Shown here: piece after piece, positions 1 through 64,000 of the stretch | Layout: each line of letters starts with the position of its first letter | Numbering within the stretch: the first letter of the stretch is position 1 | From: Candidatus Woesebacteria bacterium | GTDB taxonomy: Bacteria > Patescibacteriota > Microgenomatia > UBA8517 | DNA length: 64,000 nucleotides | NCBI GenBank assembly: GCA_016432365.1 | Contig: CP066686.1 | Coordinates: 554,319 to 618,318 of the forward strand | Direction: 5' to 3' | The notes under the pieces: generated by a model | What the model saw: the letters and a program-made list of their open reading frames with translations, nothing else | What the model was told of the DNA's origin: nothing | Databases searched by the model: none | Made by a program: the position numbers and the translations under genes

Positions 1-315
1 ACGTATCGACTGAATTATCCTCCTGAAAACGCCCAGACACTTATTCGTGATCAAACCAGGAGTACCTTTCTGGAGCAAATTGCACACCCGTTTAGAGAAA
101 GCCTTTACGTTAATGGGTACGAACCTAAAAGTGAGGAGAATTATTCGGTGATAAATGGGACTAAATTTAGACAAAAAATAATCATTAGATACGTTCCCAG
201 CGCCGTGCCAGTGCGCATCGCAGTTTTTGTAGGAATAATTTTTTTTGCTTGGGTGCTTGCAGTGTCCTGGAAACAGACACTGTTTGATATCCGAGGCAAA
301 AAAATTAAGGTATAA
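1..315 (+). CDS. C-terminal fragment of an upstream hypothetical protein (enters window mid-gene; C-terminal TM helix)
   Basis: Frame 1 is open for about 104 codons from the window edge to TAA near 313-315. Translation ...VPVRIAVFVGIIFFAWVLAVSWKQTLFDIRGKKIKV has a plausible hydrophobic helix. No recognisable family. Confidence 0.3.
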   Translation, partial: TYRLNYPPENAQTLIRDQTRSTFLEQIAHPFRESLYVNGYEPKSEENYSVINGTKFRQKIIIRYVPSAVPVRIAVFVGIIFFAWVLAVSWKQTLFDIRGKKIKV

Positions 316-323
316 TTCCAAAT

Positions 324-1253
324 ATGTCACGAAAAAACATTGACGTTTCAATAGTAATAGTAGCTACAAATATCGAAGATATGCTTCGTGATTGTCTAAG
401 ATCTGTTTACAAGGCGCTTGATGGAATATCGGGTGAAGTAATAGTTGTAGACAATGCATCTAGCGACAATACTCCCAAAATGGTTGCTAAAGAATTTCCT
501 CAGGTAACTTTAATAAAAAAATATGAGAATCATGGGTTTGGAGAAAACAACAACTATGGAATGAAGATTGCTCGTGGCCGATATGTTTTACTTTTGAATT
601 CGGACACTCTAATAATCGATAAAAATATATTTAAAGAAATGGTTGAGTGGATGGATGCACATCCTAAGGTGGGACTTTCTTCATGTGCACTTCTTAACTC
701 CGATAGAAAAACATTTCAAGGTTCAGGTGGATATTTTCCCACACTGCATAGAGTTTTTGCATGGATGACTTTTATAGATGATATCCCTGGGGTTGATAGG
801 TTGATGAAGCCTTACCATCCACTTCATCCGGGTTCTCCGTTTTACAAAAATGAGAATTATTTTGAGAAATCGCAGAAGCAGGATTGGGTAACCGGAGCAT
901 ACTTTTTAATGAGAAAGAAAGCGATGGATGCGGCGGGACTGTTTGACGAGGACTTCTTTCTGTATGTTGAGGAGGTAGAACTTGCATATAGGTTTTATAA
1001 AGCCGGGTGGGAATCGTGGTACTTGCCGGAATGGAAAATAGTTCACTATGGACAAATGACCAACGGAAGCGAAAAGGCTACGATTTTTGAAATGCAGAAC
1101 TTGAAGCTTTTTTACAAAAAACACTACCCTCATTGGCAATTACCTGCTCTGACGTTCACTCTCAAACTTGGCGCCTTTCTTAGAATCTTGTTCTATAGTT
1201 TAGTCGATCCTAAAATCGCCAAAATTTATGTCAAAGCTTTTGTCTCGATTTAA
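324..1253 (+). CDS. Glycosyltransferase family 2
   Basis: N-terminal VSIVIVATN...VVDNASSDNT matches the GT2 Rossmann/DxD-type signature. About 309 aa, typical size. Confidence 0.8.
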   Translation: MSRKNIDVSIVIVATNIEDMLRDCLRSVYKALDGISGEVIVVDNASSDNTPKMVAKEFPQVTLIKKYENHGFGENNNYGMKIARGRYVLLLNSDTLIIDKNIFKEMVEWMDAHPKVGLSSCALLNSDRKTFQGSGGYFPTLHRVFAWMTFIDDIPGVDRLMKPYHPLHPGSPFYKNENYFEKSQKQDWVTGAYFLMRKKAMDAAGLFDEDFFLYVEEVELAYRFYKAGWESWYLPEWKIVHYGQMTNGSEKATIFEMQNLKLFYKKHYPHWQLPALTFTLKLGAFLRILFYSLVDPKIAKIYVKAFVSI

Positions 1254-2589
1254 CACAATTTCAAAATATTTAATCGCCGCTGTTTTAATAATCGTTCCGC
1301 TATTTCCAAAATTTCCATTAGTCAACGTTTCAGGAACCTACGTGGCGGTACGTTTTGAAGATTTGCTTCTTTTCACTTTAGCAGTTTTTACGTTGATTAA
1401 GATCGTTCCCAATTTTAAGTCTTTTTTTAGTGACAAAATTGTTCAGGCTTTTTTAATATTTTTTGGAGTGGGACTTTTATCTGTTTTTTCGGGGGTATAT
1501 CTTACCCAAACGGTTGGGCTATCCCTAGGTCTTTTGCATTGGGCAAGAAGAATTGAGTATGCGGTGCCTTTTTTGGCGACAATAACATTATTGGCAAGGG
1601 ACAAAGTATCCGAAAATTTGGACTTTTATATAAAGGTGTTGTTGATAGTTGTCGTCGCAGTATTTATATACGGGATCGGGGAAATGTATTTTCGTTTTCC
1701 CGTAATAATTACTCAAAATATGGAGTATTCCAAGGGCGTGGCTCTTTTTTGGATACCGGGGAGTCATATTAACTCAACGTTTGCCGGGCATTATGATTTA
1801 GCGGCGTTTATAGTTCTGGTTATTCCGATCTTTATTGCTTTTATTTTTTTACTGAAAGATAATTTTAGCAAAATTTTATTCTCACTAGTATCGGGGGCCG
1901 GTCTTTGGCTTCTTATTAATTCACTTTCAAGGACGGGTCAAATTTCCTATTTGGCTGCGGTAACTTTTGCTTTGATGATGCTCAAAAAATTTAAAGGGCT
2001 TGCAGTTGTGTTAGTTGTAAGTGTGTTTCTAATTCTGATGTCATCCGGAGTTAACCAAAGGTTCAGGCAGTTGATAAAAGTTTTTGGAATGACTAATCCG
2101 TCTATTACTGTATACGCTGACGAAACGACTCTTCCGACCAAGCGGGTGGATTTAAGTACTCCAACGCCGGCGCCGGTTCCGGTTGTTGAAGATAGATCAA
2201 CATCAATCCGTTTATATGTAGAGTGGCCCAGGGCTATACGGGGTTTTAAAATTAACCCGGTATTGGGTACAGGTTACTCTTCTATTGATCTTGCAACAGA
2301 CAATGATTATTTGAGAAGTTTGGGAGAGACCGGATTGTTCGGATTTTTGGCTTTTTGGCTAATATTTTTTAGAATAGGAAATACATTTGTTGGTTCCATT
2401 CCGGTAATTCGTAAACTAGACCCACTTTCGTTGGGATTCATGGTGGGTCTTTTTGGAGGAATTTTTGGGACATTTTTGAGTGCTTTGTTTATCGATTTAT
2501 TCGAAGCCTCAAAATTTGCGACAATTTTCTGGTTATTATTAGGATTAGCCGTTTATGTGGTTAAAAATAAACAATATGAACAAGAATAA
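1228..2589 (+). CDS. O-antigen ligase/polymerase-like (Wzy_C family) polytopic membrane protein
   Basis: Ten or more predicted TM helices. SRTGQISYLAAV motif resembles the Wzy_C SRG-type loop. A Pro/Thr-rich insert (TPTPAPVPVV) sits in a large loop. 26-nt overlap with the upstream gene. Confidence 0.55.
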   Translation: MSKLLSRFNTISKYLIAAVLIIVPLFPKFPLVNVSGTYVAVRFEDLLLFTLAVFTLIKIVPNFKSFFSDKIVQAFLIFFGVGLLSVFSGVYLTQTVGLSLGLLHWARRIEYAVPFLATITLLARDKVSENLDFYIKVLLIVVVAVFIYGIGEMYFRFPVIITQNMEYSKGVALFWIPGSHINSTFAGHYDLAAFIVLVIPIFIAFIFLLKDNFSKILFSLVSGAGLWLLINSLSRTGQISYLAAVTFALMMLKKFKGLAVVLVVSVFLILMSSGVNQRFRQLIKVFGMTNPSITVYADETTLPTKRVDLSTPTPAPVPVVEDRSTSIRLYVEWPRAIRGFKINPVLGTGYSSIDLATDNDYLRSLGETGLFGFLAFWLIFFRIGNTFVGSIPVIRKLDPLSLGFMVGLFGGIFGTFLSALFIDLFEASKFATIFWLLLGLAVYVVKNKQYEQE

Positions 2590-4051
2590 TACCCCTTTTT
2601 TTAGATCTAAATTTTTCGAGTATTTAATTTTATCAATAATTTTAGTTATGGGCTTCGTTGTGAGGCTTTACAGAATACAAAATCCAATAGCTGATTGGCA
2701 TTCTTGGAGACAGGCGGATACGGCATCTGTCACTCGTATGTATGTAGATAAGGGTATTAATTTTCTTTACCCCAGATATCATGATATCTCAAGCGTTCAA
2801 ACCGGCGTCTTTAACCCAAATGGGTATAGAATGGTAGAGTTTCCATTTTACAATGCTATTGCAGCATTGCTTACTAACACCTCTTCCGTTTTTTCTATGG
2901 AAGTTTGGTCGAGACTGGTTACTATTTCCTGTGCCTTAATTACTTCGTTTTTCTTGTATCTTATTGGTAAAAGATTTATTGGTAAATGGGGTGGGCTCCT
3001 GAGTGCATTTTTTTATTTATTTATTCCGTATAATATTTATTTTACTCGGGTAATACTCCCTGATCCAATGGGTGTAACTTTTGGGGTAATTTCACTTTGG
3101 TCATTTATCAGATTTTTTGATGACAACGGTGACTACTATTTATACCTTTCCGGAATATTTTTCGCAGCAATGCTTTTGATAAAACCCTACATGGGTTTTT
3201 ATATCATTCCGATGTGTTATCTTGCTCTTAAGAAATATGGATTAAAGAGAATTTTTAAAGACAAGCAAATTCTTTTTAAGTCGATCGCTTTTTTTGTTCT
3301 GGCGTTTTTACCGTTTGTTCTTTGGCGTGCTTGGATATCGAAATTTCCGGAAGGAATTCCTTTTTATCTTTGGGCTTTCAATGGCGATAGAATCAGATTT
3401 AAACCCTCATTTTGGTATTGGATTTTTGGAGAGCGGTTGGGACACTTGATATTGGGTTCCTTGGGTCTTATTCCGTTCGTTTTCGGTATTTTTAATACGA
3501 AGGTTAAAAATTTATTTATTCAATGGTTTTTGGTGGGGATATTTATGTATGTCGTAACTGTTGCTTCGGCTAATGTTATGCACGATTATTATCAGATTCA
3601 ATCAATTCCAGTTATTGCCTTAACACTTGCGGCGGGGTTTGTTTATTTGTGGCATCAACAAAATTTTAATAGATGGTTGGTAAGGATCACTTTGTTCATT
3701 TCTGTCTGGGTGATGTTGGTTACCGGGTGGAGTCAGGTTGTTGGAAATTACAATATTAATCATCCAGAGATTCTTATTGCAGGTACCGAAGTGGACAAAA
3801 TTACTTCAAAAGACGCGATTGTTGTAGCTCCATACAATGGTGATACTGCATTTTTGTATGCAACAAAGCGTTCCGGTTGGCCGGCAATTGACGATGCAAT
3901 AGATAATATCATCGAAAAAGGGGCTGATTACTATGTTTCGGTTGACTTGGGCAGTGCCGATACGAAAATGATAGCGTCAAGATTCAAAACTATACAGAAA
4001 ACTGACAAGTTTATAATTATTGATTTACACCAAGCAGTAAAAACCAAATGA
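2555..4051 (+). CDS. PMT/ArnT-family GT-C glycosyltransferase (GT39/GT83-like, polyprenyl-phosphate-sugar dependent)
   Basis: Polytopic membrane protein. N-terminal region FRSKFFEYLILSIILVMGFVVRLYRI...W(R/D)(Q/E)AxxA resembles the PMT_2/ArnT first-loop signature. About 500 aa. Confidence 0.65.
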   Translation: MWLKINNMNKNNTPFFRSKFFEYLILSIILVMGFVVRLYRIQNPIADWHSWRQADTASVTRMYVDKGINFLYPRYHDISSVQTGVFNPNGYRMVEFPFYNAIAALLTNTSSVFSMEVWSRLVTISCALITSFFLYLIGKRFIGKWGGLLSAFFYLFIPYNIYFTRVILPDPMGVTFGVISLWSFIRFFDDNGDYYLYLSGIFFAAMLLIKPYMGFYIIPMCYLALKKYGLKRIFKDKQILFKSIAFFVLAFLPFVLWRAWISKFPEGIPFYLWAFNGDRIRFKPSFWYWIFGERLGHLILGSLGLIPFVFGIFNTKVKNLFIQWFLVGIFMYVVTVASANVMHDYYQIQSIPVIALTLAAGFVYLWHQQNFNRWLVRITLFISVWVMLVTGWSQVVGNYNINHPEILIAGTEVDKITSKDAIVVAPYNGDTAFLYATKRSGWPAIDDAIDNIIEKGADYYVSVDLGSADTKMIASRFKTIQKTDKFIIIDLHQAVKTK

Positions 4052-4083
4052 AAATACTTACGATTATATCGAAGTATTTTTCT
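4052..4083 (+). terminator. Possible intrinsic terminator (AU-rich hairpin aaatactt...aagtattt followed by T-run)
   Basis: 8-bp inverted repeat immediately after the stop at 4049-4051, followed by ttttctt. Weak AT-rich stem. Confidence 0.3.
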
Positions 4084-4102
4084 TGATAAAAAATAAACCT
4101 TT

Positions 4103-5314
4103 ATGAAAATACTTATGTTGACCCCATATCTCCCTTTTCCGGATTCTTCGGGAGGACAGATACGGTCTTATAATCTCATAAAAGATTTAAGTAAAAAGCA
4201 TGATATTACACTTTTTTCTTTGATCAAGGACGATCAGGAAAAAAAATTTATCTCCGAGCTTGAAAAATATTGTAAAGAGGTTCAAGTTTTCAAGAGGTCT
4301 AAATCCCCCTGGACCCTGAGAAATATTCTTCTGACAGGTTTTGGCCCTTATCCGTTTCTGGTTATAAGAAATTTATCTCCTAAAGAAAAAGGAGCCGTAA
4401 AAGCTGAGATTCAAAAAAATAAATATGATCTCATACACGCTGAAACTTTTTATGTTATGCCTCACATACCCGAAACCAAAATTCCCATTCTTCTTGTGGA
4501 GCAGACCATTGAATACCTCGTGTACAGACATTTTGTGAAGGGTATTAAGAATATTTTTGTAAGAATACTTCTTTCTATAGATGTAGCCAAACTCCGTTTT
4601 TGGGAAACCAGTTTTTGGAAAAAAGCTGATGGTGTTGTCGCAGTGTCTGAAGCAGACAAAAAAGAAATGCTTAAACTTGCACCCGATTTAGATGTGGGTC
4701 TGGTGCCCAACGGTGTAAGTCTCGATTTTTTTAAGATTAAGGGAAGCTGGAGTCAAAAGAATCCAAAAATTCTTTTCGTCGCAAATTTTAAATGGTTGCA
4801 AAATGTTGAAGCCGCAGAATTACTTCTCGATGAAGTTTTTCCGCTCATTCATAAGAAAAATCCGTCTGTGAAAGTGTGGATTGTCGGGCAACATATTCCC
4901 GAGTCGATACTAAATAGAAGGAGGACAAACGTGATTGTAGACAATCTTAGAGAAGATGACCAGGAGGGTATAAGAAATGCTTACTATGAATCTACAGCCT
5001 TCGTATCACCTCTCAGAGGTCCGGGGGGAACAAGATTAAAACATTTTGCTGCAATGGCGGCAAAACTTCCACTTATCACAACCTCTGTCGGAGCGGAAGG
5101 CTTGGGAGCTACCAATGAAGAAAATATTATAGTTCAGGATGAACCTATCTCCCTCGCCCAGTCAACCCTTGAAATTATTGGAAACGAGAAAAAGGCAAAA
5201 TTCATTGCTGAAAATGCAAGGAAGCTGGTTGAAGAAAAATTTAGTTGGTATAAAATGAGTGAATATCTCGATAGAATTTACGAGGATACAGCATATGACA
5301 GCCACAAAACCTGA
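4103..5314 (+). CDS. Glycosyltransferase family 4 (GT-B, retaining)
   Basis: N-terminal MKILMLTPYLPFPDSSGGQIRSYNL is the typical GT4 N-domain. C-terminal half has the GT1/GT4 Rossmann fold pattern. Confidence 0.8.
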   Translation: MKILMLTPYLPFPDSSGGQIRSYNLIKDLSKKHDITLFSLIKDDQEKKFISELEKYCKEVQVFKRSKSPWTLRNILLTGFGPYPFLVIRNLSPKEKGAVKAEIQKNKYDLIHAETFYVMPHIPETKIPILLVEQTIEYLVYRHFVKGIKNIFVRILLSIDVAKLRFWETSFWKKADGVVAVSEADKKEMLKLAPDLDVGLVPNGVSLDFFKIKGSWSQKNPKILFVANFKWLQNVEAAELLLDEVFPLIHKKNPSVKVWIVGQHIPESILNRRRTNVIVDNLREDDQEGIRNAYYESTAFVSPLRGPGGTRLKHFAAMAAKLPLITTSVGAEGLGATNEENIIVQDEPISLAQSTLEIIGNEKKAKFIAENARKLVEEKFSWYKMSEYLDRIYEDTAYDSHKT

Positions 5315-6182
5315 ATTATCCGTAATAATTTTGAATTATAATACCAAGGAGCTTCTTGAGGATTGTCTCAACTCAGTTAAATCTCATATGCACGAAGTCC
5401 CAATGGAAGTAATAGTTTCGGATAACTCTTCAACTGACGGCGGCCCTGAAATGATAAAGAAAAAATTCCCATGGGTAACACTTATCGAGGGACCAAACAA
5501 TGGTTTTTCTGCGGGAAACAATCGCGCAAAACCACTAGTTCGGGGTGATATGGTCTTGTTTTTGAATCCGGATACAATCGTTCATGATAACGTGTTTGGC
5601 TTAACTGTTAGGTACCTTAAAGAGCATCCCAAGGTGGGGGCGGTGACTTGTAAGTTGGTTTTACCTGACGGCTCGATGGATAAAGATGTTCGTCGAAGAT
5701 TTCCCACACCATGGATATCCTTCAACCGATTGGTTCTCGGTAAAACCCGGGAATACTATTATGAATACATTCCGGATACATCGACCCATGAGGTAGAGGC
5801 TATACAAGGGGCCTTTTTCTTAAGTTGGAAAAAAATATTGGACAAGGTTGGTTGGTATGATGAAGGCTATTTCTTTGACGGAGAAGACGTGGACCTTTGT
5901 TACCAGATTTCCAAGTTGGGTTACAAACTTGTTTATTATCCGGATGTATATATTACACATTTAAAAGGGGTGACCAAGGGAAAAGTCGCGAAGTGGAAGT
6001 ATAAAGTAACCCGAGAGCAGAGAAAAAAGCTTAGAATGTCGGGGGTTGCTTCAATGGAAAGATTTTTTAGAAAGAATTTGTGGAAAAGATATCCGGTCTG
6101 GTTCGACTACTTCGTCCTTCTGGGAATCAATCTTTTTAAGATTGTTCGGTACGTGCGGGTAGCGATACTTTCTTCATACTAA
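5259..6182 (+). CDS. Glycosyltransferase family 2
   Basis: LSVIILNYNTKELLEDCLNSV...VIVSDNSSTDG GT2 signature. The true start is probably the internal Met near 5295, which reduces the overlap with the upstream gene. Confidence 0.8.
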   Translation: MNISIEFTRIQHMTATKPELSVIILNYNTKELLEDCLNSVKSHMHEVPMEVIVSDNSSTDGGPEMIKKKFPWVTLIEGPNNGFSAGNNRAKPLVRGDMVLFLNPDTIVHDNVFGLTVRYLKEHPKVGAVTCKLVLPDGSMDKDVRRRFPTPWISFNRLVLGKTREYYYEYIPDTSTHEVEAIQGAFFLSWKKILDKVGWYDEGYFFDGEDVDLCYQISKLGYKLVYYPDVYITHLKGVTKGKVAKWKYKVTREQRKKLRMSGVASMERFFRKNLWKRYPVWFDYFVLLGINLFKIVRYVRVAILSSY

Positions 6183-7307
6183 ATGAAAATAATTATTGAC
6201 GGTAGACTTTACGGTTTGGAAAACGCCGGTTTAGGTAGGTATTTAATCAATCTTGTTGAGGAACTGGGTAAGCTGGATAAAAAAAATGAATACACAATTC
6301 TTCTCAGAAAGAAATATTTTGATAGCTTGAAACTTTCCGCTAATTGGAAAAAGGTGCTTGTTGATTTGCGCCACTATAGTTTTGCAGAGCAAATATTCCT
6401 TCCGGGGATAATCACGAAAGAAAAACCGGATATTGTTCATTTCCCACATTTTAACGTACCCATTTTATATAAAGGAATGTTTGTGGTTACGATTCACGAT
6501 ATGCTTATGCACGATTTTGCAGGTCTTTCTGCTTCCACCTTACCCGGGCCGTTATATTTTTTAAAGCAATCTGTTTATAAATTTGTATTTAGGAGAGCAG
6601 TCCTTGCATCTTCCCGGATAATTGTGCCTTCATATGCTGTTGGAGCGGGGTTAAAGAAATATTACAACCTGCCGGATTCTAAAATAGAAACTATATACGA
6701 AGGTTTTGATAACAAGATAACCCTAAATCGGACAAAAAATAATGACCCCTACTTTATTTATACCGGAAACGCTTATCCTCACAAAAATCTCAACCGTCTT
6801 ATTGAAGCAATGGTGCTGCTTAATGAAAAAGTCGATAGAAAAGTCTTACTTATGATTGCTTCTGCGAGAAATGTTTTTACAAAAAGACTCGAAAAAGTGA
6901 TTACCGGATTAAAAGCCGATGAATATGTAAAACTTAAAGGCTTTGTGCCGGACTCTGAATTGGGTTCGTTGTATAAGAATTCTTTGGGATTTGTTTCCCC
7001 TGCGCTTTCCGAAGGCTTCGGTCTTCCCGGCCTTGAGGCAATGAGTTGTGGAACGCTTCTACTTGCATCCGATATTCCGGTATTTAAAGAAATTTATGAA
7101 AAACACGCCACATATTTTGATCCTTTTGATCCCTCTTCGATTGAAAATGCTATGAGAAGCGTGATAGAGACAGACGCGGTTACGCGCCGGAAGAAAATTT
7201 TGGAAGGCCAAAAGTTTTCAAAAGGCTATTCATGGGTTAAAATGGCCACTCAAACCCTGAAAATATATGAAAGCTTATTCAAAAAAGAAAGTGGCGATAG
7301 TTTATGA
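6183..7307 (+). CDS. Glycosyltransferase family 4
   Basis: C-terminal EGFGLPGLEAMSCGTLLLASDIPVFKEI matches the GT4 E-x7-E region. Confidence 0.8.
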   Translation: MKIIIDGRLYGLENAGLGRYLINLVEELGKLDKKNEYTILLRKKYFDSLKLSANWKKVLVDLRHYSFAEQIFLPGIITKEKPDIVHFPHFNVPILYKGMFVVTIHDMLMHDFAGLSASTLPGPLYFLKQSVYKFVFRRAVLASSRIIVPSYAVGAGLKKYYNLPDSKIETIYEGFDNKITLNRTKNNDPYFIYTGNAYPHKNLNRLIEAMVLLNEKVDRKVLLMIASARNVFTKRLEKVITGLKADEYVKLKGFVPDSELGSLYKNSLGFVSPALSEGFGLPGLEAMSCGTLLLASDIPVFKEIYEKHATYFDPFDPSSIENAMRSVIETDAVTRRKKILEGQKFSKGYSWVKMATQTLKIYESLFKKESGDSL

Positions 7308-8385
7308 CAGAGTAAATAAGTGGGGGGGCGCTGAGCGCGTTCTCCTCGCTCTCCACGAAATTTTTCCCAATGCACCTCTTTATACTTCGGTTTATGATAA
7401 AAAAAATGCCAAGTGGGCAAAAGTTTTTCCAAAGGTAGTAGCTTCGTTTTTACAGACATTTCCGTTTGCAAAATCCAACCACGAATTTTTTGCTTCGTTA
7501 ATGCCTCTGGCTTTTGAGTCCTTTGATTTTTCTGGTTTTGATATAGTTATTTCGGTGACCAGCGAAGCGGCAAAGGGAATTAAAACAAAGCATAATCAAT
7601 TACACATTTGTTATTGTTTAACACCAACACGCTATCTTTGGAGTTCTCATGACAGTTATTTCAAAAATCCGCCACCTATTTTTAAATTTTTCCCTTTCTT
7701 TGGAGTAATTTCAAGACCATTTGTCTTTTTTCTTAGAAGGTGGGACCTAGGAGCCTCAAAGCAACCTGACGTTATGATTGCCATTTCCGGTGAAGTCCAA
7801 AAAAGAATTAAAAAATATTACAAAAGAAACTCGGTGATAGTTTATCCTCCGGTAGAACTCAAGAGTCTAAATTCGAAATTCGGGAATACTATCCAAAAGT
7901 CAAAAAAAGAATTTTACTTGATAGTTAGTAGGCTGGTGGGATATAAGAGGGTTGATTTAGCGATTGCCGCTTTTAACAAATTAGAAATCCCTCTCGTTGT
8001 CGTAGGAACTGGCAGCGAAGAAAAGAGGTTGAAGAAAAAAGCAAAAAGAAATATTAAACTTGTAGGAGCAGTATCGGAAAAAGCATTGGTCCGTTACTAT
8101 TCAGGTGCAAAAGCGCTTATTATGCCGCAGGAGGAAGATTTTGGAATTGTGGCAGTTGAGGCACAGTCGATGGGTGTTCCGGTAATTGCTTACAAAAAGG
8201 GAGGGGCAATTGACACTGTCATTCCCGGTAAAACTGGTATATTCTTTGATGAACAAAAACCTGAGAGTCTGATAAAAGCAGTGAAGAGATTTGAAAAAAA
8301 TAAGTTTTTAGTTGATAATCTACGTACAAATGCAAAACGATTCAACAAACAAACCTTCCGGAAAAGATTCCTCAGACTCATATAA
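7267..8385 (+). CDS. Glycosyltransferase family 4
   Basis: EEDFGIVAVEAQSMGVPVIAYKKGGAIDTV matches the GT4 catalytic region. N-domain VYDRVNKWGGAERVLLAL. Confidence 0.75.
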   Translation: MKAYSKKKVAIVYDRVNKWGGAERVLLALHEIFPNAPLYTSVYDKKNAKWAKVFPKVVASFLQTFPFAKSNHEFFASLMPLAFESFDFSGFDIVISVTSEAAKGIKTKHNQLHICYCLTPTRYLWSSHDSYFKNPPPIFKFFPFFGVISRPFVFFLRRWDLGASKQPDVMIAISGEVQKRIKKYYKRNSVIVYPPVELKSLNSKFGNTIQKSKKEFYLIVSRLVGYKRVDLAIAAFNKLEIPLVVVGTGSEEKRLKKKAKRNIKLVGAVSEKALVRYYSGAKALIMPQEEDFGIVAVEAQSMGVPVIAYKKGGAIDTVIPGKTGIFFDEQKPESLIKAVKRFEKNKFLVDNLRTNAKRFNKQTFRKRFLRLI

Positions 8386-9466
8386 AGACCATTTGTATGC
8401 CCTGATTCTCGCAGGGGGGGGCGGAACTCGTCTTTGGCCAAGATCCAGGAATAAGACTCCAAAACAATTTCTCCCGTTATTTTTAGAGAACCAAACGCTA
8501 ACAGAGCTGACATTTCTTAGGTTTCAAAAATTGGTTCCGATCGACAGGATTTTTTGTGTTACTGTTTCCGAAGACTACAAAAAAGAGATCCTAAGAGAGA
8601 TTCCGGAATTTAAGAAAGAAAACATTGTTGTTGAGCCAGCCAGACGTGAAACCGGACCAGCCCATGCATTGGGGGCATATATTATCAGTAAATTAGATAA
8701 AGACGCAGTAATAATTACTGAGGCCGCAGATAGGTTGGTTAGTCCGGTTCATCGTTATCTTCAGGTATTAACAGCGTCGGCGAAAATAGCTTATGAAAAG
8801 CGAGTATTAGTTGCTTTAGGTGTACCCCCGCGATATCCCCATACTGGCTTGGGCCATATAAAGAGGGGGGAGAGGCTGGATGATGTTGGTGATGTTGCTT
8901 TTTTTAAACTGGAGAAGTTTGTGGAAAAGCCACCTCTAGAATTGGCTAAAGAGTACACCGAATCAAAAGAGTATTATTGGAATGCCGGTGAGTTTGTATG
9001 GAGGGCAGATGTTTTATTGGAGGAAATTGCAAATTACGCCCCGGAAATTACCAAGCATTTGGTTAGGATTGGAAAGGGAGAAAAAATTGAGGATGTTTAT
9101 AAAGATATGCCTGCAATAGCAATAGATTATGCGGTGGCAGAAAAATCAAAAAATTTTTACGTTGTTCATGGCGATTTTAACTGGACCGATATCGGTGATT
9201 GGAAAGAGGTTTGGGAAAATAGCAAGAAGGATGACTTTGGAAATGTAATTATTGATGGTAGCGCCAAGGGCGGCGAAATTATAAACATCGACACCTCGGA
9301 TGCGTTGGTCCACAAGGATGGGAGATTAATAGCGATTGTTGATGTAGATAATATTATAGTGGTTGATACTCCTGACGCGCTTTTGATTTGTTCAAAAAGT
9401 AAAGCCCAGAATGTAAAAAAGGTGGTTGAAAAATTGAAGGCGGAAAATAGAACGGAGCTGCTCTGA
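8312..9466 (+). CDS. manC: Mannose-1-phosphate guanylyltransferase (GDP-mannose pyrophosphorylase, no PMI domain)
   Basis: LYALILAGGGGTRLWPRSRNKTPKQF is the classic NDP-sugar pyrophosphorylase motif of ManC/CpsB. The real start is probably later: an in-frame TTG at 8393 would leave an 8-nt gap after the upstream stop. Confidence 0.8.
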   Translation: MIIYVQMQNDSTNKPSGKDSSDSYKDHLYALILAGGGGTRLWPRSRNKTPKQFLPLFLENQTLTELTFLRFQKLVPIDRIFCVTVSEDYKKEILREIPEFKKENIVVEPARRETGPAHALGAYIISKLDKDAVIITEAADRLVSPVHRYLQVLTASAKIAYEKRVLVALGVPPRYPHTGLGHIKRGERLDDVGDVAFFKLEKFVEKPPLELAKEYTESKEYYWNAGEFVWRADVLLEEIANYAPEITKHLVRIGKGEKIEDVYKDMPAIAIDYAVAEKSKNFYVVHGDFNWTDIGDWKEVWENSKKDDFGNVIIDGSAKGGEIINIDTSDALVHKDGRLIAIVDVDNIIVVDTPDALLICSKSKAQNVKKVVEKLKAENRTELL

Positions 9467-9478
9467 TATAATCCCGTT

Positions 9479-10129
9479 ATGTATTACAATTTTGTAAAAA
9501 GAATAATGGACATAGTAATGTCTATTTCTTTGATTGTTCTTTTTTCACCGGTGATGCTTCTAACAGCTGTAATTATTTGGATAACTTCGCCTGGCCCCGC
9601 TCTTGTAGAAAGAACCAATAAACACATGAAGAGAATTGGTAAGGACGGTAAAATCTTCCGTTTGTATAAATTCCGTTCAATGCCGGTTAATTCCGACTAT
9701 CTTATTACCAAAGATCCGAGATTCAAGAAACTCTATGTAGAGTGGAAAAGGTCGAATTTTAAACTGCATGACGATCCGAGGGTTAGTAAATTTGGGAAGT
9801 TTATAAGAAAGTATTCAATAGACGAAATGCCTCAACTATTTAACGTTCTAAGGGGAGAAATGAGTATCGTTGGCCCTAGACCGTACCATGCTGACGAGAT
9901 ATATGAACAGCAAAAGCGATACAGAGGAACTGAGAAATATGTTAAAGAAACCCAAACAGTAAAACCGGGTATTACCGGATATTGGCAAGTTACTGGGCGG
10001 AGCAATATAAATTTTGATAAAAGAATCCGAATGGATGCGGATTACGCACGCAGAAAATCGTTGTTAACGGATTTGTTTATTATTTTGAGAACCCCGATTG
10101 CAATGATAACAGGGGTTGGTGCAGTGTAG
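9479..10129 (+). CDS. Small phosphoglycosyltransferase (bacterial sugar transferase, PglC/WbaP-C-like), initiating enzyme on polyprenyl-phosphate
   Basis: Single N-terminal re-entrant helix with the SPGP motif. KFRSM, DE(L/M)PQLFNVLRGEMSIVGPRP catalytic signature. Confidence 0.8.
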   Translation: MYYNFVKRIMDIVMSISLIVLFSPVMLLTAVIIWITSPGPALVERTNKHMKRIGKDGKIFRLYKFRSMPVNSDYLITKDPRFKKLYVEWKRSNFKLHDDPRVSKFGKFIRKYSIDEMPQLFNVLRGEMSIVGPRPYHADEIYEQQKRYRGTEKYVKETQTVKPGITGYWQVTGRSNINFDKRIRMDADYARRKSLLTDLFIILRTPIAMITGVGAV

Positions 10130-10156
10130 TGCTTCTCGAATTACAATCTTTGTTAT

Positions 10157-12211
10157 ATGATTAATACTATGCAAGATACGGCTGGAGGTTTGACCAAAAT
10201 AAATTTAGATAATGAATTGCCCAAACAAACAGAAGAACCTTCTATATTGGTTCCAAAAATAGAAGTTTTGCAAGAAAACGCCTCGCCAACAGTTCAGGTA
10301 GATAACACTCAAGATCACCCGCGAGTTAAGTCCGGTAAAACCAAAAAAGTTTGGTCAATAATTATGGTATTGCTTTTGGTTTTTCTGGTCTACAATCTTG
10401 TTGCTTGTTTCTTGGTCTATCAGAAAGGGGTTAAACTTGCTTCCTCGTTAAATCAACTTTCTAAAGATGCTCAAAGTAAAGATCTGGCAAAGTTAAAAAC
10501 TAGCCTTGAACAGGCGAACGTTAAATTGAACGATTTTCGGGTTGCTTATAAACTTATTTCCTGGGCTAAAATTTTACCCTTTGCAGGTCCTTATGTGAAA
10601 GATGGGGATCACGCGGCCACTGCCGCAAAGGCCGGAATTGAAGCTGGGCAGATTGTCGTTACAACAATCGAGCCCTATTCTGACTTATTGGGTTTGCAGG
10701 GCGGGGCTTCATCTGTCCTGGGGGCAAAAACCGGCGAACAGACCACCAGGGATAGGATAGATTTTATAGTGAAAACTATCCCGGACCTCTTGCCAAATAT
10801 AGATAATATTTCAGCAAAGGCAAAGATTGTAAGCGATGAAATTTCTCAAATCGACGCCGACAGATACCCGGAAGTTTACAAAGGCAAAAAAATTCGTTCC
10901 AAGATTAAAGCTGTTCAGGATTTGGCAATCGAAGCTTCAAGTTTCATTGTAAATGGCAAACCAATGCTTGAAAACGCCCCTTATCTTCTTGGAATGGACT
11001 CTCCACGAACGTACATGATACTTTTCCAGAACGATAAAGAGTTACGTCCAACTGGAGGTTTTATGACCGCTTATGCAGTGATGAAAGTCGACAAGGCTAA
11101 ATTCGAGCCCGTATCGTCAAACGATATATACAATTTAGACGCTCAGTATAAACCTTCGATTCGCGCTCCAGAGCCAATAATAAAATACATTAAAGGGCCC
11201 TATATACTTTCTCAGAATTTGCGCTTAAGGGACATGAATTGGTCACCTGATTTTAGTGTCAGCATGCAAACATTTACGAATGCAATTAGTAAGTTGGGGG
11301 TAGGTAGTATTGACGGAATTGTTGCGGTTGATACACAACTTCTTACCAACTTACTCGACGCAATTGGCCCAATCGGTGTACCCGGTTTCGGAAATTTCAG
11401 TTCAGAGACAGACCCGGAATGCAACTGCCCTCAGGTAATTCACGAACTTGAAAGCTTTGCGGATATTGAAGGTCCGATAATTTGGGATCCTTTGACCGGA
11501 AAAATAATATTGCGTCCGCCAAATTCGGATAACAGAAAAAAGATAATAGGCCCTCTTATGAATTCTATTTTGGCCAATGCCTTTGGCCAGCCCAAAGAAA
11601 AACTTCCGGCTCTTTTTGAGGCAGGTTTTAAGTCTCTAATTGAAAAACATGTCCTTTTCTATATGTTTGACCAGAAAGTGGAAGCAGCAATTTCGGATTT
11701 CGGGCTAGGTGGAACTATTAAAGATTACGAGGGCGATTATCTTCATATCAACGATGCGAATTTGGGCGGGCGTAAATCAAATCTTTATGCGACGGAGGAT
11801 GTAACTCAGGAGATTAAAATTGGTTCTGATGGAACAGTTACTAAAATTTTAACAATAACTTATAAAAATCCTGCGAAACATGATGGTTGGCTTAACTCGG
11901 TTCTTCCTACCTGGGTAAGGGTGTACGTACCTAAAGGGAGTACTCTTATAACCTCGGAAGGGTTAGATGCCAAGACCGATCCCTATGAAGATCTGGGCAA
12001 GACTGTTTTTGCCGGTTTTTTTCAGTTAAGACCTGAAGGGGTATCCAAAGTTACGTTTGAATACAAATTGCCATTTAAAGTTTCTAAAAATTACAAACTT
12101 TTGATTCAAAAACAGCCAGGCACAGACGGATTTTTATATTCAATAAAAATTGGAAAACGTGTAGAAGAATTTTTCTTAAAAACAGACAAGGAACTCAAAA
12201 TTGGAATTTAG
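10157..12211 (+). CDS. Large membrane-anchored extracytoplasmic protein of unknown function (possibly DUF4012 family)
   Basis: One N-terminal TM helix (IIMVLLLVFLVYNLVACFLVY) followed by about 600 aa of soluble domain. Position directly after a PGT matches the typical DUF4012 context. Assignment is from memory and is weak. Confidence 0.45.
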   Translation: MINTMQDTAGGLTKINLDNELPKQTEEPSILVPKIEVLQENASPTVQVDNTQDHPRVKSGKTKKVWSIIMVLLLVFLVYNLVACFLVYQKGVKLASSLNQLSKDAQSKDLAKLKTSLEQANVKLNDFRVAYKLISWAKILPFAGPYVKDGDHAATAAKAGIEAGQIVVTTIEPYSDLLGLQGGASSVLGAKTGEQTTRDRIDFIVKTIPDLLPNIDNISAKAKIVSDEISQIDADRYPEVYKGKKIRSKIKAVQDLAIEASSFIVNGKPMLENAPYLLGMDSPRTYMILFQNDKELRPTGGFMTAYAVMKVDKAKFEPVSSNDIYNLDAQYKPSIRAPEPIIKYIKGPYILSQNLRLRDMNWSPDFSVSMQTFTNAISKLGVGSIDGIVAVDTQLLTNLLDAIGPIGVPGFGNFSSETDPECNCPQVIHELESFADIEGPIIWDPLTGKIILRPPNSDNRKKIIGPLMNSILANAFGQPKEKLPALFEAGFKSLIEKHVLFYMFDQKVEAAISDFGLGGTIKDYEGDYLHINDANLGGRKSNLYATEDVTQEIKIGSDGTVTKILTITYKNPAKHDGWLNSVLPTWVRVYVPKGSTLITSEGLDAKTDPYEDLGKTVFAGFFQLRPEGVSKVTFEYKLPFKVSKNYKLLIQKQPGTDGFLYSIKIGKRVEEFFLKTDKELKIGI

Positions 12212-12757
12212 ATGAAGCCCCGAAGTTATACTTCAGACGGAATTGTTTTGGCCAGGCGTAACTTTGGTGAAGCCGACAGAATCCTTGTAATATTCAGCAG
12301 GAACTTTGGCAGACTAAGTTTACTTGCGAGGGGGATCAGGAAACCAAAAAGTCGTAAAAGGGGGCACCTCGAAGTTTTTAGCCTGATTAATTTTCAGGCA
12401 ACGACAGGTCGAGGCCTGGATTACATTACTGAAGTTGAGATGATCGATGACTTTAAAGATATTAGAACAAGTTTGAACAAGGTGTCGTTGGCATATTATT
12501 TTGCTGAAATCGTTGGTCGTATTACTCACGATGGAGAAACCAATGTTGATTTGTATAATTTGATTCTCGGATATTTAAATCAGCTCAAAAAAACTAAGAA
12601 ACTGAAAGATCTTCGTATGAATTTTATTTACAGTCTTTTAACAACTTTGGGATTTTGGCCAAAAGGTAAAACTTTAACAGATGCCGATCAAATACTGGAA
12701 GAGACGATTGAGCGAAAAGTTTTCTCTCAAAGAGTCGGGAAAAGAATGGTATCATAA
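12212..12757 (+). CDS. recO: DNA repair protein RecO (compact, 181 aa)
   Basis: N-terminal GIVLARRNFGEADRILVIFSRNFGRLSLLARGIRKPKSRKRGHLE matches the RecO OB-fold consensus. C-terminal helical region present. No obvious 4-Cys zinc motif. Confidence 0.7.
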   Translation: MKPRSYTSDGIVLARRNFGEADRILVIFSRNFGRLSLLARGIRKPKSRKRGHLEVFSLINFQATTGRGLDYITEVEMIDDFKDIRTSLNKVSLAYYFAEIVGRITHDGETNVDLYNLILGYLNQLKKTKKLKDLRMNFIYSLLTTLGFWPKGKTLTDADQILEETIERKVFSQRVGKRMVS

Positions 12758-12763
12758 TATTGT

Positions 12764-13483
12764 ATGGAGAAAGACAATGTCCTATCTGTTCACGGGCTAA
12801 AAGTTAAATTTGATAATCACATCATCTTGGATGATGTAAGCTTTGAAATTAAAAGAGATGATACTCTAGCCATAATTGGTCCAAATGGGGCCGGAAAGTC
12901 AGTTCTTTTTAGAGCATTATTGGGCCTCATTCCTTTTGAGGGTAAAATTGAATGGGCTTCAAATATTAACATAGGCTACGTTCCTCAGAAACTTTTTGTT
13001 GAAAAAGATCTTCCTCTAACTGTTAGTGAATTTTTGCGATTCAAAGAAGATAATAAAGAAAAAATTCATCAAGTCCTTTTGGAGGTTGGTTTTCAACATG
13101 AATCTGATCATTTTCATAATGACAAACGAGTTCTGGCGACGCGAATCGGAGCATTGTCCGGCGGTGAACTCCAGAGAGTGTTGATTGCTTATGCACTTTT
13201 AGGCAATCCGCAGGTACTTTTGTTTGATGAACCAACTGCAGGGGTAGATGTAACTGGGGAGGAAACAATTTATTCTTTAATTCACAAACTTCAGAAGAAG
13301 GAAGACCTCACAATTATTTTCATTTCGCACGAACTTCAGGTGGTTAACCACTATGCTGCAAATGTCCTTTGTCTAAATAGAGAAAAAATATGTTTTGGAC
13401 CACCACTGAAAGTCATCGATAAAGAAACTTTGACAAAAATGTACGGTGAGGAGGTTAATTTATATCAACACCATGAACACTAA
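12764..13483 (+). CDS. znuC: ABC transporter ATP-binding protein, metal (Zn/Mn) uptake type
   Basis: Walker A GPNGAGKS, signature LSGGELQR, Walker B LLFDEPTAGVD. Pairs with an ABC-3 permease downstream. Confidence 0.8.
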   Translation: MEKDNVLSVHGLKVKFDNHIILDDVSFEIKRDDTLAIIGPNGAGKSVLFRALLGLIPFEGKIEWASNINIGYVPQKLFVEKDLPLTVSEFLRFKEDNKEKIHQVLLEVGFQHESDHFHNDKRVLATRIGALSGGELQRVLIAYALLGNPQVLLFDEPTAGVDVTGEETIYSLIHKLQKKEDLTIIFISHELQVVNHYAANVLCLNREKICFGPPLKVIDKETLTKMYGEEVNLYQHHEH

Positions 13484-14237
13484 TCTAATTCTAATTCTAT
13501 TGGTGGGGGCACTGGTAGGGGCCACCTCCGGCTACCTGGGAAGTTACATGGTTCTTAAAAGGATGTCGCTTGTTGGAGATGCCTTGAGTCACGTTGCCCT
13601 TCCCGGGATCGCTATTGCCATGGCTATGGGGGTTAACCCTCTTTTGGGGGCTTTGATCGCTTTAGTTATCGCAACCATTGGTATTTGGTACCTGGGGGAA
13701 CATTCTGAGGTTTACCCGGAGGCCTTAGTTGGGATTTTCTTTACAGCATCGCTGTCTATCGGCCTCCTTATAACCCCTGAACCGGATTTACTTGAGGCGC
13801 TTTTTGGAAATATAGACAAGATAGGAGCCATGGACGGAGTTATAACCATTTTCGGAGCAATTGTCATTTTTATTATCACATTCGCCTTTTCTAAAAAACT
13901 TCTTCTGGGTATAGTTTCCGAAGACCTGGCCAAATCACAGGGGGTCGATGTATCAAAAGTAAATTTAGTTTACCTGCTTTTGATTGCCCTTGTTGTTGCT
14001 TTAGGCGTCAAATTTTTGGGGACTTTATTGACGGGGGCGATGGTGATAATTCCGGCCGTAACAGCTAAAAACTTGGCCAAAAGTATCAAACAATTCCAAT
14101 TGTATGCAATTTTCTTCGGAGTTACTTCATCGATTTTAGGAATTTTACTCGCAAAATATATTGGCATTTCCTCGGGTCCTGCAGTAGTGCTTACAAGTAT
14201 TTCAATATTCCTCATTGGCTACGCTTTCAAAAATTAG
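13446..14237 (+). CDS. znuB: ABC-3 family metal permease (ZnuB/MntB-like)
   Basis: Polytopic. GDALSHVALPGIAIA motif typical of ABC-3 permeases. The real start may be the internal Met (MNTNLIL). Confidence 0.75.
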   Translation: MRRLIYINTMNTNLILILLVGALVGATSGYLGSYMVLKRMSLVGDALSHVALPGIAIAMAMGVNPLLGALIALVIATIGIWYLGEHSEVYPEALVGIFFTASLSIGLLITPEPDLLEALFGNIDKIGAMDGVITIFGAIVIFIITFAFSKKLLLGIVSEDLAKSQGVDVSKVNLVYLLLIALVVALGVKFLGTLLTGAMVIIPAVTAKNLAKSIKQFQLYAIFFGVTSSILGILLAKYIGISSGPAVVLTSISIFLIGYAFKN

Positions 14238-14284
14238 CTATTTCGTTTTGAGTTTTCTATAGCTAGAATATTACTTACCAAAAA

Positions 14285-14893
14285 ATGTTTGAAGTAATAT
14301 TTGACACAGAAACAAAAAAATTTTTTGATGAAATTGATGGATACGATGCAAGCAAACTTGGGGTATCTATTACTTCGGTTTATTCGCGGACGTTGGATGA
14401 AAATTTCAAGGAAATTGAGGGTAAGATGCAGTCTTTTTGGGAGGTTGATTTTCTCGAAATGTTCAAACTGTTCGAAAAGGCAGATAGAATAATAGGTTTT
14501 AATTCGTTTGGTTTTGACATCGCGGCACTTTCTCCGTATTTGCCAACTCACTGGTCTAAATTAAAACATTTTGATATTCTGGACATTATAAGAAAAGCGG
14601 AAGGTAAAAGAGTCTCACTTGATTCGCTGGCCAAGGCAACACTGGGAAGCAAGAAAAACGACTCGGGGGAGAATGCGGTTAAGTATTGGAAAGCGGGAGA
14701 CGCTGAAAGTTTGGCAAAATTAAAGAAATATTGTGAGATGGATGTGGAAATTACTACTAAAATTTACGACCATGCGCTACACAACGGATTTCTAAAATAT
14801 ACTGATTTTTGGAACGAAACTCACGAGGTAAAATTGGATTTTTCCTATCCCAAAAAAGATCCTGGCGAAAATATCCAAAACAGCCTATTCTAA
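14285..14893 (+). CDS. Stand-alone DEDDy-type 3'-5' exonuclease (RNase-H-fold, PolA-exo/RNase D/YprB-like)
   Basis: Exo I FDTET, Exo II NSFGFDIAAL, Exo III YCEMDVEITTKIY (Y-x3-D). 202 aa with no other domain. Confidence 0.6.
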   Translation: MFEVIFDTETKKFFDEIDGYDASKLGVSITSVYSRTLDENFKEIEGKMQSFWEVDFLEMFKLFEKADRIIGFNSFGFDIAALSPYLPTHWSKLKHFDILDIIRKAEGKRVSLDSLAKATLGSKKNDSGENAVKYWKAGDAESLAKLKKYCEMDVEITTKIYDHALHNGFLKYTDFWNETHEVKLDFSYPKKDPGENIQNSLF

Positions 14894-14897
14894 AGTC

Positions 14898-15278
14898 ATG
14901 GATGTCGATGAAGCAAAGAAAAAGTTAACCCCCGAACAATATAACGTTTGTTTTTTGAAAGGGACCGAGCCACCGGGAAGCGGAAAATATCTTCACAATG
15001 ATACAAAGGGAATATATGTCTGCGCTGTCTGTGGGCAAAAACTGTTTTCATCCGCTACAAAATATGATTCTCAAACGGGATGGCCGGCCTTTTGGGACTT
15101 TGCAGAAAAGGGGGCCATCAACGAATCTCAGGACTTCTCAATGGGAATAACCCGGACCGAGGTAACTTGTTCAAATTGCGGAAGTCATTTGGGTCACGTA
15201 TTTAACGACGGACCCAAAGAAAAAACGGGTTTAAGATATTGTATAAATTCTCTTGCGCTTGATTTTAAGTCTAGTTGA
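14898..15278 (+). CDS. msrB: Peptide-methionine (R)-S-oxide reductase MsrB
   Basis: Two CxxC pairs (CAVCGQKLF ... CSNCGSHLGHVFNDGP) and the GWPAF motif define SelR/MsrB. Confidence 0.9.
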   Translation: MDVDEAKKKLTPEQYNVCFLKGTEPPGSGKYLHNDTKGIYVCAVCGQKLFSSATKYDSQTGWPAFWDFAEKGAINESQDFSMGITRTEVTCSNCGSHLGHVFNDGPKEKTGLRYCINSLALDFKSS

Positions 15279-15558
15279 CTCTTGAGGTACTAATCAATGA
15301 TTGGATTTCGTTTTCCTGGAGTAGGTCTTCCTCGGTTATGGCATTACTTTTTTGTTCGTCTGATATTGCTTGGCACGATTCAGCCACCTCGATTAGATTA
15401 ATGTTCCGGCTTTTGGCAAACGGGCAGTTTGCCTCGTAAACACAGCGAGGCTCGCTTGAAAAGTTCATTGTTTTAAGATGGTCAAATAATTCACAAGACA
15501 TTCTAGCCGCTATTGTACTCCAAAACTCAAGATTGGCAAACCTTGTATAATTGGTTAG

Positions 15559-16377
15559 ATGAAATTTTTTATAAAATCCATACTATTCATTCTTTTTATC
15601 CCCGTTTTTTTAATCGCGGTTATAGCCGGGATAATAAAATACCAACTTCTTGATCCCTATTTTTGGCAGGGAAGTTTTGATCGGGGTAACGTATATAGTG
15701 GGCTTTCTCAAACCCTCAAAACCTATACAGTAAAACAAATTGTTAGGGAGGGTGGCAACACGACCGATGCCCGGGTTTTAACTGATCTAATTAATCCGGC
15801 TAATATAAAAGATCTTATAGACAGAAATGTGATTAATATTTTGAGTTTTGCTAATGGTCAGGCTCGCGAAATAACCGTATATATACCAATTAGTAAATTT
15901 CCGAAAGGGTTTGTCCCAAAGGATTTGGGGATAAATGAGCTGACGCCACTTAGCACGATACTTTCGAAATTTAATATACCCATCAACCGAAACCAAATTC
16001 AATGGATTTCTATCATCGGAAAAACTTCATCCTTTTTGTTGATGAGTTCGGTGGCAATTCTTGTAATATGCTTGTGTCTTTTCTTTGTTCTTACAGATGC
16101 CGGGAAAAGACTCACATTTGCCGGTGTTACAATTCTTCTGATCGGAATTTTATCTCTTTCGATTTGGAAACAGATTGGCAGTTATACTGGCAATCTGGCG
16201 GGAAACTTGCAAGCTCCACCGGTATTGGAAAAACAAATAGTAGCTATTGTCACCCAACCGGTGTTGGCAGAAATTGCAAAAACTTGGTTTCTTGTCGGTG
16301 TTACATTCACAATTTTTGGGATAGCATTATTCTTTATTAAAAAACCGGAGTTTGGTGCAAAAAAATCTGGTGTATAA
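15559..16377 (+). CDS. Membrane protein of unknown function (N-terminal TM, about 130-aa extracytoplasmic domain, 3 C-terminal TM helices)
   Basis: Hydropathy pattern. Extended -10 (TGTATAAT) about 25 nt upstream. 2-nt gap to the downstream nuclease gene. Confidence 0.5.
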   Translation: MKFFIKSILFILFIPVFLIAVIAGIIKYQLLDPYFWQGSFDRGNVYSGLSQTLKTYTVKQIVREGGNTTDARVLTDLINPANIKDLIDRNVINILSFANGQAREITVYIPISKFPKGFVPKDLGINELTPLSTILSKFNIPINRNQIQWISIIGKTSSFLLMSSVAILVICLCLFFVLTDAGKRLTFAGVTILLIGILSLSIWKQIGSYTGNLAGNLQAPPVLEKQIVAIVTQPVLAEIAKTWFLVGVTFTIFGIALFFIKKPEFGAKKSGV

Positions 16378-16379
16378 TC

Positions 16380-17225
16380 GTGATTATGGCACAGGACAAA
16401 TATTCTGCCGTTTGGGTTTCCCATTCTTCAATTTCGGATTTTCTGAAGTGCCCCCGGGCATATTTTTTGCGAAATGTGTATAAAGATCCTACAACCGGTC
16501 ACAAGATTACTGTCGTAACCCCACCGTTGGCACTCGGCGCTGCGGTCCATGAGGTAATAGAGTCGTTGGCAACACTTCCTTTAGAGGAAAGATTGAAAAT
16601 CTCACTTGTTAAAAAATTAGATCCTGTATGGCTAAAATTTAGCGGCAAAAAGGGTGGTTTTACAAATTACACAGATGAGATGGGTTATAGGAACCGCGCA
16701 ATTTCAATGCTTATGAATTTACAGGAGAATCCCGGTCCGATTTTAGAAAAGGCTGTAAAAATAAAAGTCGGTACGATGAATTTACCCAATTATTTTTTGT
16801 CGGAAGAAGAAAATATTATTCTATGCGGCAAAATCGATTGGCTTAAATATGTGGAAGATGACGATTCGGTTCACATAATTGATTTCAAAACAGGAAGGAA
16901 TGAGGAGCGTGAAGATTCTCTGCAGCTTCCGATTTATCTTTTATTAGCAACCAACACACAAAGCAGAAAAGTTTCAGGAGCCTCTTATTGGTATTTGGAT
17001 CGTGACGAGGGATTGATAGAAAAGAAACTACCTGAAATAAAAGAGTCGTATAAAAAAGTTTTTGAAATCGCTAAAAAAATTAAGGAAGCCAGAGCAAAAA
17101 ATGAGTTTACATGTCCCCATGGGGGATGTAGTACCTGCCGCCCGCTAGAGAGGGTGCTTAGAGGCGAGGGAGAATTGGTTGGTGGAAGTGAAACAAGGCA
17201 GGACGTGTATATATTGCCCAAATGA
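16380..17225 (+). CDS. Cas4-like / AddB-like PD-(D/E)XK nuclease with Fe-S cluster cysteines (no CRISPR context)
   Basis: N-terminal SxSxL..CPRAYFL, catalytic GKIDW...IIDFKTGR (D...D-x-K), C-terminal CPHGGCSTC. 1 N-terminal plus 3 C-terminal Cys match the Cas4/AddB Fe-S arrangement (PDDEXK_1-like). Confidence 0.7.
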   Translation: MIMAQDKYSAVWVSHSSISDFLKCPRAYFLRNVYKDPTTGHKITVVTPPLALGAAVHEVIESLATLPLEERLKISLVKKLDPVWLKFSGKKGGFTNYTDEMGYRNRAISMLMNLQENPGPILEKAVKIKVGTMNLPNYFLSEEENIILCGKIDWLKYVEDDDSVHIIDFKTGRNEEREDSLQLPIYLLLATNTQSRKVSGASYWYLDRDEGLIEKKLPEIKESYKKVFEIAKKIKEARAKNEFTCPHGGCSTCRPLERVLRGEGELVGGSETRQDVYILPK

Positions 17226-17422
17226 TTGAAAGAAAACTGACGGAAGAGAACAAGTTGGGTGGAAGCGATATCGAATTCCGTGAGGAATATGAAATAAATG
17301 ACTCAAGACCTTCGTTTAACAAAAAAGATCATTTCAGTAGATCCTTGGTACATCAGCCAAACCATTTGAAAGTTGTTAAAAAGATACATTTACTTGAGGA
17401 AATGGCCGAAGCCTTTTTTTAA
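17222..17422 (+). CDS. Possible small hypothetical protein (66 aa)
   Basis: Only an ORF in the 200-nt gap between convergent genes. Ends at a weak GGC-CGAA-GCC hairpin plus T7 run. No homology recognised. Confidence 0.2.
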   Translation: MIERKLTEENKLGGSDIEFREEYEINDSRPSFNKKDHFSRSLVHQPNHLKVVKKIHLLEEMAEAFF

Positions 17423-17428
17423 GGGTCT

Positions 17429-18490
17429 CTACAACTGGTTAGCGATATAGCTTCTAATTTGCGAAAAATCTAACATTCCGGCTTTGGGGTAAAGAATATA
17501 TGCCCCCTGAGCGGACTTTCCTTCATTTAAGACGTTCTCTAAATTTAAGTGAATATCAGTGATTATATAATCACTGGTTGGCCCTGTTGCATCTATCAAA
17601 TTTCTGATTGCGCTGATATTCAAATTAGTTCTGACAAGTTTAGATAACGTATCGATTGTTTGATTCGTCTTACTTAGTGCATTGAGAGAAATAAGTTTAG
17701 CCAAAATCCCCTTGAGAACCGCGAATTGCCGTTCACTTCGGCCAAAATCACTATCTCCGTGCCTTGAACGGACAAATTTTAAAGCAGTTGCTCCGTCTAA
17801 ATTTGCCGGCCCCAAATCAAAGTGTATGTGTTCATAACGGCAAGTAAACTGGATTTCCAGTTGATAGTCAGAATACTTTGCTTTTAACGCGTTTATTTCA
17901 TCGGGAGTTTTGCCGCATGTATCGTTTTCAAGTCCTGTGATGGGATATAGGGGATCGTCAAAAGTTTTTGGAACTGTGACGGTAATTCCGCCCAGGTCGT
18001 CAATAAGTTTTACAAACCCATCAAAATCTATAGAGACAAAATAATCGGTGGATAGTCCTGTAACATCTTTAATAACTCCCCCCTCATTTTGAAAGCCATT
18101 AATTGATGCTTCGGCATTAATCTTGTGATTTCCGGAAACCCACAAGTCTCTTGGAATGGAGATTATGGCCGCGGTTTTTTTGTTGGTGTTAACATGAATG
18201 ACGATAATACTGTCTGTAAGCAGAGACCCTGCATGTCCGGCCCCGCCATATCCTAGTAATACCGCGTTGTAAACACCTTTTTCCGGTGCGATTTCGGGTG
18301 GCGGAGCAAAAACCACAGGGTTTGGGGAGACGGTGGGAGAAATAGAGGTCTTTTGAGGGAAGGGAGTCGAAGTGAATACTTTCGACAATTTAAGAGTTAG
18401 GTAAGATATAAAAAAACCCAAAGCAAAAATTCCTACAAGCAATATTCCAATCAAAATATTTTGCCAATTTGATTTAATTCGCGAGATCAC
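17429..18490 (-). CDS. LCP family (LytR-CpsA-Psr) cell-wall glycopolymer phosphotransferase
   Basis: N-terminal TM anchor, then ISIPRDLWV...KINAEASINGF...GG, the characteristic LCP core. Confidence 0.8.
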   Translation of the reverse strand: MISRIKSNWQNILIGILLVGIFALGFFISYLTLKLSKVFTSTPFPQKTSISPTVSPNPVVFAPPPEIAPEKGVYNAVLLGYGGAGHAGSLLTDSIIVIHVNTNKKTAAIISIPRDLWVSGNHKINAEASINGFQNEGGVIKDVTGLSTDYFVSIDFDGFVKLIDDLGGITVTVPKTFDDPLYPITGLENDTCGKTPDEINALKAKYSDYQLEIQFTCRYEHIHFDLGPANLDGATALKFVRSRHGDSDFGRSERQFAVLKGILAKLISLNALSKTNQTIDTLSKLVRTNLNISAIRNLIDATGPTSDYIITDIHLNLENVLNEGKSAQGAYILYPKAGMLDFSQIRSYIANQL

Positions 18491-18519
18491 CTTGAAGTTT
18501 ATTATACATTAGGTTTAAT

Positions 18520-18921
18520 ATGAGAACTATGGACCTGTCCTGGTATAACACTCTTAATAAACCGTTCTTTACTCCGCCAAGCTGGTTGTTCGGTCCCGCT
18601 TGGACAATTCTTTATATTTTAATTGGGGTGTCGGCCTATCTTATTTGGAAAAAAGGATTCAAAAATAATCAAGTGAAAGAGGCTTTTAAAATTTTCACAA
18701 TTCAGCTTATTTTAAACCTATTGTGGTCCCCGATATTTTTTGGAGCTAAACAGATTTTTCTTGCCCTCATTGTAATAGTTATTATGTGGATTTTTATATT
18801 CAAGACAATAAAAGCTTTTGCAAAAATCGACAAAACAGCTTCGTATCTCCTTTATCCATATCTTGCATGGGTAAGTTTTGCCACAGTTTTAAATTTCTTT
18901 GTCTGGATGTTAAACAAATAA
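18520..18921 (+). CDS. tspO: TspO/MBR family tryptophan-rich sensory protein (short form)
   Basis: LSWYNTLNKPFFTPPSWLFGPAWTILYILIG matches the TspO N-terminal consensus. Trp-rich and polytopic. Confidence 0.75.
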   Translation: MRTMDLSWYNTLNKPFFTPPSWLFGPAWTILYILIGVSAYLIWKKGFKNNQVKEAFKIFTIQLILNLLWSPIFFGAKQIFLALIVIVIMWIFIFKTIKAFAKIDKTASYLLYPYLAWVSFATVLNFFVWMLNK

Positions 18922-18932
18922 GTTACATAATA

Positions 18933-19340
18933 CTAAGCCAATAGCTTTGAAGCATCTTCAGGCAGCAATTTAAGAGCTATCAAATTCTGAACGACATCGA
19001 ATATGAAGGATTTGTTATCTGACCAGTTGGCGATTATTCCAATCCTATATTTATCGTCAACTGTATACCCCTTTATTATTTTAGCCGACGACTCCAACGA
19101 TTTAAAAAGTTCAGTGCCAGCTTCATCGTCGGGATTTCTTAGTTTACTTTCAAGTCTTTCTGCTTCCTCTCTTGTTTCGTAGATAAAATTAACACTTGAG
19201 GCCTGTTCAAGTCTGTGGATTTCTATTCTCGAAATACCGTCTGGGCATTCATTTTGTGAAAAGACGTGTGTTTCGCCGTCCTTGAGAACCGACGATGCGG
19301 TTGGTATTTCCATGTTTAGAATGTATAGATTATAATACAA
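18933..19340 (-). CDS. Hypothetical protein (about 125-135 aa)
   Basis: ORF with protein-like composition between tspO and glyQS. The real start may be the internal Met (MEIPTASSV). No family recognised. Confidence 0.4.
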   Translation of the reverse strand: MYYNLYILNMEIPTASSVLKDGETHVFSQNECPDGISRIEIHRLEQASSVNFIYETREEAERLESKLRNPDDEAGTELFKSLESSAKIIKGYTVDDKYRIGIIANWSDNKSFIFDVVQNLIALKLLPEDASKLLA

Positions 19341-19343
19341 AAT

Positions 19344-20702
19344 ATGGACCTAATGGAAAAAGTTGTGGCTCTTGCCAAAAGGAGGGGTTTTGTTTATCCA
19401 TCCTCAGAATTATATGGCGGAATGGCAAACGTTTATGATTTTGGGCCTGCCGGAACTCTTCTTAAAAATAATATACGAGATCTCTGGCTCAAGAAATTTG
19501 TTTTAGACCGTGACGACATGGTTGTGATTGATGCCGCGACAATTCTCAAACCTGAAATTTGGGAGGCGTCGGGTCATTTAGCTGGATTTAACGAGGCATT
19601 AATTGATTGCAAAGAATGTAAAAATAGGGCACGAGCAGATCATCTGATCGAGAATTTTCTTCCGGATAAAAAAGTTGAAGGTCTTAAGTTTGAGGAGCTG
19701 GAGAAAATTATTGACGAAAATAAAATTCCTTGTCCGAAATGCGGAAAATTCGATTGGACAAAAATTAGGAAATTTAATCAACTAGTAGAAATTAAACTCG
19801 GTGTACTTGAAGAAGGAAAAAACATGGCGTATCTTCGGGGAGAAATAGCCCAGGGAATTTTTATAAACTTCAAAAACGTTTTAGACTCAACTCGTGTAAA
19901 AATTCCATTTGGAATCGCCCAACAGGGAAAGGCTTATAGAAATGAAATAACGATGGGGCAATTTACTCATCGGTCTTTTGAGTTTGACTTAATGGAGTTT
20001 GAATATTTTATTAAATCGGAAGGTTGGGAAAAGGTTTTTGATATGTGGAAAGAAGAGATGTGGAAATTCGCGCTTTCTCTTGGAATAAAAGAGGAAAATC
20101 TAAGATGGCGCGAACACGAGGAATTCGAGCGATCTTTTTATTCCAAAAAGACAATGGATATTGAATATAAATATCCATTTGGGTTTAAAGAAATGTTCGG
20201 AATTGCTTATAGGACTGATTATGATTTAAAAAATCATTCAAAGAATACAGGTAAGGACTTGGATTACCGCGATCCTTATACAAACGAAGTTTATACACCG
20301 CATGTTATTGAACCCACGTTCGGGCTTTCCAGATTAACGGGAATTCTTCTTTTTAATGGGTATAGCGAGGATGGAGAAAGGGTTGTATTAAAGCTTGATC
20401 CCAAAATCGCTCCATATAAGGTGGCAGTATTTCCGCTTCTTGGAAACAAACTAGAATTAACCGAAAAAGCGCGCGAAATTTATAAAAATCTCAAAAAAGA
20501 GTTTAACGTGGTGTGGGACGATCGGGGGAATATCGGTAAGCGTTATTTTGCTCAGGATGAAATTGGAACTCCTTGGTGTGTTACGGTCGATTTTCAGTCC
20601 CTGGACGACGATACAGTAACCGTACGCGACAGGGATACGGCAAATCAGGTAAGAATAGCCATTGACAAGTTATCTGAATATTTTCAAAATGGATTAAGGT
20701 AA
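19344..20702 (+). CDS. glyQS: Glycine--tRNA ligase, alpha2 dimeric (GlyQS) type
   Basis: N-terminus RRGFVYPSSELYGGMANVYDFGPAGTLLKNNI matches the class II GlyRS motifs. Full-length C-terminal anticodon-binding domain. Confidence 0.9.
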   Translation: MDLMEKVVALAKRRGFVYPSSELYGGMANVYDFGPAGTLLKNNIRDLWLKKFVLDRDDMVVIDAATILKPEIWEASGHLAGFNEALIDCKECKNRARADHLIENFLPDKKVEGLKFEELEKIIDENKIPCPKCGKFDWTKIRKFNQLVEIKLGVLEEGKNMAYLRGEIAQGIFINFKNVLDSTRVKIPFGIAQQGKAYRNEITMGQFTHRSFEFDLMEFEYFIKSEGWEKVFDMWKEEMWKFALSLGIKEENLRWREHEEFERSFYSKKTMDIEYKYPFGFKEMFGIAYRTDYDLKNHSKNTGKDLDYRDPYTNEVYTPHVIEPTFGLSRLTGILLFNGYSEDGERVVLKLDPKIAPYKVAVFPLLGNKLELTEKAREIYKNLKKEFNVVWDDRGNIGKRYFAQDEIGTPWCVTVDFQSLDDDTVTVRDRDTANQVRIAIDKLSEYFQNGLR

Positions 20703-20725
20703 CGAAACGATTTCGATATGTCATT

Positions 20726-21394
20726 ATGAATGTCATGAAAAAATATCTTCCATTGATTTTAATAAGTTTTGGAGTATTGATCGTAGCGTTTGTCGGAATT
20801 CTTATAGTCAAGTCTATGAAAGGAAGTACTTCTTCTATTCAAGAGGAAGAAATTATCCCCGAGCTTCCACAGTCACAGTGGCCTTCGGTTTCTCTTACAC
20901 CGACAAATAACCCCAGCGTTAAAGGGTCCGATGGGCATTGGTTGAATTTCAAAGTTCAGAAGATTAATGTTCCCGGCGCCGCCAGTATGGATTACCTCAT
21001 GGTTTATTCTACTAGTGATGGCGGTCAACAGGGCGTCCCGGGAACGGTTAAGTTAACAGGCGGTGACATTGAACGACCGTTGTTGCTTGGTTCCGAATCT
21101 TCTGGAAAGTTTAGATACGATGCAGGTGTGGAAAGAGGAACAATTACGATAACATTTCGTGATGGGAATGGTAAGTCGATGGGTAAACTTTCTACCGACT
21201 TTCATTTACAATCAGATACAACCGAATTGACCTCTATTGATGGAAAGTTCATTTATAAGCTAGATAAAGTAGCTAAAGGAGTGTTTTTTGTAACAATGCC
21301 AACTTTTGTTCAGCCTGATTCCTCAATATATGTTACCTGGTCTGATGGCTATGGTGTTTTTGCTTCAGATGGTAAACCTCATAGTGGTAAGTAA
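20726..21394 (+). CDS. Membrane-anchored extracytoplasmic hypothetical protein
   Basis: N-terminal TM/signal anchor (LPLILISFGVLIVAFVGILIV), then a Ser/Thr/Gly-rich beta-type domain. No family recognised. Confidence 0.45.
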   Translation: MNVMKKYLPLILISFGVLIVAFVGILIVKSMKGSTSSIQEEEIIPELPQSQWPSVSLTPTNNPSVKGSDGHWLNFKVQKINVPGAASMDYLMVYSTSDGGQQGVPGTVKLTGGDIERPLLLGSESSGKFRYDAGVERGTITITFRDGNGKSMGKLSTDFHLQSDTTELTSIDGKFIYKLDKVAKGVFFVTMPTFVQPDSSIYVTWSDGYGVFASDGKPHSGK

Positions 21395-21437
21395 CTTCTA
21401 GACTGTTTGATCCACTTGCGATTATTTTGTTCGGTGA

Positions 21438-21466
21438 AAATTGGGGTTGACATCTTGTGAAAAAAT
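21438..21466 (+). promoter_or_regulatory. Sigma-70-like promoter of the dcw cluster (TTGACA - 16/17 nt - cATAAT)
   Basis: TTGACA at 21438-21443, spacer, CATAAT/ATAATG at 21460-21466. About 90 nt upstream of mraZ. Confidence 0.45.
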
Positions 21467-21490
21467 ATCATAATGGTTGTTAATGGTGAG
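21463..21490 (+). promoter_or_regulatory. Putative MraZ operator: three direct repeats aATGGTtg / aATGGTga / aATGGTga with exact 10-bp phasing
   Basis: ATGG at 21464, 21474, 21484. Starts inside the -10 element. Known MraZ boxes are short G-rich direct repeats with 10-bp periodicity upstream of mraZ. Confidence 0.45.
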
Positions 21491-21554
21491 AAATGGTGAT
21501 TACCAAATCAAGCCAGAATAAATATGAACCTGCCCAGTTCGAAATATTGTCGCT

Positions 21555-21992
21555 ATGCTTCTAGGAACTTATCCAACCAAAATTCTTGCAGGCCGTCGAG
21601 TCGCAGTGCCGTCAGCCTTCCGTTCTCAGCTTGGGGAAACTTACATATTAGCCAGATGGTACGAAGAGTGTTTAGTTTTGGTGAATAAGAGTCTTTTAAG
21701 CGCACTTTTGACAAGAATTACAGGTGGAGATAAATCAATTGTCGAACCAATAAGACTAACGGAACATTTTATATTTGCATCAGCCTATGAGGTTCTACCG
21801 GATGAACAAGGAAGAATTGTAATACCGGAAAGACTAGCAAATTACGCGAAACTAACTGAACAAGTGTACTTTTTGGGCGTGGGGGATAGAGTAGAAATCT
21901 GGAACAAAGAAGTTTGGGACGAAAAAGAGAGTGTTGTAGCCAAGAATGCGGCAGAGTACATCGAACAGCTATCAAAAAAATATGGAAAATAA
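21555..21992 (+). CDS. mraZ: Transcriptional regulator MraZ
   Basis: MLLGTYPTKILAGRRVAVPSAFR and the second repeat EQGRIVIPERLANYA. Tandem DXXXR-type MraZ repeats, 145 aa. Confidence 0.9.
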   Translation: MLLGTYPTKILAGRRVAVPSAFRSQLGETYILARWYEECLVLVNKSLLSALLTRITGGDKSIVEPIRLTEHFIFASAYEVLPDEQGRIVIPERLANYAKLTEQVYFLGVGDRVEIWNKEVWDEKESVVAKNAAEYIEQLSKKYGK

Positions 21993-22872
21993 TACCAAGA
22001 ATAAATATCACGAGTCGGTAATGGTAGATGAAGCCATAAAGGGCTTGCACATTGAAAAAGGCTTGAAGTACATAGATTGTACGGCCGGTAATGGCGGACA
22101 CATGGAGGCAATCTTAAAAATGGGTGGACAGGTTTTGGGAATTGATTTAGATCCGGCAATGCTTGCGGTTACACAAAAGCGTTTAGAAATTTTCCGGGAT
22201 TTTAAACTCGTTCAAGGTAATTTTGTGAATATAGATAGGATTGCAAGAAATAACAACTGGTCCCCGGTAAACGGAATCCTCCTTGACTTGGGTGTAAGCA
22301 ATATCCATTTGAAGGACCTTGAAAGGGGATTTTCGTTCGAAAACCCCGAAGCGATACTTGATATGCGTCTTGATCCAAATACTCAGGATATTAAGGGTTC
22401 TGATTTATTAAATATCTTGCGTGAGGATCAACTTGAAGATTTATTTTCAGTAAGCCTTGATCCCGGCGCCGCGAAGTGGATTACGGGTAGGGTTTTGCAT
22501 TCAAGAATGGCTAAACCCGTCGAGACGGTCGGAGACATGCTCGAAATTTGTGAAGGGCTTCGTACGGGAAAGCCCGGAATGAGCATTGCGACTCTTCCGT
22601 TTTTAGCATTAAGAATTGCGGTAAATAGCGAATTAACGAATTTAAAAGAGGTCTTGCCGGTTGCCTTTGACCTTTTGGAGAGCGACGGGCGTTTAGTGGT
22701 TATTAGTTTTCACTCAGGGGAAGACAAGATAGTAAAAGAATTTATTAAGGGGAAAGGGCAAACAGGAGAAGGTAAAATGATTACTTTTGCGCCAATAAGA
22801 GCGGGAGAAACCGAAATTGATTTAAACAGACGCGCGAGAAGCGCAAAGATGAGAATTATTCAAAAAATATGA
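21946..22872 (+). CDS. rsmH: 16S rRNA (cytosine1402-N4)-methyltransferase RsmH
   Basis: HESVMVDEAI...YIDCTAGNGGH, the RsmH SAM-binding signature. Confidence 0.9.
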   Translation: MRQSTSNSYQKNMENNTKNKYHESVMVDEAIKGLHIEKGLKYIDCTAGNGGHMEAILKMGGQVLGIDLDPAMLAVTQKRLEIFRDFKLVQGNFVNIDRIARNNNWSPVNGILLDLGVSNIHLKDLERGFSFENPEAILDMRLDPNTQDIKGSDLLNILREDQLEDLFSVSLDPGAAKWITGRVLHSRMAKPVETVGDMLEICEGLRTGKPGMSIATLPFLALRIAVNSELTNLKEVLPVAFDLLESDGRLVVISFHSGEDKIVKEFIKGKGQTGEGKMITFAPIRAGETEIDLNRRARSAKMRIIQKI

Positions 22873-23183
22873 TCAAAAAAATACAGGTAAAAAATACAAA
22901 CAAGAAAGGAAATTTAAAGAATTATATTCTTATTTCAATATGCGGAGTGCTCGCCATCCTCTCGGTTGCAATGACCGTAGAAACCGCAACCAGTGGTTTG
23001 GAAATCGCTTCATTTGAAAAAACTGAGGGAAGTTTAATCGACACGAGACGGGATCTCGAGGAAACCTTGGTAAAAACTCTATCGAGCCGTGAACTTCAAC
23101 AAAAAAGTGAAGAGTTGGGTTTTACAAACCCCGAAAACTTAGTTTATATTACTCAAATTTTGCCTGTTGCCAAACTTCCTTGA
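22869..23183 (+). CDS. ftsL: FtsL-like small bitopic division protein
   Basis: 104 aa, a single TM followed by a coiled-coil-like segment, in the canonical position between rsmH and ftsI. Confidence 0.5.
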   Translation: MIKKIQVKNTNKKGNLKNYILISICGVLAILSVAMTVETATSGLEIASFEKTEGSLIDTRRDLEETLVKTLSSRELQQKSEELGFTNPENLVYITQILPVAKLP

Positions 23184-23202
23184 AAGCGGAAAATGAAAAA
23201 GT

Positions 23203-24906
23203 ATGCGTGACAGGAAAAAAAACAAACCCGAGTGGAGACTTATAATTTTCTCTGTAATTTATTTGCTTCTTTTTACAGGATTAATTCTCAGACTTATTTA
23301 TTGGCAAGTTATAAGGGGAACGGATCTATCCGAGGGGGCTAAGGGTCAATATAAATCTTCTCGTATTACTGTTGCACCAAGGGGAAATATTTTGGCCAGC
23401 GATGGTAGTTTTTGGGCACTACGAACCGACGCCTGGTTTGTTTATGCGAACACCAACGAGCTTACTGCAAACGTTTCTGACGTGTCAAACAAACTTGCAG
23501 TTCTTCTAGATGATGATGAGTCACGTTTGTTTAGTCTTTTGAGTAAAAAAAGTGCCTACGTACCTCTAAAACAGAAAATCGATAATGAGACTAAAAAAAA
23601 TATCGAAGCCCTAGGAATAAAGGGAATTGGCTTTGAAACACGGGAGGCGAGGTATTACCCGGAGGCTTCAACTGCGGCACAACTTTTGGGGTTTGTAGGC
23701 AAGGACGAAACCGGTGCCGATATTGGTTATTTTGGTCTGGAGGGCTACTACAACCTGCCTTTAAGCGGTAAACCGGGTTTTTTGGGAAGGGAAAAGGATG
23801 CTCACGGGTCACCCATTCTGATAGAGCCCGGTAAAAGCGTTTCAGCAATTAATGGAATTGATTTATTGACAAGTATCGACAAAAGAATACAAATTTTAGC
23901 AGAGGCAAAACTAAAAGAGGGTATAGAAAAATATGGGGCGTTAGGTGGCTCGATCACAATTGAGGACCCGAAAACGGGTGAAATATTGGCAATGGCAAGT
24001 TATCCATCATACGATCCAAGTAACTACAGTGAATACGGAAACTCCTTTTTTAAAAACCCGGTTATTTCCGATACATTTGAACCTGGATCAATTATGAAGG
24101 TGATTGTTATGGCAGCAGGACTAGATGCCGGACTGGTTAAACCGGATACAGAATGTGATATTTGCTCGGAGCCACTGAAGCTTGACAAGTACTTTATAAA
24201 AACTTGGAACAATAAGTACCACCCCAACATTTCGATGACGGACGTTATAGTTGACTCCGACAATGTCGGAATGGTTTTTGTGGGACAAAAATTGGGTGCT
24301 GATGGTTTGTACAGTTATTTTGACAATTTTGGTGTGGGCCAACTTACCGGAATAGATTTACAAGGCGAAAGTGCGCCACCCCTTAGAAAAAAGGGGACTT
24401 GGAATATGGTGGATTTGGCAACTGCCAGTTTCGGACAGGGAGTCGCTGTGACCGGCATTCAAATGGTTAGGGCTGTTTCTGCAATTGCTAATGGGGGATA
24501 TATGTTAATACCGAAAGTTGTAACCGGCTTAAAGGGCGATGGATGGGAAGAAAAAATTAAAGTAGAATCGCCCAAAAAAGTGATAAGTTCAGAAGCGGCT
24601 ACGCAGATCACACAAATGATGATCGAAGCGGCGGATAAAGGAGAGGCAAAGTGGGCAAAGGTTCCTGGTTTTAAGGTAGCAGGCAAAACCGGGACAGCTC
24701 AGATTCCGGTTGAAGGCCATTATGATTCTACAAATACGAACCATTCATTTATTGGTTTTGCCCCGGCAGATAAACCAAAATTTGTAATGCTTGTAACCTT
24801 AAAGTCTCCTCAGAGTTCGCCGTGGGCTGCTGAAACTGCAGCCCCACTTTGGTACACAGTTGCAAAAGAACTCTTTCTATATTTGGGGATTGAGCCCAGT
24901 CAGTAG
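23203..24906 (+). CDS. ftsI: Class B penicillin-binding protein (FtsI/PBP2 transpeptidase)
   Basis: N-terminal TM and PBP dimerisation domain. Transpeptidase motifs SxxK-like (ASYPSYD context), SDN (VDSDNVG), KTG (AGKTGTAQ). Confidence 0.85.
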   Translation: MRDRKKNKPEWRLIIFSVIYLLLFTGLILRLIYWQVIRGTDLSEGAKGQYKSSRITVAPRGNILASDGSFWALRTDAWFVYANTNELTANVSDVSNKLAVLLDDDESRLFSLLSKKSAYVPLKQKIDNETKKNIEALGIKGIGFETREARYYPEASTAAQLLGFVGKDETGADIGYFGLEGYYNLPLSGKPGFLGREKDAHGSPILIEPGKSVSAINGIDLLTSIDKRIQILAEAKLKEGIEKYGALGGSITIEDPKTGEILAMASYPSYDPSNYSEYGNSFFKNPVISDTFEPGSIMKVIVMAAGLDAGLVKPDTECDICSEPLKLDKYFIKTWNNKYHPNISMTDVIVDSDNVGMVFVGQKLGADGLYSYFDNFGVGQLTGIDLQGESAPPLRKKGTWNMVDLATASFGQGVAVTGIQMVRAVSAIANGGYMLIPKVVTGLKGDGWEEKIKVESPKKVISSEAATQITQMMIEAADKGEAKWAKVPGFKVAGKTGTAQIPVEGHYDSTNTNHSFIGFAPADKPKFVMLVTLKSPQSSPWAAETAAPLWYTVAKELFLYLGIEPSQ

Positions 24907-24920
24907 TATACTTATCTCTG

Positions 24921-26171
24921 ATGTCAAAATTAATTGTTACTGGCGGCAGAAAACTTGAAGGTAATATTAGCCTTTCAGGTAATAAGAACTCGGTTTTGAA
25001 GCTAATCCCAGCAGTTCTTCTTGCAGATTCCCCCTCTACTCTAACAAATGTACCTGATATATTGGATGTTTCTGTTGTGCTTCAGCTTATTGAGACTTTG
25101 GGAGCAAAAGTTACAAGGGACGGCCATTCGGTTACGATAGACCCTTCGGGATTACACTCTTTCGACTTGGATCCGGATCTTTCTGCAAAATTTAGAGCTT
25201 CGGTTGTCCTTGCTGCACCTCTTTTAGTCAAATTCGGCAAAGCGATCGTTACACCTCCTGGGGGAGACCAAATAGGAGACAGATTCTTGGATACCCATTT
25301 TTCTATGATGCAAAAGATGGGGGTTGAAATGAGGCGTGAAGATGGAAGGTTTTTCCTCACCTGGAACAAGAAAAAAACTGGTACCCTCTTCTTAGAAGAA
25401 GCTTCTGTGACTGCCACCGAAATGGCTCTAATGATGGCCACTTCTTCTCCGGACATCACAGTAGTTGAAAACGCTGCCACAGAACCTCACGTTACAGACT
25501 TAGGTAAACTGTTAATTAAAATGGGGGCAAAAATAACAGGTTTGGGTCTTAGTACCCTATCTATTTCCGGTGGAAAATTAAAAGGCGTTGAATACAGAGT
25601 TATGCCCGATCATATTGAAGGCGGTACGTTTGTGATAGCCTCGGCAATTACCGGCGGGCATATAAAAATAGATGATTTCATCCCCGAAGATCACAGGATG
25701 GCTCTAATCAATCTTGCAAACATGGGTGTTAAATTTGAGCTGTCAAAAAACAGTATCGAGGTTTTTCCGTCAAAATTGGTTGCTACTAGAAAGAAATTTA
25801 AAGCCCAACCTTGGCCGGGTTTTCCGACGGATCTCATGAGTCCTTTTATCGTTCTTGCCACACAAACCCAGGGAACGGTTCTCTGCCACGATTGGATGTA
25901 TGAATGGAGAATGTTTTTTGTAGACGATCTAATTTCAATGGGAGCAAATATTTTCATTGCTGACCCCCATAGAGTCATTGTTAGCGGCCCTACGCCTTTG
26001 ATGAGCGACAGACTTTTTTGTAAAGATATTAGGGCGGGGATTTCGGTAATATTAGCAGCCCTTATTGCGGACGGTAGGAGTGAAATAGAAAATATTGAAG
26101 TAGTTCAAAGAGGGTATGAAAGAATAGATGAAAGGTTAAGAAGTTTGGGAGCAGAGATAGTTACGAAATAA
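24921..26171 (+). CDS. murA: UDP-N-acetylglucosamine 1-carboxyvinyltransferase
   Basis: LIVTGGRKLEGNISLSGNKNSVLKL..PAVLLAD is the MurA N-terminus. About 416 aa. Confidence 0.9.
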   Translation: MSKLIVTGGRKLEGNISLSGNKNSVLKLIPAVLLADSPSTLTNVPDILDVSVVLQLIETLGAKVTRDGHSVTIDPSGLHSFDLDPDLSAKFRASVVLAAPLLVKFGKAIVTPPGGDQIGDRFLDTHFSMMQKMGVEMRREDGRFFLTWNKKKTGTLFLEEASVTATEMALMMATSSPDITVVENAATEPHVTDLGKLLIKMGAKITGLGLSTLSISGGKLKGVEYRVMPDHIEGGTFVIASAITGGHIKIDDFIPEDHRMALINLANMGVKFELSKNSIEVFPSKLVATRKKFKAQPWPGFPTDLMSPFIVLATQTQGTVLCHDWMYEWRMFFVDDLISMGANIFIADPHRVIVSGPTPLMSDRLFCKDIRAGISVILAALIADGRSEIENIEVVQRGYERIDERLRSLGAEIVTK

Positions 26172-27188
26172 ATGTCAGGTAAAACTCTCAAATTCCGTCA
26201 AAAAATTGTCACCTTCGGCGGAAAGACCGGACACTTCCAGCTACTGAATGGTTTAAAAAAATTCAACGATACCGAGTTTATTACTGCAGTTGTTGGGACA
26301 TGGGACAGCGGAGGAAGTAGCGGAGTCTTAAGAAGCGAACTTGGGGTTCTTCCCCCAGGGGACATCAGAGCCTGCCTTTTGGCTCTAATGGAAGATGATG
26401 AACAACAAAGAGTCGCTCAAAGATTGTTTGACGATAGGTTAAAGGAGGTGGTAGGCCCCTTAAAAGGACATTCCCTAGGAAACCTGATAGGAGTTAGGCT
26501 TGATCACATTTTTCATGGGCAGGATAGAGGAACGGATGCCGAGCGCTCGCTTTTTAGAATTCGTGGACATGTGCTTCCGGCGACATTAACAGATTTAAAC
26601 TTGGTTGCGGTTACAAAAAAAGGGAAAGAGATAGATGGCGAAACAAATATTGATACCCGCCGTGAACAAGATGGATTTGATCCAAAAGATAGGATTATGC
26701 GCATATATTTTGGTACACACGCAGACAGTAATCCCAGAGTCCTCGAGGCGATTAAAAAGGCAGACAAAATAGTTTTTGCTCCGGGTGACCTGTACACAAG
26801 TGTTTTACCCCATTTGCTTATAGCAGGAGTTCCGGAGGCAATTCAGAAAAGTCATGCAAAAGTTTACTTTGTTCTGAATTTAATTGAAAAAGAGGGAGAG
26901 ACAGATTATTTTAAAGCGTCAGATTTTGTAAAAGCGTTTATTTTTTACCTTGGTAATCCAAAACGATTGGATTACTTAGTTGCCAATGGTGGTAGTTTCG
27001 GCAGAGAAATTGTAAAGGTCTATGAAGGTGAAAAGAAAAAGGCTGTCAAACTTGATGAACCGACATGTAGAAAGATTGCTCCAAATGTAAACATAATTAA
27101 AACTAAATTGTGGGAATATCTTAAAACAGCACACCTACTTCGTCACGATTCGGAAAAACTTGCGCTTAGTATTTTACAAGAACGCTGA
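26172..27188 (+). CDS. yvcK: YvcK/GlmR-like gluconeogenesis factor (UPF0052/CofD-like)
   Basis: IVTFGGKTGHFQLLNGL...ITAVVGTWDSGGSSGVLRSELGVLPPGDIRACLLAL matches the YvcK signature. Confidence 0.8.
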   Translation: MSGKTLKFRQKIVTFGGKTGHFQLLNGLKKFNDTEFITAVVGTWDSGGSSGVLRSELGVLPPGDIRACLLALMEDDEQQRVAQRLFDDRLKEVVGPLKGHSLGNLIGVRLDHIFHGQDRGTDAERSLFRIRGHVLPATLTDLNLVAVTKKGKEIDGETNIDTRREQDGFDPKDRIMRIYFGTHADSNPRVLEAIKKADKIVFAPGDLYTSVLPHLLIAGVPEAIQKSHAKVYFVLNLIEKEGETDYFKASDFVKAFIFYLGNPKRLDYLVANGGSFGREIVKVYEGEKKKAVKLDEPTCRKIAPNVNIIKTKLWEYLKTAHLLRHDSEKLALSILQER

Positions 27189-27233
27189 ATGATATATAAT
27201 TTGCTGAGAGGAAATAGGTAGTTCTTTTATTAC

Positions 27234-27546
27234 AGAGCGTGTGGCCCCGCGAAGCCTTGGCGGAGTGGGGATACGAGGAAGAAGGTCCAAGGTATAAAAT
27301 TGATCGTTAGTCTTGGAAATCGTACCCGCATCATTTTGAATGATACGGAGTATCTGCGGAAACCTTCCGGCATGTTGAATGCCGAAATGATTTTTTTAAA
27401 ATTCCGGAGTAATCCGGAAAGTGAAGCCCCCCAACCTAACGGTCGGGGTATCTTCTCCCAAGCTTTGTCGGGAGCGAAATCCCCCAGAAGCGAAACATCT
27501 TCGCTTACCAGCGGGCTGACGCCCTAGGTATTTGCGAAGGGGGATA
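27234..27546 (+). ncRNA. glmS ribozyme: Candidate glmS ribozyme (GlcN6P-responsive self-cleaving leader) in glmS 5'UTR
   Basis: About 310-nt GC-enriched structured leader immediately 5' of glmS. It contains an AGCG...GGCGG hairpin followed by a GAUACGAGGAAGAAGGU...UAUAAAAUUGAUCG segment resembling the conserved glmS-ribozyme core (GACGAGGAUGGAGGUUAUCGAAUUUUCGG in Bacillus, recalled from memory). A TATATAAT-type -10 lies at about 27191-27200. The ORF-track 75-aa ORF here is non-coding-like. Confidence 0.5.
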
Positions 27547-27595
27547 AAGAAAAATCTGGTCAACAACTACTTCAGACCTTTCTATTAAAGTTTTT

Positions 27596-29368
27596 ATGTG
27601 TGGAATTTTTGGTTATATTGGAAAACGTACCGATTCTGCAAAAATAGTTTTTGACGGATTAAAAAGTCTTGAATACCGTGGCTATGATTCATGGGGTGTT
27701 GCCGTACTGTCTAAGTCCAGTTTAAAAATTTTTACTAAAAAGGCTGCAGGAAAAATAGGAAATAATAATGTAAATGCGTTGCCCGACGGAAATATCGCAA
27801 TCGGACACACAAGATGGGCTACACATGGCGGCGTCACAGATACAAATTCACATCCACATTCTGACTGCTCGGGAAATATTTCAATAATTCATAATGGAAT
27901 TTTCGAAAATTACGAAGATTATAAAAAGAAACTAGTCCAAAAAGGTCACAAATTTATATCAGAAACCGACACGGAAGTTATCTCACATTTGGTAGAAGAC
28001 TTCAGCAAAAAGTTGACCTTCTCTGATTCAGTTAAAAAAACCTTCAATTTGATGACCGGGCTTAACGCAATAATTGCAGTAAAGCTGATTGAAGACCGTA
28101 TTGTCGCGATAAGAAACGGCTCTCCTCTTGTTGTGGGTTTTGGACAGGATGAGAATTTTTTGGCAAGCGACGCTTCAGCATTACTCCCGTTTACAAAAGA
28201 TGTTTATTTCTTGGAGGACGATGAAATGGTAATTTTGGAAAGGGGTAAAGTAAGAGTTTCAAATGTAAAAACCGGTAAAATTGTGAGATTCAAAAAACAA
28301 AAGCTTAATTGGAATGTCGATCAGGGAGAAATGGGTAAATACTCAAGTTTTATGTTAAAGGAGATTAATGAACAGCCTAAAATTTTGAGAGAAATTGCAA
28401 TGAGTGCCGGCAAAAATGTCGAAAAGATTTCAAAGATAATAAAAAAATCCCGCGGGTCGTATTTGGTGGGGTGTGGTTCGGCTTCCTATGCTGCGATGGC
28501 CGGGACATATTTATTTTCTAAGATTGCTGGACGCCATATAAATTTTGCTATTGGAAGTGAGTTCGGATACCACCTGGATTTTCTAAACAAAGACAGTTTG
28601 GTTATACCCATCTCCCAGTCCGGAGAGACAATAGATATTCTTGAATCAATGAAAAAGGCCAAGGAACGTGGAGCCGGGATTGTTTCGCTTGTTAATGTTC
28701 TGGGATCTTCTCTATACAGGATGTCTGATGAAAAAATTTTAATAGGGGCGGGGCCAGAAAAATCGGTTGCTTCGACAAAAGCACTTACGGGAATGATTGC
28801 CCATTTGGTTTTGCTTTCATTTTCGTTAGACGGCGGAGTCAAAAAAGGTAAAAAAGCTTTATTGGAGGCGGCTAATTCTATTAAAAAAATTCTTTCAGGT
28901 AAAGACTCCAAAAACATTAAAAAGTTAGCAGACATTATATGTGATAGTAAAAACATCTATGTGATTGGACGTGGACTCTCTTACCCAACAGCTCTTGAAA
29001 CAGCAATGAAAATTAAGGAAATTTCATATATCCACGCGGAAGGGTTGGCTGCGGGGGAACTTAAACACGGACCGTTGGCATTGGTAACAAAAGGAACTCC
29101 TTGTATTGCCTTTTTACCAAACGATGAAACATATGGTGCTAATCTTGCTGGGGCAATGGAGATGAAAGCGAGGGGGGGATTTGTAATAGGTATTTCATTT
29201 AAATCTCACGAGGTTTTTGATTATTATATTCAGGTAAAAGATGTGGGCATAGCCACAATGATTCCGAATATTGTTGTGGGTCAACTTTTAGCCTATTTTT
29301 TGACGATAAAAAAAGGATTGGATGTAGATAAGCCCCGCAATTTGGCAAAAAGTGTAACTGTTAAATAG
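27596..29368 (+). CDS. glmS: Glutamine--fructose-6-phosphate aminotransferase (isomerizing)
   Basis: MCGIFGYIG N-terminal nucleophile Cys, glutaminase domain, two SIS domains. 590 aa. Confidence 0.9.
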   Translation: MCGIFGYIGKRTDSAKIVFDGLKSLEYRGYDSWGVAVLSKSSLKIFTKKAAGKIGNNNVNALPDGNIAIGHTRWATHGGVTDTNSHPHSDCSGNISIIHNGIFENYEDYKKKLVQKGHKFISETDTEVISHLVEDFSKKLTFSDSVKKTFNLMTGLNAIIAVKLIEDRIVAIRNGSPLVVGFGQDENFLASDASALLPFTKDVYFLEDDEMVILERGKVRVSNVKTGKIVRFKKQKLNWNVDQGEMGKYSSFMLKEINEQPKILREIAMSAGKNVEKISKIIKKSRGSYLVGCGSASYAAMAGTYLFSKIAGRHINFAIGSEFGYHLDFLNKDSLVIPISQSGETIDILESMKKAKERGAGIVSLVNVLGSSLYRMSDEKILIGAGPEKSVASTKALTGMIAHLVLLSFSLDGGVKKGKKALLEAANSIKKILSGKDSKNIKKLADIICDSKNIYVIGRGLSYPTALETAMKIKEISYIHAEGLAAGELKHGPLALVTKGTPCIAFLPNDETYGANLAGAMEMKARGGFVIGISFKSHEVFDYYIQVKDVGIATMIPNIVVGQLLAYFLTIKKGLDVDKPRNLAKSVTVK

Positions 29369-29381
29369 CTGAGTAACTTAG

Positions 29382-29441
29382 GGACTAAGGGTCATTAACG
29401 AGGACTAAAAGTCTTAAGAAGGACTAAAAGTCATAAGAAGG
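29382..29441. repeat. Three tandem about 19-20-nt direct repeats GGACTAAR(R)GTCWTWARGAA
   Basis: Units at 29382-29401, 29402-29420, 29421-29439, the last two differing by 1 nt. They span the convergent glmS/GNAT junction and encode the last about 8 aa of the GNAT ORF. Confidence 0.5.
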
Positions 29442-29971
29442 TGATTATCTTCAGTGGTTATTTTTGTAATGAACCCGAATTTTTCGTAAAGTTTTATTGC
29501 AAATTTGTTATCCCTTCTGGTGACAAGCCAAAATCCTTTTTGTTGAGACTCTAGATATTTATCGGATTTCATAAATTTTTCAAACGCGGCTCTCATAAGT
29601 TTTTCTGAATAACCCTGTCCCCTGGCTGGAGGATAAATTCTAATCGCAAACGTAAAAGGAAATTCTATTGCTTGTGGATTTGCTTTAAACGCAAACCAAG
29701 CTACGCCCAAAAGTTTTCCATTTTTATCACTTAATGTGTAAATATATTTACCCAACACCCATTTTTCAAAAGATTCCAGACTCTTAAATCTTTTGGCGTC
29801 ATGGGTGAATTTTCTGATCTGGGGATCGGACTTAGTGTAACTCAATAATTCCTGAACCTGATTTTTGGTTATTCCTAAAGAAACTATTTGGCCATGCATT
29901 TGGTATAATATACCACGAATGGGGAAAATTATTGGTATTACCGATGACTCCAGAAAGGTTAAACCAGGCAT
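29414..29971 (-). CDS. GNAT family N-acetyltransferase
   Basis: ARGQGYSEKLMRA...AIKLYEKFGF match GNAT motifs A/B. The true start may be the internal Met (MHGQIV), which would remove the overlap with murE. Confidence 0.7.
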   Translation of the reverse strand: MPGLTFLESSVIPIIFPIRGILYQMHGQIVSLGITKNQVQELLSYTKSDPQIRKFTHDAKRFKSLESFEKWVLGKYIYTLSDKNGKLLGVAWFAFKANPQAIEFPFTFAIRIYPPARGQGYSEKLMRAAFEKFMKSDKYLESQQKGFWLVTRRDNKFAIKLYEKFGFITKITTEDNHLLMTFSPS

Positions 29972-31952
29972 GGTTTTTGTCGCGGTTAAGGGTAAGACAA
30001 CTGACGGGCATAACTATATTGAAGAAGCTCTAAAAAATGGTGCGGAACATGTTTTTGGAGAAATGAATTTTAAAAATTCAAAATATACTAAGGTATCGGA
30101 CTCGAGGCAAAAACTAGGTGATTTAGCATCAGAATTTTACGAAAATCCCTCAAAAAAACTGAAGATTATTGGTGTAACCGGTACAAAAGGTAAGACTACC
30201 ACAACACATATTATTTACCATATTTTAACCGCTTTGAAAAAAAAGGCGGGAATGGTTTCCTCGAATATGGCAAGGATTGGAAACAAAGAAGTCGATACGG
30301 GGTTCCATGTAACAAGCCCTGATGTAATTTCACTTCATAAATTTTTAAAAGAAATGGTAGATGCCGGGTGTGAATATGCTGTAATTGAGGTCAGTTCACA
30401 CGGAATAGACCAGAAAAGAATTGCCGGGGTCGATTTTGAAGTCGGAGTTTTGACCAATATTGCTCCTGAACATCTGGATTATCACAAAACCTTCAGAGAA
30501 TATAGACGGGTCAAAATGTCATTTGTTAACTCGTGTAAATTTAAGGTTATTGCACCCAAAGAAACTACTACAAATATTCTTCCCGGAAAATTCAACAATT
30601 TGAATGTTGATGTGGCCGTTGAAACCGTAACAAAACTTGGCTTTGATAGAAAAAAAGCGTTGGGAACTTTGGAATCTTTCGAATTACCAAAAGGAAGATT
30701 GGACGAAATCAAAAACAATTTAGGTTTTAGAATAGTAATCGACTTCGCTCACACACCCGACTCGTTGGAAGCAGTACTCACATATTTGAGATCGGAACGT
30801 AAAGGCAAGGGGAAATTGATTTCTGTATTCGGATGCGCCGGGGAAAGAGATATCAAAAAAAGATTCAAAATGGGTAAAGTTTCAGTTAAACTGGCGGATT
30901 TTTCGGTATTTACCGCTGAGGATCCAAGGAGTGAGGATGTAAATGATATTTTGGCCAAAATGGTTGAAGGAGCAAAATCAGTTGGAGGGATCGATGGGAA
31001 AAACTTTGTCAGAATTCCGCTTCGAGGAGAAGCGGTTGCATTCGCACTTTCTATCGCAAAAAAGGGCGATATCGTAGGGTTTTTTGGAAAAGGGCACGAA
31101 ACCAGTATGGCATATAGCGCGTGTGACGCTTCAAGCAATGCTTGTAAAAGATTTGAACATCCTTGGAGTGATAGAACCGAAATTGAAAATTATTTACATG
31201 GAACGCCTGATGTCTCGGCGGTAATTTTGGCGGCAGGAAAAGGAACAAGAATGAGATCTCAATATCCGAAAGTCATTCATGAAATTTGTGGACGTCCGAT
31301 GGTTTCGTACACACTTGAGAACTTAAGAAAGGCCGGAATAATAGATATCACCGCGGTTGTTTCGTTTAGAAAAAACCTTGTAATTAATAGAATTAAAGGT
31401 GCTGTAAAAATTGCGTACCAGAAAAATCCAAAAGGAGGAACCGCTGATGCCGCTAAAGCAGGTTTCAAGCTGATTTCTCCAAACACTAAAACCCTCTTAA
31501 TCATAAACGGAGACGACAGCGCGTTTTACACCCCGGAAACGATTAAAAAAATTTTAGAAATCCACACAGATAGAGAGCGGAAACTTACATTTGTATCTTT
31601 GATGAAAGAAAATCCAACAGGATTGGGCCGTGTTATACGTAGACCCGACGGTCTTATTGCAAAAATTGTTGAGGAGAAAGACGCAACTGATGCAGAAAGA
31701 AAAATTAACGAAGTCAATGACGGCCTTTATGTTTTTGATAAAAAATGGTTCTCTCGTAATATAGAAAAAGTTAAGAAAAGTGCTCAGGGGGAATATTACC
31801 TGGTAGATTTGATTAAGCTTGCGATAGACCAGGGAGATAGAATGGCTACTTATACTTTACCGAATGATGACGAATGGCAGGGGATTAATACTCCGGAACA
31901 ACTTGCGGAAGCAAATAGGAAGATGGACAAGAAACTAAAAGGACATAATTAA
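29865..31952 (+). CDS. murE: Bifunctional fusion: MurE (UDP-MurNAc-L-Ala-D-Glu:diamino-acid ligase) + GlmU-type GlcNAc-1-P uridyltransferase domain (no acetyltransferase LbH domain)
   Basis: Residues about 19-440 are Mur ligase (GKIIGITDDSRK, GVTGTKGKTTTTHI, DFAHTPDSLEAVL, GKGHE). Residues about 445-695 are a nucleotidyltransferase domain AVILAAGKGTRMRSQYPKVIHEICGRPMV, close to the GlmU N-domain consensus (LAAGKGTRM...PKVLH). The ORF-track start is a TTG; the probable true start is the Met at about 29919. Confidence 0.8.
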   Translation: MVIPKETIWPCIWYNIPRMGKIIGITDDSRKVKPGMVFVAVKGKTTDGHNYIEEALKNGAEHVFGEMNFKNSKYTKVSDSRQKLGDLASEFYENPSKKLKIIGVTGTKGKTTTTHIIYHILTALKKKAGMVSSNMARIGNKEVDTGFHVTSPDVISLHKFLKEMVDAGCEYAVIEVSSHGIDQKRIAGVDFEVGVLTNIAPEHLDYHKTFREYRRVKMSFVNSCKFKVIAPKETTTNILPGKFNNLNVDVAVETVTKLGFDRKKALGTLESFELPKGRLDEIKNNLGFRIVIDFAHTPDSLEAVLTYLRSERKGKGKLISVFGCAGERDIKKRFKMGKVSVKLADFSVFTAEDPRSEDVNDILAKMVEGAKSVGGIDGKNFVRIPLRGEAVAFALSIAKKGDIVGFFGKGHETSMAYSACDASSNACKRFEHPWSDRTEIENYLHGTPDVSAVILAAGKGTRMRSQYPKVIHEICGRPMVSYTLENLRKAGIIDITAVVSFRKNLVINRIKGAVKIAYQKNPKGGTADAAKAGFKLISPNTKTLLIINGDDSAFYTPETIKKILEIHTDRERKLTFVSLMKENPTGLGRVIRRPDGLIAKIVEEKDATDAERKINEVNDGLYVFDKKWFSRNIEKVKKSAQGEYYLVDLIKLAIDQGDRMATYTLPNDDEWQGINTPEQLAEANRKMDKKLKGHN

Positions 31953-31953
31953 A

Positions 31954-33018
31954 ATGGAATCAACAGATGACATGGTTGAAGAGTACTTAAATCAGCCTCC
32001 CGTCGATCGAGAACTATCGATAAGATCTATCCGTTTAAACGAGTCGACCGTTGATAGTGGTTTTGTTGAGATTCCCGTTTTACCTCAAAGACCGGCGGTA
32101 AAGCCAGGTGAAGAAGATGCGTTTTTACTAAATACAAAGAAAACATTAAGAGATTTGAATATTTCGGAAACCGAGACTGTTTCTACAGAAGTCATAACAA
32201 TCGGTTTCCAGGAAAATATACCCGACGAGGTACGGGGTCCAGACCGGAGTGGAGAACAGTCTCTGAAAATATATAGTTTTCTGTCTCCAGAAAAAGTTAG
32301 CAAGGAAGGTTTAAAGGATGGGGTTCCTTTAGTAATTTTTAGTCATGGCGGAAAGATACATTCAGAAGTGATTGCGTCGAGTGGATACCTTCCAATGCTT
32401 TATGAAGATAATCCAGATATGATTTTAATTGCTATGGATCACAGAGGATCCCAGTCTCACAAAGCAAAAGAGGATTACGGTTTGGATGACCGTGTGGCTG
32501 ATATCCTCATTGCTCTCAAGTACACCCAAGATAATTTGGTTAAAGAATATGCAGATAAAGGCATTAAGTGGAATGGTAACATTATAATAATTGGAGACAG
32601 TATGGGGGGTGAAGTAGCTACAGTGGTAGCTGAAAAAGTCGGCGCCGACGGCCTGGTTTTAACTGAGCCGGCAGCTTATTCGGTATTTGCACATCATGTA
32701 AAATTCGGTCAAAAAAGTGAACAGGAACCAGTGTTTGGTGGAGAAAAAGGGGTTATTAAAACTAAATCTCCGGAAGACTCTTACGCCTTTGATTCAATCA
32801 AAAAATATGCCAATGAGCCAAACTCAAAAATTTTGATGATAAAAATGAAAAATGACAAAATTGTGGGTAGCGTCCCTGATAAATATATCGAAAGTATAAA
32901 CGAGACAGATCCACAAAAAATCGAAGTCTTAGAAGTTGAGGGGGGTCACGGGTCTACAACACCTGAGGAGGTTAGGAAGATATCAGGTTTTGTAAAGAGT
33001 CTGAAAGGTAAAAAATGA
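31954..33018 (+). CDS. Alpha/beta-hydrolase fold protein (serine hydrolase, GDSMGG nucleophile elbow) with an acidic about 110-aa N-terminal extension
   Basis: GxSxG motif IIIIGDSMGGEVA with HGG oxyanion-type motif upstream (VIFSHGG). No signal peptide. Translationally coupled to both neighbours: 1-nt gap upstream, ATGA overlap downstream. Confidence 0.65.
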   Translation: MESTDDMVEEYLNQPPVDRELSIRSIRLNESTVDSGFVEIPVLPQRPAVKPGEEDAFLLNTKKTLRDLNISETETVSTEVITIGFQENIPDEVRGPDRSGEQSLKIYSFLSPEKVSKEGLKDGVPLVIFSHGGKIHSEVIASSGYLPMLYEDNPDMILIAMDHRGSQSHKAKEDYGLDDRVADILIALKYTQDNLVKEYADKGIKWNGNIIIIGDSMGGEVATVVAEKVGADGLVLTEPAAYSVFAHHVKFGQKSEQEPVFGGEKGVIKTKSPEDSYAFDSIKKYANEPNSKILMIKMKNDKIVGSVPDKYIESINETDPQKIEVLEVEGGHGSTTPEEVRKISGFVKSLKGKK

Positions 33019-35207
33019 CAAAAAAAATTCATTTCGTTGGAATTGGGGGGAGCGGGATTTCGGGTGTGGGCAAATTGGCCGAAAAAATGGGTTACGAAGT
33101 CACGGGATGTGATGTGGAATCTTCCACGGCATATGCAAAAAATATATTTCAAGGACACAGCCCTCAACATTTAGAAGATACTGATTTGGTCGTCGCTTCT
33201 CCAGCTTTATATTTCAACAAAGAAACAATAGATGAGATTGAGGCGGCCCGAAAAGATAGTAAATTAATGACATGGCAGGAGTTTTTAGGCAGAATTCTTT
33301 TAAAAGACAAAAAAATAATTTGTATTGCTGGAACTCATGGTAAGTCTACTACCACAGCAATGGTCGGAAAACTTCTTATTGATAATGGCCTCGATCCGAT
33401 TGTGATGGTCGGTGCGTTTGTCCCAGAGTGGGAAGGGAACTCAAGATTTGGGGAAGGTGAATATGCAGTGATTGAAGCAGACGAATTTAATAATAACTTT
33501 CTTAATTACTATCCGGATATTGCAATCGTAAATAACATAGAATTTGATCATCCCGATTTTTTTAAAAATGAAGGGGAAGTTAGAGAAAGTTTTAAAAAAT
33601 TTGTTGGTAATCTAAAGGGTGAAAAGTTGTTAATTACAGAGGGTGATAGTTTAGGAAAGAAATTCAATTTAAAAATTTTAGGCGAACACAACCAAAAAAA
33701 CGCTAATATGGTTTTTTTGTTAGGTAAGGCATTGGGAATAGATGAAGACAAGATTGTTACTTCGATCGAAAATTTTAAAGGGATTGGTAGGCGACTCGAA
33801 CTAATTGCGGATCGAGACGGGGTTAAGGTTTTTGATGATTATGCTCATCATCCGACAGCGATTAAGACAACGGTTGATGGGTTAAGGGAGGAATATCCCA
33901 AGGCAAAAATTTTAGCAATTGACGAGCCACACGGTTATAAAAGAACGAAAGCGCTTCTTGAAAATTATAAAGGTGTTTTTGATAGTGCAGACAAGGTCAT
34001 TATTGGCCCAATTTTTAAAGCAAGAGATGAAGTTGATCTATCCATTTCGCCGGAATCTGTTGCAAAAGCATCAGCTCATCGAGATATACAAACAGTCGGT
34101 AGTTTGGAAGAATTAATTAATAATTTAAAATTAATAATTAAAAATTTCGATATAGTTGTAGTTATGGGCGCAGGTAAAAGTTATTTGTGGGCCAGAGAAA
34201 TCGCCAGAATTTTACCAGTTAAATTTTCAGATATTACATCCTTTAAAATAGGTGGCAAGATAAAAAAATATTTTGAAGTAAGGACTAAGAACGAGATCGA
34301 TGAAGCTGTTAAATTTGCGAGTAATAACAATTTACCCATTTTTATTATCGGGGACGGAACAGATATTTTAGCATCAGATAAGGACTTTAATGGCATTGTT
34401 GTTAAATATGTAGGTAATAACATTGTTATCGATGATGATGGGAGTGCAACTGCCGAGGCTGGTGCGAATTGGGATAAATTTGTCGAGGAAGCTGTTACCC
34501 AGGGCTTTCAAGGTATTGAAAATTTATCCGGGATTCCCGGAACAGTCGGGGCAGCTCCGATTCAAAATATTGGGGCTTACGGATCGGAGTTAGATGATAG
34601 GTTCATAAGCCTTGAGGCATACGATTTAGAAAAAAGCAAGATAATTACTTTTTCTAAAAGCGATTGTAAATTTGGATACCGCGAAAGCATTTTCAAAAAA
34701 AGCAGCTATTGGCAGAAATTTGTGATTTTAAAAATAAAACTAAAGCTTATTAAAAATCAATTCGGAACGGCAAATTACGAATCATTAAAGAGATATATAA
34801 ATTCAAAAAAACCCACAATTCAAGAAATCCGTGATGCTGTATTAAAAGTGAGGTCCGAAAAATTAGAAAACCCAAAAGTAGTCGGAAATGCAGGTTCGTT
34901 TTTTAAGAACCCGATAGTTACTGCACAAGATAAAGAGAAGCTGGAAATAAAGTTACCCGGCATTAAAATTTTTCCATTTGGAGATAAATTTAAAATATCT
35001 GCTGGATGGTTGATTGAGTCGACAGGGTGGAAAGGTAAAGAATATAAAAACGCGGCGGTTTCTTCTAAACACGCGCTAATATTAATTAACAAAACTGGTA
35101 CAGCTACGGCAAAAGAGATCTACGATTTATCTGAGGAAATAATCAACGATGTCTCTAAAAAATTTGGGATTAAGCTAGAAAGAGAAGTTCAATTAATTAA
35201 TTTTTAA
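33015..35207 (+). CDS. murC: Bifunctional fusion: MurC (UDP-MurNAc:L-Ala ligase) + MurB (UDP-GlcNAc-enolpyruvate reductase)
   Basis: N-terminus KIHFVGIGGSGISGVGKLAEKMGYEVTGCD and IAGTHGKSTTTAM are MurC. C-terminal about 300 aa (KIGGKIKKYFEV...NLSGIPGTVGAAPIQNIGAYG...) is the MurB FAD-binding and substrate domain. Confidence 0.85.
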   Translation: MTKKIHFVGIGGSGISGVGKLAEKMGYEVTGCDVESSTAYAKNIFQGHSPQHLEDTDLVVASPALYFNKETIDEIEAARKDSKLMTWQEFLGRILLKDKKIICIAGTHGKSTTTAMVGKLLIDNGLDPIVMVGAFVPEWEGNSRFGEGEYAVIEADEFNNNFLNYYPDIAIVNNIEFDHPDFFKNEGEVRESFKKFVGNLKGEKLLITEGDSLGKKFNLKILGEHNQKNANMVFLLGKALGIDEDKIVTSIENFKGIGRRLELIADRDGVKVFDDYAHHPTAIKTTVDGLREEYPKAKILAIDEPHGYKRTKALLENYKGVFDSADKVIIGPIFKARDEVDLSISPESVAKASAHRDIQTVGSLEELINNLKLIIKNFDIVVVMGAGKSYLWAREIARILPVKFSDITSFKIGGKIKKYFEVRTKNEIDEAVKFASNNNLPIFIIGDGTDILASDKDFNGIVVKYVGNNIVIDDDGSATAEAGANWDKFVEEAVTQGFQGIENLSGIPGTVGAAPIQNIGAYGSELDDRFISLEAYDLEKSKIITFSKSDCKFGYRESIFKKSSYWQKFVILKIKLKLIKNQFGTANYESLKRYINSKKPTIQEIRDAVLKVRSEKLENPKVVGNAGSFFKNPIVTAQDKEKLEIKLPGIKIFPFGDKFKISAGWLIESTGWKGKEYKNAAVSSKHALILINKTGTATAKEIYDLSEEIINDVSKKFGIKLEREVQLINF

Positions 35208-35209
35208 AT

Positions 35210-36466
35210 ATGAACAAATATATAAACAAAAAAGTTGCAATTTTAGGATATGGGTTAGAGGGTCAGGATGCCGAGAAATATTTTATAAATCTTGGAATTA
35301 ATCCTACGATTTTGGACCAAAAAGACGATCCGAATTACCTAAACAATTTAAAAAGTTTTGATGTAATTGTTAGATCCCCGGGAGTTTATAGATATAAAAA
35401 AGAAATTGTTGATGCAGAAAAGTCCGGAGTTATTGTTACCAGTCCAATAAAAATTTTTTTTGACGAATGTCCGGGAAAAATAATTGGGGTTACCGGAACA
35501 AAAGGGAAAGGAACAACTTCAACATTAATTTACGAGATACTAAAAGCTGATGGACGCGATGTTTATCTCTCCGGAAATATTGGCAAACCCTACCTTGAGC
35601 TTTTGCCAAAATTAACAAAAGATAGTTTTGTGGTGATGGAGATGTCATCGTTTCAGTTGATAGATTTAGATAGAAGTCCAAATATTGCAGTTGTTCTTAA
35701 TATTACTTCAGACCACATGGACTGGCACAAAAACCAGGAAGAATATATTAATGCAAAGAAAAATATTGTTAGGTACCAAAAACAGAGAGACTATCTAATA
35801 GTCAACTCTGAATATAAAAGTTCAATAGATTTTGCAGATGAGACTAAAGCAAACATAATATATGTTTCGAAAAAATCGTTAGACAATAAGTTCAAAAATG
35901 GAACTACATTGAGAGGAGAACATAACCAAGAAAATATTGTAATGGCAGTTGAGGTTGCAAGAATATTAAATATAAACGAAGAAACAATAGAAAAAGTGGT
36001 TATAGGGTTTAAAGGACTTGAACACAGGCTTGAATACGTCAACGAAGTGGGTGGAATTAAATTTTATAACGACTCTTTTGCCACAGGCCCGCAACCCACA
36101 ATTGCAGCGGTTAATTCGTTTACAGAACCGGAAACATTAATATTGGGTGGTAGTGACAAAGGTCTAAACTACCAAGAATTGGGAGATGTTATTAATAAAA
36201 CAAAAAACATTAAAAACGTAGTTCTGATCGGCGTAACTGGTCCAATAATTAATAAATATCTTGATAGTAATTTACAATTTACAATTTACAATTTACAAAA
36301 ACCAAACATGGAGGAGATAGTTAAAAAAGCTTTCGACATTACTCCTAAGGGTGGAGTAGTTATACTTTCTCCGGCCTCGGCAAGCTTCGATATGTTTAAA
36401 AATTACAAAGACAGAGGAAATCAATTCAAAAAAGCTGTACAATCACTTCTCAATGAGCAAAAATAG
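35210..36466 (+). CDS. murD: UDP-N-acetylmuramoylalanine--D-glutamate ligase
   Basis: KKVAILGYGLEGQDAEKYF, GVTGTKGKGTTSTLI, Mur ligase C-domain. 418 aa. Confidence 0.85.
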   Translation: MNKYINKKVAILGYGLEGQDAEKYFINLGINPTILDQKDDPNYLNNLKSFDVIVRSPGVYRYKKEIVDAEKSGVIVTSPIKIFFDECPGKIIGVTGTKGKGTTSTLIYEILKADGRDVYLSGNIGKPYLELLPKLTKDSFVVMEMSSFQLIDLDRSPNIAVVLNITSDHMDWHKNQEEYINAKKNIVRYQKQRDYLIVNSEYKSSIDFADETKANIIYVSKKSLDNKFKNGTTLRGEHNQENIVMAVEVARILNINEETIEKVVIGFKGLEHRLEYVNEVGGIKFYNDSFATGPQPTIAAVNSFTEPETLILGGSDKGLNYQELGDVINKTKNIKNVVLIGVTGPIINKYLDSNLQFTIYNLQKPNMEEIVKKAFDITPKGGVVILSPASASFDMFKNYKDRGNQFKKAVQSLLNEQK

Positions 36467-37253
36467 TCCCATTGGAATTTTCGATTCAGGGCTCGGGGGG
36501 CTGACCGTTGCCAAACAAATTGTCAAACTTCTCCCTCGTGAGGATATTATCTATCTTGGAGACACCGCCAGAGTTCCGTATGGTCCGAGGAGTCCGGAGA
36601 TAATAAAAAGATTTTCCGAAGAAAATACACAGTTTTTGATTTCCAAAAAAGTTAAATGTATTGTAATCGCCTGCAACACATCTTCTGCGGTTGCCTCGGA
36701 TTATTTGAAAAGGAAATTTAGAAAGACTCCGATTTTTGAGGTTATTAATCCGGCGGCTAAAGAAGCAACAGGAATGGGTAATAAAATCGGAGTAATCGGA
36801 ACGAGAGCAACTATAGCGAGCCACGCTTACGAGAAAGATATTAATAAATATTCAAAATCAGCGAAAGTAATCTCATTGGCATGTCCCTTGTTTGTTCCGT
36901 TCATTGAAGAAGGTGAAATTAAAAGCGATGGTTTAAAAGAAGTTGCGCGGGAGTATCTTACAAAGTTAAAAATAAAAAAGATAGATACTCTGGTAATGGG
37001 TTGTACTCACTATCCAATTATCGGAAAACTTATTGCCAGGGAGGTAGATAATCATGTCAGAATTGTCGATCCTGGAAAATCAGTTGCCAAAGAAGTTTTT
37101 GATTTTTTATCTAAGAATAAAATGTTAAATGAGCAGAAAACCAGCGGAAAAAAGAATTTCTTCGTGACCGATTTGACCGAAAGATTCACAAAAGTCGCAG
37201 AAATGTTTCTAGGACAAAAAATAAAAGGAAAGATCCTGGAAGTTAATTTGTAG
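36453..37253 (+). CDS. murI: Glutamate racemase
   Basis: PIGIFDSGLGGLTVAKQI...YLGDTARVPYGPRS and CNTSSA catalytic Cys motif. Confidence 0.9.
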   Translation: MSKNSPIGIFDSGLGGLTVAKQIVKLLPREDIIYLGDTARVPYGPRSPEIIKRFSEENTQFLISKKVKCIVIACNTSSAVASDYLKRKFRKTPIFEVINPAAKEATGMGNKIGVIGTRATIASHAYEKDINKYSKSAKVISLACPLFVPFIEEGEIKSDGLKEVAREYLTKLKIKKIDTLVMGCTHYPIIGKLIAREVDNHVRIVDPGKSVAKEVFDFLSKNKMLNEQKTSGKKNFFVTDLTERFTKVAEMFLGQKIKGKILEVNL

Positions 37254-37254
37254 A

Positions 37255-38295
37255 ATGAATAAAAAAATTAGAGTATTGGTATTAATGGGAGGTAAGTCGT
37301 CGGAGCATGATGTTTCTATTGCATCCGGTACCGAAATCTTAAAAAATCTTGATACAAAAAAATATAATGTTTTGCCTGTTATCATTTCCAAAGACGGAAC
37401 AAAATGGATACTTACTGACTCTAAATCACTTCTTAAGCGTAAAAATATTATTTCAAAAGAAGTAACCGACAAAGATATTGTTTTACGGAGTTCAAAATAT
37501 ATTGAAGGTGTAGGTAACGCGTCAATAAAATCTGTGGATGTTGTTTTTATCGCAATGCATGGAAAACATGGTGAAGATGGAAATGTTCAAGGGATGCTCG
37601 AACTCACTGGAATTCCCTATACCGGCTCCGGTGTTCTGGCTTCGGCAATTGGGATGGATAAGGAAATTTTTAGAAAACTACTAGTTCCACAAAATTTAAA
37701 AATTCCCAAGTTTGTTACATTACACGCAAATGAGAAATATCCAAATTTTAAAAAAAAGTTAGGAAGTTTTCCCTATTTTGTTAAACCAGTCAACGGAGGT
37801 TCATCGGTTGGTGCGTCTTTGGCAAGAAACCAAAAAGAACTAGATGAATCAATAAAACTCGCCTTTAATTACGATGATAGGGTGTTAGTCGATGAATATA
37901 TTAGAGGACTTGAGGTGACTTGTGCAGTTATTGGTAACGACAATCCAATCGCTTTACCTGTGGTAGAGATCAGACCATTGAAAGGTGAATTTTTTGATTA
38001 CGAGTCAAAATATACTGAAAGTGGATCAGAGGAAATAGTACCTGCAAGGATTTCCAAGGGCATATCAGAAAAAATTAAAAAAATGGCAATAGATGTCTAT
38101 AAAGCTATTGGTTGCAAGGGTTTTGGTCGGGTTGATTTTATTCTTAAAAATAACAAATATCCTGTTGTTTTGGAAATAAATACGATTCCAGGTATGACCC
38201 CAACCTCTTTACTTCCGAAGGCGGCCAAGGCAGAAGGCATTTCTTATTCCCAATTAGTTGATAAAATAATAGAGTATGCTACAGAAAAAAATTAA
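37255..38295 (+). CDS. ddl: D-alanine--D-alanine ligase
   Basis: IRVLVLMGGKSSEHDVSIASG N-terminus. ATP-grasp fold. C-terminal PGMT motif (EINTIPGMTPTS). Confidence 0.9.
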   Translation: MNKKIRVLVLMGGKSSEHDVSIASGTEILKNLDTKKYNVLPVIISKDGTKWILTDSKSLLKRKNIISKEVTDKDIVLRSSKYIEGVGNASIKSVDVVFIAMHGKHGEDGNVQGMLELTGIPYTGSGVLASAIGMDKEIFRKLLVPQNLKIPKFVTLHANEKYPNFKKKLGSFPYFVKPVNGGSSVGASLARNQKELDESIKLAFNYDDRVLVDEYIRGLEVTCAVIGNDNPIALPVVEIRPLKGEFFDYESKYTESGSEEIVPARISKGISEKIKKMAIDVYKAIGCKGFGRVDFILKNNKYPVVLEINTIPGMTPTSLLPKAAKAEGISYSQLVDKIIEYATEKN

Positions 38296-39427
38296 CCCAT
38301 TTATCAGGTGGTGGGTGACTCCCAAACTTCCGATTCACGATGTATTCGAATTTCCACTTTTGCAAAATAAAAGTTTATTTGCAAAGTACACATTCTTGTT
38401 TTCTCAATGGCTTATCCATCCAATAAAACGAAGATTGGCGAGATGGTATTTGAAACTATTGAAAAAATTTACCGATATTACAATAATTGCGGTGACCGGA
38501 AGTGCCGGGAAAAGTACAACTTCGCAGATGATCTTTAGTATTTTGAAAAATACGGGTAAAACTATCTCAACACTTCCGGGCCTAGATTCGGTTTTTAATA
38601 TTCCAAATACAATTCTGAGAACCCCCTGGGGTACTAAATATTTGATTCTCGAAATGTCAGTCGAATATCCCGGTGAGATGGATTATTATCTCTGGTTAGC
38701 AAGACCCGATATCGGAGTAATCACAAATATTTTTCCGACACATTTACAGTTTTTGGGAAACATAGATGGAGTGTTAAATGAAAAAGGGAAATTGGTATTG
38801 AACCTTCCGAAATCCGGAGTGGCGTTCTTAAATTCTGGAGATCAAAATTTAGTAAAATTTGGGAAAAGGATAAATAAAAAGATTGTGTGGTTTCATTCTG
38901 ACCCCGACCCAATTACCCAGAATTCATTGGTGGCGGAAAAGATAGCAACCTATCTTGGAATTAGTAAAGCGTTGGTGAGAAGTGGAATTGAAAATTATAA
39001 AAAACCCCCACACAGGTTAGATATTTTAAAATTAAAAAATGGGGCAATGGTTTTGGACGATACCTATAGCAGTAACCCGAAATCGGCGTTATCTGCGCTT
39101 CGGTATTTTAATAAAATAGCTAATGGAAAAAAGATTGCAGTTTTGGGTGACATGCTGGAGTTGGGAAAGTATGATGAGCAAGCACATCGTGAACTAGGTA
39201 TAGAAATTGCCAAATCTAATTTTGAAGTTGTGGTTGGTGTGGGGAAGTCTGTAAGGTTTTTAGTAGACGAGGTTAACAAAAAGTCTAAGAAAACAAAGAC
39301 TTATTTGTTCTCCAATACAGAGAGCTCTGCTCGGAAGGTAGAAAGTTTAGTTCAGAGAAATGTGAGCATATTGATTAAGGGATCCAGATCGATTGGTCTC
39401 GATAAGCTTGTAGCCGAACTCTTCTGA
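38276..39427 (+). CDS. murF: UDP-MurNAc-tripeptide--D-Ala-D-Ala ligase
   Basis: IIAVTGSAGKSTTSQMI P-loop, Mur ligase middle and C domains. Position after ddl. Confidence 0.8.
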   Translation: MLQKKINPFIRWWVTPKLPIHDVFEFPLLQNKSLFAKYTFLFSQWLIHPIKRRLARWYLKLLKKFTDITIIAVTGSAGKSTTSQMIFSILKNTGKTISTLPGLDSVFNIPNTILRTPWGTKYLILEMSVEYPGEMDYYLWLARPDIGVITNIFPTHLQFLGNIDGVLNEKGKLVLNLPKSGVAFLNSGDQNLVKFGKRINKKIVWFHSDPDPITQNSLVAEKIATYLGISKALVRSGIENYKKPPHRLDILKLKNGAMVLDDTYSSNPKSALSALRYFNKIANGKKIAVLGDMLELGKYDEQAHRELGIEIAKSNFEVVVGVGKSVRFLVDEVNKKSKKTKTYLFSNTESSARKVESLVQRNVSILIKGSRSIGLDKLVAELF

Positions 39428-39468
39428 TTGCCATACTTTTCACAGAAGTTATATAATTAAGCCACGAT

Positions 39469-40524
39469 ATGACCACACCGAACTTGTTGCCGCTTGGTTT
39501 GGGCCTAATTATCTTCTCTTTTTTGATTTCTTTTGTCCTAATAGTGCCCTATATCGGGCTTTTATATAAATTGAAGCTAACAAGACGTAGAGAAGCTCCG
39601 AAAAGTGGCAAGATACCTCTTTTTGACAAGCTCCATGACATAAAAACCGGTACACCCGTGGGAGGAGGGATTTTTATTATCTTTCTCGTCACTTTGTTCT
39701 TTGCCATTCTATTTCCCCTGTCTTCTAGACTTGGTGTGTATATAAAGACGTCATATCCGCTTAGAGAAGAACTTTTTATAATATTTTTTACTTTTTTGAG
39801 CTTTGGGCTTTTGGGTTTACTTGACGATATTCTCAAAATTTTTGCAAGACCCACAAGGGGTGTTTTGGGTCTGTGGTTTGGTCTTAGAAGGTGGCAAAAA
39901 TTTATTCTTCAGTGGATTCTGGGTTTAACCGTCGGATTTTTGATTTATCAGAATTTGGGTATACATATTGTTAACATTCCTCTTTTGCACATCGTTTTTG
40001 ATATGGGTATTTGGTATATCCCATTTGCCGCGTTTATGCTTGTGGCTTTTTCGAATGCGTTCAATGTAACCGACGGTTTGGATGGTTTGGCCTCAGGCCT
40101 TCTTATTATATGTTTGGCTGCATTTGGTGTAATAATTGCGGGACACTTGGATACACCGCTTTCACTTTTTGTAGCGCTTTGGTTAGGATCTTTATTTGCA
40201 TTTTTGTATTTTAATATTTGGCCAGCCAGAATTTTCTTGGGAGACTCAGGGGCATTGTCTTTTGGGGCGAGCCTCGCTGTTATCGGTTTACTTTCTGGGA
40301 GTATTATTGCGCTTTTGGTAATGGGTGGAATTTTTGTTATAGAACTGGCTTCTTCCGCAATTCAAATTTTTGGTTGGAAGATGTTTAATAAACCGATTTT
40401 TCCACTTGCTCCGATTCACCATGCCTTTTTGGCAATAGGTTGGGAGGAACCGAAAATAGTAATGCGAGCGTGGCTTTTGGGTATACTCCTCGCTATTTTT
40501 GGGCTCTGGTTGGCCACAATATGA
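39469..40524 (+). CDS. mraY: Phospho-N-acetylmuramoyl-pentapeptide transferase
   Basis: NAFNVTDGLDGLASG and DDxxK-type motifs. 10 TM. Confidence 0.9.
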   Translation: MTTPNLLPLGLGLIIFSFLISFVLIVPYIGLLYKLKLTRRREAPKSGKIPLFDKLHDIKTGTPVGGGIFIIFLVTLFFAILFPLSSRLGVYIKTSYPLREELFIIFFTFLSFGLLGLLDDILKIFARPTRGVLGLWFGLRRWQKFILQWILGLTVGFLIYQNLGIHIVNIPLLHIVFDMGIWYIPFAAFMLVAFSNAFNVTDGLDGLASGLLIICLAAFGVIIAGHLDTPLSLFVALWLGSLFAFLYFNIWPARIFLGDSGALSFGASLAVIGLLSGSIIALLVMGGIFVIELASSAIQIFGWKMFNKPIFPLAPIHHAFLAIGWEEPKIVMRAWLLGILLAIFGLWLATI

Positions 40525-41604
40525 ATGAAAAAGATTGATAAGAAGTTTTTTTGGCTGATACTTTCCTTTGTCGTCGTTGGCTTGATAGCCGTTGCCGATG
40601 TCTCGGCTCCCCAGGCGCTCAATGCCTATGGAGACAAGTTTTTTCTACTCCGTCAGCAGGTTGTATGGGCGGCCATCGGAGTGGTTGCGCTTATCATTAC
40701 GATGAATATACATTATTCGTTTTGGGAAAAAGTGGCGACTCCGTTTTTTTTTCTTTCGGTGTTTTTTCTCTTAATTGTTCTACTTCCCCATTTGAGTTTT
40801 GCGGCGTTGGGTGCCCGAAGATGGATTTCTATAGGGAGTTTCAACTTCCAACCTTCAGAACTAGTCAAACTTAGTCTTGCTATGTATTTGGCGAAAATTG
40901 CTACTAAAAATAAAGGACCCGCTGCTTATTTTGTTCCTCTGGTTATTGTAACTGGTTTAATAATGTTACAGCCCGATTTGGGTACAACTTTAGTGGTTGC
41001 AACAATCGGACTTTCACAAATATTTATTTCCGGTATGAATTTATCGTATTTTTTTGGTGCACTTGTCGCCGGGGCCTTGGGCACGATCGGTCTTATTCTA
41101 GCCTCTCCATATAGAAGAGACCGTCTACTCACTTTTTTTGAAACAACAAGCGACCCACTGGGAAAGGGTTATCATATTAGGCAAATTCTATTAGCATTGG
41201 GGTCGGGTGGAATATTTGGTGTGGGTTTAGGGGCTTCGAGGCAAAAATATTTGTTTTTACCTGAGGCCTCAACTGACTCGATTTTCGCAGTCATTGCTGA
41301 AGAGTTGGGACTGATTGGCTCGGTTGTAATTATTTTTCTGTACGCATATTTGTTTGTCAAGGGAGTTAGGATTGCGAAACGCGCACCGGACAAATTTTCA
41401 AAAATACTCGCAATCGGTATTGTTGCTTGGATTTCCGGACAAGCATTTTTAAACATTGCATCAATGGTGTCGTTCACTCCACTGACCGGTATACCATTGC
41501 CGTTTTTATCTTATGGAGGAACAAGTTTGGTGATGATATTATCGGCATGTGGAATACTTTTAAATATTTCAAAATATGAAACTTACGAAAATGCAAAGCA
41601 TTAA
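40525..41604 (+). CDS. ftsW: SEDS-family peptidoglycan glycosyltransferase FtsW
   Basis: SEDS signature region (DLGTTLVV, PEASTDSIFAVIAEELG, LPFLSYGGTS). Position between mraY and murG. Confidence 0.85.
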   Translation: MKKIDKKFFWLILSFVVVGLIAVADVSAPQALNAYGDKFFLLRQQVVWAAIGVVALIITMNIHYSFWEKVATPFFFLSVFFLLIVLLPHLSFAALGARRWISIGSFNFQPSELVKLSLAMYLAKIATKNKGPAAYFVPLVIVTGLIMLQPDLGTTLVVATIGLSQIFISGMNLSYFFGALVAGALGTIGLILASPYRRDRLLTFFETTSDPLGKGYHIRQILLALGSGGIFGVGLGASRQKYLFLPEASTDSIFAVIAEELGLIGSVVIIFLYAYLFVKGVRIAKRAPDKFSKILAIGIVAWISGQAFLNIASMVSFTPLTGIPLPFLSYGGTSLVMILSACGILLNISKYETYENAKH

Positions 41605-42697
41605 AATTGTCTTAACAGGCGGGCATGCAGCAACAACAGGGATAGCTGTTGTTGAAGAAATAAGGAGGAGAGCAATATTGAAAGATTCCGAAATTTATTG
41701 GATTGGCTCCCTAACAGCAATAGAGGGTTCAAAAATCTCAACAATCGAATCCCGGACTTTTCCTAAAATCGGCGTCAATTTTATTCCGATTACAGCCGGA
41801 AAAATTCAGACCAAATTTACCAAACATACAATTCCATCCTTATTAAAAATTCCAGTCGGTTTTATCCAGGCCTTTTGGTTGTTACTGAAAATTAAACCCA
41901 AAGTGACACTTTCTTTTGGTGGTTATTCGTCGTTTCCTGTAATTTTTTGGTCATGGGTTTTTAGAATCCCGGTGATTTTACATGAGCAAACAGTGGTAGC
42001 CGGTCGCGCATCAATTTCTTCAGCTTTTTTTGCAACAAAAATTGCCTTGGCAAGGCTCGAAAGCCAAATATATTTTCCAAAAAATAAATCGATAGTCACG
42101 GGAAACCCGTTGATGACCAATGTCTTGAATATAAAAAACAAGACAGTTCTAGGAAAACCCCCAACAATATTGGTTATAGGCGGTTCGCGCGGTTCCAATT
42201 TTATTAATGATTTAGTTATGGAAATGGCAAAATCAATACTTGTTCATAATATTTTAATTCACATAACAGGGGAGAGAGATTTTGAAAAAGTGGAAAAGTT
42301 TAAAGATAGATTGCCACCAAATTTGAGGATTAATTATAAAATTTATTCGTCAATCAATCCTTCAGAAATGGGAAATTATTATTCTCGGACAGATTTGGTT
42401 ATTAGCAGGTCGGGTGCCAATTCCGTATCGGAAATTATTTACGCCCGTCGTCCCGCAATATTAATTCCGCTCCCCAGAACTTTTTTGGACGAACAAGTAA
42501 AAAATGCCAAGTATGCGGAAAGCTTCGGATTCTCCTCAGTTTTTTTGGAAAAAGATGCTACTCCAGAAGTGGTATTAAAAGAAATTAATCGTTTTCTGAA
42601 AGATTGGAACCAACTAGTTAGAAAAGCAGAAGAACATCTTAGTCAGGACACAGACGCTTCTAAAAAGATTGTTGATTTGGTAGCGGAGTATATATGA
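41576..42697 (+). CDS. murG: UDP-GlcNAc:lipid I GlcNAc transferase
   Basis: IVLTGGHAATTG (G-loop 1), IGGSRGS (G-loop 2). GT28 N and C domains. Confidence 0.85.
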   Translation: MKLTKMQSIKIVLTGGHAATTGIAVVEEIRRRAILKDSEIYWIGSLTAIEGSKISTIESRTFPKIGVNFIPITAGKIQTKFTKHTIPSLLKIPVGFIQAFWLLLKIKPKVTLSFGGYSSFPVIFWSWVFRIPVILHEQTVVAGRASISSAFFATKIALARLESQIYFPKNKSIVTGNPLMTNVLNIKNKTVLGKPPTILVIGGSRGSNFINDLVMEMAKSILVHNILIHITGERDFEKVEKFKDRLPPNLRINYKIYSSINPSEMGNYYSRTDLVISRSGANSVSEIIYARRPAILIPLPRTFLDEQVKNAKYAESFGFSSVFLEKDATPEVVLKEINRFLKDWNQLVRKAEEHLSQDTDASKKIVDLVAEYI

Positions 42698-43362
42698 TAA
42701 GGAGACTTCCATATTTTTTGATATTAATTTGTTTTGCTTTGGTGTTTCTCTCTCCTTTTTTCATAAAGATTAAGATAAACTGTAAAAGTCAGTTCGGTTC
42801 CTGTCCTGAAAGGGTTTTATCTAGAATTGGTGTTTTCAACGGTAAAAATTTATACATTGCGAAGAGAAATATCGGGAAAATACTATCTTCCGATTTCACA
42901 ATTTCGAATTACAGTTTGCAGTTTAAGTTGCCGAATATTTTGGAAACTTACATAGTTGTAAAAAAACCGTTTGCAGCCTTGGTCGATAGAAATACTAAGA
43001 TAGCTGCTTTGGTTGATGGTGATGGAAAAATACTGTCTTTCGGATCAGACTCAACCCTCCCAACCGTGACGACAGACTTAATCAATCAAAGTGAAGGTCA
43101 AAGGGTTACCGATAGAGATTTTTTTGCGCTTAAAATAATTGCAGGTGTTTTTCAAATGTATCAAATTAGGACTGGCGAAATGGATTCGGAGAGTTTGGTT
43201 GTTGAACTCTCACCACAAATCAGAGTAATATTTCCATTGTACGGAGATTCTGACATTTTGCTTGGAAGCTTGAGGTTGATATACTCTAAGATTAGTGAAC
43301 CTGACAATACGGGCAAATTTTCCGAAATTGACTTGCGTTTTAAAAATGCAGTATTAAGATGA
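42694..43362 (+). CDS. ftsQ: FtsQ/DivIB-like division protein (bitopic, POTRA-like)
   Basis: N-terminal TM, about 190-aa extracytoplasmic domain, canonical position before ftsA. Weak sequence signal. Confidence 0.5.
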   Translation: MIRRLPYFLILICFALVFLSPFFIKIKINCKSQFGSCPERVLSRIGVFNGKNLYIAKRNIGKILSSDFTISNYSLQFKLPNILETYIVVKKPFAALVDRNTKIAALVDGDGKILSFGSDSTLPTVTTDLINQSEGQRVTDRDFFALKIIAGVFQMYQIRTGEMDSESLVVELSPQIRVIFPLYGDSDILLGSLRLIYSKISEPDNTGKFSEIDLRFKNAVLR

Positions 43363-43370
43363 ACTAAACA

Positions 43371-44636
43371 ATGACTAAAACAAGAATTGTAGCGGCAATT
43401 GAAATGGGCTCGACTAAAATAGCTACCCTAATTAGTCAGGTTGCAATTGACCCTGTTAGTACCGAGACTTCGATTAATATTGCGGGAGCAGCAACTACCG
43501 ACTCTCGTGGAATAAAAAAAGGTCAAATAGTTGACATAGAAGAGGCGACCGAAGCCACAATTGCTTCGATAGAAGCCGCCGAAAGAATGGCCGGTTATAA
43601 TTTAGATACAGCTTACGTATCTATCGGAGGAGCACATATTCATTCACAGAATTCTCATGGAGTAGTTGCAGTTTCGGATCCCAGTGGTGAAATCAGTCAA
43701 AACGATGTTGATCGTGCGATTGAGGCGGCGAGCGCAATCTCTATTCCAGCCTCGCGCGAGATTATTCATGTGTTGCCCAGAGAATTTATTGTTGATGGGG
43801 AGAGTGGTGTACGTGACCCGGTAGGAATGAGCGGTGTAAGGCTTGAGGTCGATACTCATATAATTTCTGCCGGCGTAGGTCCGATTAAAAATGCAAAAAA
43901 GGCAATTCAGGAGGCCGGTGTAAAAATTGAGGACCTCGTTTTTTCGGGGCTGGCAGCGGCAGAAGCTGTTATCTCTCCCACAGAGAAAGAACTGGGATGT
44001 GTTTTAATTGATATTGGTGGTGGAACGACTTCAATTGTGGTTTATGTTGACGGCGCACTTACTTACTCCGGTGTTATTCCGGTTGGGGCAAAGAATGTGA
44101 CAAACGATTTGGCAATCGGCCTTCGAGTCTCACTCGAAACTGCGGAGAAAATTAAACTGGCACTTTCTAAAAAACCAAGAAAAGATAAGATCGAGGAAGA
44201 CGATATGGATTTGGAAGGTTTGGGAGTAACCGAGGTTAGAAAGATTTCCAGAAAAACGCTTTTAGAGGGGATAATTAGACCCCGGTTGAATGAAATATTT
44301 ACTATGGTTAGAATTGAACTTGAAAGAGAAGGCTTATCTGTTCGTATTCCTTCGGGTGCGATTATCACCGGTGGTGGAGCGGAAACCGCTGGAGTAGTAG
44401 ATTCAGCAAAAAGAATGCTTTCCCTCCCGGTACGCATCGGGATCCCGAGAGGAGTGGGTGGTCTAATCGACGATATAATGAATCCATCCTTTGCGACATG
44501 TGTTGGACTGCTACATTATGGTGCAAAGGCGTTACCGAATGAAAACTTGACAAGTTTTGGGAAAAAGATAAGACTACCTAAGATGACCGGAATGTTTGGA
44601 AAAGTGATTGATTCGATTAAAGACCTTCTGCCCTAG
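43371..44636 (+). CDS. ftsA: Cell division protein FtsA
   Basis: Actin-fold motifs IVAAIEMGSTKI (phosphate 1), LIDIGGGTTSI (phosphate 2), IITGGGAE (adenosine). Confidence 0.9.
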   Translation: MTKTRIVAAIEMGSTKIATLISQVAIDPVSTETSINIAGAATTDSRGIKKGQIVDIEEATEATIASIEAAERMAGYNLDTAYVSIGGAHIHSQNSHGVVAVSDPSGEISQNDVDRAIEAASAISIPASREIIHVLPREFIVDGESGVRDPVGMSGVRLEVDTHIISAGVGPIKNAKKAIQEAGVKIEDLVFSGLAAAEAVISPTEKELGCVLIDIGGGTTSIVVYVDGALTYSGVIPVGAKNVTNDLAIGLRVSLETAEKIKLALSKKPRKDKIEEDDMDLEGLGVTEVRKISRKTLLEGIIRPRLNEIFTMVRIELEREGLSVRIPSGAIITGGGAETAGVVDSAKRMLSLPVRIGIPRGVGGLIDDIMNPSFATCVGLLHYGAKALPNENLTSFGKKIRLPKMTGMFGKVIDSIKDLLP

Positions 44637-44709
44637 TTGTATTTTATTCTTGCCCACGATACAATCCTGCTTGTTAGCATGTTATTGGTCTTTTTAAATT
44701 TTCTTTAAC

Positions 44710-44735
44710 AATATTTCTTTTTGAAAAGAAATATT
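44710..44735. promoter_or_regulatory. Perfect 12-2-12 AT-rich palindrome AATATTTCTTTT-tg-AAAAGAAATATT ending 3 nt before the ftsZ ATG
   Basis: Seen directly in the sequence. Covers the position where the ftsZ RBS should be. Confidence 0.4.
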
Positions 44736-44738
44736 GAA

Positions 44739-45899
44739 ATGTCTATGGCACTTGTTAAACCTGATTCAGCTAGAATAGCAAAAATAAAAGTAATAGGTGT
44801 TGGTGGTGGTGGTGGAAACGCGGTTTCTTCAATGATTGACGCCGGTACGATTAGTGGAGTTGAGTTTATTGCATTAAATACCGATGCGCAGGTACTTCTT
44901 CAAAATAAAGCTCCGACAAAACTCCAGATCGGAGAAAAGCTTACAAAGGGGCTTGGAGTTGGTGGAAATCCTGAAATTGGCGCACAAGCGGCAGAAGAGT
45001 CGGTAGAAAAAATAAAAGAACTTTTGATTGACAGCGATATGGTTTTTGTAACCGCAGGGATGGGTGGTGGAACCGGAACGGGAGCGGCGCCTGTTATTGC
45101 AAGGCTAGCAAAAGAAAGTGGGGCGCTCACTGTCGGAGTAGTCACTAAGCCCTTTGCCTTTGAAGGCACAAGGCGGGCTGTTGCAGCTGAGGATGGAATT
45201 GAAAAACTTAAAGAGTCAACAGACACTCTAATAGTTATTCCAAATCAACGCCTAATGGATGTTATAGATCGGAAGATGACTCTTCTTGAGGCATTTAAAG
45301 TGGTCGACTCTGTACTGGGACAGGCAGTTGGGGGGATTGCGGATATTATCACTACGGCAGGGCTAGTTAACGTGGATTTTGCTGACGTTAAAACTATCAT
45401 GAAAGACGCGGGAAGTGCGCTATTGGGTATCGGGACAGGAGCCGGTGAAAATAGAGCTCAAATGGCGGCACGTGCGGCGGTTTCTTCACCACTTCTCGAT
45501 TTGTCTATTGAGGGAGCCAGGGGAGTCCTATTCAATATTGCCGGTGGGAATGATTTGACTATGTTTGAAGTCGACGAGGCTGCGAGAATTATTTCATCTG
45601 CAGCAGACCCGGATGCCAACGTCATTTTTGGCGCGGTGATTAAAGAGGGTCTAAATGATCAGGTTAGGATTACTGTTATAGCCACAGGTTTCGATGAAAC
45701 CCGTTCCCGCCTGGCGCAAATGAGTAAACCTATTCAAAAGCCTATTGTGCAAGGGGTTGTAAGTGAACCCGTCATTAACAGAAAAGATGAACAAAACAAT
45801 AGGGATACTGAACCGCCGGAAAATTCTGACGATTCAGGTGACGACGATGTGTTTGGTGAAAAATTTGAAATCCCCGCTTTCCTCCGTAAAATCAACTAG
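44739..45899 (+). CDS. ftsZ: Cell division GTPase FtsZ
   Basis: [17 protein letters not shown] (tubulin signature), T7 loop, acidic C-terminal tail with conserved DIPAFLRK peptide. The ORF-track start at 44721 is TTG; the first ATG is at 44739. Confidence 0.9.
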
Positions 45900-45948
45900 T
45901 CAAACCCGCCTTGAATGAGTAGGGGTGAAATAGTAAAATAGCTCCATA

Positions 45949-48900
45949 GTGTCCACGCGTAAGCCCTACTTTGAGCCTGTTGACCTCAAAGTCGATTTTC
46001 CTAAAATGGAAAATAGGCTTCTGGAAGTTTGGGCTAAAAAAGGCTTAGTCAAGAAATATCTTCAAAAAAATTCAAAATCCACAAAACATTTTTCTTTCCT
46101 TGATGGCCCTATTACAGCCAACAATCCAATGGGTGTACACCATGCCTGGGGGCGTACCTATAAAGATTTGTGGCGCAGGTTTAAAAACATGCAGGGCTTT
46201 AATCAGCGTTTTCAAAATGGTTTTGATGCCCAGGGTCTTTGGGTAGAGGTCGAGGTCGAAAAGGAATTGGGATTCAAAAGCAAAAAAGACATAGAAACTT
46301 TTGGTGTTGCCAAATTCGTTCAGCTTTGTCGCGATAGGGTGAAGAAATACTCCGGTATTCAAACGGAACAGAGTAAGCGCTTAGGTTACTTCATGGATTG
46401 GGATAACTCATATTACACATTAAGCGATGATAACAATTATATGATTTGGGATTTTTTGAAGAAGTGTTACGACAACGGCTGGATCTACAAAGGGAATGAT
46501 TCTGTTCCTTGGTGCCCGAGATGTGAAACGGCCATCTCTCAACACGAAATGCTTACTGAAGACTATAAAGAAATCACACACGAATCTGTGTATTTGGCGT
46601 TTCCTGTTGTTGGGGTAGTCGATGAATATTTTATGGTTTGGACAACAACTCCGTGGACTATCCCCGCCAATATCGCAATAGCGGTAGATGAAAAGCTTGA
46701 GTATTCACTTGTTGAGGTCAAGAAAAGAAGATATTGGATGGCGAAGGATACAGTTTCCCGGGTCCTTTCCGGTGAGAGTTATAAGGTTATAAAGACTACC
46801 AAGGGTGGGAAACTTGTGGGTTTAAGATACAAAGGCGCTTTTGATAATTTACCTGGAGTGGTTGCTGCTTCATCAAAAAATGATGCTAAGTTCCATAATA
46901 TTGTTGCTACGGACAATTTAATTTTACCAATAACCGTAGATGAAGGAACAGGACTTGTGCACACTGCGGTTTCGGCAGGAAGTGAGGATTTTAAACTTGG
47001 TAAAAAACTTGGTTTGCCGATGATCCCGGTGATCAACGATGATGCGTCCTATGTGGAAGGACTGGGAGAATTTTCGGGTCTAAACGCTAAAAAGCATCCG
47101 GAAATAATTTTAGATTACCTACACAATCTGGACAATGAAGGAAGCCACTTCCTTTTCAAAACTGAGAAATATACTCACAGATACCCCGCCTGTTGGAGGT
47201 GTAAGACTGAACTTGTTTGGAAAGTAACTGACGAGTGGTACGTGGCAATGGATAAACCATTGCAAATCTCAAAAATCAAATCTCAAAAATCAAAATTGAA
47301 TAAATGGGGGGATGAAGACGAGGAACCAAAAGCACTAGACACAAGGACGTTAAGAGAGAGGATGAAAGATGTCACTAGTAAAATCAACTGGATTCCCGGT
47401 TTTGGGCTTGACCGTGAGATGGATTGGTTATCTAATATGCACGATTGGCTCATTAGCAAGAAAAATAGGTATTGGGGGCTTGCTCTTCCAATTTGGGAAT
47501 GTAAGAAATGTGGGAATTTTGAAGTTGTCGGTTCCAAAGAAGAACTTAAAAACCTTGCCGTTGTCGGATGGGAGAAATTTGATGGTAAGACTCCCCATAA
47601 ACCCCAAATAGACGAGGTTAAAATCAAGTGCTCCCGGTGCGGAAGCGTTATGGGTAGAATTGAGCCGGTCGGAAACCCGTGGTTGGACGCAGGGATAATT
47701 CCATATTCAACGATTAGCGAAAATAACAAGGCTGCCAACTTTGAGGTGACAAAAACCAAACCTTTATATCTTACAGACCGGGCTAGATGGGAAAAATGGT
47801 TCCCCGCAGATTTTATTACCGAAAGTTTCCCCGGACAATTTAAGAACTGGTTTTATTCACTTATCGCTATGAGTACAGTTATGGAAGACATGGAACCTTT
47901 TAAGACCGTCTTGGGGTATGCCACATTATTCGACGAAAAGGGGAATGCTATGCACAAAAGTTCGGGAAACATGATTGAATTTACCCAAGGAGCAGATCAA
48001 ATGGGCGTTGATGTGATGAGGTGGATGTTTGCACGTCAGAATCCAGGAGAAAATTTGTTGTTTGGATATAAAGTTGCGGACGAAGTCAGAAGGAGATTCC
48101 ATTTAAAGATTTGGAATGTTTACAACTTTTTTGTGACTTATGCCAATTTGGACGGATGGAGGCCAAGTAAAAAGGAAGAACGAAGAGTGAAAAGCGATAA
48201 CGTTTTGGACAAATGGATTTTGGTTAGTCTTAACCAAACTTTACAGCTGGTTACAGACAGACTTGAGAAATTCGATGCTTATGCTGGGGCTAACGAAATT
48301 GAAAAATTCGTTGACGACTTAAGCCTTTGGTATATAAGAAGGTCCCGTGACAGGGTAGGTCCTGCGGCGGAATCTGAGGATGATAAAGAAGCTTTTTATT
48401 TTACTACCCATTTCGTGTTAGTGACATTATCCAAACTTTTAGCCCCGTTTATGCCTTTTATATCTGAAACGTTGTTTACAAACTTAACCAAGGAAGAGTC
48501 GGTGCATTTGAGTGACTGGCCGGTTGTAAATAACAAATCACAAATCTCTAATCTAAAACTATTGAAGGAAATGAAAATAGCGCGTGAGATTGTAGAAAAA
48601 GCACATTCTATACGTAAAGAAAAGGAAGTTAGTGTTAAACAGCCTCTTAATTCCTACTCGGTAGCACTTCAGCAGGTTTCTAAAAATCTTGAATATTTAA
48701 TAAAGGATGAAATTAACGTAAAGAAATTAATTTGGGGATCAAAAGAAGATGAATTTGATTTAAAAATTACACCTGAACTTTCCGAAGAGGCTAAAATTCG
48801 GGACTTGGCACGCAGGATTCAGGAAGAAAGAAAATTATTGGGTCTAAATCTTACTCAGAAGGTTAATGTGCAATTAGAGGTGATTCCGTTGGATAAAAAA

Positions 48901-48981
48901 CTTGTTCAATGGATGGTCAAAAAAGCTCAGATAAACGATTTAAGTGTAGGCAAATTTAAAGTTTCTAAAGCTTCAAAGTGA
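45949..48981 (+). CDS. ileS: Isoleucine--tRNA ligase (type 2, eukaryote-like architecture)
   Basis: HMGH-type motif (NPMGVHHAWGRT), CP1 editing domain, KMSKS variant (MHKSSGN). GTG start. 1010 aa. Confidence 0.9.
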   Translation: MSTRKPYFEPVDLKVDFPKMENRLLEVWAKKGLVKKYLQKNSKSTKHFSFLDGPITANNPMGVHHAWGRTYKDLWRRFKNMQGFNQRFQNGFDAQGLWVEVEVEKELGFKSKKDIETFGVAKFVQLCRDRVKKYSGIQTEQSKRLGYFMDWDNSYYTLSDDNNYMIWDFLKKCYDNGWIYKGNDSVPWCPRCETAISQHEMLTEDYKEITHESVYLAFPVVGVVDEYFMVWTTTPWTIPANIAIAVDEKLEYSLVEVKKRRYWMAKDTVSRVLSGESYKVIKTTKGGKLVGLRYKGAFDNLPGVVAASSKNDAKFHNIVATDNLILPITVDEGTGLVHTAVSAGSEDFKLGKKLGLPMIPVINDDASYVEGLGEFSGLNAKKHPEIILDYLHNLDNEGSHFLFKTEKYTHRYPACWRCKTELVWKVTDEWYVAMDKPLQISKIKSQKSKLNKWGDEDEEPKALDTRTLRERMKDVTSKINWIPGFGLDREMDWLSNMHDWLISKKNRYWGLALPIWECKKCGNFEVVGSKEELKNLAVVGWEKFDGKTPHKPQIDEVKIKCSRCGSVMGRIEPVGNPWLDAGIIPYSTISENNKAANFEVTKTKPLYLTDRARWEKWFPADFITESFPGQFKNWFYSLIAMSTVMEDMEPFKTVLGYATLFDEKGNAMHKSSGNMIEFTQGADQMGVDVMRWMFARQNPGENLLFGYKVADEVRRRFHLKIWNVYNFFVTYANLDGWRPSKKEERRVKSDNVLDKWILVSLNQTLQLVTDRLEKFDAYAGANEIEKFVDDLSLWYIRRSRDRVGPAAESEDDKEAFYFTTHFVLVTLSKLLAPFMPFISETLFTNLTKEESVHLSDWPVVNNKSQISNLKLLKEMKIAREIVEKAHSIRKEKEVSVKQPLNSYSVALQQVSKNLEYLIKDEINVKKLIWGSKEDEFDLKITPELSEEAKIRDLARRIQEERKLLGLNLTQKVNVQLEVIPLDKKLVQWMVKKAQINDLSVGKFKVSKASK

Positions 48982-50039
48982 AAAGACAAAACCCTATATT
49001 TGGATTTTTAACCAGAGATGTAAGTTTTTCCTTTTCTATTATATTTCTACTTTTTCTTAGCATAATTATTTTAAAATCTGTTGCTCCGGCCATATTTCCG
49101 CTGTATTTTCTGAGTGTGTTCATTGGTATTTGTGCCTTCATTATTTTTTCCCAGTTGGATTTTGATATTATTTCTCTTTTTTCTAGGCATCTGTATATTT
49201 TTTCAATTATCCTTCTTCTTGCAACTCTTATTATCGGAAGTGTTACGAGGGGTACCATTCGTTGGATACCAATTGGGCCGATCAGTCTTCAACCGGCAGA
49301 AATCGTCCGTCCGTTTCTTTTGATTTTTTTTGCCAATTACCTTACTTCCGGAAAACTGGATTTTAAAAAAATAATCAAAACTTTTGGGCTGGTGTTTCTC
49401 CCGGTTTTTCTCATTTTTATACAACCTTCTCTTGGGGTATCTATTCTAACGTTGGTAGGGTTTTTAGGTGTTTTGATTTCTTCTAAGATTGACAAAAAGT
49501 ATGTTTTTTTCGGTATTATAGCTACGTTGGTTATTTCTCCACTGTTTTGGTTGGTAATGGCCCCTTATCAACGGCAACGCATTGCTACATTTATTACTCC
49601 CTCATCAGATCCTCTGGGTGCCGGTTATAATAGCTTACAGTCAACTATTGCCGCCGGTTCGGGTAAAATTGTGGGACTGGGACTAGGTCGTGGTGTTCAG
49701 ACACAACTATCATTTCTACCTGAAAAACAAACGGATTTTATATTTTCAGCAATTTCCGAAGAGCTGGGCTTTGTTGGGGCACTTTTGGCGATTGTTATGA
49801 GTTTTGTAATCCTTTATCGGCTGACTATATATATGGAGCAAGCTGTAAACCCGGCTGCACGCGGCTACCTGTCAGGTTTTTTCCTAACATATTTACTCCA
49901 AATCTTTATTCATATAGGCATGAACATGGGGCTTTTACCGGTTACAGGGCTACCATTCCCATTGGTCTCGGCCGGCGGATCTTCGCTTTTAGCCACAATG
50001 ATAGGCTTGGGGATTGCCAGTTCGTCTTATAAACGCTAA
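48978..50039 (+). CDS. rodA: SEDS-family protein RodA (second SEDS paralogue)
   Basis: SEDS signature (PEKQTDFIFSAISEELGF, LPFPLVSAGGSS). Distinct from ftsW at 40525. Confidence 0.8.
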   Translation: MKRQNPIFGFLTRDVSFSFSIIFLLFLSIIILKSVAPAIFPLYFLSVFIGICAFIIFSQLDFDIISLFSRHLYIFSIILLLATLIIGSVTRGTIRWIPIGPISLQPAEIVRPFLLIFFANYLTSGKLDFKKIIKTFGLVFLPVFLIFIQPSLGVSILTLVGFLGVLISSKIDKKYVFFGIIATLVISPLFWLVMAPYQRQRIATFITPSSDPLGAGYNSLQSTIAAGSGKIVGLGLGRGVQTQLSFLPEKQTDFIFSAISEELGFVGALLAIVMSFVILYRLTIYMEQAVNPAARGYLSGFFLTYLLQIFIHIGMNMGLLPVTGLPFPLVSAGGSSLLATMIGLGIASSSYKR

Positions 50040-50052
50040 AATACCAGTTATT

Positions 50053-50361
50053 ATGAATAAATACGCAGTTGTCAGAATTGGTGGTAGGCAATATAAAGCC
50101 GAGGAAGGCAAAGAACTTCTGGTGGACAAACTTGTCGATATTAAGGGTTTTGAAACTGAAGTACTTATGTTCGTGGACGGGGAAAAGGTAAAAGTGGGTA
50201 AGCCGGTTCTTAAAGATGTAAAAGTAGCCTTAAAGGTTGTGACAGAGCTTGAAAAAGGAGAAAAGATCGAAGTTTACAAGTTTAAAGCAAAATCACGTTA
50301 TAGGAAGCACACAGGGTTTAGACCTCAATATACAAGACTTCTGGTGGAAAAAATCTCATAA
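50053..50361 (+). CDS. rplU: 50S ribosomal protein L21
   Basis: MNKYAVVRIGGRQYKAEEGKEL matches the L21 N-terminus. The ORF-track start is 39 nt earlier, but ATG at 50053 fits L21 length. Confidence 0.9.
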   Translation: MNKYAVVRIGGRQYKAEEGKELLVDKLVDIKGFETEVLMFVDGEKVKVGKPVLKDVKVALKVVTELEKGEKIEVYKFKAKSRYRKHTGFRPQYTRLLVEKIS

Positions 50362-50392
50362 CTTCAATCAAAGGAGCTTTTAAAAAATCTTG

Positions 50393-50448
50393 CGGCTGAA
50401 ACCTCTGGCAAATGTACTGGTGTACATCTACTTTTGGTTCCAGCCGCA
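50393..50448 (-). terminator. Intrinsic terminator for the minus-strand GC-rich gene (12-bp stem GCGGCTGAAACC/GGTTCCAGCCGC, 1 mismatch, then T6 on the - strand)
   Basis: Inverted repeat with a nested ATGTAC...GTACAT palindrome in the loop. On the minus strand the stem is followed by AAGATTTTTTAA. On the + strand there is no T-run, so it is a weak terminator for rplU. Confidence 0.5.
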
Positions 50449-50478
50449 AATAGCAGGAGGAGATTTGTAGTGAAAAAA

Positions 50479-50976
50479 CTACATGTTGGCGATGGCCAGA
50501 TCCAGTTGCGTCGGGTCAAAATTGGCGCTCCGAATGGGGCACATGGTCAGCGGGACGGGGCAGATCATGCAGTTTTCGTTCACGAGTTCATTCAGGCCTG
50601 GGATGCCAGCGTACTTTTCGGCCATTTCCATGGTCGGACCCGTGAATTCACTTTCGCCGAAACCGGCGATCATGCTGCTGAGAACATCGTCCAAGGACTT
50701 GTGGAACCAATCCGGTTCGGCTTCTTGCCACTTGGTGAAATCGGCGGCGTTCAGATACCTTCCTTCTCCCTCAGTGTTGATGAGGTGGTGGACGGTTGTG
50801 CCGGCGCCTTCATCCAGAGAGGAGAACCTGGGATCTTCCATTCCCTCCTGAAGGGCAGCCTCGAACGCTTCCTGGCTGTAGACGATGCCGAACTGATTCT
50901 TGAGTTCTTCCGTCTCGAAGTGAACTTCGAGCTTGGTCCCATTGTGGGACTTGAGATCGGTCAGCTTCAGTTCCAT
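50479..50976 (-). CDS. Hypothetical acidic protein (165 aa) encoded in a GC-rich island; likely horizontally acquired
   Basis: Only this strand and frame give protein-like composition. Strong SD (AAGGAGT, 6 nt before the ATG) and TATAAT upstream on the - strand, plus its own terminator. GC is about 55-58% against about 40% in the flanks. No family recognised. Confidence 0.6.
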   Translation of the reverse strand: MELKLTDLKSHNGTKLEVHFETEELKNQFGIVYSQEAFEAALQEGMEDPRFSSLDEGAGTTVHHLINTEGEGRYLNAADFTKWQEAEPDWFHKSLDDVLSSMIAGFGESEFTGPTMEMAEKYAGIPGLNELVNENCMICPVPLTMCPIRSANFDPTQLDLAIANM

Positions 50977-51105
50977 TTCAAACTCCTTCTTATTAACGTA
51001 CAGATTTAGGATTTATATGCAGGATGCATATTGAGATGCAATTATATCCTATATTATGATTTTTGTCAAGAACGAAGTATGATTTAATACATCTTACCAA
51101 CCCTC

Positions 51106-51134
51106 TTGACAACTGTGAAAACATACTTTATATT
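51106..51134 (+). promoter_or_regulatory. Sigma-70-like promoter for rpmA (TTGACA-17-TATATT)
   Basis: TTGACA at 51106-51111, TATATT at 51129-51134. GGA SD before the ATG at 51144. Confidence 0.4.
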
Positions 51135-51143
51135 GTGCCAAGG

Positions 51144-51395
51144 ATGTCAACACATAAAGCAGCAGGGGGAAAAGCTTCACAACATGTTAGCCCAGCAGGT
51201 AAAAGATTGGGTGTAAAAGTTTCAGGTGGTGAAAAAGTCGGCAAAGGACAGATTCTAGTCCGTCAACGCGGTACCACTTTTGGCAAAGGTGCCGGGGCCA
51301 AATTAGGCCGTGATCACACTTTGTATTCTGTTGCCGACGGAGTTGTTAAATTTACTAAGAAGTTGGGTAAACGTGTTGTTAGTGTAGTCTCATAA
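51144..51395 (+). CDS. rpmA: 50S ribosomal protein L27 (no Prp-cleavable N-extension)
   Basis: MSTHKAAGGKASQ...GKRLGVKVSGGEKV...QRGTTFGKGAGAKLGRDHTLYS matches L27. The ORF-track start at 51063 is upstream of the promoter, so the ATG at 51144 is used. Confidence 0.9.
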   Translation: MSTHKAAGGKASQHVSPAGKRLGVKVSGGEKVGKGQILVRQRGTTFGKGAGAKLGRDHTLYSVADGVVKFTKKLGKRVVSVVS

Positions 51396-51400
51396 ATATC

Positions 51401-52240
51401 ATGGCAGAAGAAGTAGTACAAATTGAAGTTACACAGTTACAACCAAATCCTCTTCAGCCTCGTGGCGCAATCACTCCGGAAAGTTTGGTAGACCTCGTTG
51501 ATTCAATCCGTGAACATGGAATATTGGAACCCTTGGTGGTTGCTAAAACTCCGGCTGGTTTTCAAATCATCGCAGGTGAGCGTAGATGGAGAGCTTCCAA
51601 ACTTGCAGGGCTTACTCATGTACCCGTTATTATCCGCGAAACCTCACCAAAAGGAATGCTCGAAATGGCACTTGTGGAGAATGTTCAAAGAGTAGACCTT
51701 AACCCTTTGGACCGCGCTAAGGGCTTCGAACGTCTTATGAATGAGTTTAATTTAACCACAAGTGAAATTGCGGTTAGAATCGGTAAATCCGTAGCCTATG
51801 TAAGTAATTCCTTGAGGCTTCTTTCCCTTCCGGACGCACTTAAAGACGGACTTTTGTCGGGGCTTATTACAGAAGGTCATGCAAGGGCCTTGGCAGCCAT
51901 AGACGATCCAAATCTTATGATAGAGGCCTACAAGATAGTTCTAAGGGAGAGTGGCAGTGTAAGACGGGCAGAAGAGCTTGCAAGACGCATGAAGGCCAAG
52001 TCTCAACAGGAAGCACCAAGAACAAGTCAACATGTAAGGATTGTCTCTGAGGAGATTGACAGAATGCAGGAAGATTTGCAAAAAGCATTTCAAAATAACG
52101 GTGATTCCGAGCTTGCCAAAAAGACAGCAGTTAAGCTAATAAGATCTCAAAGGGAGACAAAAGTTAACTTTACTTTTAAAGGTGGATTGGAAGAAACCGA
52201 AGAAAGACTTCAAAGAGTTTACAAAGCAATCACTTCTTAA
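51401..52240 (+). CDS. parB: ParB/Spo0J family partition protein
   Basis: LEPLVVAKTPAGFQIIAGERRWRASKLAGL (ParB box II) and HTH region. No parA adjacent in this window. Confidence 0.85.
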   Translation: MAEEVVQIEVTQLQPNPLQPRGAITPESLVDLVDSIREHGILEPLVVAKTPAGFQIIAGERRWRASKLAGLTHVPVIIRETSPKGMLEMALVENVQRVDLNPLDRAKGFERLMNEFNLTTSEIAVRIGKSVAYVSNSLRLLSLPDALKDGLLSGLITEGHARALAAIDDPNLMIEAYKIVLRESGSVRRAEELARRMKAKSQQEAPRTSQHVRIVSEEIDRMQEDLQKAFQNNGDSELAKKTAVKLIRSQRETKVNFTFKGGLEETEERLQRVYKAITS

Positions 52241-52788
52241 TACGTCGGTATTTTTACGACTCCCGAAAGATTTATCGGCCAATAAATTACCCAGGCTCTC
52301 CCGCTAATTGATTTTTTGGTGATAGGACCCCAAGCACGGGAATCTGAGGAGTGGGGCCTGTTATCTCCCATAACAAAGTAGTGACCTTCAGGAATTGTGT
52401 AATTTTCCCCGTCCTTTAAGAACCCTTCATTTTCCGTATAAATATCACTTGCAAGATACGGTTCGCTAAGAAGCGTGTCGTTGATATATACACGACTATT
52501 TTTAAGCATTACACGCTCTCCGGGAAGGCCTATAACTCTTTTAATAAATTCGTCTGTTTCTGAGACGGGCGGGGTAAAAACTACGACATCTCCTCTTTTA
52601 GGACTTCTGGAGTAGTAGGTAACTTTTTCGGTTAATAAATATTCACCATCCGGAAAATTGGGATGCATCGATTGCCCTTTAATTTTATGAGGACGCATAA
52701 TAAGAAGATAGACAAAAAAGAAGATGCCTACAGCAAAAACAATTACTTCTAATATATCCAAAAAAAATGCACCAATTTTACCAACCAT
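52237..52788 (-). CDS. lepB: Signal peptidase I
   Basis: N-terminal TM, Ser box (GQSMHPNF) and Lys box (KRVIGLPGE), GDNRPHSSDSR box. Confidence 0.85.
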   Translation of the reverse strand: MVGKIGAFFLDILEVIVFAVGIFFFVYLLIMRPHKIKGQSMHPNFPDGEYLLTEKVTYYSRSPKRGDVVVFTPPVSETDEFIKRVIGLPGERVMLKNSRVYINDTLLSEPYLASDIYTENEGFLKDGENYTIPEGHYFVMGDNRPHSSDSRAWGPITKKSISGRAWVIYWPINLSGVVKIPTY

Positions 52789-52832
52789 ATGTAACTTTCA
52801 TTATATTTGCGGTTGAGGAGTAAACACAAGTA

Positions 52833-53891
52833 CTAGCTTTGCACTAGAACATCGTGAGCCTCGCTTTCGCGGCGCCCCATGGCAGTTATTTGAATAAATT
52901 GTGCTTTTTTCCAGAGCTTGGCGATGTTTTTAGCTCCCGCATACGAAAATCCCGATCGGATATTCGCTGTCCACAATTCTATGCTTTTTTTTAGCGGTCC
53001 TTTGTACGGAACTAAACTTTCTACCCCTTCAATATGTTTAGTATAAGATTTCGGTAGACAATTCAGCGCTTTGACGTGCTTTTCTTTTTCAGCAAGAGAT
53101 GTAGAGGCGTTATAGGTTTTGTATTTAATTCCGTTTTTAATTATAAAATCGCCGGGAGCCTCGTCATGTCCGGCAAACTGACTGCCCATGATAACAGCTG
53201 AGGCGCCGGCAGCCAAACCCTTTACAATATCACCTGCGTTTTTTGTACCTCCGTCGCATAAAATGGTTTTTTTAAACTTTCGTGCGGCCCTTGAACAATC
53301 TAAAACTGCTGTAATTTGCGGGACTCCGAACCCTGTTTGGACTCGGGTAATACAAATGGTTCCTGGTCCCACTCCGACGCGGACGGAGTCTGCTCCGGCC
53401 TTAAATAAATCAGCTGCTGTTTCGTATGTGCCGACTACTCCTGAAACTATTCCACATGTTTTACCAAACCTTGATTTTAATTGACGCGTTGCTTCGATTG
53501 CTTGCAACATTCCACCGTGGGCTACGTCTAAAGTAATAATGTCCACACCCGCTTTAGCCAACATTTCGGCCCGGTTTATATATCCATCTTTACACCCAAC
53601 CGCGGCGCCCACCATTACTTTTGACATTTTAACCCTCCTGACCATATCTGCCTGCCCTTCAGGAGTTACAAATCTGGGCAGAAATCCCATACCTCCAAGT
53701 TTGCCGAGTTCGATTGCCATTTTTACGCCTGTAACATCAGTCATATTGATACTGATTAACGGAAGAGAAATGGTAACTTTTGAGGTGATTTTTGTAGAGA
53801 GATCCACGTCACTCCTGCTTGCAATCTCAGAATGTTGGGGAACCAACAAGACATCGTCATAAGAAAGCGCCAAGGGGAATTTTTGATTCAT
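52833..53891 (-). CDS. guaB: IMP dehydrogenase/GMP reductase family protein lacking CBS domains
   Basis: MNQKFPLALSYDDVLLVP N-terminus, catalytic Cys loop GVGPGTICITRV, TIM barrel. 352 aa, so the CBS subdomain is absent (IMPDH versus GuaC cannot be decided). Confidence 0.75.
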   Translation of the reverse strand: MNQKFPLALSYDDVLLVPQHSEIASRSDVDLSTKITSKVTISLPLISINMTDVTGVKMAIELGKLGGMGFLPRFVTPEGQADMVRRVKMSKVMVGAAVGCKDGYINRAEMLAKAGVDIITLDVAHGGMLQAIEATRQLKSRFGKTCGIVSGVVGTYETAADLFKAGADSVRVGVGPGTICITRVQTGFGVPQITAVLDCSRAARKFKKTILCDGGTKNAGDIVKGLAAGASAVIMGSQFAGHDEAPGDFIIKNGIKYKTYNASTSLAEKEKHVKALNCLPKSYTKHIEGVESLVPYKGPLKKSIELWTANIRSGFSYAGAKNIAKLWKKAQFIQITAMGRRESEAHDVLVQS

Positions 53892-53896
53892 ATTTT

Positions 53897-53916
53897 GTAA
53901 TGATATGAATCATTAC
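53897..53916. promoter_or_regulatory. Perfect 8-4-8 palindrome GTAATGAT-atga-ATCATTAC, 6 nt upstream of the guaB-like start codon (minus strand)
   Basis: Seen in the sequence. Lies between the PRTase stop and the guaB-like start, over the expected RBS position. Confidence 0.35.
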
Positions 53917-53954
53917 GTTTCACTCTAGGGGGTACGGGAAAACTTGTCAAGAGT

Positions 53955-54533
53955 TTAAATTTTAACTACAAGTCCGGGGTAGTTTCTGAAGGTGTTTTCT
54001 TCGTCCGGAACACCAAGATCCATGCCGCAACCACCGACCCATTTGTCATCTATTTTTAAGCCGATGGTCATGTTTGGAATTTGTATTTGATTTGGAATAC
54101 CTGTTTTTGTAACAAACGCCACCGCCTCCGACGACGGGCCGGAATCAGCCATGATGGCACGGAAAACTCCGCCACTGTCGTATATGTCGTCTACCGTTAA
54201 AAGTTTTAGATTTCGGAGTTCGGGTGGAACCGGGGTTACAATTGTTGCTCCGTACGCATTTTCCGGACGGTGATACTCAATTTTTACAGGGTTTTTAGAG
54301 TACCCTTGTAAACGCGAAAGACTCTCGAACAGAAACATCCCACCCTTCATGTTTACCAAAACCGCATCAAAATTATCGAGTTTTACTTTATCGGACAATA
54401 TCTTGACATATTTTGCCATTTCGCTAGGGTTAACATATTCGAAAACTTTAAAATCTCCTACAGTAATAATTTTGGGGTCTTCAGGGAAGCGGACATAGGG
54501 TATTTCGCTTTCCGAAGGAATCTCACAGGTCAT
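53955..54533 (-). CDS. Type I purine phosphoribosyltransferase (Hpt/Xpt-like)
   Basis: PRPP-binding motif LKLLTVDDIYDSGG (hydrophobic-VDD-x-x-D-S/T-G). About 190 aa. Upstream of the IMPDH-family gene, so a purine-salvage pair. Confidence 0.6.
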   Translation of the reverse strand: MTCEIPSESEIPYVRFPEDPKIITVGDFKVFEYVNPSEMAKYVKILSDKVKLDNFDAVLVNMKGGMFLFESLSRLQGYSKNPVKIEYHRPENAYGATIVTPVPPELRNLKLLTVDDIYDSGGVFRAIMADSGPSSEAVAFVTKTGIPNQIQIPNMTIGLKIDDKWVGGCGMDLGVPDEENTFRNYPGLVVKI

Positions 54534-54636
54534 ACATCTTTTTACTAATTCGTTTCTATATTGTCAAGCCGGTAAGCAGAGCTTGCCACTCAACACCTAG
54601 AATGTCTCGTGGTAAAATAACAGGGTGGGTCAGCCG

Positions 54637-54708
54637 GACCGCTTAGCTCAGTGGTAGAGCGCTTCGTTCACATCGAAGAGGCCAGGGGTTCGAAACCCTT
54701 AGCGGTCA
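54637..54708 (+). tRNA. tRNA-Val (anticodon CAC)
   Basis: Folded by hand. Acceptor GACCGCT/AGCGGTC, D-arm GCTC-AGTGGTA-GAGC, anticodon arm CTTCG-TTCACAT-CGAAG (anticodon CAC), T-arm AGGGG-TTCGAAA-CCCTT, discriminator A, no encoded CCA. Confidence 0.85.
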
Positions 54709-54712
54709 CAAA

Positions 54713-55396
54713 ATGAAAAACAAAATATTATTTTTCCTTGTTTGGCTGGGAGCGCTAAGTTTGGTGCCCATTTCAATACTTTCCAATACCCCTCTTTCCC
54801 GTGCGTTAACAAACTATTCTACGATTTCAAATTTTGTTCAAAGATTTCTGGGGCTTACAGCGTTTACTCTGCTATTTTTCCAGATAGTTCTTGGTGCATT
54901 TATGGAAAAGTGGACCAATAAATTTGGAGGTTGGATATTTAGGTTTCATATCATTGAAGGAGTTTTGATATATATCCTTATTATTCTCCATCCACTCAGT
55001 TTTATGTTCTTTAATTACTTTACGCGGCATGGCCTGGACCCGTTTTTTGTATTTACATACTTCTGTGTTCTATGTCCAACCAGAATAGATTTTTACCAGA
55101 CATTGGGTAGGGTTTCTTTTTGGCTGATAAATATTACCGTTTGGGCGGGGTTACTCCGTGCAACCACTCCTTATATGAGGGTTAATTGGAGGAAATTTCA
55201 CATCCTAAATTATTTGGTATTTGTATTAATTGGGGCACATTCGATCGGTATAGGAACCGATATCGGGACTCCACCTTTTTCATTTTTTCATGGTCCGGCC
55301 CTTGCGGTAGTGGGTTTTATTATCATTTCTAAGATTTTTGTATTTGCAAAGACGTGGTTTGCCAGAGAAACTTCAAAAAAAACATTTAATCCCTGA
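54713..55396 (+). CDS. Polytopic membrane protein (about 6 TM) with conserved intramembrane His residues
   Basis: Hydropathy. His in or near four helices (FRFHII, ILHPL, GAHSIG, FFHGP), reminiscent of di-heme ferric-reductase/YedZ-like proteins. Speculative. Confidence 0.45.
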   Translation: MKNKILFFLVWLGALSLVPISILSNTPLSRALTNYSTISNFVQRFLGLTAFTLLFFQIVLGAFMEKWTNKFGGWIFRFHIIEGVLIYILIILHPLSFMFFNYFTRHGLDPFFVFTYFCVLCPTRIDFYQTLGRVSFWLINITVWAGLLRATTPYMRVNWRKFHILNYLVFVLIGAHSIGIGTDIGTPPFSFFHGPALAVVGFIIISKIFVFAKTWFARETSKKTFNP

Positions 55397-55447
55397 ATCT
55401 TTACAGCTTTCCTTTTAAGACGAGCGAGGTATATAATTCGGCGAAAT

Positions 55448-55735
55448 ATGAAAAGGGAGCTTGAACAAATAATTGTGACTGATGCGAACAATCTTTGGCG
55501 AGAAGTTGTCAATAAAACAGATTTGGATGTGGAAGCGGTTGTACCGGTTGAAATGGTTGATCCGGAAAGCAATACACGCTTAGGTTCGTTCCACGCATCT
55601 TTTGTAAAAGAAGATTCAAAAATATATCTGCAATTGGAAGATTTCGATACCCCAGAGTGGGCAGAAATGTTTTTTCAAATTTATGAAGGGGAGTGGGAAG
55701 TCTGTTTAGGAGGAATATATAGGATGGAGTTGTGA
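55448..55735 (+). CDS. Small acidic hypothetical protein (95 aa)
   Basis: ORF with protein-like composition in an otherwise empty interval. No family recognised. Confidence 0.3.
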   Translation: MKRELEQIIVTDANNLWREVVNKTDLDVEAVVPVEMVDPESNTRLGSFHASFVKEDSKIYLQLEDFDTPEWAEMFFQIYEGEWEVCLGGIYRMEL

Positions 55736-55759
55736 TGACTGTGCCTTGGACCTTCAATG

Positions 55760-57745
55760 TTATTTGTGAAACTTGTTGAAATATCTCCAGAAGTCGAACC
55801 CAGGTTTGGAGGAATGTGTATCTTTGGGTTCCCCTTTATCGGTTAAAATATCTTCTTCTGGATTCTCTGAACTAAATTCAATAAGTTTAATTTTTTGTTT
55901 TAAACCTTTAAATTTATATTCTTTGTATAAAGTTTTTCCATTGGGAAGGAATTGGGCTACAATAAAAGAAGTAGTATCCGAGGTTGGGATTATTTGTAGT
56001 CGATAATCGCCATCGTTGGGATTCATAATGGCTACCATTCCGTTATCACTTTGGATGGTGGTACCGTTTTTGTCAGTTACCCAAAAATTTCCCGGGTATC
56101 CAACAAGGACTAAAGCAGAAGCCGGATCCAAATATGGTGGGTCTGCAATTCCCGGGGAACCAAAAAATTCTAAAATTTTGCTTACTCCTTCTGTTGACGC
56201 GATAATTCCCGAGTGAGATTGATTTATGACCTCGTTAGAAGTTGCGCCCGGAATTTGTGCACTATCAACTAAAACCATACCGTCGCCTTCATTAACATTT
56301 TCTTTTCTGATAGGTTTTCCGTCCGGCCATGAAGAATTTTTGATAACATCAATTATCTTTAAAGTGGATTTCCCAGTTCCAGCAAGTGTTCCCACCTTCA
56401 CTCCCCAAAATGGACTAACAAAGTTTGTTGGTAAATAATCATTTTTTGTTTTCATGGTATTAACATCTTTTAATTCACTTGTTTTGAAGTCCCTTAAGTA
56501 GTCATATATTGGAAGCATATTTTTAAACGATGCTGGAACACCACAGTGCTTGAATAGCAATGTCGCAGCAATCCTCTCAACCAGATCGTTTGCCCAAATT
56601 TCTCCACCAACGACCGCCGGGTAGGCGAGTGCCAGACCTTTATGAGGGCTCCCAACGGTTAGTAGTTTTGAGGCCTTACCGCCGTTTTGATTTTCCAGAT
56701 AACTTCTACCTATTAAACCTCCAAGACTGTGACCAACAATATCCACCTTTTCATTTACGTCGACATTTGAATTTATAAAGTTAGAAAAAAGCGCTGAGTT
56801 TTCCGGGACTTGTTTTCTCCAGTCATAGTTAAAAGTAGTTAGGTCCCAACCCGCGGAAGCTAATGAACTTAATAGTTGTGAATATACATTTTTTGCGTAT
56901 GGTGCCATTGTCCAACTTCCGGAATAACCCGAGTCTTTACAGTTTATTAACGCATCGACATTCCAACTGGCCCCTGTTCCCGGAATTAAAAAAACTTTTG
57001 TAACTGGTGTAGGAGTTGGAGATGGTGTAGGTGTTGGGGTAGGAGTGGGGGTGGGGGAGGGCGATGGACTAGGTGAAGGAGTTGGAGTTTCCGTCGGAAT
57101 TTCGGTTACAACAACATTGTCAAACCAGACTTCGGATAAAGAGGCCCCGGTTGTTATGGCAAGCCCAATTTTACCTGAAAGGATTGGATTATTATCATCT
57201 ATATAATCTATCGTTGGAGTAGGGTTGTTGGCAATAAAAACTCTTATTCGATTACCAACTAAAAGTATTCGAAAATGCGTGACGGTGTTATCAGGCAGGG
57301 AAATGGCGTAATTAACTGGTTCGAATCCCTCATTTAGGATCCACTTTTGGAGCCATATGCGATTTGGATACATGTGCAGCGAGTAGGTTATGGGCATATC
57401 TAGGCTTGGATTAGCCAACGATCTCTGAGGTGTGACTCTGAAAAAGACGTTTCTATCAATTCCGCTGATAGGCAACATATCAAATGAAAATTCGTAATCA
57501 GACCAGTTAAAATCACCACCTTCAACTTCTGAGATTGAAGATGAACTATTCAGATTTAAACCGTACCGCATACTACCTTGGATAAAGCTTCTTTGCCAGT
57601 TACCATGGATGACTGACCATTGGGAAGTGTTGTCTGTCTCAAAATTGTCTTGGAATAAAATATTCTGAGCCTTCGTCAATTTAGGAGCAGACAGGAATAA
57701 TATACCTAAAAATACTACAACAACAAAACGAAATATAAGTTTCAT
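55760..57745 (-). CDS. Secreted multidomain lipase/esterase: signal peptide, ConA/LamG-like jelly-roll domain, (PT/PS)n linker, alpha/beta-hydrolase lipase domain (GHSLGG), C-terminal beta-rich domain
   Basis: N-terminal signal peptide (LGILFLSAPKLTKA). Linker TPTPSPSPSPSPTPTPTPTPTPSPTPTP. Nucleophile elbow VDIVGHSLGGLIGRSY, typical of lipase class 2/PGAP1-like enzymes. Confidence 0.7.
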   Translation of the reverse strand: MKLIFRFVVVVFLGILFLSAPKLTKAQNILFQDNFETDNTSQWSVIHGNWQRSFIQGSMRYGLNLNSSSSISEVEGGDFNWSDYEFSFDMLPISGIDRNVFFRVTPQRSLANPSLDMPITYSLHMYPNRIWLQKWILNEGFEPVNYAISLPDNTVTHFRILLVGNRIRVFIANNPTPTIDYIDDNNPILSGKIGLAITTGASLSEVWFDNVVVTEIPTETPTPSPSPSPSPTPTPTPTPTPSPTPTPVTKVFLIPGTGASWNVDALINCKDSGYSGSWTMAPYAKNVYSQLLSSLASAGWDLTTFNYDWRKQVPENSALFSNFINSNVDVNEKVDIVGHSLGGLIGRSYLENQNGGKASKLLTVGSPHKGLALAYPAVVGGEIWANDLVERIAATLLFKHCGVPASFKNMLPIYDYLRDFKTSELKDVNTMKTKNDYLPTNFVSPFWGVKVGTLAGTGKSTLKIIDVIKNSSWPDGKPIRKENVNEGDGMVLVDSAQIPGATSNEVINQSHSGIIASTEGVSKILEFFGSPGIADPPYLDPASALVLVGYPGNFWVTDKNGTTIQSDNGMVAIMNPNDGDYRLQIIPTSDTTSFIVAQFLPNGKTLYKEYKFKGLKQKIKLIEFSSENPEEDILTDKGEPKDTHSSKPGFDFWRYFNKFHK

Positions 57746-57816
57746 TTATTCGATACTGAATATACTACAGAACAATTTCAGTTGTTTGTCAAGTGATATG
57801 TTGCTAAAATTCGAGC

Positions 57817-58545
57817 ATGAAGATTTATGAGGGTTACCACAAAGACCGTAAACCGCAAACACGAATCATTACAAGAAATGATTTCACCTATCATACGATC
57901 CTGTCTTATTTGTCAAAATATGTTAATAAAAAGAAAGAAGTATTGGATATTGGATGTGGGGTAGGAGCAGTTGATTTATATTTGGGTAACCTAGGAGTTA
58001 GTGTGTTGGGAATAGATATATCTAAAAATGGCATTGCAATCGCTAAGGAAAATGCCAAACATTTAGGGGTTGCTCATTTTGTGAAATTTACAATAATGGA
58101 TTTTCCAAGAAGATTGCCAAAAAAACAGTTCGATTTGGTAATTTGTTCTGAGGTTTTAGAGCATATAGTTAACGATAAAAGTGCTGTAGAAAAGATTTTC
58201 AAACTATTAAAGACCGGCGGAGTGGTAATTGCTTCTTCCCCCTCAGAAAATGCGCCGCTTTATCGAATGGGTGTATTAAGAAAATTTGAACAGAAGGTTG
58301 GGCATCTACGTCGGTATTCAGTAAAGAATTTTAGTCGTATGTTTACGGCTTCAGGATTTGAAATCTTAGAAACTAAAAAAACAGAAGGGTTACTAAGGAA
58401 TTTTCTATTTACAAATTTTTTTGGTGGTTTTCTATTGCGGATATTGAATAAATGGCCATTTTCAGAAATAGTGACATTTTTAGACGATATCACAGTCCCG
58501 ATTTTTGGAGAGTCTAATATTTATATAGTTGCTAAGAAAAAATGA
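57817..58545 (+). CDS. Class I SAM-dependent methyltransferase
   Basis: Motif I VLDIGCGVGAV, post-I LGIDIS, motif II LVICSEVLEH. Confidence 0.8.
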   Translation: MKIYEGYHKDRKPQTRIITRNDFTYHTILSYLSKYVNKKKEVLDIGCGVGAVDLYLGNLGVSVLGIDISKNGIAIAKENAKHLGVAHFVKFTIMDFPRRLPKKQFDLVICSEVLEHIVNDKSAVEKIFKLLKTGGVVIASSPSENAPLYRMGVLRKFEQKVGHLRRYSVKNFSRMFTASGFEILETKKTEGLLRNFLFTNFFGGFLLRILNKWPFSEIVTFLDDITVPIFGESNIYIVAKKK

Positions 58546-59459
58546 ACATCCTATTTCTTACCAGGCTTTATCATCCACACATTGGCGGGGTGGAAAAACA
58601 CGTTTTCGAAGTAGCTAAGAGTTTAGAGCGAAAAGGGAAAAGTGTAACTATACTAACGGAAAAATTTGACTCAAAACTGAAAGATCAGGAAACGACTAAG
58701 GGAATAAAAGTTGTAAGATTTTCTTATCCTCACATAAAATTCTTTGGGCTTATATTTATTTGGTTGGAAATATTTAAAAATAGAAAACTGATTCAAGATG
58801 CAGACGTAGTTCATATCCACGATGTTTTTATTTGGTATTTGCCGTTTAGGTTTTTATTTCCGAGAAAGCCCGTATTTACGACGATTCACGGGCTGGAGTG
58901 GGACAATCCATTATCAAGGTCCGGTGTTTGGCAAAAAAGGCTCGCCGTTAGGCTTTCAACGGGGACGGTCGGGGTTGGTAAATTTTTAGAAAAATACTTG
59001 AAAATTAAATTTAATAAAATAATTTATGGTGCCACAATATTAATACATAACAATATAGTTAAAGATAAAAATGAAATTGTATATGTAGGAAGGTTGGAAA
59101 AAAATACAGGTTTGCTAAAGTTCCTGGAATGGTTAGATAGAAATTCGAAATATGAAGTTGATTTTTGTGGGGATGGTCGGCTTAGAAAAGAGTGCGAACA
59201 ATATGGAAAAGTACACGGGTTCACTGACCCGATCCCTTTTTTTAAAAAAGCAAAATATTGTGTCCCCGGAGGATATTTGGCGGCATTTGAAGCAAAGGCA
59301 TATGGTTGTGAGTTAAAGCTATTCGGAAATAGTAAAATAAAGGAAGACTATTGGAAGATGTCTCCTTTTACTGGTCCTGAAGTTAAAAAGTGGGTAAAGT
59401 CTCAAACTTGGGACAACTTGGCAAATGAATATCTCGATCTGTATTACAACACTAAATGA
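58542..59459 (+). CDS. GT4-like glycosyltransferase (short, 305 aa)
   Basis: N-terminus MNILFLTRLYHPHIGGVEKHV is GT4-like. The C-domain is shorter than usual. Confidence 0.55.
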   Translation: MNILFLTRLYHPHIGGVEKHVFEVAKSLERKGKSVTILTEKFDSKLKDQETTKGIKVVRFSYPHIKFFGLIFIWLEIFKNRKLIQDADVVHIHDVFIWYLPFRFLFPRKPVFTTIHGLEWDNPLSRSGVWQKRLAVRLSTGTVGVGKFLEKYLKIKFNKIIYGATILIHNNIVKDKNEIVYVGRLEKNTGLLKFLEWLDRNSKYEVDFCGDGRLRKECEQYGKVHGFTDPIPFFKKAKYCVPGGYLAAFEAKAYGCELKLFGNSKIKEDYWKMSPFTGPEVKKWVKSQTWDNLANEYLDLYYNTK

Positions 59460-60369
59460 AGAAGATTCGGTAGAGCGGCTTCTAGACTCTCTTTTGATGC
59501 AATCAAAAAAACCTGATCAGATTATTATTGTTGATGGTGGTTCCCAGGATAAAACAGTCGAAATAATCAGGCATTATCAAAAAAAAGACGGTCGTATTAA
59601 ACTTCTTGTCGAAAAATGTTCAAGGGCCAGAGGCCGTAATTTGGGTGTTGAAATTGCCATAGGTGAGATTGTTCTAATGACCGATGCCGGTTGTGTAGCT
59701 TCACCCGATTGGGTTAAGAATATTGTTTCTCCCTTTGAGAATGCAGGAGTGGACGTTGTGGCTGGATTCTACAAAATGGTGTCAAACAACTTTTTTCAAA
59801 AGGCAGAGTCGGTGTTTTTGGGTACTAGGCCAAACGACTTCGATGTTAATTTTTTACCTTCGACACGCTCAATCGCCTTTACTAAACAAATTTGGGAAAA
59901 AGTCGGAGGTTTTCCTGAAAGCGTAAAGGGAGCAGCGGAGGATACTATTTTCAATTACAAATTGTTGAAAGCAGGAGCTAGGATTTCACGCATGAAAAAT
60001 GCAGTTGTAGGGTGGGGGATGCCAGGGTCGATCAAGGACTTCAGATCAAAGATCTATGAATATGCAAAGGGCGATGCAAAATCAAAAATTTGGATATTTC
60101 CCGGAAAAGGATTTACGTCGCACAATATTAAAGTGCTTTTTGTTGCCTTCCGCTACCTAGCTGGCTTTTCATTATTAGTATTTACTTTCAAATTTCATTT
60201 CCTACTTCCCTATTTGTTTATATGCGTTTTTGCTTATTTGATTTTTGCTTTTCGGAAAATCTATTTAGAATTTCGCGATTGGAGAGTTGCCGTTTGGGGA
60301 CCATTTCTTCAAATTGTTTCCGATCTTGGTGTCACGGGAGGGTTTGTATCAGGTATACTTAACAGGTAA
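59425..60369 (+). CDS. Glycosyltransferase family 2 with C-terminal TM segments
   Basis: ISICITTLNEEDSVERLLDSL...IIIVDGGSQDKT GT2 signature. Hydrophobic C-terminus. Confidence 0.8.
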   Translation: MNISICITTLNEEDSVERLLDSLLMQSKKPDQIIIVDGGSQDKTVEIIRHYQKKDGRIKLLVEKCSRARGRNLGVEIAIGEIVLMTDAGCVASPDWVKNIVSPFENAGVDVVAGFYKMVSNNFFQKAESVFLGTRPNDFDVNFLPSTRSIAFTKQIWEKVGGFPESVKGAAEDTIFNYKLLKAGARISRMKNAVVGWGMPGSIKDFRSKIYEYAKGDAKSKIWIFPGKGFTSHNIKVLFVAFRYLAGFSLLVFTFKFHFLLPYLFICVFAYLIFAFRKIYLEFRDWRVAVWGPFLQIVSDLGVTGGFVSGILNR

Positions 60370-61589
60370 TGGGTTATTTTAAGGATACATTAAAAGGTCT
60401 AAGCTGGATGACGGCTTTTAGGGTCCTGTACCGTATTATTGGTGTTGTACGGATTGCAATCATTGCACACATCCTCACCCCTTTTAGTTTAGGAGTGTTT
60501 GGAATTGTTACCATAGTTCTAGGATTTTTGGAGATAATTACGGAAACGGGAATTAACATTTTTCTTATTCAGGAAAAGGAGGATATTGATAACTACATAG
60601 ATACGGCGTGGGTTGTTTCCATAATCCGCGGTTTTTTAATCTCCGTACTAATTTTTGTTGCAGCAGCCCCCATTTCAGGTTTTTTCAATTCGCCGGGATC
60701 GAAGACCCTTTTATATATCGCTTCTTTAGTACCGTTAATTCGCGGTTTGATTAACCCATCAATCGTTAAATTTCAAAAGGAGTTACTATTCAATAAAGAA
60801 TTTTTATACAGAGTTTCGGTCTTTTCAGTTGAATGTCTCGTCTCGGTATTGGGTGTGATTATTTTAAAATCTGCATTAGGGATGGTTTGGGGACTGGTGG
60901 CGAGTGCCGCATATGAGGTTGTTTTTACATTTGCTGTCGCCAAACCTTGGCCGAAGTTTAATTTTGACGCAGTTAAAACCAGGCGAGTGATCGAAAGGGG
61001 GAAATGGGTAACACTTTTCGGGATTTTTGATTATTTTTATACTCAAAGCGACAATGTCGTTGTTGGTAAGATTTTGGGTGTTGCCCCACTTGGTATTTAT
61101 CAAAATGCTTATAAAATTTCCACAGCTCCTCTAACTGAAGTTGGTGATATTTTCTACAGAGTAACATTCCCTATTTTTTCTAAGATTTCGGGTGACGCGG
61201 CAAGGCTTAAATCTGCTTTTATCAAAAACACTGTAACGAATTTTGTTTTAATGACTTCTGCCGGAATAATTGTTTTTATTTTTGCCGGCCCAATAGTCAG
61301 TATTCTTTTTGGAAAAGGGTGGGAGGGCGCTATCCCTGTGGTAAAACTTCTTTCTATACTTGGTGTTGTCCGCGGAGTGGCCAGTTCGACAAACTCGTTA
61401 TTAGTTGCAAAAGAAAAGCAAAAATATTCGGCAATAATTACGATTGTTAGTACGCTTGGTCTTTGGGTGACGATTATTCCACTTACGAAAGCTTACGGAA
61501 TAATAGGAGCCGGGATGTCTGCCATCGTAGGAACCCTAATCTCACTTCCATTTACAGTCTATTTTATATTTAAAACACTTAAGACCTGA
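60369..61589 (+). CDS. wzx: Wzx-type polysaccharide flippase (MOP/PST family)
   Basis: 406 aa, about 12 TM, topology and size match polysaccharide-biosynthesis Wzx proteins. Sits inside the glycan locus. Confidence 0.7.
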   Translation: MGYFKDTLKGLSWMTAFRVLYRIIGVVRIAIIAHILTPFSLGVFGIVTIVLGFLEIITETGINIFLIQEKEDIDNYIDTAWVVSIIRGFLISVLIFVAAAPISGFFNSPGSKTLLYIASLVPLIRGLINPSIVKFQKELLFNKEFLYRVSVFSVECLVSVLGVIILKSALGMVWGLVASAAYEVVFTFAVAKPWPKFNFDAVKTRRVIERGKWVTLFGIFDYFYTQSDNVVVGKILGVAPLGIYQNAYKISTAPLTEVGDIFYRVTFPIFSKISGDAARLKSAFIKNTVTNFVLMTSAGIIVFIFAGPIVSILFGKGWEGAIPVVKLLSILGVVRGVASSTNSLLVAKEKQKYSAIITIVSTLGLWVTIIPLTKAYGIIGAGMSAIVGTLISLPFTVYFIFKTLKT

Positions 61590-62337
61590 AAGGAACAAAA
61601 TGTTTCTTAAAAGAAAGAAGATCTTCTTCAAGTGGAATTTTAATGTCTGAATCTACGAATGAATTCGGTGGCAGATTTGCTTTTCCTTTCTCGTTAACAA
61701 AGTTGCTCGGCTGAATCAATTTTCGATCAACGTCAAAAGTTTTAGCCACTTTTATTGCAAATTTGTACTTGGATATTTTTCTTTCGGTAAAAATATTAAG
61801 TATTCCTTTTTTATCTCTGTTTTTGTAAATTTCCTCAATCAACCGATTTATGGATACAGGGTTAAAGAAAGCGTTTTTGTAGGCATTTGTAACGTTACCC
61901 GAAACCAGAGATTTGATAATGTAATATTTATTGCTGTAAAAACTTGTTCTAATTACCAGATTTTTTGACTTATCGATAAGTTTTTCACTTATTAGTTTGG
62001 AATATCCATAAACATTAGTTGGATTAACTGCATAGTCTGAGGAAAGGTGTATTAATTTTTTGTTATATTTTCGGGAAAGTGTGTCCAAATTCCGAACGGA
62101 AATGGAGTTAACATTAAAACATTCTTCAGGGTTTTTCTCGGCGTATCCAATATCGGTAATTGCGGCGCAATTGATTATGTAGTGTGCATCGGATTTTTGG
62201 ATTACTTTTTCTAAAATCTTAATATCTGTTATATCGCACTTGCTTTTGTTCAAAGAAACGCACCTTTCCTTGTAAGTTTGAGTAAAATATTTGGCTAGTG
62301 TTGATTCTCCACCGAGAATCAGAAAATCTTTGGTCAT
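61579..62337 (-). CDS. RmlD-like NDP-4-keto-6-deoxyhexose reductase (dTDP-4-dehydrorhamnose reductase family)
   Basis: MTKDFLILGGESTLA Rossmann start, CAAITDI, catalytic YGYSK. About 250 aa from the internal Met (the ORF-track start is 15 codons earlier). Confidence 0.7.
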   Translation of the reverse strand: MTKDFLILGGESTLAKYFTQTYKERCVSLNKSKCDITDIKILEKVIQKSDAHYIINCAAITDIGYAEKNPEECFNVNSISVRNLDTLSRKYNKKLIHLSSDYAVNPTNVYGYSKLISEKLIDKSKNLVIRTSFYSNKYYIIKSLVSGNVTNAYKNAFFNPVSINRLIEEIYKNRDKKGILNIFTERKISKYKFAIKVAKTFDVDRKLIQPSNFVNEKGKANLPPNSFVDSDIKIPLEEDLLSFKKHFVPFRS

Positions 62338-62384
62338 GGCAATTTGAGAGAATGTTAGCACAAAATTTGGTAAACTACACACGA

Positions 62385-63641
62385 ATGATTAAGAAAGAGG
62401 TAAAAATAGGAAAATTCAAAAAGAGAAAAACTTGCAGATTTTGCAAAAGCCGTAAGTTGATTAAATTTCTTGATTTTGGCCACATGCCCCACGCTGGCAA
62501 CTATCTTAAACCCAAGGAGGTGGGGAAAGAGTATTATTACCCCCTGAGAATTTTCTTTTGTAAGAACTGTGGCTTAATTCAAAACCTGGACATTATTTCT
62601 TCCGAGACATTATTTAAAAATTATCACTACTTGTCATCGGTAAGTTTAACTAAGCATTTTCAGGAATATGCCAAGGAAGTAAAAAAGAAATTTTTGAATA
62701 AAAATTCCTTTATCGTGGAAATTGGCAGTAATGACGGTGTTTTACTTTTGCCGCTTTCAAAAATGGGTTTTAAAGTTCTCGGGGTTGATCCGGCTGTCAA
62801 TGTTGGAAGAATTGCCAAGAAAAAAGATCTGGATATTATTGTTGATTATTTTGGAGTTAAAGTGGCTGACAATATTGTAAAGAAAAATGGAAAAGCTGAT
62901 TTAATTTTGGCAAATAATGTTTTGGCACATATCGATGATATGAACAATGTTTTTAAGGGTATAGGTAAACTTCTTAAGGACGACGGCGTGCTAATTTTTG
63001 AAGTCCACTATTTCCCCGACCTATTAAAGCGGCTTCAATACGACTTTTTCTACGGTGAACACCTGAGTTACTACAACGTGTCGACATTGATAACATTTTT
63101 AAATAAATACAATCTGGAAATATTCGATGTTAAAAAGATGCCTATACACTCCGGTTCAATACGTGTATACGCTAAATTTAAAGGTAACAACAGATTAAAG
63201 ACAAAAGCCGGTGTTTTGAAATTGGTGAAGTATGAAGATGATTTGGATCGTGTTGATGAAAAAATTTTGGAAAACTTTAATTTAAAAATTGATAAGCACA
63301 GATCAGATATAAAAAAATTATTAATGGATATCAAAAAGGGCGGCTCAAGGATCGTGGGCTATGGGGCCGGGGGGCGTGCAAACACTTTTTTGTGCTCTTG
63401 TGATGTCAATAACGACCTTTTGGATTATATAGTTGACGAATCACCAGAAAGACAGGGGAAGTTTACTCCTGGAACACACATTCCGATTGTTTCGCCGGAA
63501 ATATTTAGAAAAGATAAAGTAAAATATGTACTACTTCTTGCATGGAATTATAAAAAAGAAATAATTAAAAAAGAGCAAGCTTTTGCAAAAAATGGAGGTA
63601 AATTTATTGTCTCGTTTCCTAAAATACATCTAGTCCATTAA
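62385..63641 (+). CDS. NDP-hexose C-methyltransferase (TcaB9/TylC3/NovU family: Zn-ribbon + SAM MTase + C-MT C-terminal domain)
   Basis: CRFC...CKNC zinc ribbon, FIVEIGSNDG SAM motif, IHSGSIRVYA, IVGYGAGGRANTF, FTPGTHIPIV, LLLAWNYKKEIIKKEQAF...GG. Each corresponds to segments of TcaB9 (recalled from memory). Start taken at the Met 13 residues before the first Cys. Confidence 0.75.
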   Translation: MIKKEVKIGKFKKRKTCRFCKSRKLIKFLDFGHMPHAGNYLKPKEVGKEYYYPLRIFFCKNCGLIQNLDIISSETLFKNYHYLSSVSLTKHFQEYAKEVKKKFLNKNSFIVEIGSNDGVLLLPLSKMGFKVLGVDPAVNVGRIAKKKDLDIIVDYFGVKVADNIVKKNGKADLILANNVLAHIDDMNNVFKGIGKLLKDDGVLIFEVHYFPDLLKRLQYDFFYGEHLSYYNVSTLITFLNKYNLEIFDVKKMPIHSGSIRVYAKFKGNNRLKTKAGVLKLVKYEDDLDRVDEKILENFNLKIDKHRSDIKKLLMDIKKGGSRIVGYGAGGRANTFLCSCDVNNDLLDYIVDESPERQGKFTPGTHIPIVSPEIFRKDKVKYVLLLAWNYKKEIIKKEQAFAKNGGKFIVSFPKIHLVH

Positions 63642-63644
63642 AAA

Positions 63645-64000
63645 ATGAAGAAAAACATTGAAGTTTCAGTAATTGTTGGGCACTACGGTAGAGGAAGTGA
63701 AGTTTACAAGTGCTTGGATAAACTCAAAATAATCAAATCGAAATTTAAATCTGTTGAATTCATTTTGGTGGACAACAACGATGCCAAACTTGAGAAAAAT
63801 ATATTTAAGAGAAAATATTCTTGGGTAAAATACATCCCCTCTCCAAAAAATTTAGGATGGGGGGCGGGACGAAATTTAGGAATCAAACACTCGACCGGAA
63901 AGTATATTTTTTCTATCGACTCGGATATACTTATCGATCTTCAATCCTTTAATAATATTTACGATATCTTGAAAAAAGATGGCAAAATTGGGATGGTGAT
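63645..64000 (+). CDS. Glycosyltransferase family 2 (N-terminal part; runs off the window end)
   Basis: ATG at 63645 is 3 nt after the upstream stop. VSVIVGHYGRG...FILVDNNDAK...GWGAGRNLG...DSD are GT2 motifs. No stop before the window end. Confidence 0.6.
   Translation, partial: MKKNIEVSVIVGHYGRGSEVYKCLDKLKIIKSKFKSVEFILVDNNDAKLEKNIFKRKYSWVKYIPSPKNLGWGAGRNLGIKHSTGKYIFSIDSDILIDLQSFNNIYDILKKDGKIGMV

Follow-up and report, generated by a model that had tools for sequence, protein, structure and literature searches.

Three phased AATGGT boxes at the mraZ promoter of Candidatus Woesebacteria: a probable autoregulatory operator of the dcw-cluster repressor MraZ

The window, that is, the whole 64-kb stretch of Candidatus Woesebacteria DNA analyzed here, contains the beginning of a dcw cluster with the gene order mraZ-rsmH-ftsL-PBP-murA, preceded by glyS and then by an unannotated gene for a 222-aa protein. 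The genes of the cluster are:

21555..21992, + strand: mraZ, 145 aa, presumed box-binding repressor and first gene of the dcw cluster, assigned from Pfam, TIGR00242 and PDB matches
21946-22872: rsmH, following mraZ
22869-23183: ftsL-like gene, following rsmH
23203-24906: class-B PBP gene, following the ftsL-like gene
24921-26171: murA, following the class-B PBP gene

The MraZ protein of the window matches the Pfam MraZ family (PF02381) with E=2e-17, above the gathering score, and TIGR00242 with E=8e-21 and 74.5 bits, the curated cut-off of the latter being 98.35; MraZ chains from the PDB align to its residues 1-123 with E=1e-12 to 1e-10. The closest homologues are found in Candidatus Woesebacteria and in other Patescibacteria/Microgenomates. 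As for the 222-aa gene (20726-21394, + strand), the encoded protein has a hydrophobic N-terminal segment and gave no Pfam or NCBIfam match, and a promoter-like TTGACA-17-CAAAAT for it lies at 20662, within the end of glyS. The gene occupies the same place between glyS and mraZ in four related loci (L060-L063), with products of 222-251 aa in those four.

The region between this gene and mraZ holds the following elements:

21434..21440, + strand: upstream GTGAAAA element, 13 nt before the -35 hexamer, a conserved promoter companion
21447..21452, + strand: -35 hexamer TTGACA of the dcw (mraZ) promoter, from a consensus scan
21457..21463, + strand: spacer GTGAAAA element, 4 nt after TTGACA and inside the -35/-10 spacer, likewise a conserved companion
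21469..21474, + strand: -10 hexamer CATAAT, from a consensus scan, separated from the -35 by 16 nt
21472..21477, + strand: MraZ box 1 (putative), AATGGT, core ATGG at 21473-21476, at about -10 to -7 relative to the predicted start site
21482..21487, + strand: MraZ box 2 (putative), AATGGT, core ATGG at 21483-21486, at about +1 to +4 relative to the predicted start site
21492..21497, + strand: MraZ box 3 (putative), AATGGT, core ATGG at 21493-21496, at about +11 to +14 relative to the predicted start site

Read directly from the window, positions 21472-21499 are aATGGTTGttaATGGTGAgaaATGGTGA, and box 1 lies 82 nt from the mraZ ATG. A preliminary description of this DNA had reported three ATGG copies in phase; the repeat and its exact 10-bp spacing were borne out, but the coordinates were not, the starts given there (21464, 21474 and 21484) being each 9 nt lower than the true ones (21473, 21483 and 21493) and the region ending at 21490, which leaves box 3 (21493-21497) outside. 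The same description had correctly placed a TTGACA-16-CATAAT promoter upstream of mraZ. In the consensus scan, this promoter agrees with the consensus at 11 of 12 positions and is the lone strong promoter of the region. It was also right in having box 1 start within the -10 hexamer, the last AT of CATAAT being the first AT of box 1. Predicted from the position of the -10 hexamer, transcription would start at approximately 21480-21483, that is, near box 2, because the distances from the -10 to the ATG at the apparently leaderless genes of this genome are 6-11 nt. The array hence overlaps the promoter itself, through the AT shared by box 1 and the -10 hexamer, as well as the predicted start site.

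The phased arrangement is rare. Within the 64-kb window, ATGGT-N5-ATGGT-N5-ATGGT occurs once, at 21473-21497, and none of 100 dinucleotide-preserving shuffles reached a match, even with one mismatch included. The looser pattern RTGG-N6-RTGG-N6-RTGG is also found a single time in the window (shuffle mean 0.01), and a two-box AATGGT-N4-AATGGT search allowing one mismatch returned the mraZ promoter site as its sole match. The search for the repeat elsewhere that the preliminary description had proposed was thus carried out across the 64-kb window, where the triple proved unique to the mraZ promoter.

To place the array in an evolutionary context, we compared the mraZ upstream regions of relatives. 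The protein-retrieved set comprised 23 loci with 22 distinct sequences, in which MraZ is ~49-70% identical to that of the window. The first protein-based scan, of species-representative genomes, yielded 18 loci with MraZ 54-70% identical, and all 18 display ATGG-N6-ATGG-N6-(A/G)TGG directly 3' of the -10 hexamer. With the most divergent MraZ (49% identical) as the query, four more loci were recovered from a second Woesebacteria clade, all of which have the same promoter as the window and carry the following box cores:

L060: box 1 ATGG, box 2 ATGG, box 3 GTGG
L061: box 1 ATGG, box 2 ATGG, box 3 ATGG
L062: box 1 ATGG, box 2 GTGG, box 3 ATGG
L063: box 1 ATGG, box 2 GTAG, box 3 ATGG

RTGG-N6-RTGG-N6-RTGG follows the -10 hexamer in all 23 loci except L063, the middle box of which is degenerate (GTAG). 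The 10-bp period is kept in 22 of the 22 distinct relatives, and their cores are distributed as follows:

Box 1: ATGG in 22, GTGG in 0, GTAG in 0
Box 2: ATGG in 20, GTGG in 1, GTAG in 1
Box 3: ATGG in 20, GTGG in 2, GTAG in 0

Pooling the 66 boxes of the 22 relatives gives the consensus w-A-[A62/G4]-T66-G65-G66-T59. Compared with the canonical GTG(G/T)/GTGG/TGGG, three of the four core positions match (T in 66, G in 65 and G in 66 of 66 boxes), whereas at position 1 just four boxes have the canonical G and the other 62 have A, the canonical boxes being those of L007, L060 and L062. The preliminary description had spoken of an A/T-shifted box, which holds in the narrow sense that A stands for G at position 1, the remainder of the core being canonical. 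Columns of the box cores average 1.90 bits, compared with 0.23 for those upstream of the -35 hexamer and 0.47 for those after box 3; in other words, the alignment of relatives that had been suggested as a check shows the phased triple retained while the surrounding intergenic DNA diverged. The spacer between boxes 2 and 3 (TGAGAA) is strongly conserved as well, at 1.33 bits per spacer column, much more than known operators would require, and part of the conservation of boxes 2 and 3 may have a second cause, since in most relatives these two boxes form the 5' arm of a leader hairpin.

The promoter was retained along with the boxes. TTGACA is present in 22 of the 22 distinct protein-retrieved relatives and is replaced by TTGACT in two metagenome loci retrieved by DNA (L022 and L041), and a -10 hexamer of the NAxAAT type lies 16-17 nt past the -35 in the relatives, always terminating in the AT of box 1. 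Scanning metagenomes for the DNA pattern ATGG-N4-TAATGGTGAGAAATGG, with no reference to protein, returned 40 loci, in all of which a mraZ homologue (40-70% identity over the available sequence) starts 56-94 nt downstream; none of the 40 matches stands in front of any other gene. The phase of the repeat is kept across more than 60 loci with diverged flanks, and the boxes are invariant in lineages with quite different leaders. Overall, the boxes are present, non-random, strictly conserved in phase and position, and exclusively linked to mraZ. Several metagenome-assembled genomes with a Woesebacteria-type mraZ (L001, L003, L005, L006, L008, L011, L014 and L017) are titled Gammaproteobacteria, Alphaproteobacteria or Woesearchaeota archaeon; these titles probably represent mislabeled taxonomy in the public records.

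Proteins of the MraZ family have two MraZ/AbrB-like half-domains in tandem, each carrying a DXXXR motif. In Mycoplasma genitalium, the residues Lys13, Arg15 and Arg86 of MraZ contact the T-G-(T/G) core of the box, and transcription starts within box 1 (PMC12957436). Judging by the alignment, the cognate protein in Woesebacteria is an MraZ that retains the two base-contacting arginines: Arg15 and Arg87, the latter equivalent to Arg86 of M. genitalium, are invariant across the MraZ proteins of the clade, Arg87 being conserved within the second motif, D83-E-Q-G-R87. The first DNA-binding motif of the window protein is atypical (L11-A-G13-R14-R15), with Leu11 in place of Asp and Gly13-Arg14 in place of the usual Lys13-Gly/Asn14. 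Members of the clade almost invariably have Gly where M. genitalium has Lys13, followed by K, R, H or N at position 14. In the structure from M. genitalium, residue 13, the one that differs, reaches box positions 1-2, which suggests that Gly13 and a neighboring basic residue 14 may have evolved together with the G>A replacement at box position 1.

We conclude that the three AATGGT boxes are, with a probability of roughly 85%, the autoregulatory operator of the dcw-cluster repressor MraZ in Candidatus Woesebacteria. The proposal of the preliminary description that this is a candidate MraZ autoregulatory site is thereby supported in silico by conservation, uniqueness and an architecture like that of known operators; that MraZ is the protein that binds the boxes, and the sign of the regulation, we infer. 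Several observations stand as caveats to the operator reading: position 1 of the box is A where the canonical base is G; the first DNA-binding motif of MraZ is atypical, with a TIGR00242 score below the cut-off; the spacer between boxes 2 and 3 is unusually conserved; and conserved GTGAA elements flank the -35 hexamer.

An alternative cause of conservation would be the leader RNA. In P1, a 5'-terminal leader hairpin, boxes 2 and 3 (AAUGGUGAGAAAUGGU) pair with a downstream ACCAUyUCUnACCAC; P1 lies at L012:1946-1979 and at the same position in 19 other leaders of the 64-nt type, and weakly at 21485-21505 of the window, the own leader of which has no significant structure and lacks P1 proper (fold z = -0.66). 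The boxes might accordingly be nothing other than the 5' arm of a hairpin that stabilizes the dcw mRNA or controls its translation, with the 10-bp period incidental. In favor of this reading, among the 20 distinct leaders of the 64-nt type, 91% of the cells of P1 are paired and three pairs are changed on both sides, with about 20 UA>UG and GC>GU changes, and the L012 leader folds at -19.7 kcal/mol (z = -4.46). Nevertheless, box 1, which lies in the -10 hexamer and outside the hairpin, is the most invariant of the three (22/22), the boxes are kept without P1 in the window leader and in the leaders of the L011/L018 and L016/L017 types, and three copies at equal spacing are not what a hairpin would lead one to expect. 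Furthermore, the variation in P1 is all on the 3' arm, with the box cores of the 5' arm (ATGG, columns 4-6 and 13-16) unchanged, indicating that the boxes are under an additional constraint that is sequence-specific. An explanation through RNA alone is therefore very unlikely, and P1 is an added layer rather than a replacement for the operator. We also considered the 3' arm of P1 as a set of inverted MraZ sites on the bottom strand and rejected this, because the changes seen in this arm (to CTGT, CTAT and CCGT) are compatible with wobble pairing in the RNA yet abolish RTGG on the opposite strand.

[quoted passage not shown] Of 46 related leaders, 41 enclose the loop in a stem of at least 4 bp, compared with 24% when the flanks are shuffled, and at least seven different covarying stems occur, with sequences such as CAUCU/AGAUG, UGAAC/GUUCG (that of the window, at 21525-21541, UGAAC cugccca GUUCG), AUGAAA/UUUCAU, GAGCC/GGCUC and UACC/GGUA. 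A general translation signal was rejected as the role of the loop, given that the loop word CTGCCCR shows no enrichment in the window (9 occurrences against 7.2 expected). Scanning 21380-21620 against Rfam at E<=10 returned a noise hit alone (snoR18, E=7.5) and no known RNA family. In L014, an insertion of ~100 nt (approximately L014:1861-1960) separates box 3 from P2 and extends the distance from box 1 to the ATG to 164 nt; the resulting leader, 165 nt long, is predicted to fold at -44.8 kcal/mol, with the insertion contributing GC-rich pairs, and retains the boxes and the P2 loop. A broader possibility is that the Woesebacteria mraZ leader is a two-layer control region in which boxes 2 and 3 double as an arm of P1, with P1 and P2 constituting a previously undescribed cis-regulatory RNA of the dcw cluster, although we consider this rather improbable. 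Speculatively, the trans factor reading P1 and P2 could be RsmH, encoded by the next gene, the 16S rRNA target of which around C1402 (...CCGCCCG...) we take to resemble the P2 loop context CC-U-GCCCG.

The boxes could also be the operator of a DNA-binding protein other than MraZ, for example, another regulator of the AbrB/SpoVT type, for which a bipartite TGGNA motif similar to the boxes has been reported. The association documented above is, after all, with the promoter and not directly with the protein, and the GTGAA elements around the -35 hexamer indicate that other factors probably act at this promoter. All 22 relatives have a spacer copy of GTGAA at +10 or +11, counted from where the -35 starts, and 21 of them also have upstream GTGAA, in one or two copies, at around -12/-13 and/or -21 of TTGACA; the upstream copies at -12/-13 and -21 form a tandem with a period of 9 nt, and the nearest of them lies 21-24 or 32 nt from the spacer copy. 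TTGACA-N3-GTGAAAA recurs at the promoter of rpmA (L27), at 51106-51121, and TTGACA-N3-6-GTGAA is confined to mraZ and rpmA within the 64-kb window, in which GTGAAAA as such is not enriched (19 observed, 21.8 expected). A paper on the Mollicutes regulon offered no lead on GTGAA. These elements may be the site of a second regulator or a sub-element of the promoter, and, from their conservation, a factor in addition to MraZ probably acts here. That such a factor, in place of MraZ, reads the three boxes is very unlikely nonetheless: every locus retrieved by DNA (40 of 40) or through the protein (23 of 23) has the motif together with mraZ, no alternative candidate regulator gene adjoins the locus, and the period, copy number, core and position fit proven MraZ operators (PMC12957436).

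A further explanation starts from the ATG within each box. An SD sequence precedes only 7 of 46 gene starts in the window, and a TATAAT-like hexamer is located 6-11 nt upstream of the ATG in 13 of 53 window ORFs, compared with 3.5% at random positions; examples of such starts are at 324, 9479, 12764, 15559, 16386, 19344 and 29919. This pattern suggests that leaderless mRNAs are widespread in this Woesebacteria genome, and against this background of few SD sequences and apparently many leaderless genes the long, structured mraZ leader stands out. With its ATG 8 nt past the -10 hexamer, as at the leaderless genes of the genome, box 2 might then start a leaderless mini-ORF (MVRNG...) that regulates mraZ translation, and MV(R/K)(N/S)G is indeed encoded from box 2 in 39 of 41 leaders. 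Two lineages, however, stop after MV, and no peptide is conserved past the box DNA. The third codon positions of ATG GTG AGA AAT GG are invariant, which indicates a constraint at the nucleotide level rather than on coding, and boxes 1 and 3 and the 10-bp period are left unexplained. We therefore give this explanation hardly any credence. Upstream ORFs from all three box ATGs were likewise rejected as the cause of conservation, their lengths ranging from 2 to 47 aa with shifting frames and stops. Finally, a functionless chance or low-complexity repeat, which has only the short length of the core in its favor, is refuted by the conservation of phase across more than 60 loci and by the absence of a match in any of the 100 shuffles.

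Returning to the operator reading, an MraZ oligomer would bind along one face of the helix, its subunits entering three successive major grooves, one at each box, and would thereby cover approximately -10 to +15 of the TTGACA-16-CATAAT promoter. By analogy with characterized systems, MraZ bound in this way would block RNA polymerase from binding or opening the promoter, and exclusion of the polymerase would, by homology, result in negative autoregulation of the dcw operon: when MraZ is abundant, expression of mraZ, rsmH, ftsL, the PBP gene and the downstream genes would be held down in a negative feedback loop.

To our knowledge, no regulator-operator pair has been tested in the Candidate Phyla Radiation (CPR), and our literature search for MraZ in CPR/Patescibacteria found no relevant work. 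The operator proposed here would extend to this radiation the logic of a promoter combined with three phased boxes, which is proven in Proteobacteria, Firmicutes and Mollicutes, and supplies a testable consensus, wA-RTGG-T with a 10-bp period at about -10 to +15. It also presents a natural G>A variant at the very box position that, in the M. genitalium structure, is contacted by the one DNA-reading residue that differs in the clade. The practical value is modest, comprising improved annotation of dcw promoters in CPR genomes and a defined probe for studies of MraZ specificity.

A dcw 5' leader with conserved RNA structure has a precedent in the actinobacterial mraW motif, a structured RNA motif of dcw leaders included in Rfam. 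The likeness concerns P1 and P2 and not the operator, and, unlike the Rfam dcw leader motifs, the leader of the window matches no Rfam family.

For the operator itself, the comparison is with characterized MraZ sites. The MraZ box consists of GTG(G/T) followed by six spacer nucleotides, most bacteria having three boxes and some mycoplasmas four (PMC12957436). The MraZ operator of the Escherichia coli Pmra promoter comprises three direct repeats, GTGGG/TGGGN (Eraso et al. 2014, cited in PMC8475190 and PMC5138195). In E. coli K-12 (NC_000913.3; L019), TTGACA at 154-159 is followed by aGTGGGaaattGTGGGgcaaaGTGGG and then by the mraZ ATG at 235, the GTGGG boxes starting at 191, 201 and 211 with a 10-bp period. 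The window and E. coli thus have in common a TTGACA-type promoter, three xTGGx boxes with a TGG core at a 10-bp period and, downstream, the order mraZ-rsmH-ftsL-ftsI, and the E. coli region is autoregulatory. The box is ATGGT in the window and GTGGG in E. coli, and the array starts 26-27 nt from the start of the -35 in the former and 37 nt in the latter; it lies, therefore, one helical turn closer to the -35 in the window, so that box 1 overlaps the -10 hexamer. The distance from box 1 to the mraZ ATG is 82 nt in the window, compared with 44 nt in E. coli.

In Mollicutes, the MraZ boxes are AAAGTG[T/G] repeats (PMC8475190), and the four-box operator of M. genitalium has been resolved by cryo-EM (PMC12957436). 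The window array shares with these the 10-bp period, an A-rich 5' flank (wA-ATGG in the window) and a start site, here predicted, within or adjoining the boxes, and the MraZ of the window shares with that of M. genitalium the residues equivalent to Arg15 and Arg86. It differs from the M. genitalium system in having three boxes instead of four, a core of ATGG instead of GTG(G/T) and, in the protein, Gly at the position equivalent to Lys13, with the basic residue shifted to position 14. A further likeness in box sequence is to Bacillus subtilis, in which three copies of GTGG[A/T]G with 4-nt spacers are needed for repression and form the sole such triple in the genome (bioRxiv 10.1101/2022.02.09.479790). 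Both arrays comprise three 6-nt boxes with 4-nt spacers that overlap the promoter, and the window array is likewise the sole triple, within the 64-kb window rather than a whole genome. Whereas the B. subtilis repeats are experimentally proven, the boxes of the window are putative, and position 1 is A in 62 of the 66 boxes of the relatives; copies 2 and 3 (ATGGTG) are a single base, that at position 1, apart from the B. subtilis GTGGTG. Set beside these systems, the proposed Woesebacteria operator is an expected, ordinary case of a well-known bacterial switch, with a box that varies at one position.

Follow-up and report, generated by a model that had tools for sequence, protein, structure and literature searches.

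In Enterobacteria, glmS is controlled by the trans-acting small RNAs GlmY and GlmZ together with the adaptor RapZ and RNase E; in Bacillus, where control is exerted by the glmS ribozyme, the enzyme that degrades the mRNA after cleavage is RNase J1. From general knowledge, the GlmY/GlmZ system would share with the locus described here an mRNA-level feedback on glmS by GlcN6P availability, but it includes no cis-acting ribozyme and has no relation to this locus in sequence or structure. The classical glmS ribozyme (RF00234; B. subtilis, B. anthracis and Thermoanaerobacter tengcongensis structures) has been described from 'many Gram-positive bacteria' (PMC5473149). Its cleavage in Bacillus leads to rapid decay of the mRNA (PMC5473149), as is also stated in a passage of PMC10810187. 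Here, we analysed a 64-kb window (the whole stretch of DNA under study, from the ~1.08-Mb genome of a Candidatus Woesebacteria bacterium), in which positions 27227-27565 of the plus strand almost certainly represent a true homologue of this class, as judged from model searches and sequence comparison. Like the classical ribozyme, the element lies in the 5' leader of glmS and combines an A/GCG cleavage site, the ACGAGGA motif and the P2.2 (C2-G56, G3-C55) and P2.1 (CGA/UCG) pseudoknots with P1, P2, P3 and the P3.1 pseudoknot, a P4 with an A-rich internal loop, and a P4.1 capped by a GNRA loop. It differs from the classical ribozyme in having two hairpins (32 and about 30 nt) in the P2 loop, in a 124-nt insertion in P4, and in its host, a CPR bacterium that makes almost no use of Shine-Dalgarno sequences.

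The element sits in a compact plus-strand gene cluster (Table 1). A sequence-only reading of this region had described a gap of about 400 nt before glmS in an otherwise tight operon, and had called it GC-enriched and non-coding. This description proved accurate: 407 nt separate the end of the yvcK-like ORF (27188) from the glmS start at 27596, whereas the genes upstream of the gap are spaced by 0-14 nt; G+C reaches 0.46-0.54 in 100-nt windows across 27200-27550, compared with 0.29-0.38 in the flanks and 0.39 over the whole window; and the three small ORFs within the gap (47-75 codons) match no Pfam family. The element ends at 27565, on the same strand as glmS and adjoining its 5' side. The encoded GlmS begins with MCGIFGYIG, and a GlmS homology search returned a single NCBI record with 100% identity and no strain variants.

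Table 1. Features of the glmS leader and its gene neighbourhood (positions in the window).
Feature	Position	Strand	Basis or remark
PBP2/FtsI-like gene	23203-24906	+	ORF map of the window
murA	24921-26171	+	ORF map
yvcK (CofD-related UDP-GlcNAc-binding protein)	26172-27188	+	ORF map
Promoter-like TTTACA-16-TATAAT	27173-27200	+	11/12 consensus matches, best in 26900-27800; consensus match only
Predicted cleavage site A27236/G27237 and P2.2 5' strand	27236-27243	+	Rfam alignment, threading
P1 hairpin CCCCGC...GUGGGG, 6 basal pairs	27245-27270	+	Threading
J1/2 AUACGAGGAA with P2.1 5' strand C27274-G27275-A27276, then P2 5' strand GAAGG (27281-27285)	27271-27285	+	
Variable hairpin A inside the P2 loop	27286-27317	+	Fold
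P2.1 3' strand UCG, pairs with 27274-27276	27320-27322	+	Threading
Variable hairpin B, in place of the short P2.1-P2.2 loop of classical ribozymes	27323-27353	+	Fold
P2.2 3' strand C27354 and U27355-G27356-C27357-G27358, then GAAA, then P2 3' strand CCUUC (27363-27367)	27354-27367	+	
P3 hairpin, 6 bp (27368-73/27379-84); loop GUUGA (27374-27378) is the P3.1 5' strand	27368-27384	+	
P4 5' strand GAUUUUU (27389-27395) and IL4 5' side with AAAA (27398-27401)	27389-27401	+	
P4.1 hairpin UUCCGGA-GUAA-UCCGGAA, GNRA L4 loop	27402-27419	+	All 6 pairs covary
Structured 124-nt insertion inside P4	27420-27543	+	None in relatives examined
IL4 3' strand AUAAAG (27544-27549) and P4 3' strand AAAAAUC (27550-27556)	27544-27556	+	Homology to L088, L120, L121, L124
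P3.1 3' strand UCAAC, pairs with P3 loop 27374-27378	27560-27564	+	3 nt past P4, as in relatives
glmS (glutamine--fructose-6-phosphate transaminase)	27596-29368	+	TIGR01135 604 bits, NF001484 622 bits
murE and glmU-N fusion	downstream of glmS		

In a permissive search of 27100-27700, the Rfam model RF00234 matched 27225-27439 (+) with 35.2 bits (E=1.3e-6), over model positions 1-167 of 167. It is the sole significant match in the gap, all other families having E>1, so that no other Rfam family fits better than the one that the sequence-only reading had named. The expected score above the gathering cut-off, by contrast, was narrowly missed (35.2 versus 37 bits), and at gathering thresholds a tRNA is the only Rfam match in the 64-kb window. 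A second covariance model, R1, was trained on 14 leaders of CPR relatives, excluding the window; over the full 64 kb it gave a single match, at 27227-27438 (+), with 112.9 bits (E=1.3e-26). The low Rfam score can be traced to the 124-nt insertion, which places the 3' strands of P4 and P3.1 at a distance from the remainder of the element. The Rfam alignment had instead paired P4 with a poor nearby 3' strand that leaves two mismatches, and this substitute strand, together with the insertion, accounts for 35.2 bits as opposed to the 51-64 bits of the compact homologues (RF00234: L119, 61.3; L120, 64.2; L121, 53.4; L087, 63.3; L114, 61.2; L088, 51.4; L124 was scored with R1 only, at 124 bits). We rejected the 3' end of that alignment (GAAGCCC as the P4 3' strand and CAAC at 27432-35 as the P3.1 strand), because 27550-56 and 27560-64 pair perfectly, have the right 3-nt spacing and are homologous to the corresponding strands in relatives. 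The element is therefore larger than the 27234-27546 flagged at first, extending from about 27227 to 27565, as P4 and the P3.1 pseudoknot close only beyond the insertion.

That the gap contains no ribozyme, and instead a chance resemblance, another RNA family or a small protein gene, might be argued from the score below the gathering cut-off and from the ORFs of 47-75 codons, but these ORFs lack any Pfam match, the other Rfam families all remain at E>1, and Rfam and the independent model R1 give E=1.3e-6 and E~1e-26, respectively, for a full-length match on the expected strand and at the expected position. Furthermore, the element is homologous, segment by segment, to relatives that score above the gathering cut-off. 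On the strength of the model scores and of this homology, we regard such a reading as effectively refuted, with a negligible probability of being correct. Folding of the minus strand yielded a stronger z-score than that of the plus strand (-4.8 versus -2.6); we did not interpret this as a sign of an antisense RNA, because every significant model match is on the plus strand.

When the published pairing scheme (PMC7125110, PMC11602151) was laid on the window, P1, P2, P2.1, P2.2, P3, P3.1, P4 and P4.1 were found to consist entirely of canonical or wobble pairs, and the pseudoknots, including the P1/P2/P2.1 arrangement whose integrity the sequence-only reading had proposed as a check, are intact in this threading. 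The AGCG noted at about 27236 coincides with the predicted cleavage site. P2.2 would form through C27238-G27358, G27239-C27357, U27240.G27356, G27241.U27355 and G27243-C27354 with U27242 bulged, following the described scheme of C2-G56, G3-C55, 4-54, a bulged nucleotide 6 and G7-C52 (PMC7125110). Because the 5' strand reads GCGUGUGG in the window, unlike the classical GCGCCnGa, P2.2 uses U4.G54 and G5.U53 wobbles here and the bulged nucleotide 6 is U. The sequence AGCGUGUGG in this cleavage-site and P2.2 5' region is common to most CPR members. P2.1 pairs as C27274-G27322, G27275-C27321 and A27276-U27320, the counterparts of C28-G45, G29-C44 and A30-U43; in this ribozyme class, P2.1 and the ACGAGG segment make up the active site and cofactor pocket. 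Of the two strings that had been likened to the conserved core, GAUACGAGGAAGAAGG (27270-27285) indeed corresponds to the J1/2-P2.1-P2 core, whereas GGUAUAAAAUUGAUCG turned out to be the loop of a variable hairpin and no conserved element, the true P2.1 partner being the UCG at 27320-27322. The ACGAGG within this core is invariant in 14 of 14 seed sequences, and the window has A27273-CGAGGA. A call at 27368-27384 that resembles a terminator is explained by P3 and the U-rich P4 strand that comes after it. When 27386-27570 was folded alone, the minimum free energy structure recovered the long-range P4 (z=-3.7).

Relatives of the element are found directly 5' of glmS at numerous CPR loci. RF00234 scores exceed the gathering cut-off in L004, L006, L010, L011, L014, L015, L016, L017, L026, L071, L087, L088, L091, L096, L101, L114, L119, L120 and L121, and R1 matches occur in 16 of 79 species-representative loci, a patchy distribution. 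Several leaders with large expansions (L008, L013, L021, L027, L037, L080, L097 and L103) are positive with R1 and, like the window, stay below the Rfam cut-off. Across 22 CPR relatives, with the window excluded, 87.9% of cells are paired, compared with 68.3% in shuffles and 36-50% in slid controls, and 27 of 41 pairs have changed on both sides, although these nested-helix counts are biased towards structure because the sequences were aligned by a model containing those helices. P3 is paired in 98.4% of cases, with two-sided changes at four pairs, and the base of P1 covaries, the P1 of L121 being near-identical to that of the window. P2.1 (96.7% paired) and P2.2 (90.9%) lie outside the model as pseudoknots and are almost invariant in the relatives, as in the classical family; P2 is 89.1% paired. 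P3.1, which is also absent from the model, was tested separately without an assumed register: the P3 loops pair better with their own tails than with other tails (4.6 versus 2.9 pairs on average; 0 of 5000 permutations as good), the tail beginning 2-4 nt past the P4 3' strand. This pairing covaries, and within the subclade of the window a compensatory change in L119 converts GUUGA/UCAAC into GCUGA/UCAGU.

The closest similarity is to the compact Woesebacteria/Microgenomates ribozymes (L121, L124, L119, L120, L088, L087 and L114), which are of the same sub-type and share with the window the blocks AGCGUGUGG, GAUACGAGGAUGAAGG, AAUCGGACC, GUAUCUGCGGAAACCUUCCGG, GAUUUUUUUAAA, AUAAAGAAAAAUC and UCAAC..CACUUCA. 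In these relatives, of which all but L124 have RF00234 scores of 51-64 bits, there is no P4 insertion. Position 27323 is U in the window alone; it is an invariant G in the hairpin-bearing relatives and A in the Rfam consensus. The 3' part of the element, AUAAAGAAAAAUC-UGG-UCAACAACUACUUCA (27544-27574), matches L088, L120, L121 and L124, which follow the pattern ...GAUUUUUUUAAA-(P4.1)-A(C/U)AAAGAAAAAUC-nnn-UCAAC-AACnACUUCA; the window carries the same blocks at 27389-27419 and 27544-27574, with 124 nt between them. Outside these blocks, CPR glmS ribozymes vary widely in size: the distal part of P1 spans 5-87 nt, the site of hairpin A holds a hairpin of unrelated sequence (0-52 nt), and that of hairpin B holds 12-86 nt. 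Apart from its unique P4 insertion, the window element is an ordinary member of the glmS ribozyme class; the CPR (Microgenomates) sub-type to which it belongs has two additional hairpins within the P2 loop.

This insertion has a G+C content of 58%, compared with 39% for the window, and a predicted minimum free energy of -48.8 kcal/mol (z=-2.3), and 2 nt separate its 3' end from the adenines of the IL4 3' strand. When the leader was compared with L088 by BLAST, exactly two HSPs resulted, 27349-27400 and 27544-27574, which flank the insertion. The P4 interior of the relatives measures 30-33 nt in 21 of 22 cases and 16 nt in L080; the insertion is absent from the closer L119, L120, L121 and L124, and neither a metagenome scan nor eight contigs of close GlmS relatives yielded a relative with a P4 insertion. 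BLAST and nhmmer searches of the window and 118 loci found no copy other than the insertion itself, and compared alone with Rfam it gave only noise (E>1). No direct or inverted repeats were found at its boundaries, so nothing suggests a mobile element. Because large idiosyncratic expansions are common at other sites of CPR glmS ribozymes, neutral peripheral expansion is the default reading, and the simplest view is that the ribozyme tolerates the insertion as an expansion of its periphery specific to this lineage. A composite regulator, in which the insertion forms a module of its own (a second ligand or protein site, or a folding gate) that controls P4 docking and provides a second input, would agree with its stable fold and high G+C content, with its position exactly where P4 contacts the core, and with its non-repetitive sequence free of mobile-element hallmarks. 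We consider this very unlikely, since the insertion is a single sequence with no homologue in the loci searched and no Rfam match, and the idiosyncratic expansions common in P1 and the P2 loop suggest neutral growth. It is, likewise, highly improbable that a second sensor or protein-binding domain gates the docking of the P4 internal loop and makes this a two-input glmS ribozyme, in a host that otherwise has mostly leaderless mRNAs without Shine-Dalgarno sequences.

On whether the window copy functions, the conserved residues are informative. Point mutants at G1, C2, G3, A27, C28, G56 and G57 serve as non-cleaving controls (PMC7125110), and the window is wild type at all seven positions; the cofactor-pocket strand U43-C44-G45, the IL4 adenines (AAAA at 27398-401 and AAA at 27546-48) and the GUAA GNRA loop of L4 are also retained. 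Of 82 positions that are invariant in seven subclade relatives, the window differs at three, and the leave-one-out range of the relatives themselves is 0-9. Of the three deviations, U27403 has a compensating partner in A27418, A27280 also occurs in other CPR clades, and the remaining one is the unique U27323. By these comparisons the window copy shows no decay, and 27227-27565 is likely to be a functional, GlcN6P-responsive, cis-acting glmS ribozyme. The analysis establishes homology, anatomy, covariation and conservation of the element, and GlcN6P sensing is inferred from the conserved residues; that the RNA cleaves itself, that cleavage depends on GlcN6P, that the mRNA then decays and that the insertion is tolerated are further inferences.

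The history of the locus also bears on function. L001, L002 and L123, with GlmS identities of 88%, 86% and 84%, are the closest relatives by this measure; in all three the ribozyme leader is gone while the murA-yvcK-glmS order is kept, which indicates that the element is dispensable in this clade. The more distant syntenic relatives L119, L121 and L124 retain the order yvcK-ribozyme-glmS, and the most parsimonious history is that the ribozyme was inherited vertically and lost in the sister lineage. In line with such losses, the window element could be a relic, a true homologue disabled or crippled by the P4 insertion, possibly together with U27323, and now in the process of being lost as a long constitutive 5' UTR. 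The absence of the ribozyme from the closest relatives despite identical synteny, the Rfam score below the gathering cut-off, and the presence, in this one of about 30 members, of an insertion that adjoins the mutation-sensitive IL4 purine stack are all compatible with a relic. The role of this purine stack has been described (PMC11602151): the adenines of the IL4 3' strand are called strictly conserved, and the Bacillus ribozyme can be inactivated by mis-docking in this region, but the P4 domain is reported in the same work to be dispensable for cleavage in vitro (PMC11602151). Moreover, no helix contains a single mismatch, including the long-range P4 and P3.1 that span the insertion; the three deviations among 82 subclade-invariant positions fall inside the relatives' own range; and the insertion is itself stably folded and GC-rich in a 39% GC genome. 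The insertion may be very recent. We therefore consider a relic unlikely and favour a functional ribozyme.

If the ribozyme is functional, transcription from the TTTACA-16-TATAAT site would begin probably near 27207, a predicted start that lies about 30 nt 5' of the cleavage site; L119, L121 and L120 have TTGACA-like and TAnAAT-like boxes at the corresponding position. The RNA would fold into a doubly pseudoknotted core of P1, P2, P2.1 and P2.2, braced by P3/P3.1 and by P4/P4.1, with the A-rich internal loop and the GNRA loop docking on the core. As GlcN6P, the product of GlmS, accumulates, it would bind the core and serve as the cofactor for self-cleavage between A27236 and G27237. The 3' product, which has a 5'-OH and carries glmS, would then be degraded, by analogy with Bacillus. 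An RNase J-like protein was not among the five other ORFs of at least 480 aa scanned in the 64-kb window of the ~1.08-Mb genome. Synthesis of UDP-GlcNAc and the cell wall would thereby be repressed by feedback at its first committed step, within the murA-yvcK-glmS-murE/glmU cluster. As in most genes of the window, no Shine-Dalgarno sequence precedes the glmS ATG, and in many genes a TATAAT box lies a few nucleotides 5' of the ATG. In a genome that hardly uses Shine-Dalgarno sequences and places TATAAT boxes close to the ATG, a glmS leader of ~390 nt is unusual.

In summary, the sequence-only reading had expected this element to extend the range of the glmS ribozyme. In part this holds, as we found no paper on glmS ribozymes in Patescibacteria/CPR and no mention of native riboswitches or ribozymes in CPR in the literature found; however, other genomes carry such elements too. 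Among Microgenomates/Patescibacteria, ten species representatives already score above the Rfam threshold and, because Rfam's model detects the compact CPR members, occurrence in the phylum could be found by routine annotation. As heavily expanded members fall below the Rfam gathering score, the class is under-counted in the phylum by standard annotation. The finding leaves knowledge of the mechanism of the class unchanged, and the natural expansions, chiefly the insertion beside IL4, offer ready-made tests of how much peripheral remodelling is tolerated. More broadly, it places a metabolite-sensing ribozyme in the CPR, with their tiny genomes and few known regulators, and would imply GlcN6P sensing and feedback on the entry step of cell-wall precursor synthesis in some Microgenomates.

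Some CPR relatives carry glmS ribozymes with large expansions in the leaders 5' of glmS (loci L008, L013, L021, L027, L037, L080, L097 and L103), all of which fall below the Rfam gathering score and are scored at 62–105 bits by the covariance model trained on CPR leaders. In the relatives that were measured, the largest expansions were 87 nt for P1 and 86 nt for the P2-loop hairpin. The L080 ribozyme lacks P4.1, and no P3 was aligned in L037 by the CPR-trained model.

The ribozymes of L119 and L121 have CUGCAG in place of CUGCGG, such that G56 is replaced by A opposite an unaltered C2. The C2-G56 pair is reported to be critical to activity (PMC7125110). Apart from this substitution, both RNAs are well conserved and exceed the Rfam cut-off, at 61.3 and 53.4 bits, respectively.

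The three nearest relatives, L001, L002 and L123 (GlmS identity 84–88%), retain the murA-yvcK-glmS order, yet they have no ribozyme, and an Rfam search of the 111-nt gap in L001 returned no match. The leader seems to have been cleanly lost from the sister lineage. Many TPA MAG records, including L001, L003, L008 and L014, are titled 'uncultured Gammaproteobacteria bacterium'; the GlmS proteins in these records are 55–88% identical to the Woesebacteria GlmS and their synteny is of the CPR type, and the taxonomic labels on these four and similar records appear to be wrong. The cell-wall cluster of the window contains two apparent gene fusions (see the table); the murE and NTP_transferase architecture of the first occurs likewise in L123.

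Short motifs noted in and around the ribozyme are listed in the table. Just 3' of the P3.1 strand, (C/U)ACUUCA is conserved across most of the Woesebacteria subclade, and its ability to pair with (U)GAAG of J1/2-P2 points tentatively to an alternative pairing or a different function. The GAGCGACU...AGUCGA(G/A) module, present in P1 and again in hairpin A in a number of CPR glmS ribozymes, may be a structural motif common to them. UUGGAAAUCGUACC, a stretch containing the window-specific U27323 as well as the 3' strand of P2.1, is matched at 13 of 14 positions by UUGGAAAACGUACC within the glmS coding region, a recurrence that may be due to chance.

Coordinates of motifs, junctions and genes in the window and related loci
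Feature	Locus	Position
UUGGAAAUCGUACC	window	27313-27326
UUGGAAAACGUACC	window	27618-27631
(C/U)ACUUCA motif	window	27566-27574
(C/U)ACUUCA motif, equivalent site	L088, L114, L119, L120, L121, L124	
GAGCGACU...AGUCGA(G/A) module	L088	1950-1975 and 1990-2020
GAGCGACU...AGUCGA(G/A) module	L004, L120	
CUGCAG (GUAUCUGCAGAAACC)	L119; L121	1374-1380; 1384-1390
yvcK stop to glmS ATG, 1 nt apart	L002	3999-4001
yvcK stop to glmS ATG, 1 nt apart	L123	1999-2001
111-nt gap	L001	3890-4000
Apparent fusion, murE + GlmU-like N-terminal nucleotidyltransferase domain	window	29865-31952
Apparent fusion, Mur ligase (murC-like) + murB domains	window	33015-35207
Example ORF starts, Shine-Dalgarno/TATAAT survey	window	324, 9479, 15559, 16386, 19344, 29919, 39469

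Across the whole window, GGAG, GAGG or AGGA lies no more than 20 nt from the first ATG in only 4 of 46 ORFs of at least 200 aa, and many ORFs have a TATAAT box 5–12 nt 5' of the ATG. A strong AAGGAGG 5' of glmS is a feature of other CPR clades. The rarity of Shine-Dalgarno-like motifs and the TATAAT boxes close to the ATG suggest that translation in this Woesebacteria genome is mostly leaderless and Shine-Dalgarno-independent.

What the first reader, a model, noticed from the sequence alone, without database searches (positions are those of the whole stretch)
29865..31952. MurE fused to a GlmU-type uridyltransferase domain
A single ORF carries a complete Mur ligase (MurE) followed by about 250 aa matching the GlcNAc-1-P uridyltransferase half of GlmU, with no left-handed beta-helix acetyltransferase half. 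UDP-GlcNAc formation would be physically coupled to stem-peptide synthesis, and GlcN-1-P acetylation must be done elsewhere or differently.
Basis: seen in the sequence. Interest (0 to 1): 0.6.

Follow-up and report, generated by a model that had tools for sequence, protein, structure and literature searches.

The report
MurE fused to half of GlmU
A cell-wall gene in an uncultured Woesebacteria genome encodes one protein that joins the peptide-adding enzyme MurE to the UDP-GlcNAc-making half of GlmU; the fusion is real, shared by dozens of related species and apparently undescribed, but it most likely arose by read-through between neighbouring genes rather than as a new mechanism.

Summary
A continuous ORF (likely start ATG 29919, stop 31952, 677 aa) encodes a complete MurE followed, after a linker of about 4 residues, by the N-terminal pyrophosphorylase half of bacterial GlmU. 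There is no left-handed beta-helix.

It is not an assembly error. The identical protein lies on independent assemblies, more than 120 protein clusters share the architecture, and 39 GTDB species representatives (Woesebacteria/Microgenomates) carry it at the same place in the dcw cluster. Catalytic motifs of both halves are invariant.

Relatives explain the origin. Woykebacteria and Daviesbacteria have murE and a stand-alone 250-aa glmU-N as adjacent, overlapping genes. Other lineages fuse glmU-N to murC instead, and one contig fuses MurE-GlmU_N-MurC-MurB. This points to neighbour-gene fusion, not coupling of consecutive reactions, since MurA-D act in between.

The acetyltransferase is unresolved. 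None lies within the window ±10 kb. Relatives use a split GlmU C-half or an archaeal-type GlmU. The adjacent GNAT has no specific support.

Uridyltransferase-only GlmU is already published for Bacteroidetes and others. The MurE chimera itself was not found in the literature searched. Interest is moderate.

The parts
29919..31952 (+). murE::glmU-N fusion gene (677 aa plus stop).
   Evidence: ORF. Called as 677 aa on independent contigs. Homologues start at the same Met.
29919..31199 (+). MurE module (aa 1-427): three Mur-ligase domains, P-loop GTKGKTTT, DFAHTP, EDPR (a variant of DNPR), GKGHE, and the terminal helix.
   Evidence: The best solved relative is T. maritima MurE 4BUB, E 1e-68. The AlphaFold model places the last MurE helix at aa 418-426.
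31200..31211 (+). Linker of four residues (G-T-P-D) between the last MurE helix and the first strand of the nucleotidyltransferase fold.
   Evidence: pLDDT is about 89 across the junction.
31212..31949 (+). GlmU N-terminal pyrophosphorylase (GlcNAc-1-P uridylyltransferase) module, aa 432-677. It ends in the long helix that in GlmU leads into the LbH domain.
   Evidence: Motifs LAAGKGTRM..PK, Q..GGT, GDD, GLGR, EEKD, NDG, GEYY and GIN are conserved.
29414..29899 (-). GNAT acetyltransferase (161 aa), transcribed divergently, 19 bp from the murE start. A candidate for the missing acetyltransferase, but unsupported.
27596..29368 (+). glmS (glutamine-fructose-6-P amidotransferase): the first step of UDP-GlcNAc synthesis, placed inside the dcw cluster.
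   Evidence: GATase_6/7 + SIS.
26172..27188 (+). yvcK/glmR-type CofD-related protein (family of UDP-GlcNAc-binding proteins).
   Evidence: TIGR01826, 231 bits, above the cut-off of 196.
24921..26171 (+). murA, the consumer of UDP-GlcNAc.
   Evidence: EPSP_synthase.
31954..33018 (+). Alpha/beta-hydrolase-like protein (354 aa, GDSMGG), inserted between the fusion gene and murC::murB. It is tightly packed: a 1-nt spacer upstream and an ATGA overlap downstream.
   Evidence: Found only in L005 and L066 among 80 related loci.
33015..35207 (+). murC::murB fusion (730 aa), a second chimera in the same operon.

Best explanation

The N-terminal 427 residues are the organism's MurE. MurE adds the third, diamino-acid residue to UDP-MurNAc-L-Ala-D-Glu in an ATP-dependent reaction. 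The C-terminal 246 residues are the pyrophosphorylase half of bacterial GlmU, which converts GlcNAc-1-P + UTP to UDP-GlcNAc + PPi. The two modules act independently on non-consecutive steps of the same pathway.

The chimera arose in a Woesebacteria subclade. In Microgenomates-type Patescibacteria GlmU is already split, and the uridyltransferase gene lies immediately downstream of murE with overlapping stop and start codons. Loss of that boundary fused the two genes.

The likely benefit is equimolar co-expression and co-localisation. The fusion may also stabilise a GlmU half that has lost its trimerising beta-helix. Substrate channelling is not the likely benefit.

The acetylation step must be supplied in trans. 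By analogy with relatives the most likely source is an LbH enzyme encoded elsewhere in the genome (about 0.45). Salvage of GlcNAc (about 0.25) and the neighbouring GNAT (about 0.12) are alternatives.

Shown here: the architecture, its recurrence, the conservation of catalytic residues, the synteny, and the unfused and alternatively fused states. Inferred: the enzymatic activities, the reason for retention, and the source of GlcNAc-1-P.
For: Architecture and family scores.

Not an artefact: identical protein on independent assemblies; at least 120 clusters at 61-78% identity share the architecture; 39 of 80 GTDB species loci carry it between murA/yvcK/glmS and murC.

Both halves are under purifying selection: all catalytic motifs are invariant in 16 diverse fusions and the junction is gap-free. 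It is the only MurE in the cluster.

The AlphaFold model is confident (pLDDT 85, pTM 0.81) and the linker is ordered.

Ancestral unfused adjacency: L085 (Woykebacteria) has murE 6689-8011 and glmU-N 8001-8768. L086 (Daviesbacteria) has murE 6784-8004 and glmU-N 8001-8747. L045 has the two as separate adjacent ORFs.

Alternative fusions of the same domain: GlmU_N::MurC (P0128, P0140, P0252) and MurE::GlmU_N::MurC::MurB (L022). MurC::MurB is also fused in this window.

The closest relatives of the domain are mostly stand-alone proteins of about 250 aa from Patescibacteria.

Split GlmU demonstrated: the L086 223-aa LbH matches glmU profile positions 238-441.
Against: No enzyme activity has been measured for any member. 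Substrate specificity (GlcNAc-1-P against GlcN-1-P, GalNAc-1-P or MurNAc-1-P; mDAP against Lys) is inferred from family scores and motifs only. The MurE selectivity motif is EDPR rather than DNPR, and the best solved relative is the Lys-adding T. maritima enzyme.

No glmM and no GlcN-1-P acetyltransferase were found in 84 kb around the gene, so the pathway feeding the domain is unknown in this genome.

Long conservation of the fusion, down to 41% MurE identity, could reflect a selected functional interaction that sequence analysis cannot see.
Confidence: 0.8

Rival explanations
1. Assembly or annotation artefact: a lost stop codon or a frameshift joined two separate genes.
For: Close relatives do have two separate, overlapping genes, so a single error could mimic a fusion.
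Against: The identical 677-aa product lies on two independent Logan assemblies and on an NCBI MAG. More than 120 clusters and 39 species representatives have the same continuous ORF with a conserved, gap-free junction.
Confidence: 0.01
2. The organism cannot acetylate glucosamine phosphate at all. Like Capnocytophaga canimorsus, it would keep only the uridyltransferase and build UDP-GlcNAc from GlcNAc scavenged from its host or environment.
For: C. canimorsus and 30 of 45 Bacteroidetes genera have a monofunctional uridyltransferase-only GlmU, and C. canimorsus is a GlcNAc auxotroph (PMC4358021). Patescibacteria are reduced episymbionts, and TM7x is reported not to encode UDP-GlcNAc synthesis (bioRxiv 10.1101/2022.03.25.485537). 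No acetyltransferase of GlmU type and no glmM lie within 84 kb. One relative of the domain is fused to an APH-type kinase (P0162).
Against: glmS and a yvcK/glmR homologue sit next to the fusion inside the dcw operon, which implies de novo GlcN-6-P that would be useless for wall synthesis without acetylation. No GlcNAc kinase or NagA is seen in the window. Relatives carry LbH acetyltransferases.
Confidence: 0.25
3. The divergently transcribed GNAT (29414-29899) replaces the lost LbH domain and acetylates GlcN-6-P or GlcN-1-P. This would be a non-orthologous displacement resembling the eukaryotic GNA1 route.
For: The GNAT has an intact acetyl-CoA motif. It sits 19 bp from the murE start, between glmS and the fusion. 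The same family is found directly upstream of murE in 10 of 39 fused loci and in L042, and in none of 38 loci without glmU-N. In four loci it is fused to a HAD domain, and glmU-N is itself fused to a HAD domain in another clade.
Against: There is no sequence or fold similarity to GNA1. The best matches are SpeG, phosphinothricin and RimI/J-type GNATs. It is absent next to the fusion in 29 of 39 species, including an 85%-identical relative. An unbiased metagenome search found 22 of 24 homologues in unrelated contexts (queA, tspO, HD-domain genes). L042 has both this GNAT and an LbH enzyme. The HAD domains cannot be classified.
Confidence: 0.12
4. The C-terminal domain is not a GlcNAc-1-P uridylyltransferase. 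It would activate another sugar phosphate (MurNAc-1-P as MurU does, GlcN-1-P, Glc-1-P) or act as a UDP-sugar-sensing regulatory domain of MurE.
For: Loss of the LbH partner could have released the constraint on specificity. The nucleotidyltransferase fold is promiscuous. The residue equivalent to E. coli Tyr103 varies (N in this protein, Y in many fusions).
Against: GlmU models score 218 bits against 48 for MurU and 67 for RmlA. All residues I know to bind UTP, Mg2+ and GlcNAc in GlmU are invariant. No other UDP-GlcNAc pyrophosphorylase is seen in the cluster, although murA needs its product.
Confidence: 0.1
5. The fusion is selected because it builds a multi-enzyme peptidoglycan-precursor complex. 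The GlmU half would be docked on MurE so that UDP-GlcNAc supply is coupled to the Mur ligase assembly.
For: The chimera is conserved down to about 41% MurE identity. The linker is short and confidently modelled and pTM is 0.81. Mur chimeras of non-consecutive enzymes are known and have been interpreted in this way (PMC10214165).
Against: The same domain is found free, fused to MurC, or fused to HAD, kinase or SDR domains. The partner therefore follows gene neighbourhood, not a specific interaction. Four enzymatic steps separate the two reactions.
Confidence: 0.15

Closest known systems
Bacterial bifunctional GlmU (E. coli 1HV9/2OI5, S. pneumoniae 1HM0/1G95; truncated GlmU-Tr331 1FWY)
   Same: The C-terminal 246 aa align over the whole pyrophosphorylase domain, at 35-45% identity to solved GlmUs, with all signature motifs. 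The module ends in the helix that precedes the LbH. Engineered N-terminal fragments such as Tr331 retain uridyltransferase activity (cited in PMC4358021).
   Different: There is no LbH acetyltransferase or trimerisation domain. The module is attached to the C-terminus of MurE. It scores below the full-length equivalog cut-offs (218 against 367-450 bits).
Monofunctional or split GlmU variants: GlmU_Cc of Capnocytophaga canimorsus and other Bacteroidetes (PMC4358021), and truncated N-only, C-only or separately encoded halves noted in bioRxiv 10.64898/2026.06.23.733835
   Same: These are naturally occurring uridyltransferase-only GlmU homologues. The acetyltransferase is supplied in trans, is unknown, or is absent.
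   Different: Those are free-standing proteins. None is reported fused to a Mur ligase, and none is from Patescibacteria. Here glmS is adjacent.
Natural Mur chimeras (MurE-MurF of Bordetella pertussis 8F5D, MurC-Ddl, MurC-MurB / MurB/C of Verrucomicrobium, MurG-MurC, MurD-FtsW, MraY-MurG)
   Same: Fusion of neighbouring dcw-cluster genes into one polypeptide, often joining enzymes of non-consecutive steps (PMC10214165; PMC4803751).
   Different: The partner is a pre-MurA enzyme of UDP-GlcNAc synthesis, not a Mur, Ddl, FtsW or MraY protein. The published census does not list it, and it excluded unidentified species.
MurE (T. maritima 4BUB, M. tuberculosis 2WTZ, E. coli 1E8C)
   Same: Three-domain Mur ligase with all ATP-binding and substrate-binding motifs, scoring above the NCBIfam murE cut-offs.
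   Different: It carries a C-terminal nucleotidyltransferase, has the selectivity motif EDPR, and has a Cys/Ser-rich insertion of about 10 residues at aa 394-411.
Archaeal-type bifunctional sugar-1-P nucleotidylyltransferase/acetyltransferase (TIGR03992; ST0452, 2GGO/5Z09)
   Same: It occupies the same position after murE in other Woesebacteria and presumably serves the same pathway.
   Different: It is a different subfamily (112 bits to the window domain, against 218 for bacterial GlmU) and it retains the LbH domain.

Membership tests
MurE (UDP-MurNAc-tripeptide synthetase, TIGR01085 / NF001126) | Three Mur-ligase domains (PF01225, PF08245, PF02875) and a whole-protein score above the curated cut-off | tested here: met
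   412 bits (cut-off 257.3) and 402 bits (cut-off 373).
MurE (UDP-MurNAc-tripeptide synthetase, TIGR01085 / NF001126) | ATP-binding P-loop and conserved catalytic and substrate motifs | tested here: met
   GTKGKTTT, EVSSH, DFAHTP, GCAGERD and GKGHE are invariant in 16 fusions. The roles of these motifs are from my knowledge of Mur ligases.
MurE (UDP-MurNAc-tripeptide synthetase, TIGR01085 / NF001126) | DNPR motif that selects meso-diaminopimelate | tested here: inconclusive
   The motif is EDPR (Arg kept, Asn replaced by Asp). The T. maritima Lys-adding enzyme, which has DDPR, is the best solved match.
MurE (UDP-MurNAc-tripeptide synthetase, TIGR01085 / NF001126) | Position in the dcw cluster as the only MurE-type ligase | tested here: met
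   the cluster runs ftsI-murA-...-murE::glmU_N-...-murC::murB-murD-murI-ddl-murF-mraY-ftsW-murG.
Bifunctional GlmU (TIGR01173 equivalog) | N-terminal pyrophosphorylase domain with the L-x2-G-x-G-T-x-M-x4-P-K signature | tested here: met
   LAAGKGTRMRSQYPK is present. The match covers profile positions 2-241.
Bifunctional GlmU (TIGR01173 equivalog) | C-terminal left-handed beta-helix GlcN-1-P acetyltransferase domain | tested here: not met
   There is no Hexapep hit. The protein ends about 20 residues into the linker helix.
Bifunctional GlmU (TIGR01173 equivalog) | Whole-protein score above the curated cut-off | tested here: not met
   208-218 bits against cut-offs of 366.85 and 450.
Bifunctional GlmU (TIGR01173 equivalog) | GlcNAc-1-P uridylyltransferase activity | not testable with these tools
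   Inferred only from family ranking and conserved residues.
Natural Mur chimeras of the dcw cluster | A single ORF that joins a Mur ligase to another peptidoglycan-pathway enzyme and recurs across genomes | tested here: met
Natural Mur chimeras of the dcw cluster | The partners are neighbouring genes in unfused relatives | tested here: met
   L045, L085 and L086.
GNA1-type GlcN-6-P N-acetyltransferase (considered for the neighbouring GNAT) | Specific sequence or fold similarity to GNA1 | tested here: not met
   the best matches are SpeG, PAT and RimI/J-like. No GNA1 appears in the top 50.
GNA1-type GlcN-6-P N-acetyltransferase (considered for the neighbouring GNAT) | Consistent association with amino-sugar genes | tested here: not met
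   22 of 24 metagenomic homologues lie in unrelated contexts.

The most novel reading that the evidence does not exclude
In the fusion-bearing Woesebacteria the beta-helix acetyltransferase is truly gone. Glucosamine phosphate would then be acetylated by an unrelated enzyme: the divergently transcribed GNAT (in some species fused to a HAD domain that could act as a phosphomutase or phosphatase), or another unrecognised protein. The result would be a bacterial UDP-GlcNAc pathway rebuilt on the eukaryotic plan and wired into the dcw operon, with its last enzyme tethered to MurE.
Probability: 0.12. Interest if true: 0.65.

Novelty: new variant of a known kind. Interest (0 to 1): 0.4.

Why it matters
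GlmU and the Mur ligases are antibiotic targets, and GlmU is usually presented as a universally bifunctional bacterial enzyme.

This locus and its relatives show that a large uncultured lineage (Microgenomates-type Patescibacteria) has taken GlmU apart. These genomes place the uridyltransferase half inside the dcw operon and repeatedly weld it to whichever Mur gene lies next to it. That adds a chimera type missing from the published census of Mur fusions. It extends the set of enzymes physically linked to Mur ligases back to UDP-GlcNAc synthesis.

It also makes one gap in CPR metabolism concrete: where GlcNAc-1-P comes from in these genomes.

The fused protein could be a convenient, naturally monomeric GlmU-N construct. 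It could also serve as a test case for the proposed cytoplasmic Mur complex. It does not reveal a new catalytic principle.

Tried and rejected
1. Assembly error: rejected.

2. MobA-, IspD-, MurU- or RmlA-type identity of the C-terminal domain: rejected on score ranking.

3. Search for the missing acetyltransferase in the window.
- Pfam annotation of all genes found only a ManC-type beta-helix (8312-9466; a GDP-mannose pyrophosphorylase, TIGR01479).
- A hexapeptide regular expression found nothing.
- tblastn with a GlmU C-half and an Arch_glmU C-half found nothing.
- Extending 10 kb on either side found one 198-aa LbH protein about 1 kb upstream of the window. It is a WcaF/maltose-type polysaccharide O-acetyltransferase, not GlmU-like.

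4. glmM: the phosphohexomutase signature is absent from the window and from all 80 related loci.

5. GNAT as a GNA1-like enzyme: no support from NCBIfam, PDB sequence search, Foldseek of a model with pLDDT 91.5, or unbiased genomic context.

6. HAD domains fused to the GNAT or to GlmU_N: only weak generic HAD hits, so a role as mutase, phosphatase or pyrophosphatase cannot be decided.

7. Technical dead ends.
- The diverse GNAT alignment A3 was too variable for a metagenome scan, so A2 was used instead.
- The AFDB fold library was not available.
- The rest of the 1.08-Mb genome could not be read with the tools. Whether an LbH enzyme, glmM or GlcNAc-salvage genes lie elsewhere is therefore untested.

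8. The NJ tree of GlmU_N domains is rough. It shows one main clade of MurE fusions, with one outlier (P0179) and scattered MurC fusions. I do not rely on it for the number of fusion events.
Full report
**What is there.** The window is part of a Candidatus Woesebacteria (Patescibacteria/CPR) genome. The exact protein is in NCBI under that organism, on a 1.08-Mb contig. [quoted passage not shown] The gene order is mraZ, rsmH, a small gene, ftsI (23203), murA (24921), a yvcK/glmR-type gene (26172), glmS (27596), a GNAT on the opposite strand (29414-29899), the fusion gene (29919-31952), an alpha/beta-hydrolase-like gene (31954), murC::murB (33015), murD, murI, ddl, murF, mraY, ftsW, murG, ftsA, ftsZ. 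Glycosyltransferase and polysaccharide genes flank the operon on both sides.

**Check of the observation.** The ORF is continuous from 29865 to 31952. Gene callers on independent contigs start it at ATG 29919, as do 15 aligned homologues, which gives 677 aa. Pfam finds the three Mur-ligase domains followed by NTP_transferase. NCBIfam puts the N-terminal part above the curated murE cut-offs: TIGR01085 at 412 against 257, and NF001126 at 402 against 373. The C-terminal part matches every GlmU model over profile positions about 2-241 only, at 218 bits. The next nucleotidyltransferase families are far behind: archaeal GlmU 112, AglF 80, long RmlA 67, MurU 48, MocA 44, IspD 40. There is no hexapeptide-repeat domain. 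Against solved structures the domain aligns end to end with the pyrophosphorylase domain of GlmU (E 5e-43 to 1e-27). The MurE half aligns best with T. maritima MurE (4BUB, 1e-68). The DNA at the junction reads ...FEHPWSDRTEIENYLHGTPDVSAVILAAGKGTRM... with no stop and no frame change.

**Not an artefact, and not a one-off.** The identical protein is encoded on two separate Logan assemblies and on the NCBI MAG. The protein database holds at least 120 clusters (61-78% identical, 630-714 aa) with the same Pfam architecture, from NCBI, JGI, ENA and Logan. A scan of one genome per GTDB species returned 80 loci, and 39 of them carry MurE::GlmU_N as one ORF. MurE identity falls as low as about 41%. 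All 39 are Woesebacteria, Microgenomates or 'Patescibacteria group' records, or bins mislabelled 'uncultured Gammaproteobacteria' that carry the same Woesebacteria-type dcw cluster. All have the ORF at the same operon position.

In an alignment of 16 diverse fusions the junction has no gaps, and the motifs of both halves are invariant. For MurE these are GTKGKTTT, EVSSH, DFAHTP, GCAGERD, EDPR and GKGHE. For GlmU_N they are LAAGxGxRM..PK, Q..GGT, GDD, GLGR, EEK, NDG, E-Y and G-N. The roles of these residues (UTP, Mg2+ and GlcNAc binding in GlmU; ATP and substrate binding in Mur ligases) come from my knowledge of the solved enzymes. Their conservation is what the alignment shows.

An AlphaFold2 model is confident (pLDDT 85, pTM 0.81). 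The last MurE helix (aa 418-426) runs through a four-residue linker into the first strand of the nucleotidyltransferase fold (432-437). The protein ends in a long helix (659-676) that corresponds to the arm preceding the beta-helix in GlmU. Only a loop at 129-131 and an insertion at 394-411 have low confidence.

**How it arose.** The closest relatives of the C-terminal domain, among 1.8 billion cluster representatives, are mostly free-standing proteins of 245-260 aa. Where named, they come from Woykebacteria, Daviesbacteria, Levybacteria and other Patescibacteria. Their genes sit in the dcw cluster. In a Woykebacteria contig, murE (6689-8011) overlaps glmU-N (8001-8768). In a Daviesbacteria contig, murE (6784-8004) overlaps glmU-N (8001-8747) by four bases. 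In L045 the two are adjacent but separate. Removing one stop codon from such a gene pair would produce the window's gene.

The same domain is also found in other fusions:
- fused in front of MurC (P0128, P0140, P0252; murC TIGR01082 at 295-352 bits);
- fused to MurE, MurC and MurB together in one 1,523-aa ORF (L022);
- fused to HAD, APH-kinase and short-chain-dehydrogenase domains.

In the window itself murC and murB are fused, and neighbouring genes are separated by one base or overlap. The simplest reading is repeated fusion of neighbours in very compact operons. It is not a specific partnership between the MurE reaction and UDP-GlcNAc formation, since MurA, MurB, MurC and MurD act between the two. 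A rough NJ tree places nearly all MurE-fused domains in one clade and scatters the MurC fusions.

**Where the acetyltransferase is.**
- In Daviesbacteria the answer is explicit. The gene after glmU-N encodes a 223-aa beta-helix protein that matches glmU profile positions 238-441 (246 bits), so GlmU is split into two adjacent genes.
- In Woykebacteria a 214-aa beta-helix protein lies upstream of mraZ.
- In both, ATP-citrate-lyase-like genes, a plausible acetyl-CoA source, are adjacent.
- In Woesebacteria without glmU-N next to murE, that position holds an archaeal-type bifunctional nucleotidyltransferase/acetyltransferase (TIGR03992, 234-298 bits).
- Two loci have both types: L025 (a fused locus) and L042.

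In the window, and for 10 kb on either side, I found no such gene. The only beta-helix proteins are a ManC-type GDP-mannose pyrophosphorylase and, about 1 kb upstream of the window, a WcaF-type polysaccharide O-acetyltransferase. No phosphoglucosamine mutase signature occurs in the window or in any related locus. The rest of the genome could not be read.

**The neighbouring GNAT.** It was the obvious candidate for a replacement acetyltransferase. It lies between glmS and the fusion, 19 bp from the murE start, and it has an intact acetyl-CoA motif. The same family lies in the same position in 10 of 39 fused loci and in L042. In four loci it is fused to a HAD domain.

The case did not hold up:
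- It has no sequence or fold resemblance to GlcN-6-P acetyltransferase. The best matches are SpeG, phosphinothricin and RimI/J-type enzymes.
- It is missing next to the fusion in most species, including an 85%-identical one.
- A search started from the GNAT itself found 22 of 24 metagenomic homologues beside unrelated genes.

I keep it as a low-probability option.

**Comparison with what is known.**
- Uridyltransferase-only GlmU is not new. Capnocytophaga canimorsus and 30 of 45 Bacteroidetes genera have a monofunctional enzyme, and C. canimorsus is a GlcNAc auxotroph (PMC4358021).
- A 2026 preprint lists bacteria with only the N-half, only the C-half, or both halves encoded separately (10.64898/2026.06.23.733835).
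- Natural Mur chimeras are also known. They include MurE-MurF, MurC-Ddl, MurC-MurB, MurG-MurC, MurD-FtsW and MraY-MurG, and several join non-consecutive enzymes (PMC10214165; PMC4803751).
- That census excluded unidentified species and lists no GlmU partner.
- Further searches for GlmU, MurE, fusion, Patescibacteria or Woesebacteria found no description of this chimera.
- Public databases carry the proteins under generic names: 'NTP transferase domain-containing protein', 'Mur ligase family protein' or plain MurE.

**Verdict.** The fusion is a real, conserved, lineage-specific Mur chimera in which both halves look catalytically competent. The idea that it couples UDP-GlcNAc formation to stem-peptide synthesis is not supported beyond the physical link. 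The inference that acetylation happens elsewhere is sound and is illustrated by relatives, but for this genome the source of GlcNAc-1-P remains open. The options are an LbH enzyme elsewhere (most likely), GlcNAc salvage, or an unrelated acetyltransferase. It is a new variant of two known themes, split GlmU and Mur chimeras, and is of moderate interest.

Noticed in passing
window 33015-35207 (+): A second chimera in the same operon: MurC (aa 1-~400) fused to MurB (aa ~400-730). Both halves score strongly (murC 321 bits, murB 330 bits). Among relatives this pair is fused in some species and separate in others.
   Followed up: partly
L022 2280-6848 (+): One groundwater Woesebacteria contig has a single 1,523-aa ORF with MurE, GlmU_N, MurC and MurB domains in series: four enzymes in one reading frame. 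It was seen once, on a 7-kb contig, so an error is not excluded.
   Followed up: partly
L086 8751-12324; L085 1-2988; also L036 12937-15627 and L057 7161-9827: ATP-citrate-lyase-like genes (ATP-grasp_2/Citrate_bind, CoA-ligase, citrate-synthase-like) sit next to the stand-alone GlmU C-half inside or beside the dcw cluster in Daviesbacteria and Woykebacteria. They also occur in two Woesebacteria loci. They may supply acetyl-CoA locally for amino-sugar acetylation.
   Followed up: no
L040, L041, L044, L047, L048, L049, L051, L057, L060, L074 (just after murE); L025 8616-9929 (-); L042 11218-12492: Woesebacteria lacking glmU-N next to murE carry an archaeal-type bifunctional nucleotidyltransferase/acetyltransferase (TIGR03992) at that position. 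Its N-terminal motif is unusual: LAAGESSRF. The two gene types are largely complementary in distribution; L025 and L042 have both.
   Followed up: partly
L009 3458-4648, L010 8720-9910, L012 8720-9910, L018 2391-3524 (all minus strand); L042 12393-13904; P0137, P0174: An unclassifiable HAD-hydrolase domain is fused to the GNAT upstream of murE in four species. In another clade it is fused to the C-terminus of GlmU_N (proteins of about 470-500 aa). Its function is unknown: phosphatase, mutase or pyrophosphatase.
   Followed up: partly
P0162 (574 aa) and P0163 (382 aa), relatives: GlmU_N is also found fused to an APH-family kinase, reminiscent of anomeric GlcNAc/MurNAc kinase plus uridylyltransferase salvage. 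It is also found fused to a short-chain dehydrogenase.
   Followed up: no
window 31954-33018 (+): A 354-aa alpha/beta-hydrolase-like protein (nucleophile elbow GDSMGG) is wedged between murE::glmU-N and murC::murB and appears translationally coupled to them. Among 80 related loci it is present only in L005 and L066. Its function is unknown.
   Followed up: partly
window 26172-29368 (+): A yvcK/glmR-type gene (family of UDP-GlcNAc-binding proteins) and glmS lie inside the dcw operon between murA and murE. Together they form a UDP-GlcNAc supply module. Their presence and position vary among relatives.
   Followed up: partly
window 31098-31151 (aa 394-411 of the fusion): [quoted passage not shown] It is shared with P0042 and partly with P0012, and is absent from most fusions.
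   Followed up: no
L112 8178-8774 (about 0.9-1.5 kb upstream of window position 1): A 198-aa hexapeptide-repeat acetyltransferase of WcaF/maltose-O-acetyltransferase type lies in the flanking glycosyltransferase cluster. It is not GlmU-like.
   Followed up: yes
L005, L010, L011, L017, L019, L020 and other loci: Many GTDB representative records titled 'uncultured Gammaproteobacteria bacterium' (also 'Alphaproteobacteria' and 'Pseudomonadales') carry Woesebacteria-type dcw clusters up to 92% identical to this window. These record titles look like taxonomic mislabels.
   Followed up: no
L085 6689-8011, L086 6784-8004, L045 1605-2891, L080 11707-12942: The unfused MurE proteins of these relatives align to the window's MurE only from about residue 66-77 onward. 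They are about 400-440 aa long, so their N-terminal domain is much reduced or different.
   Followed up: no
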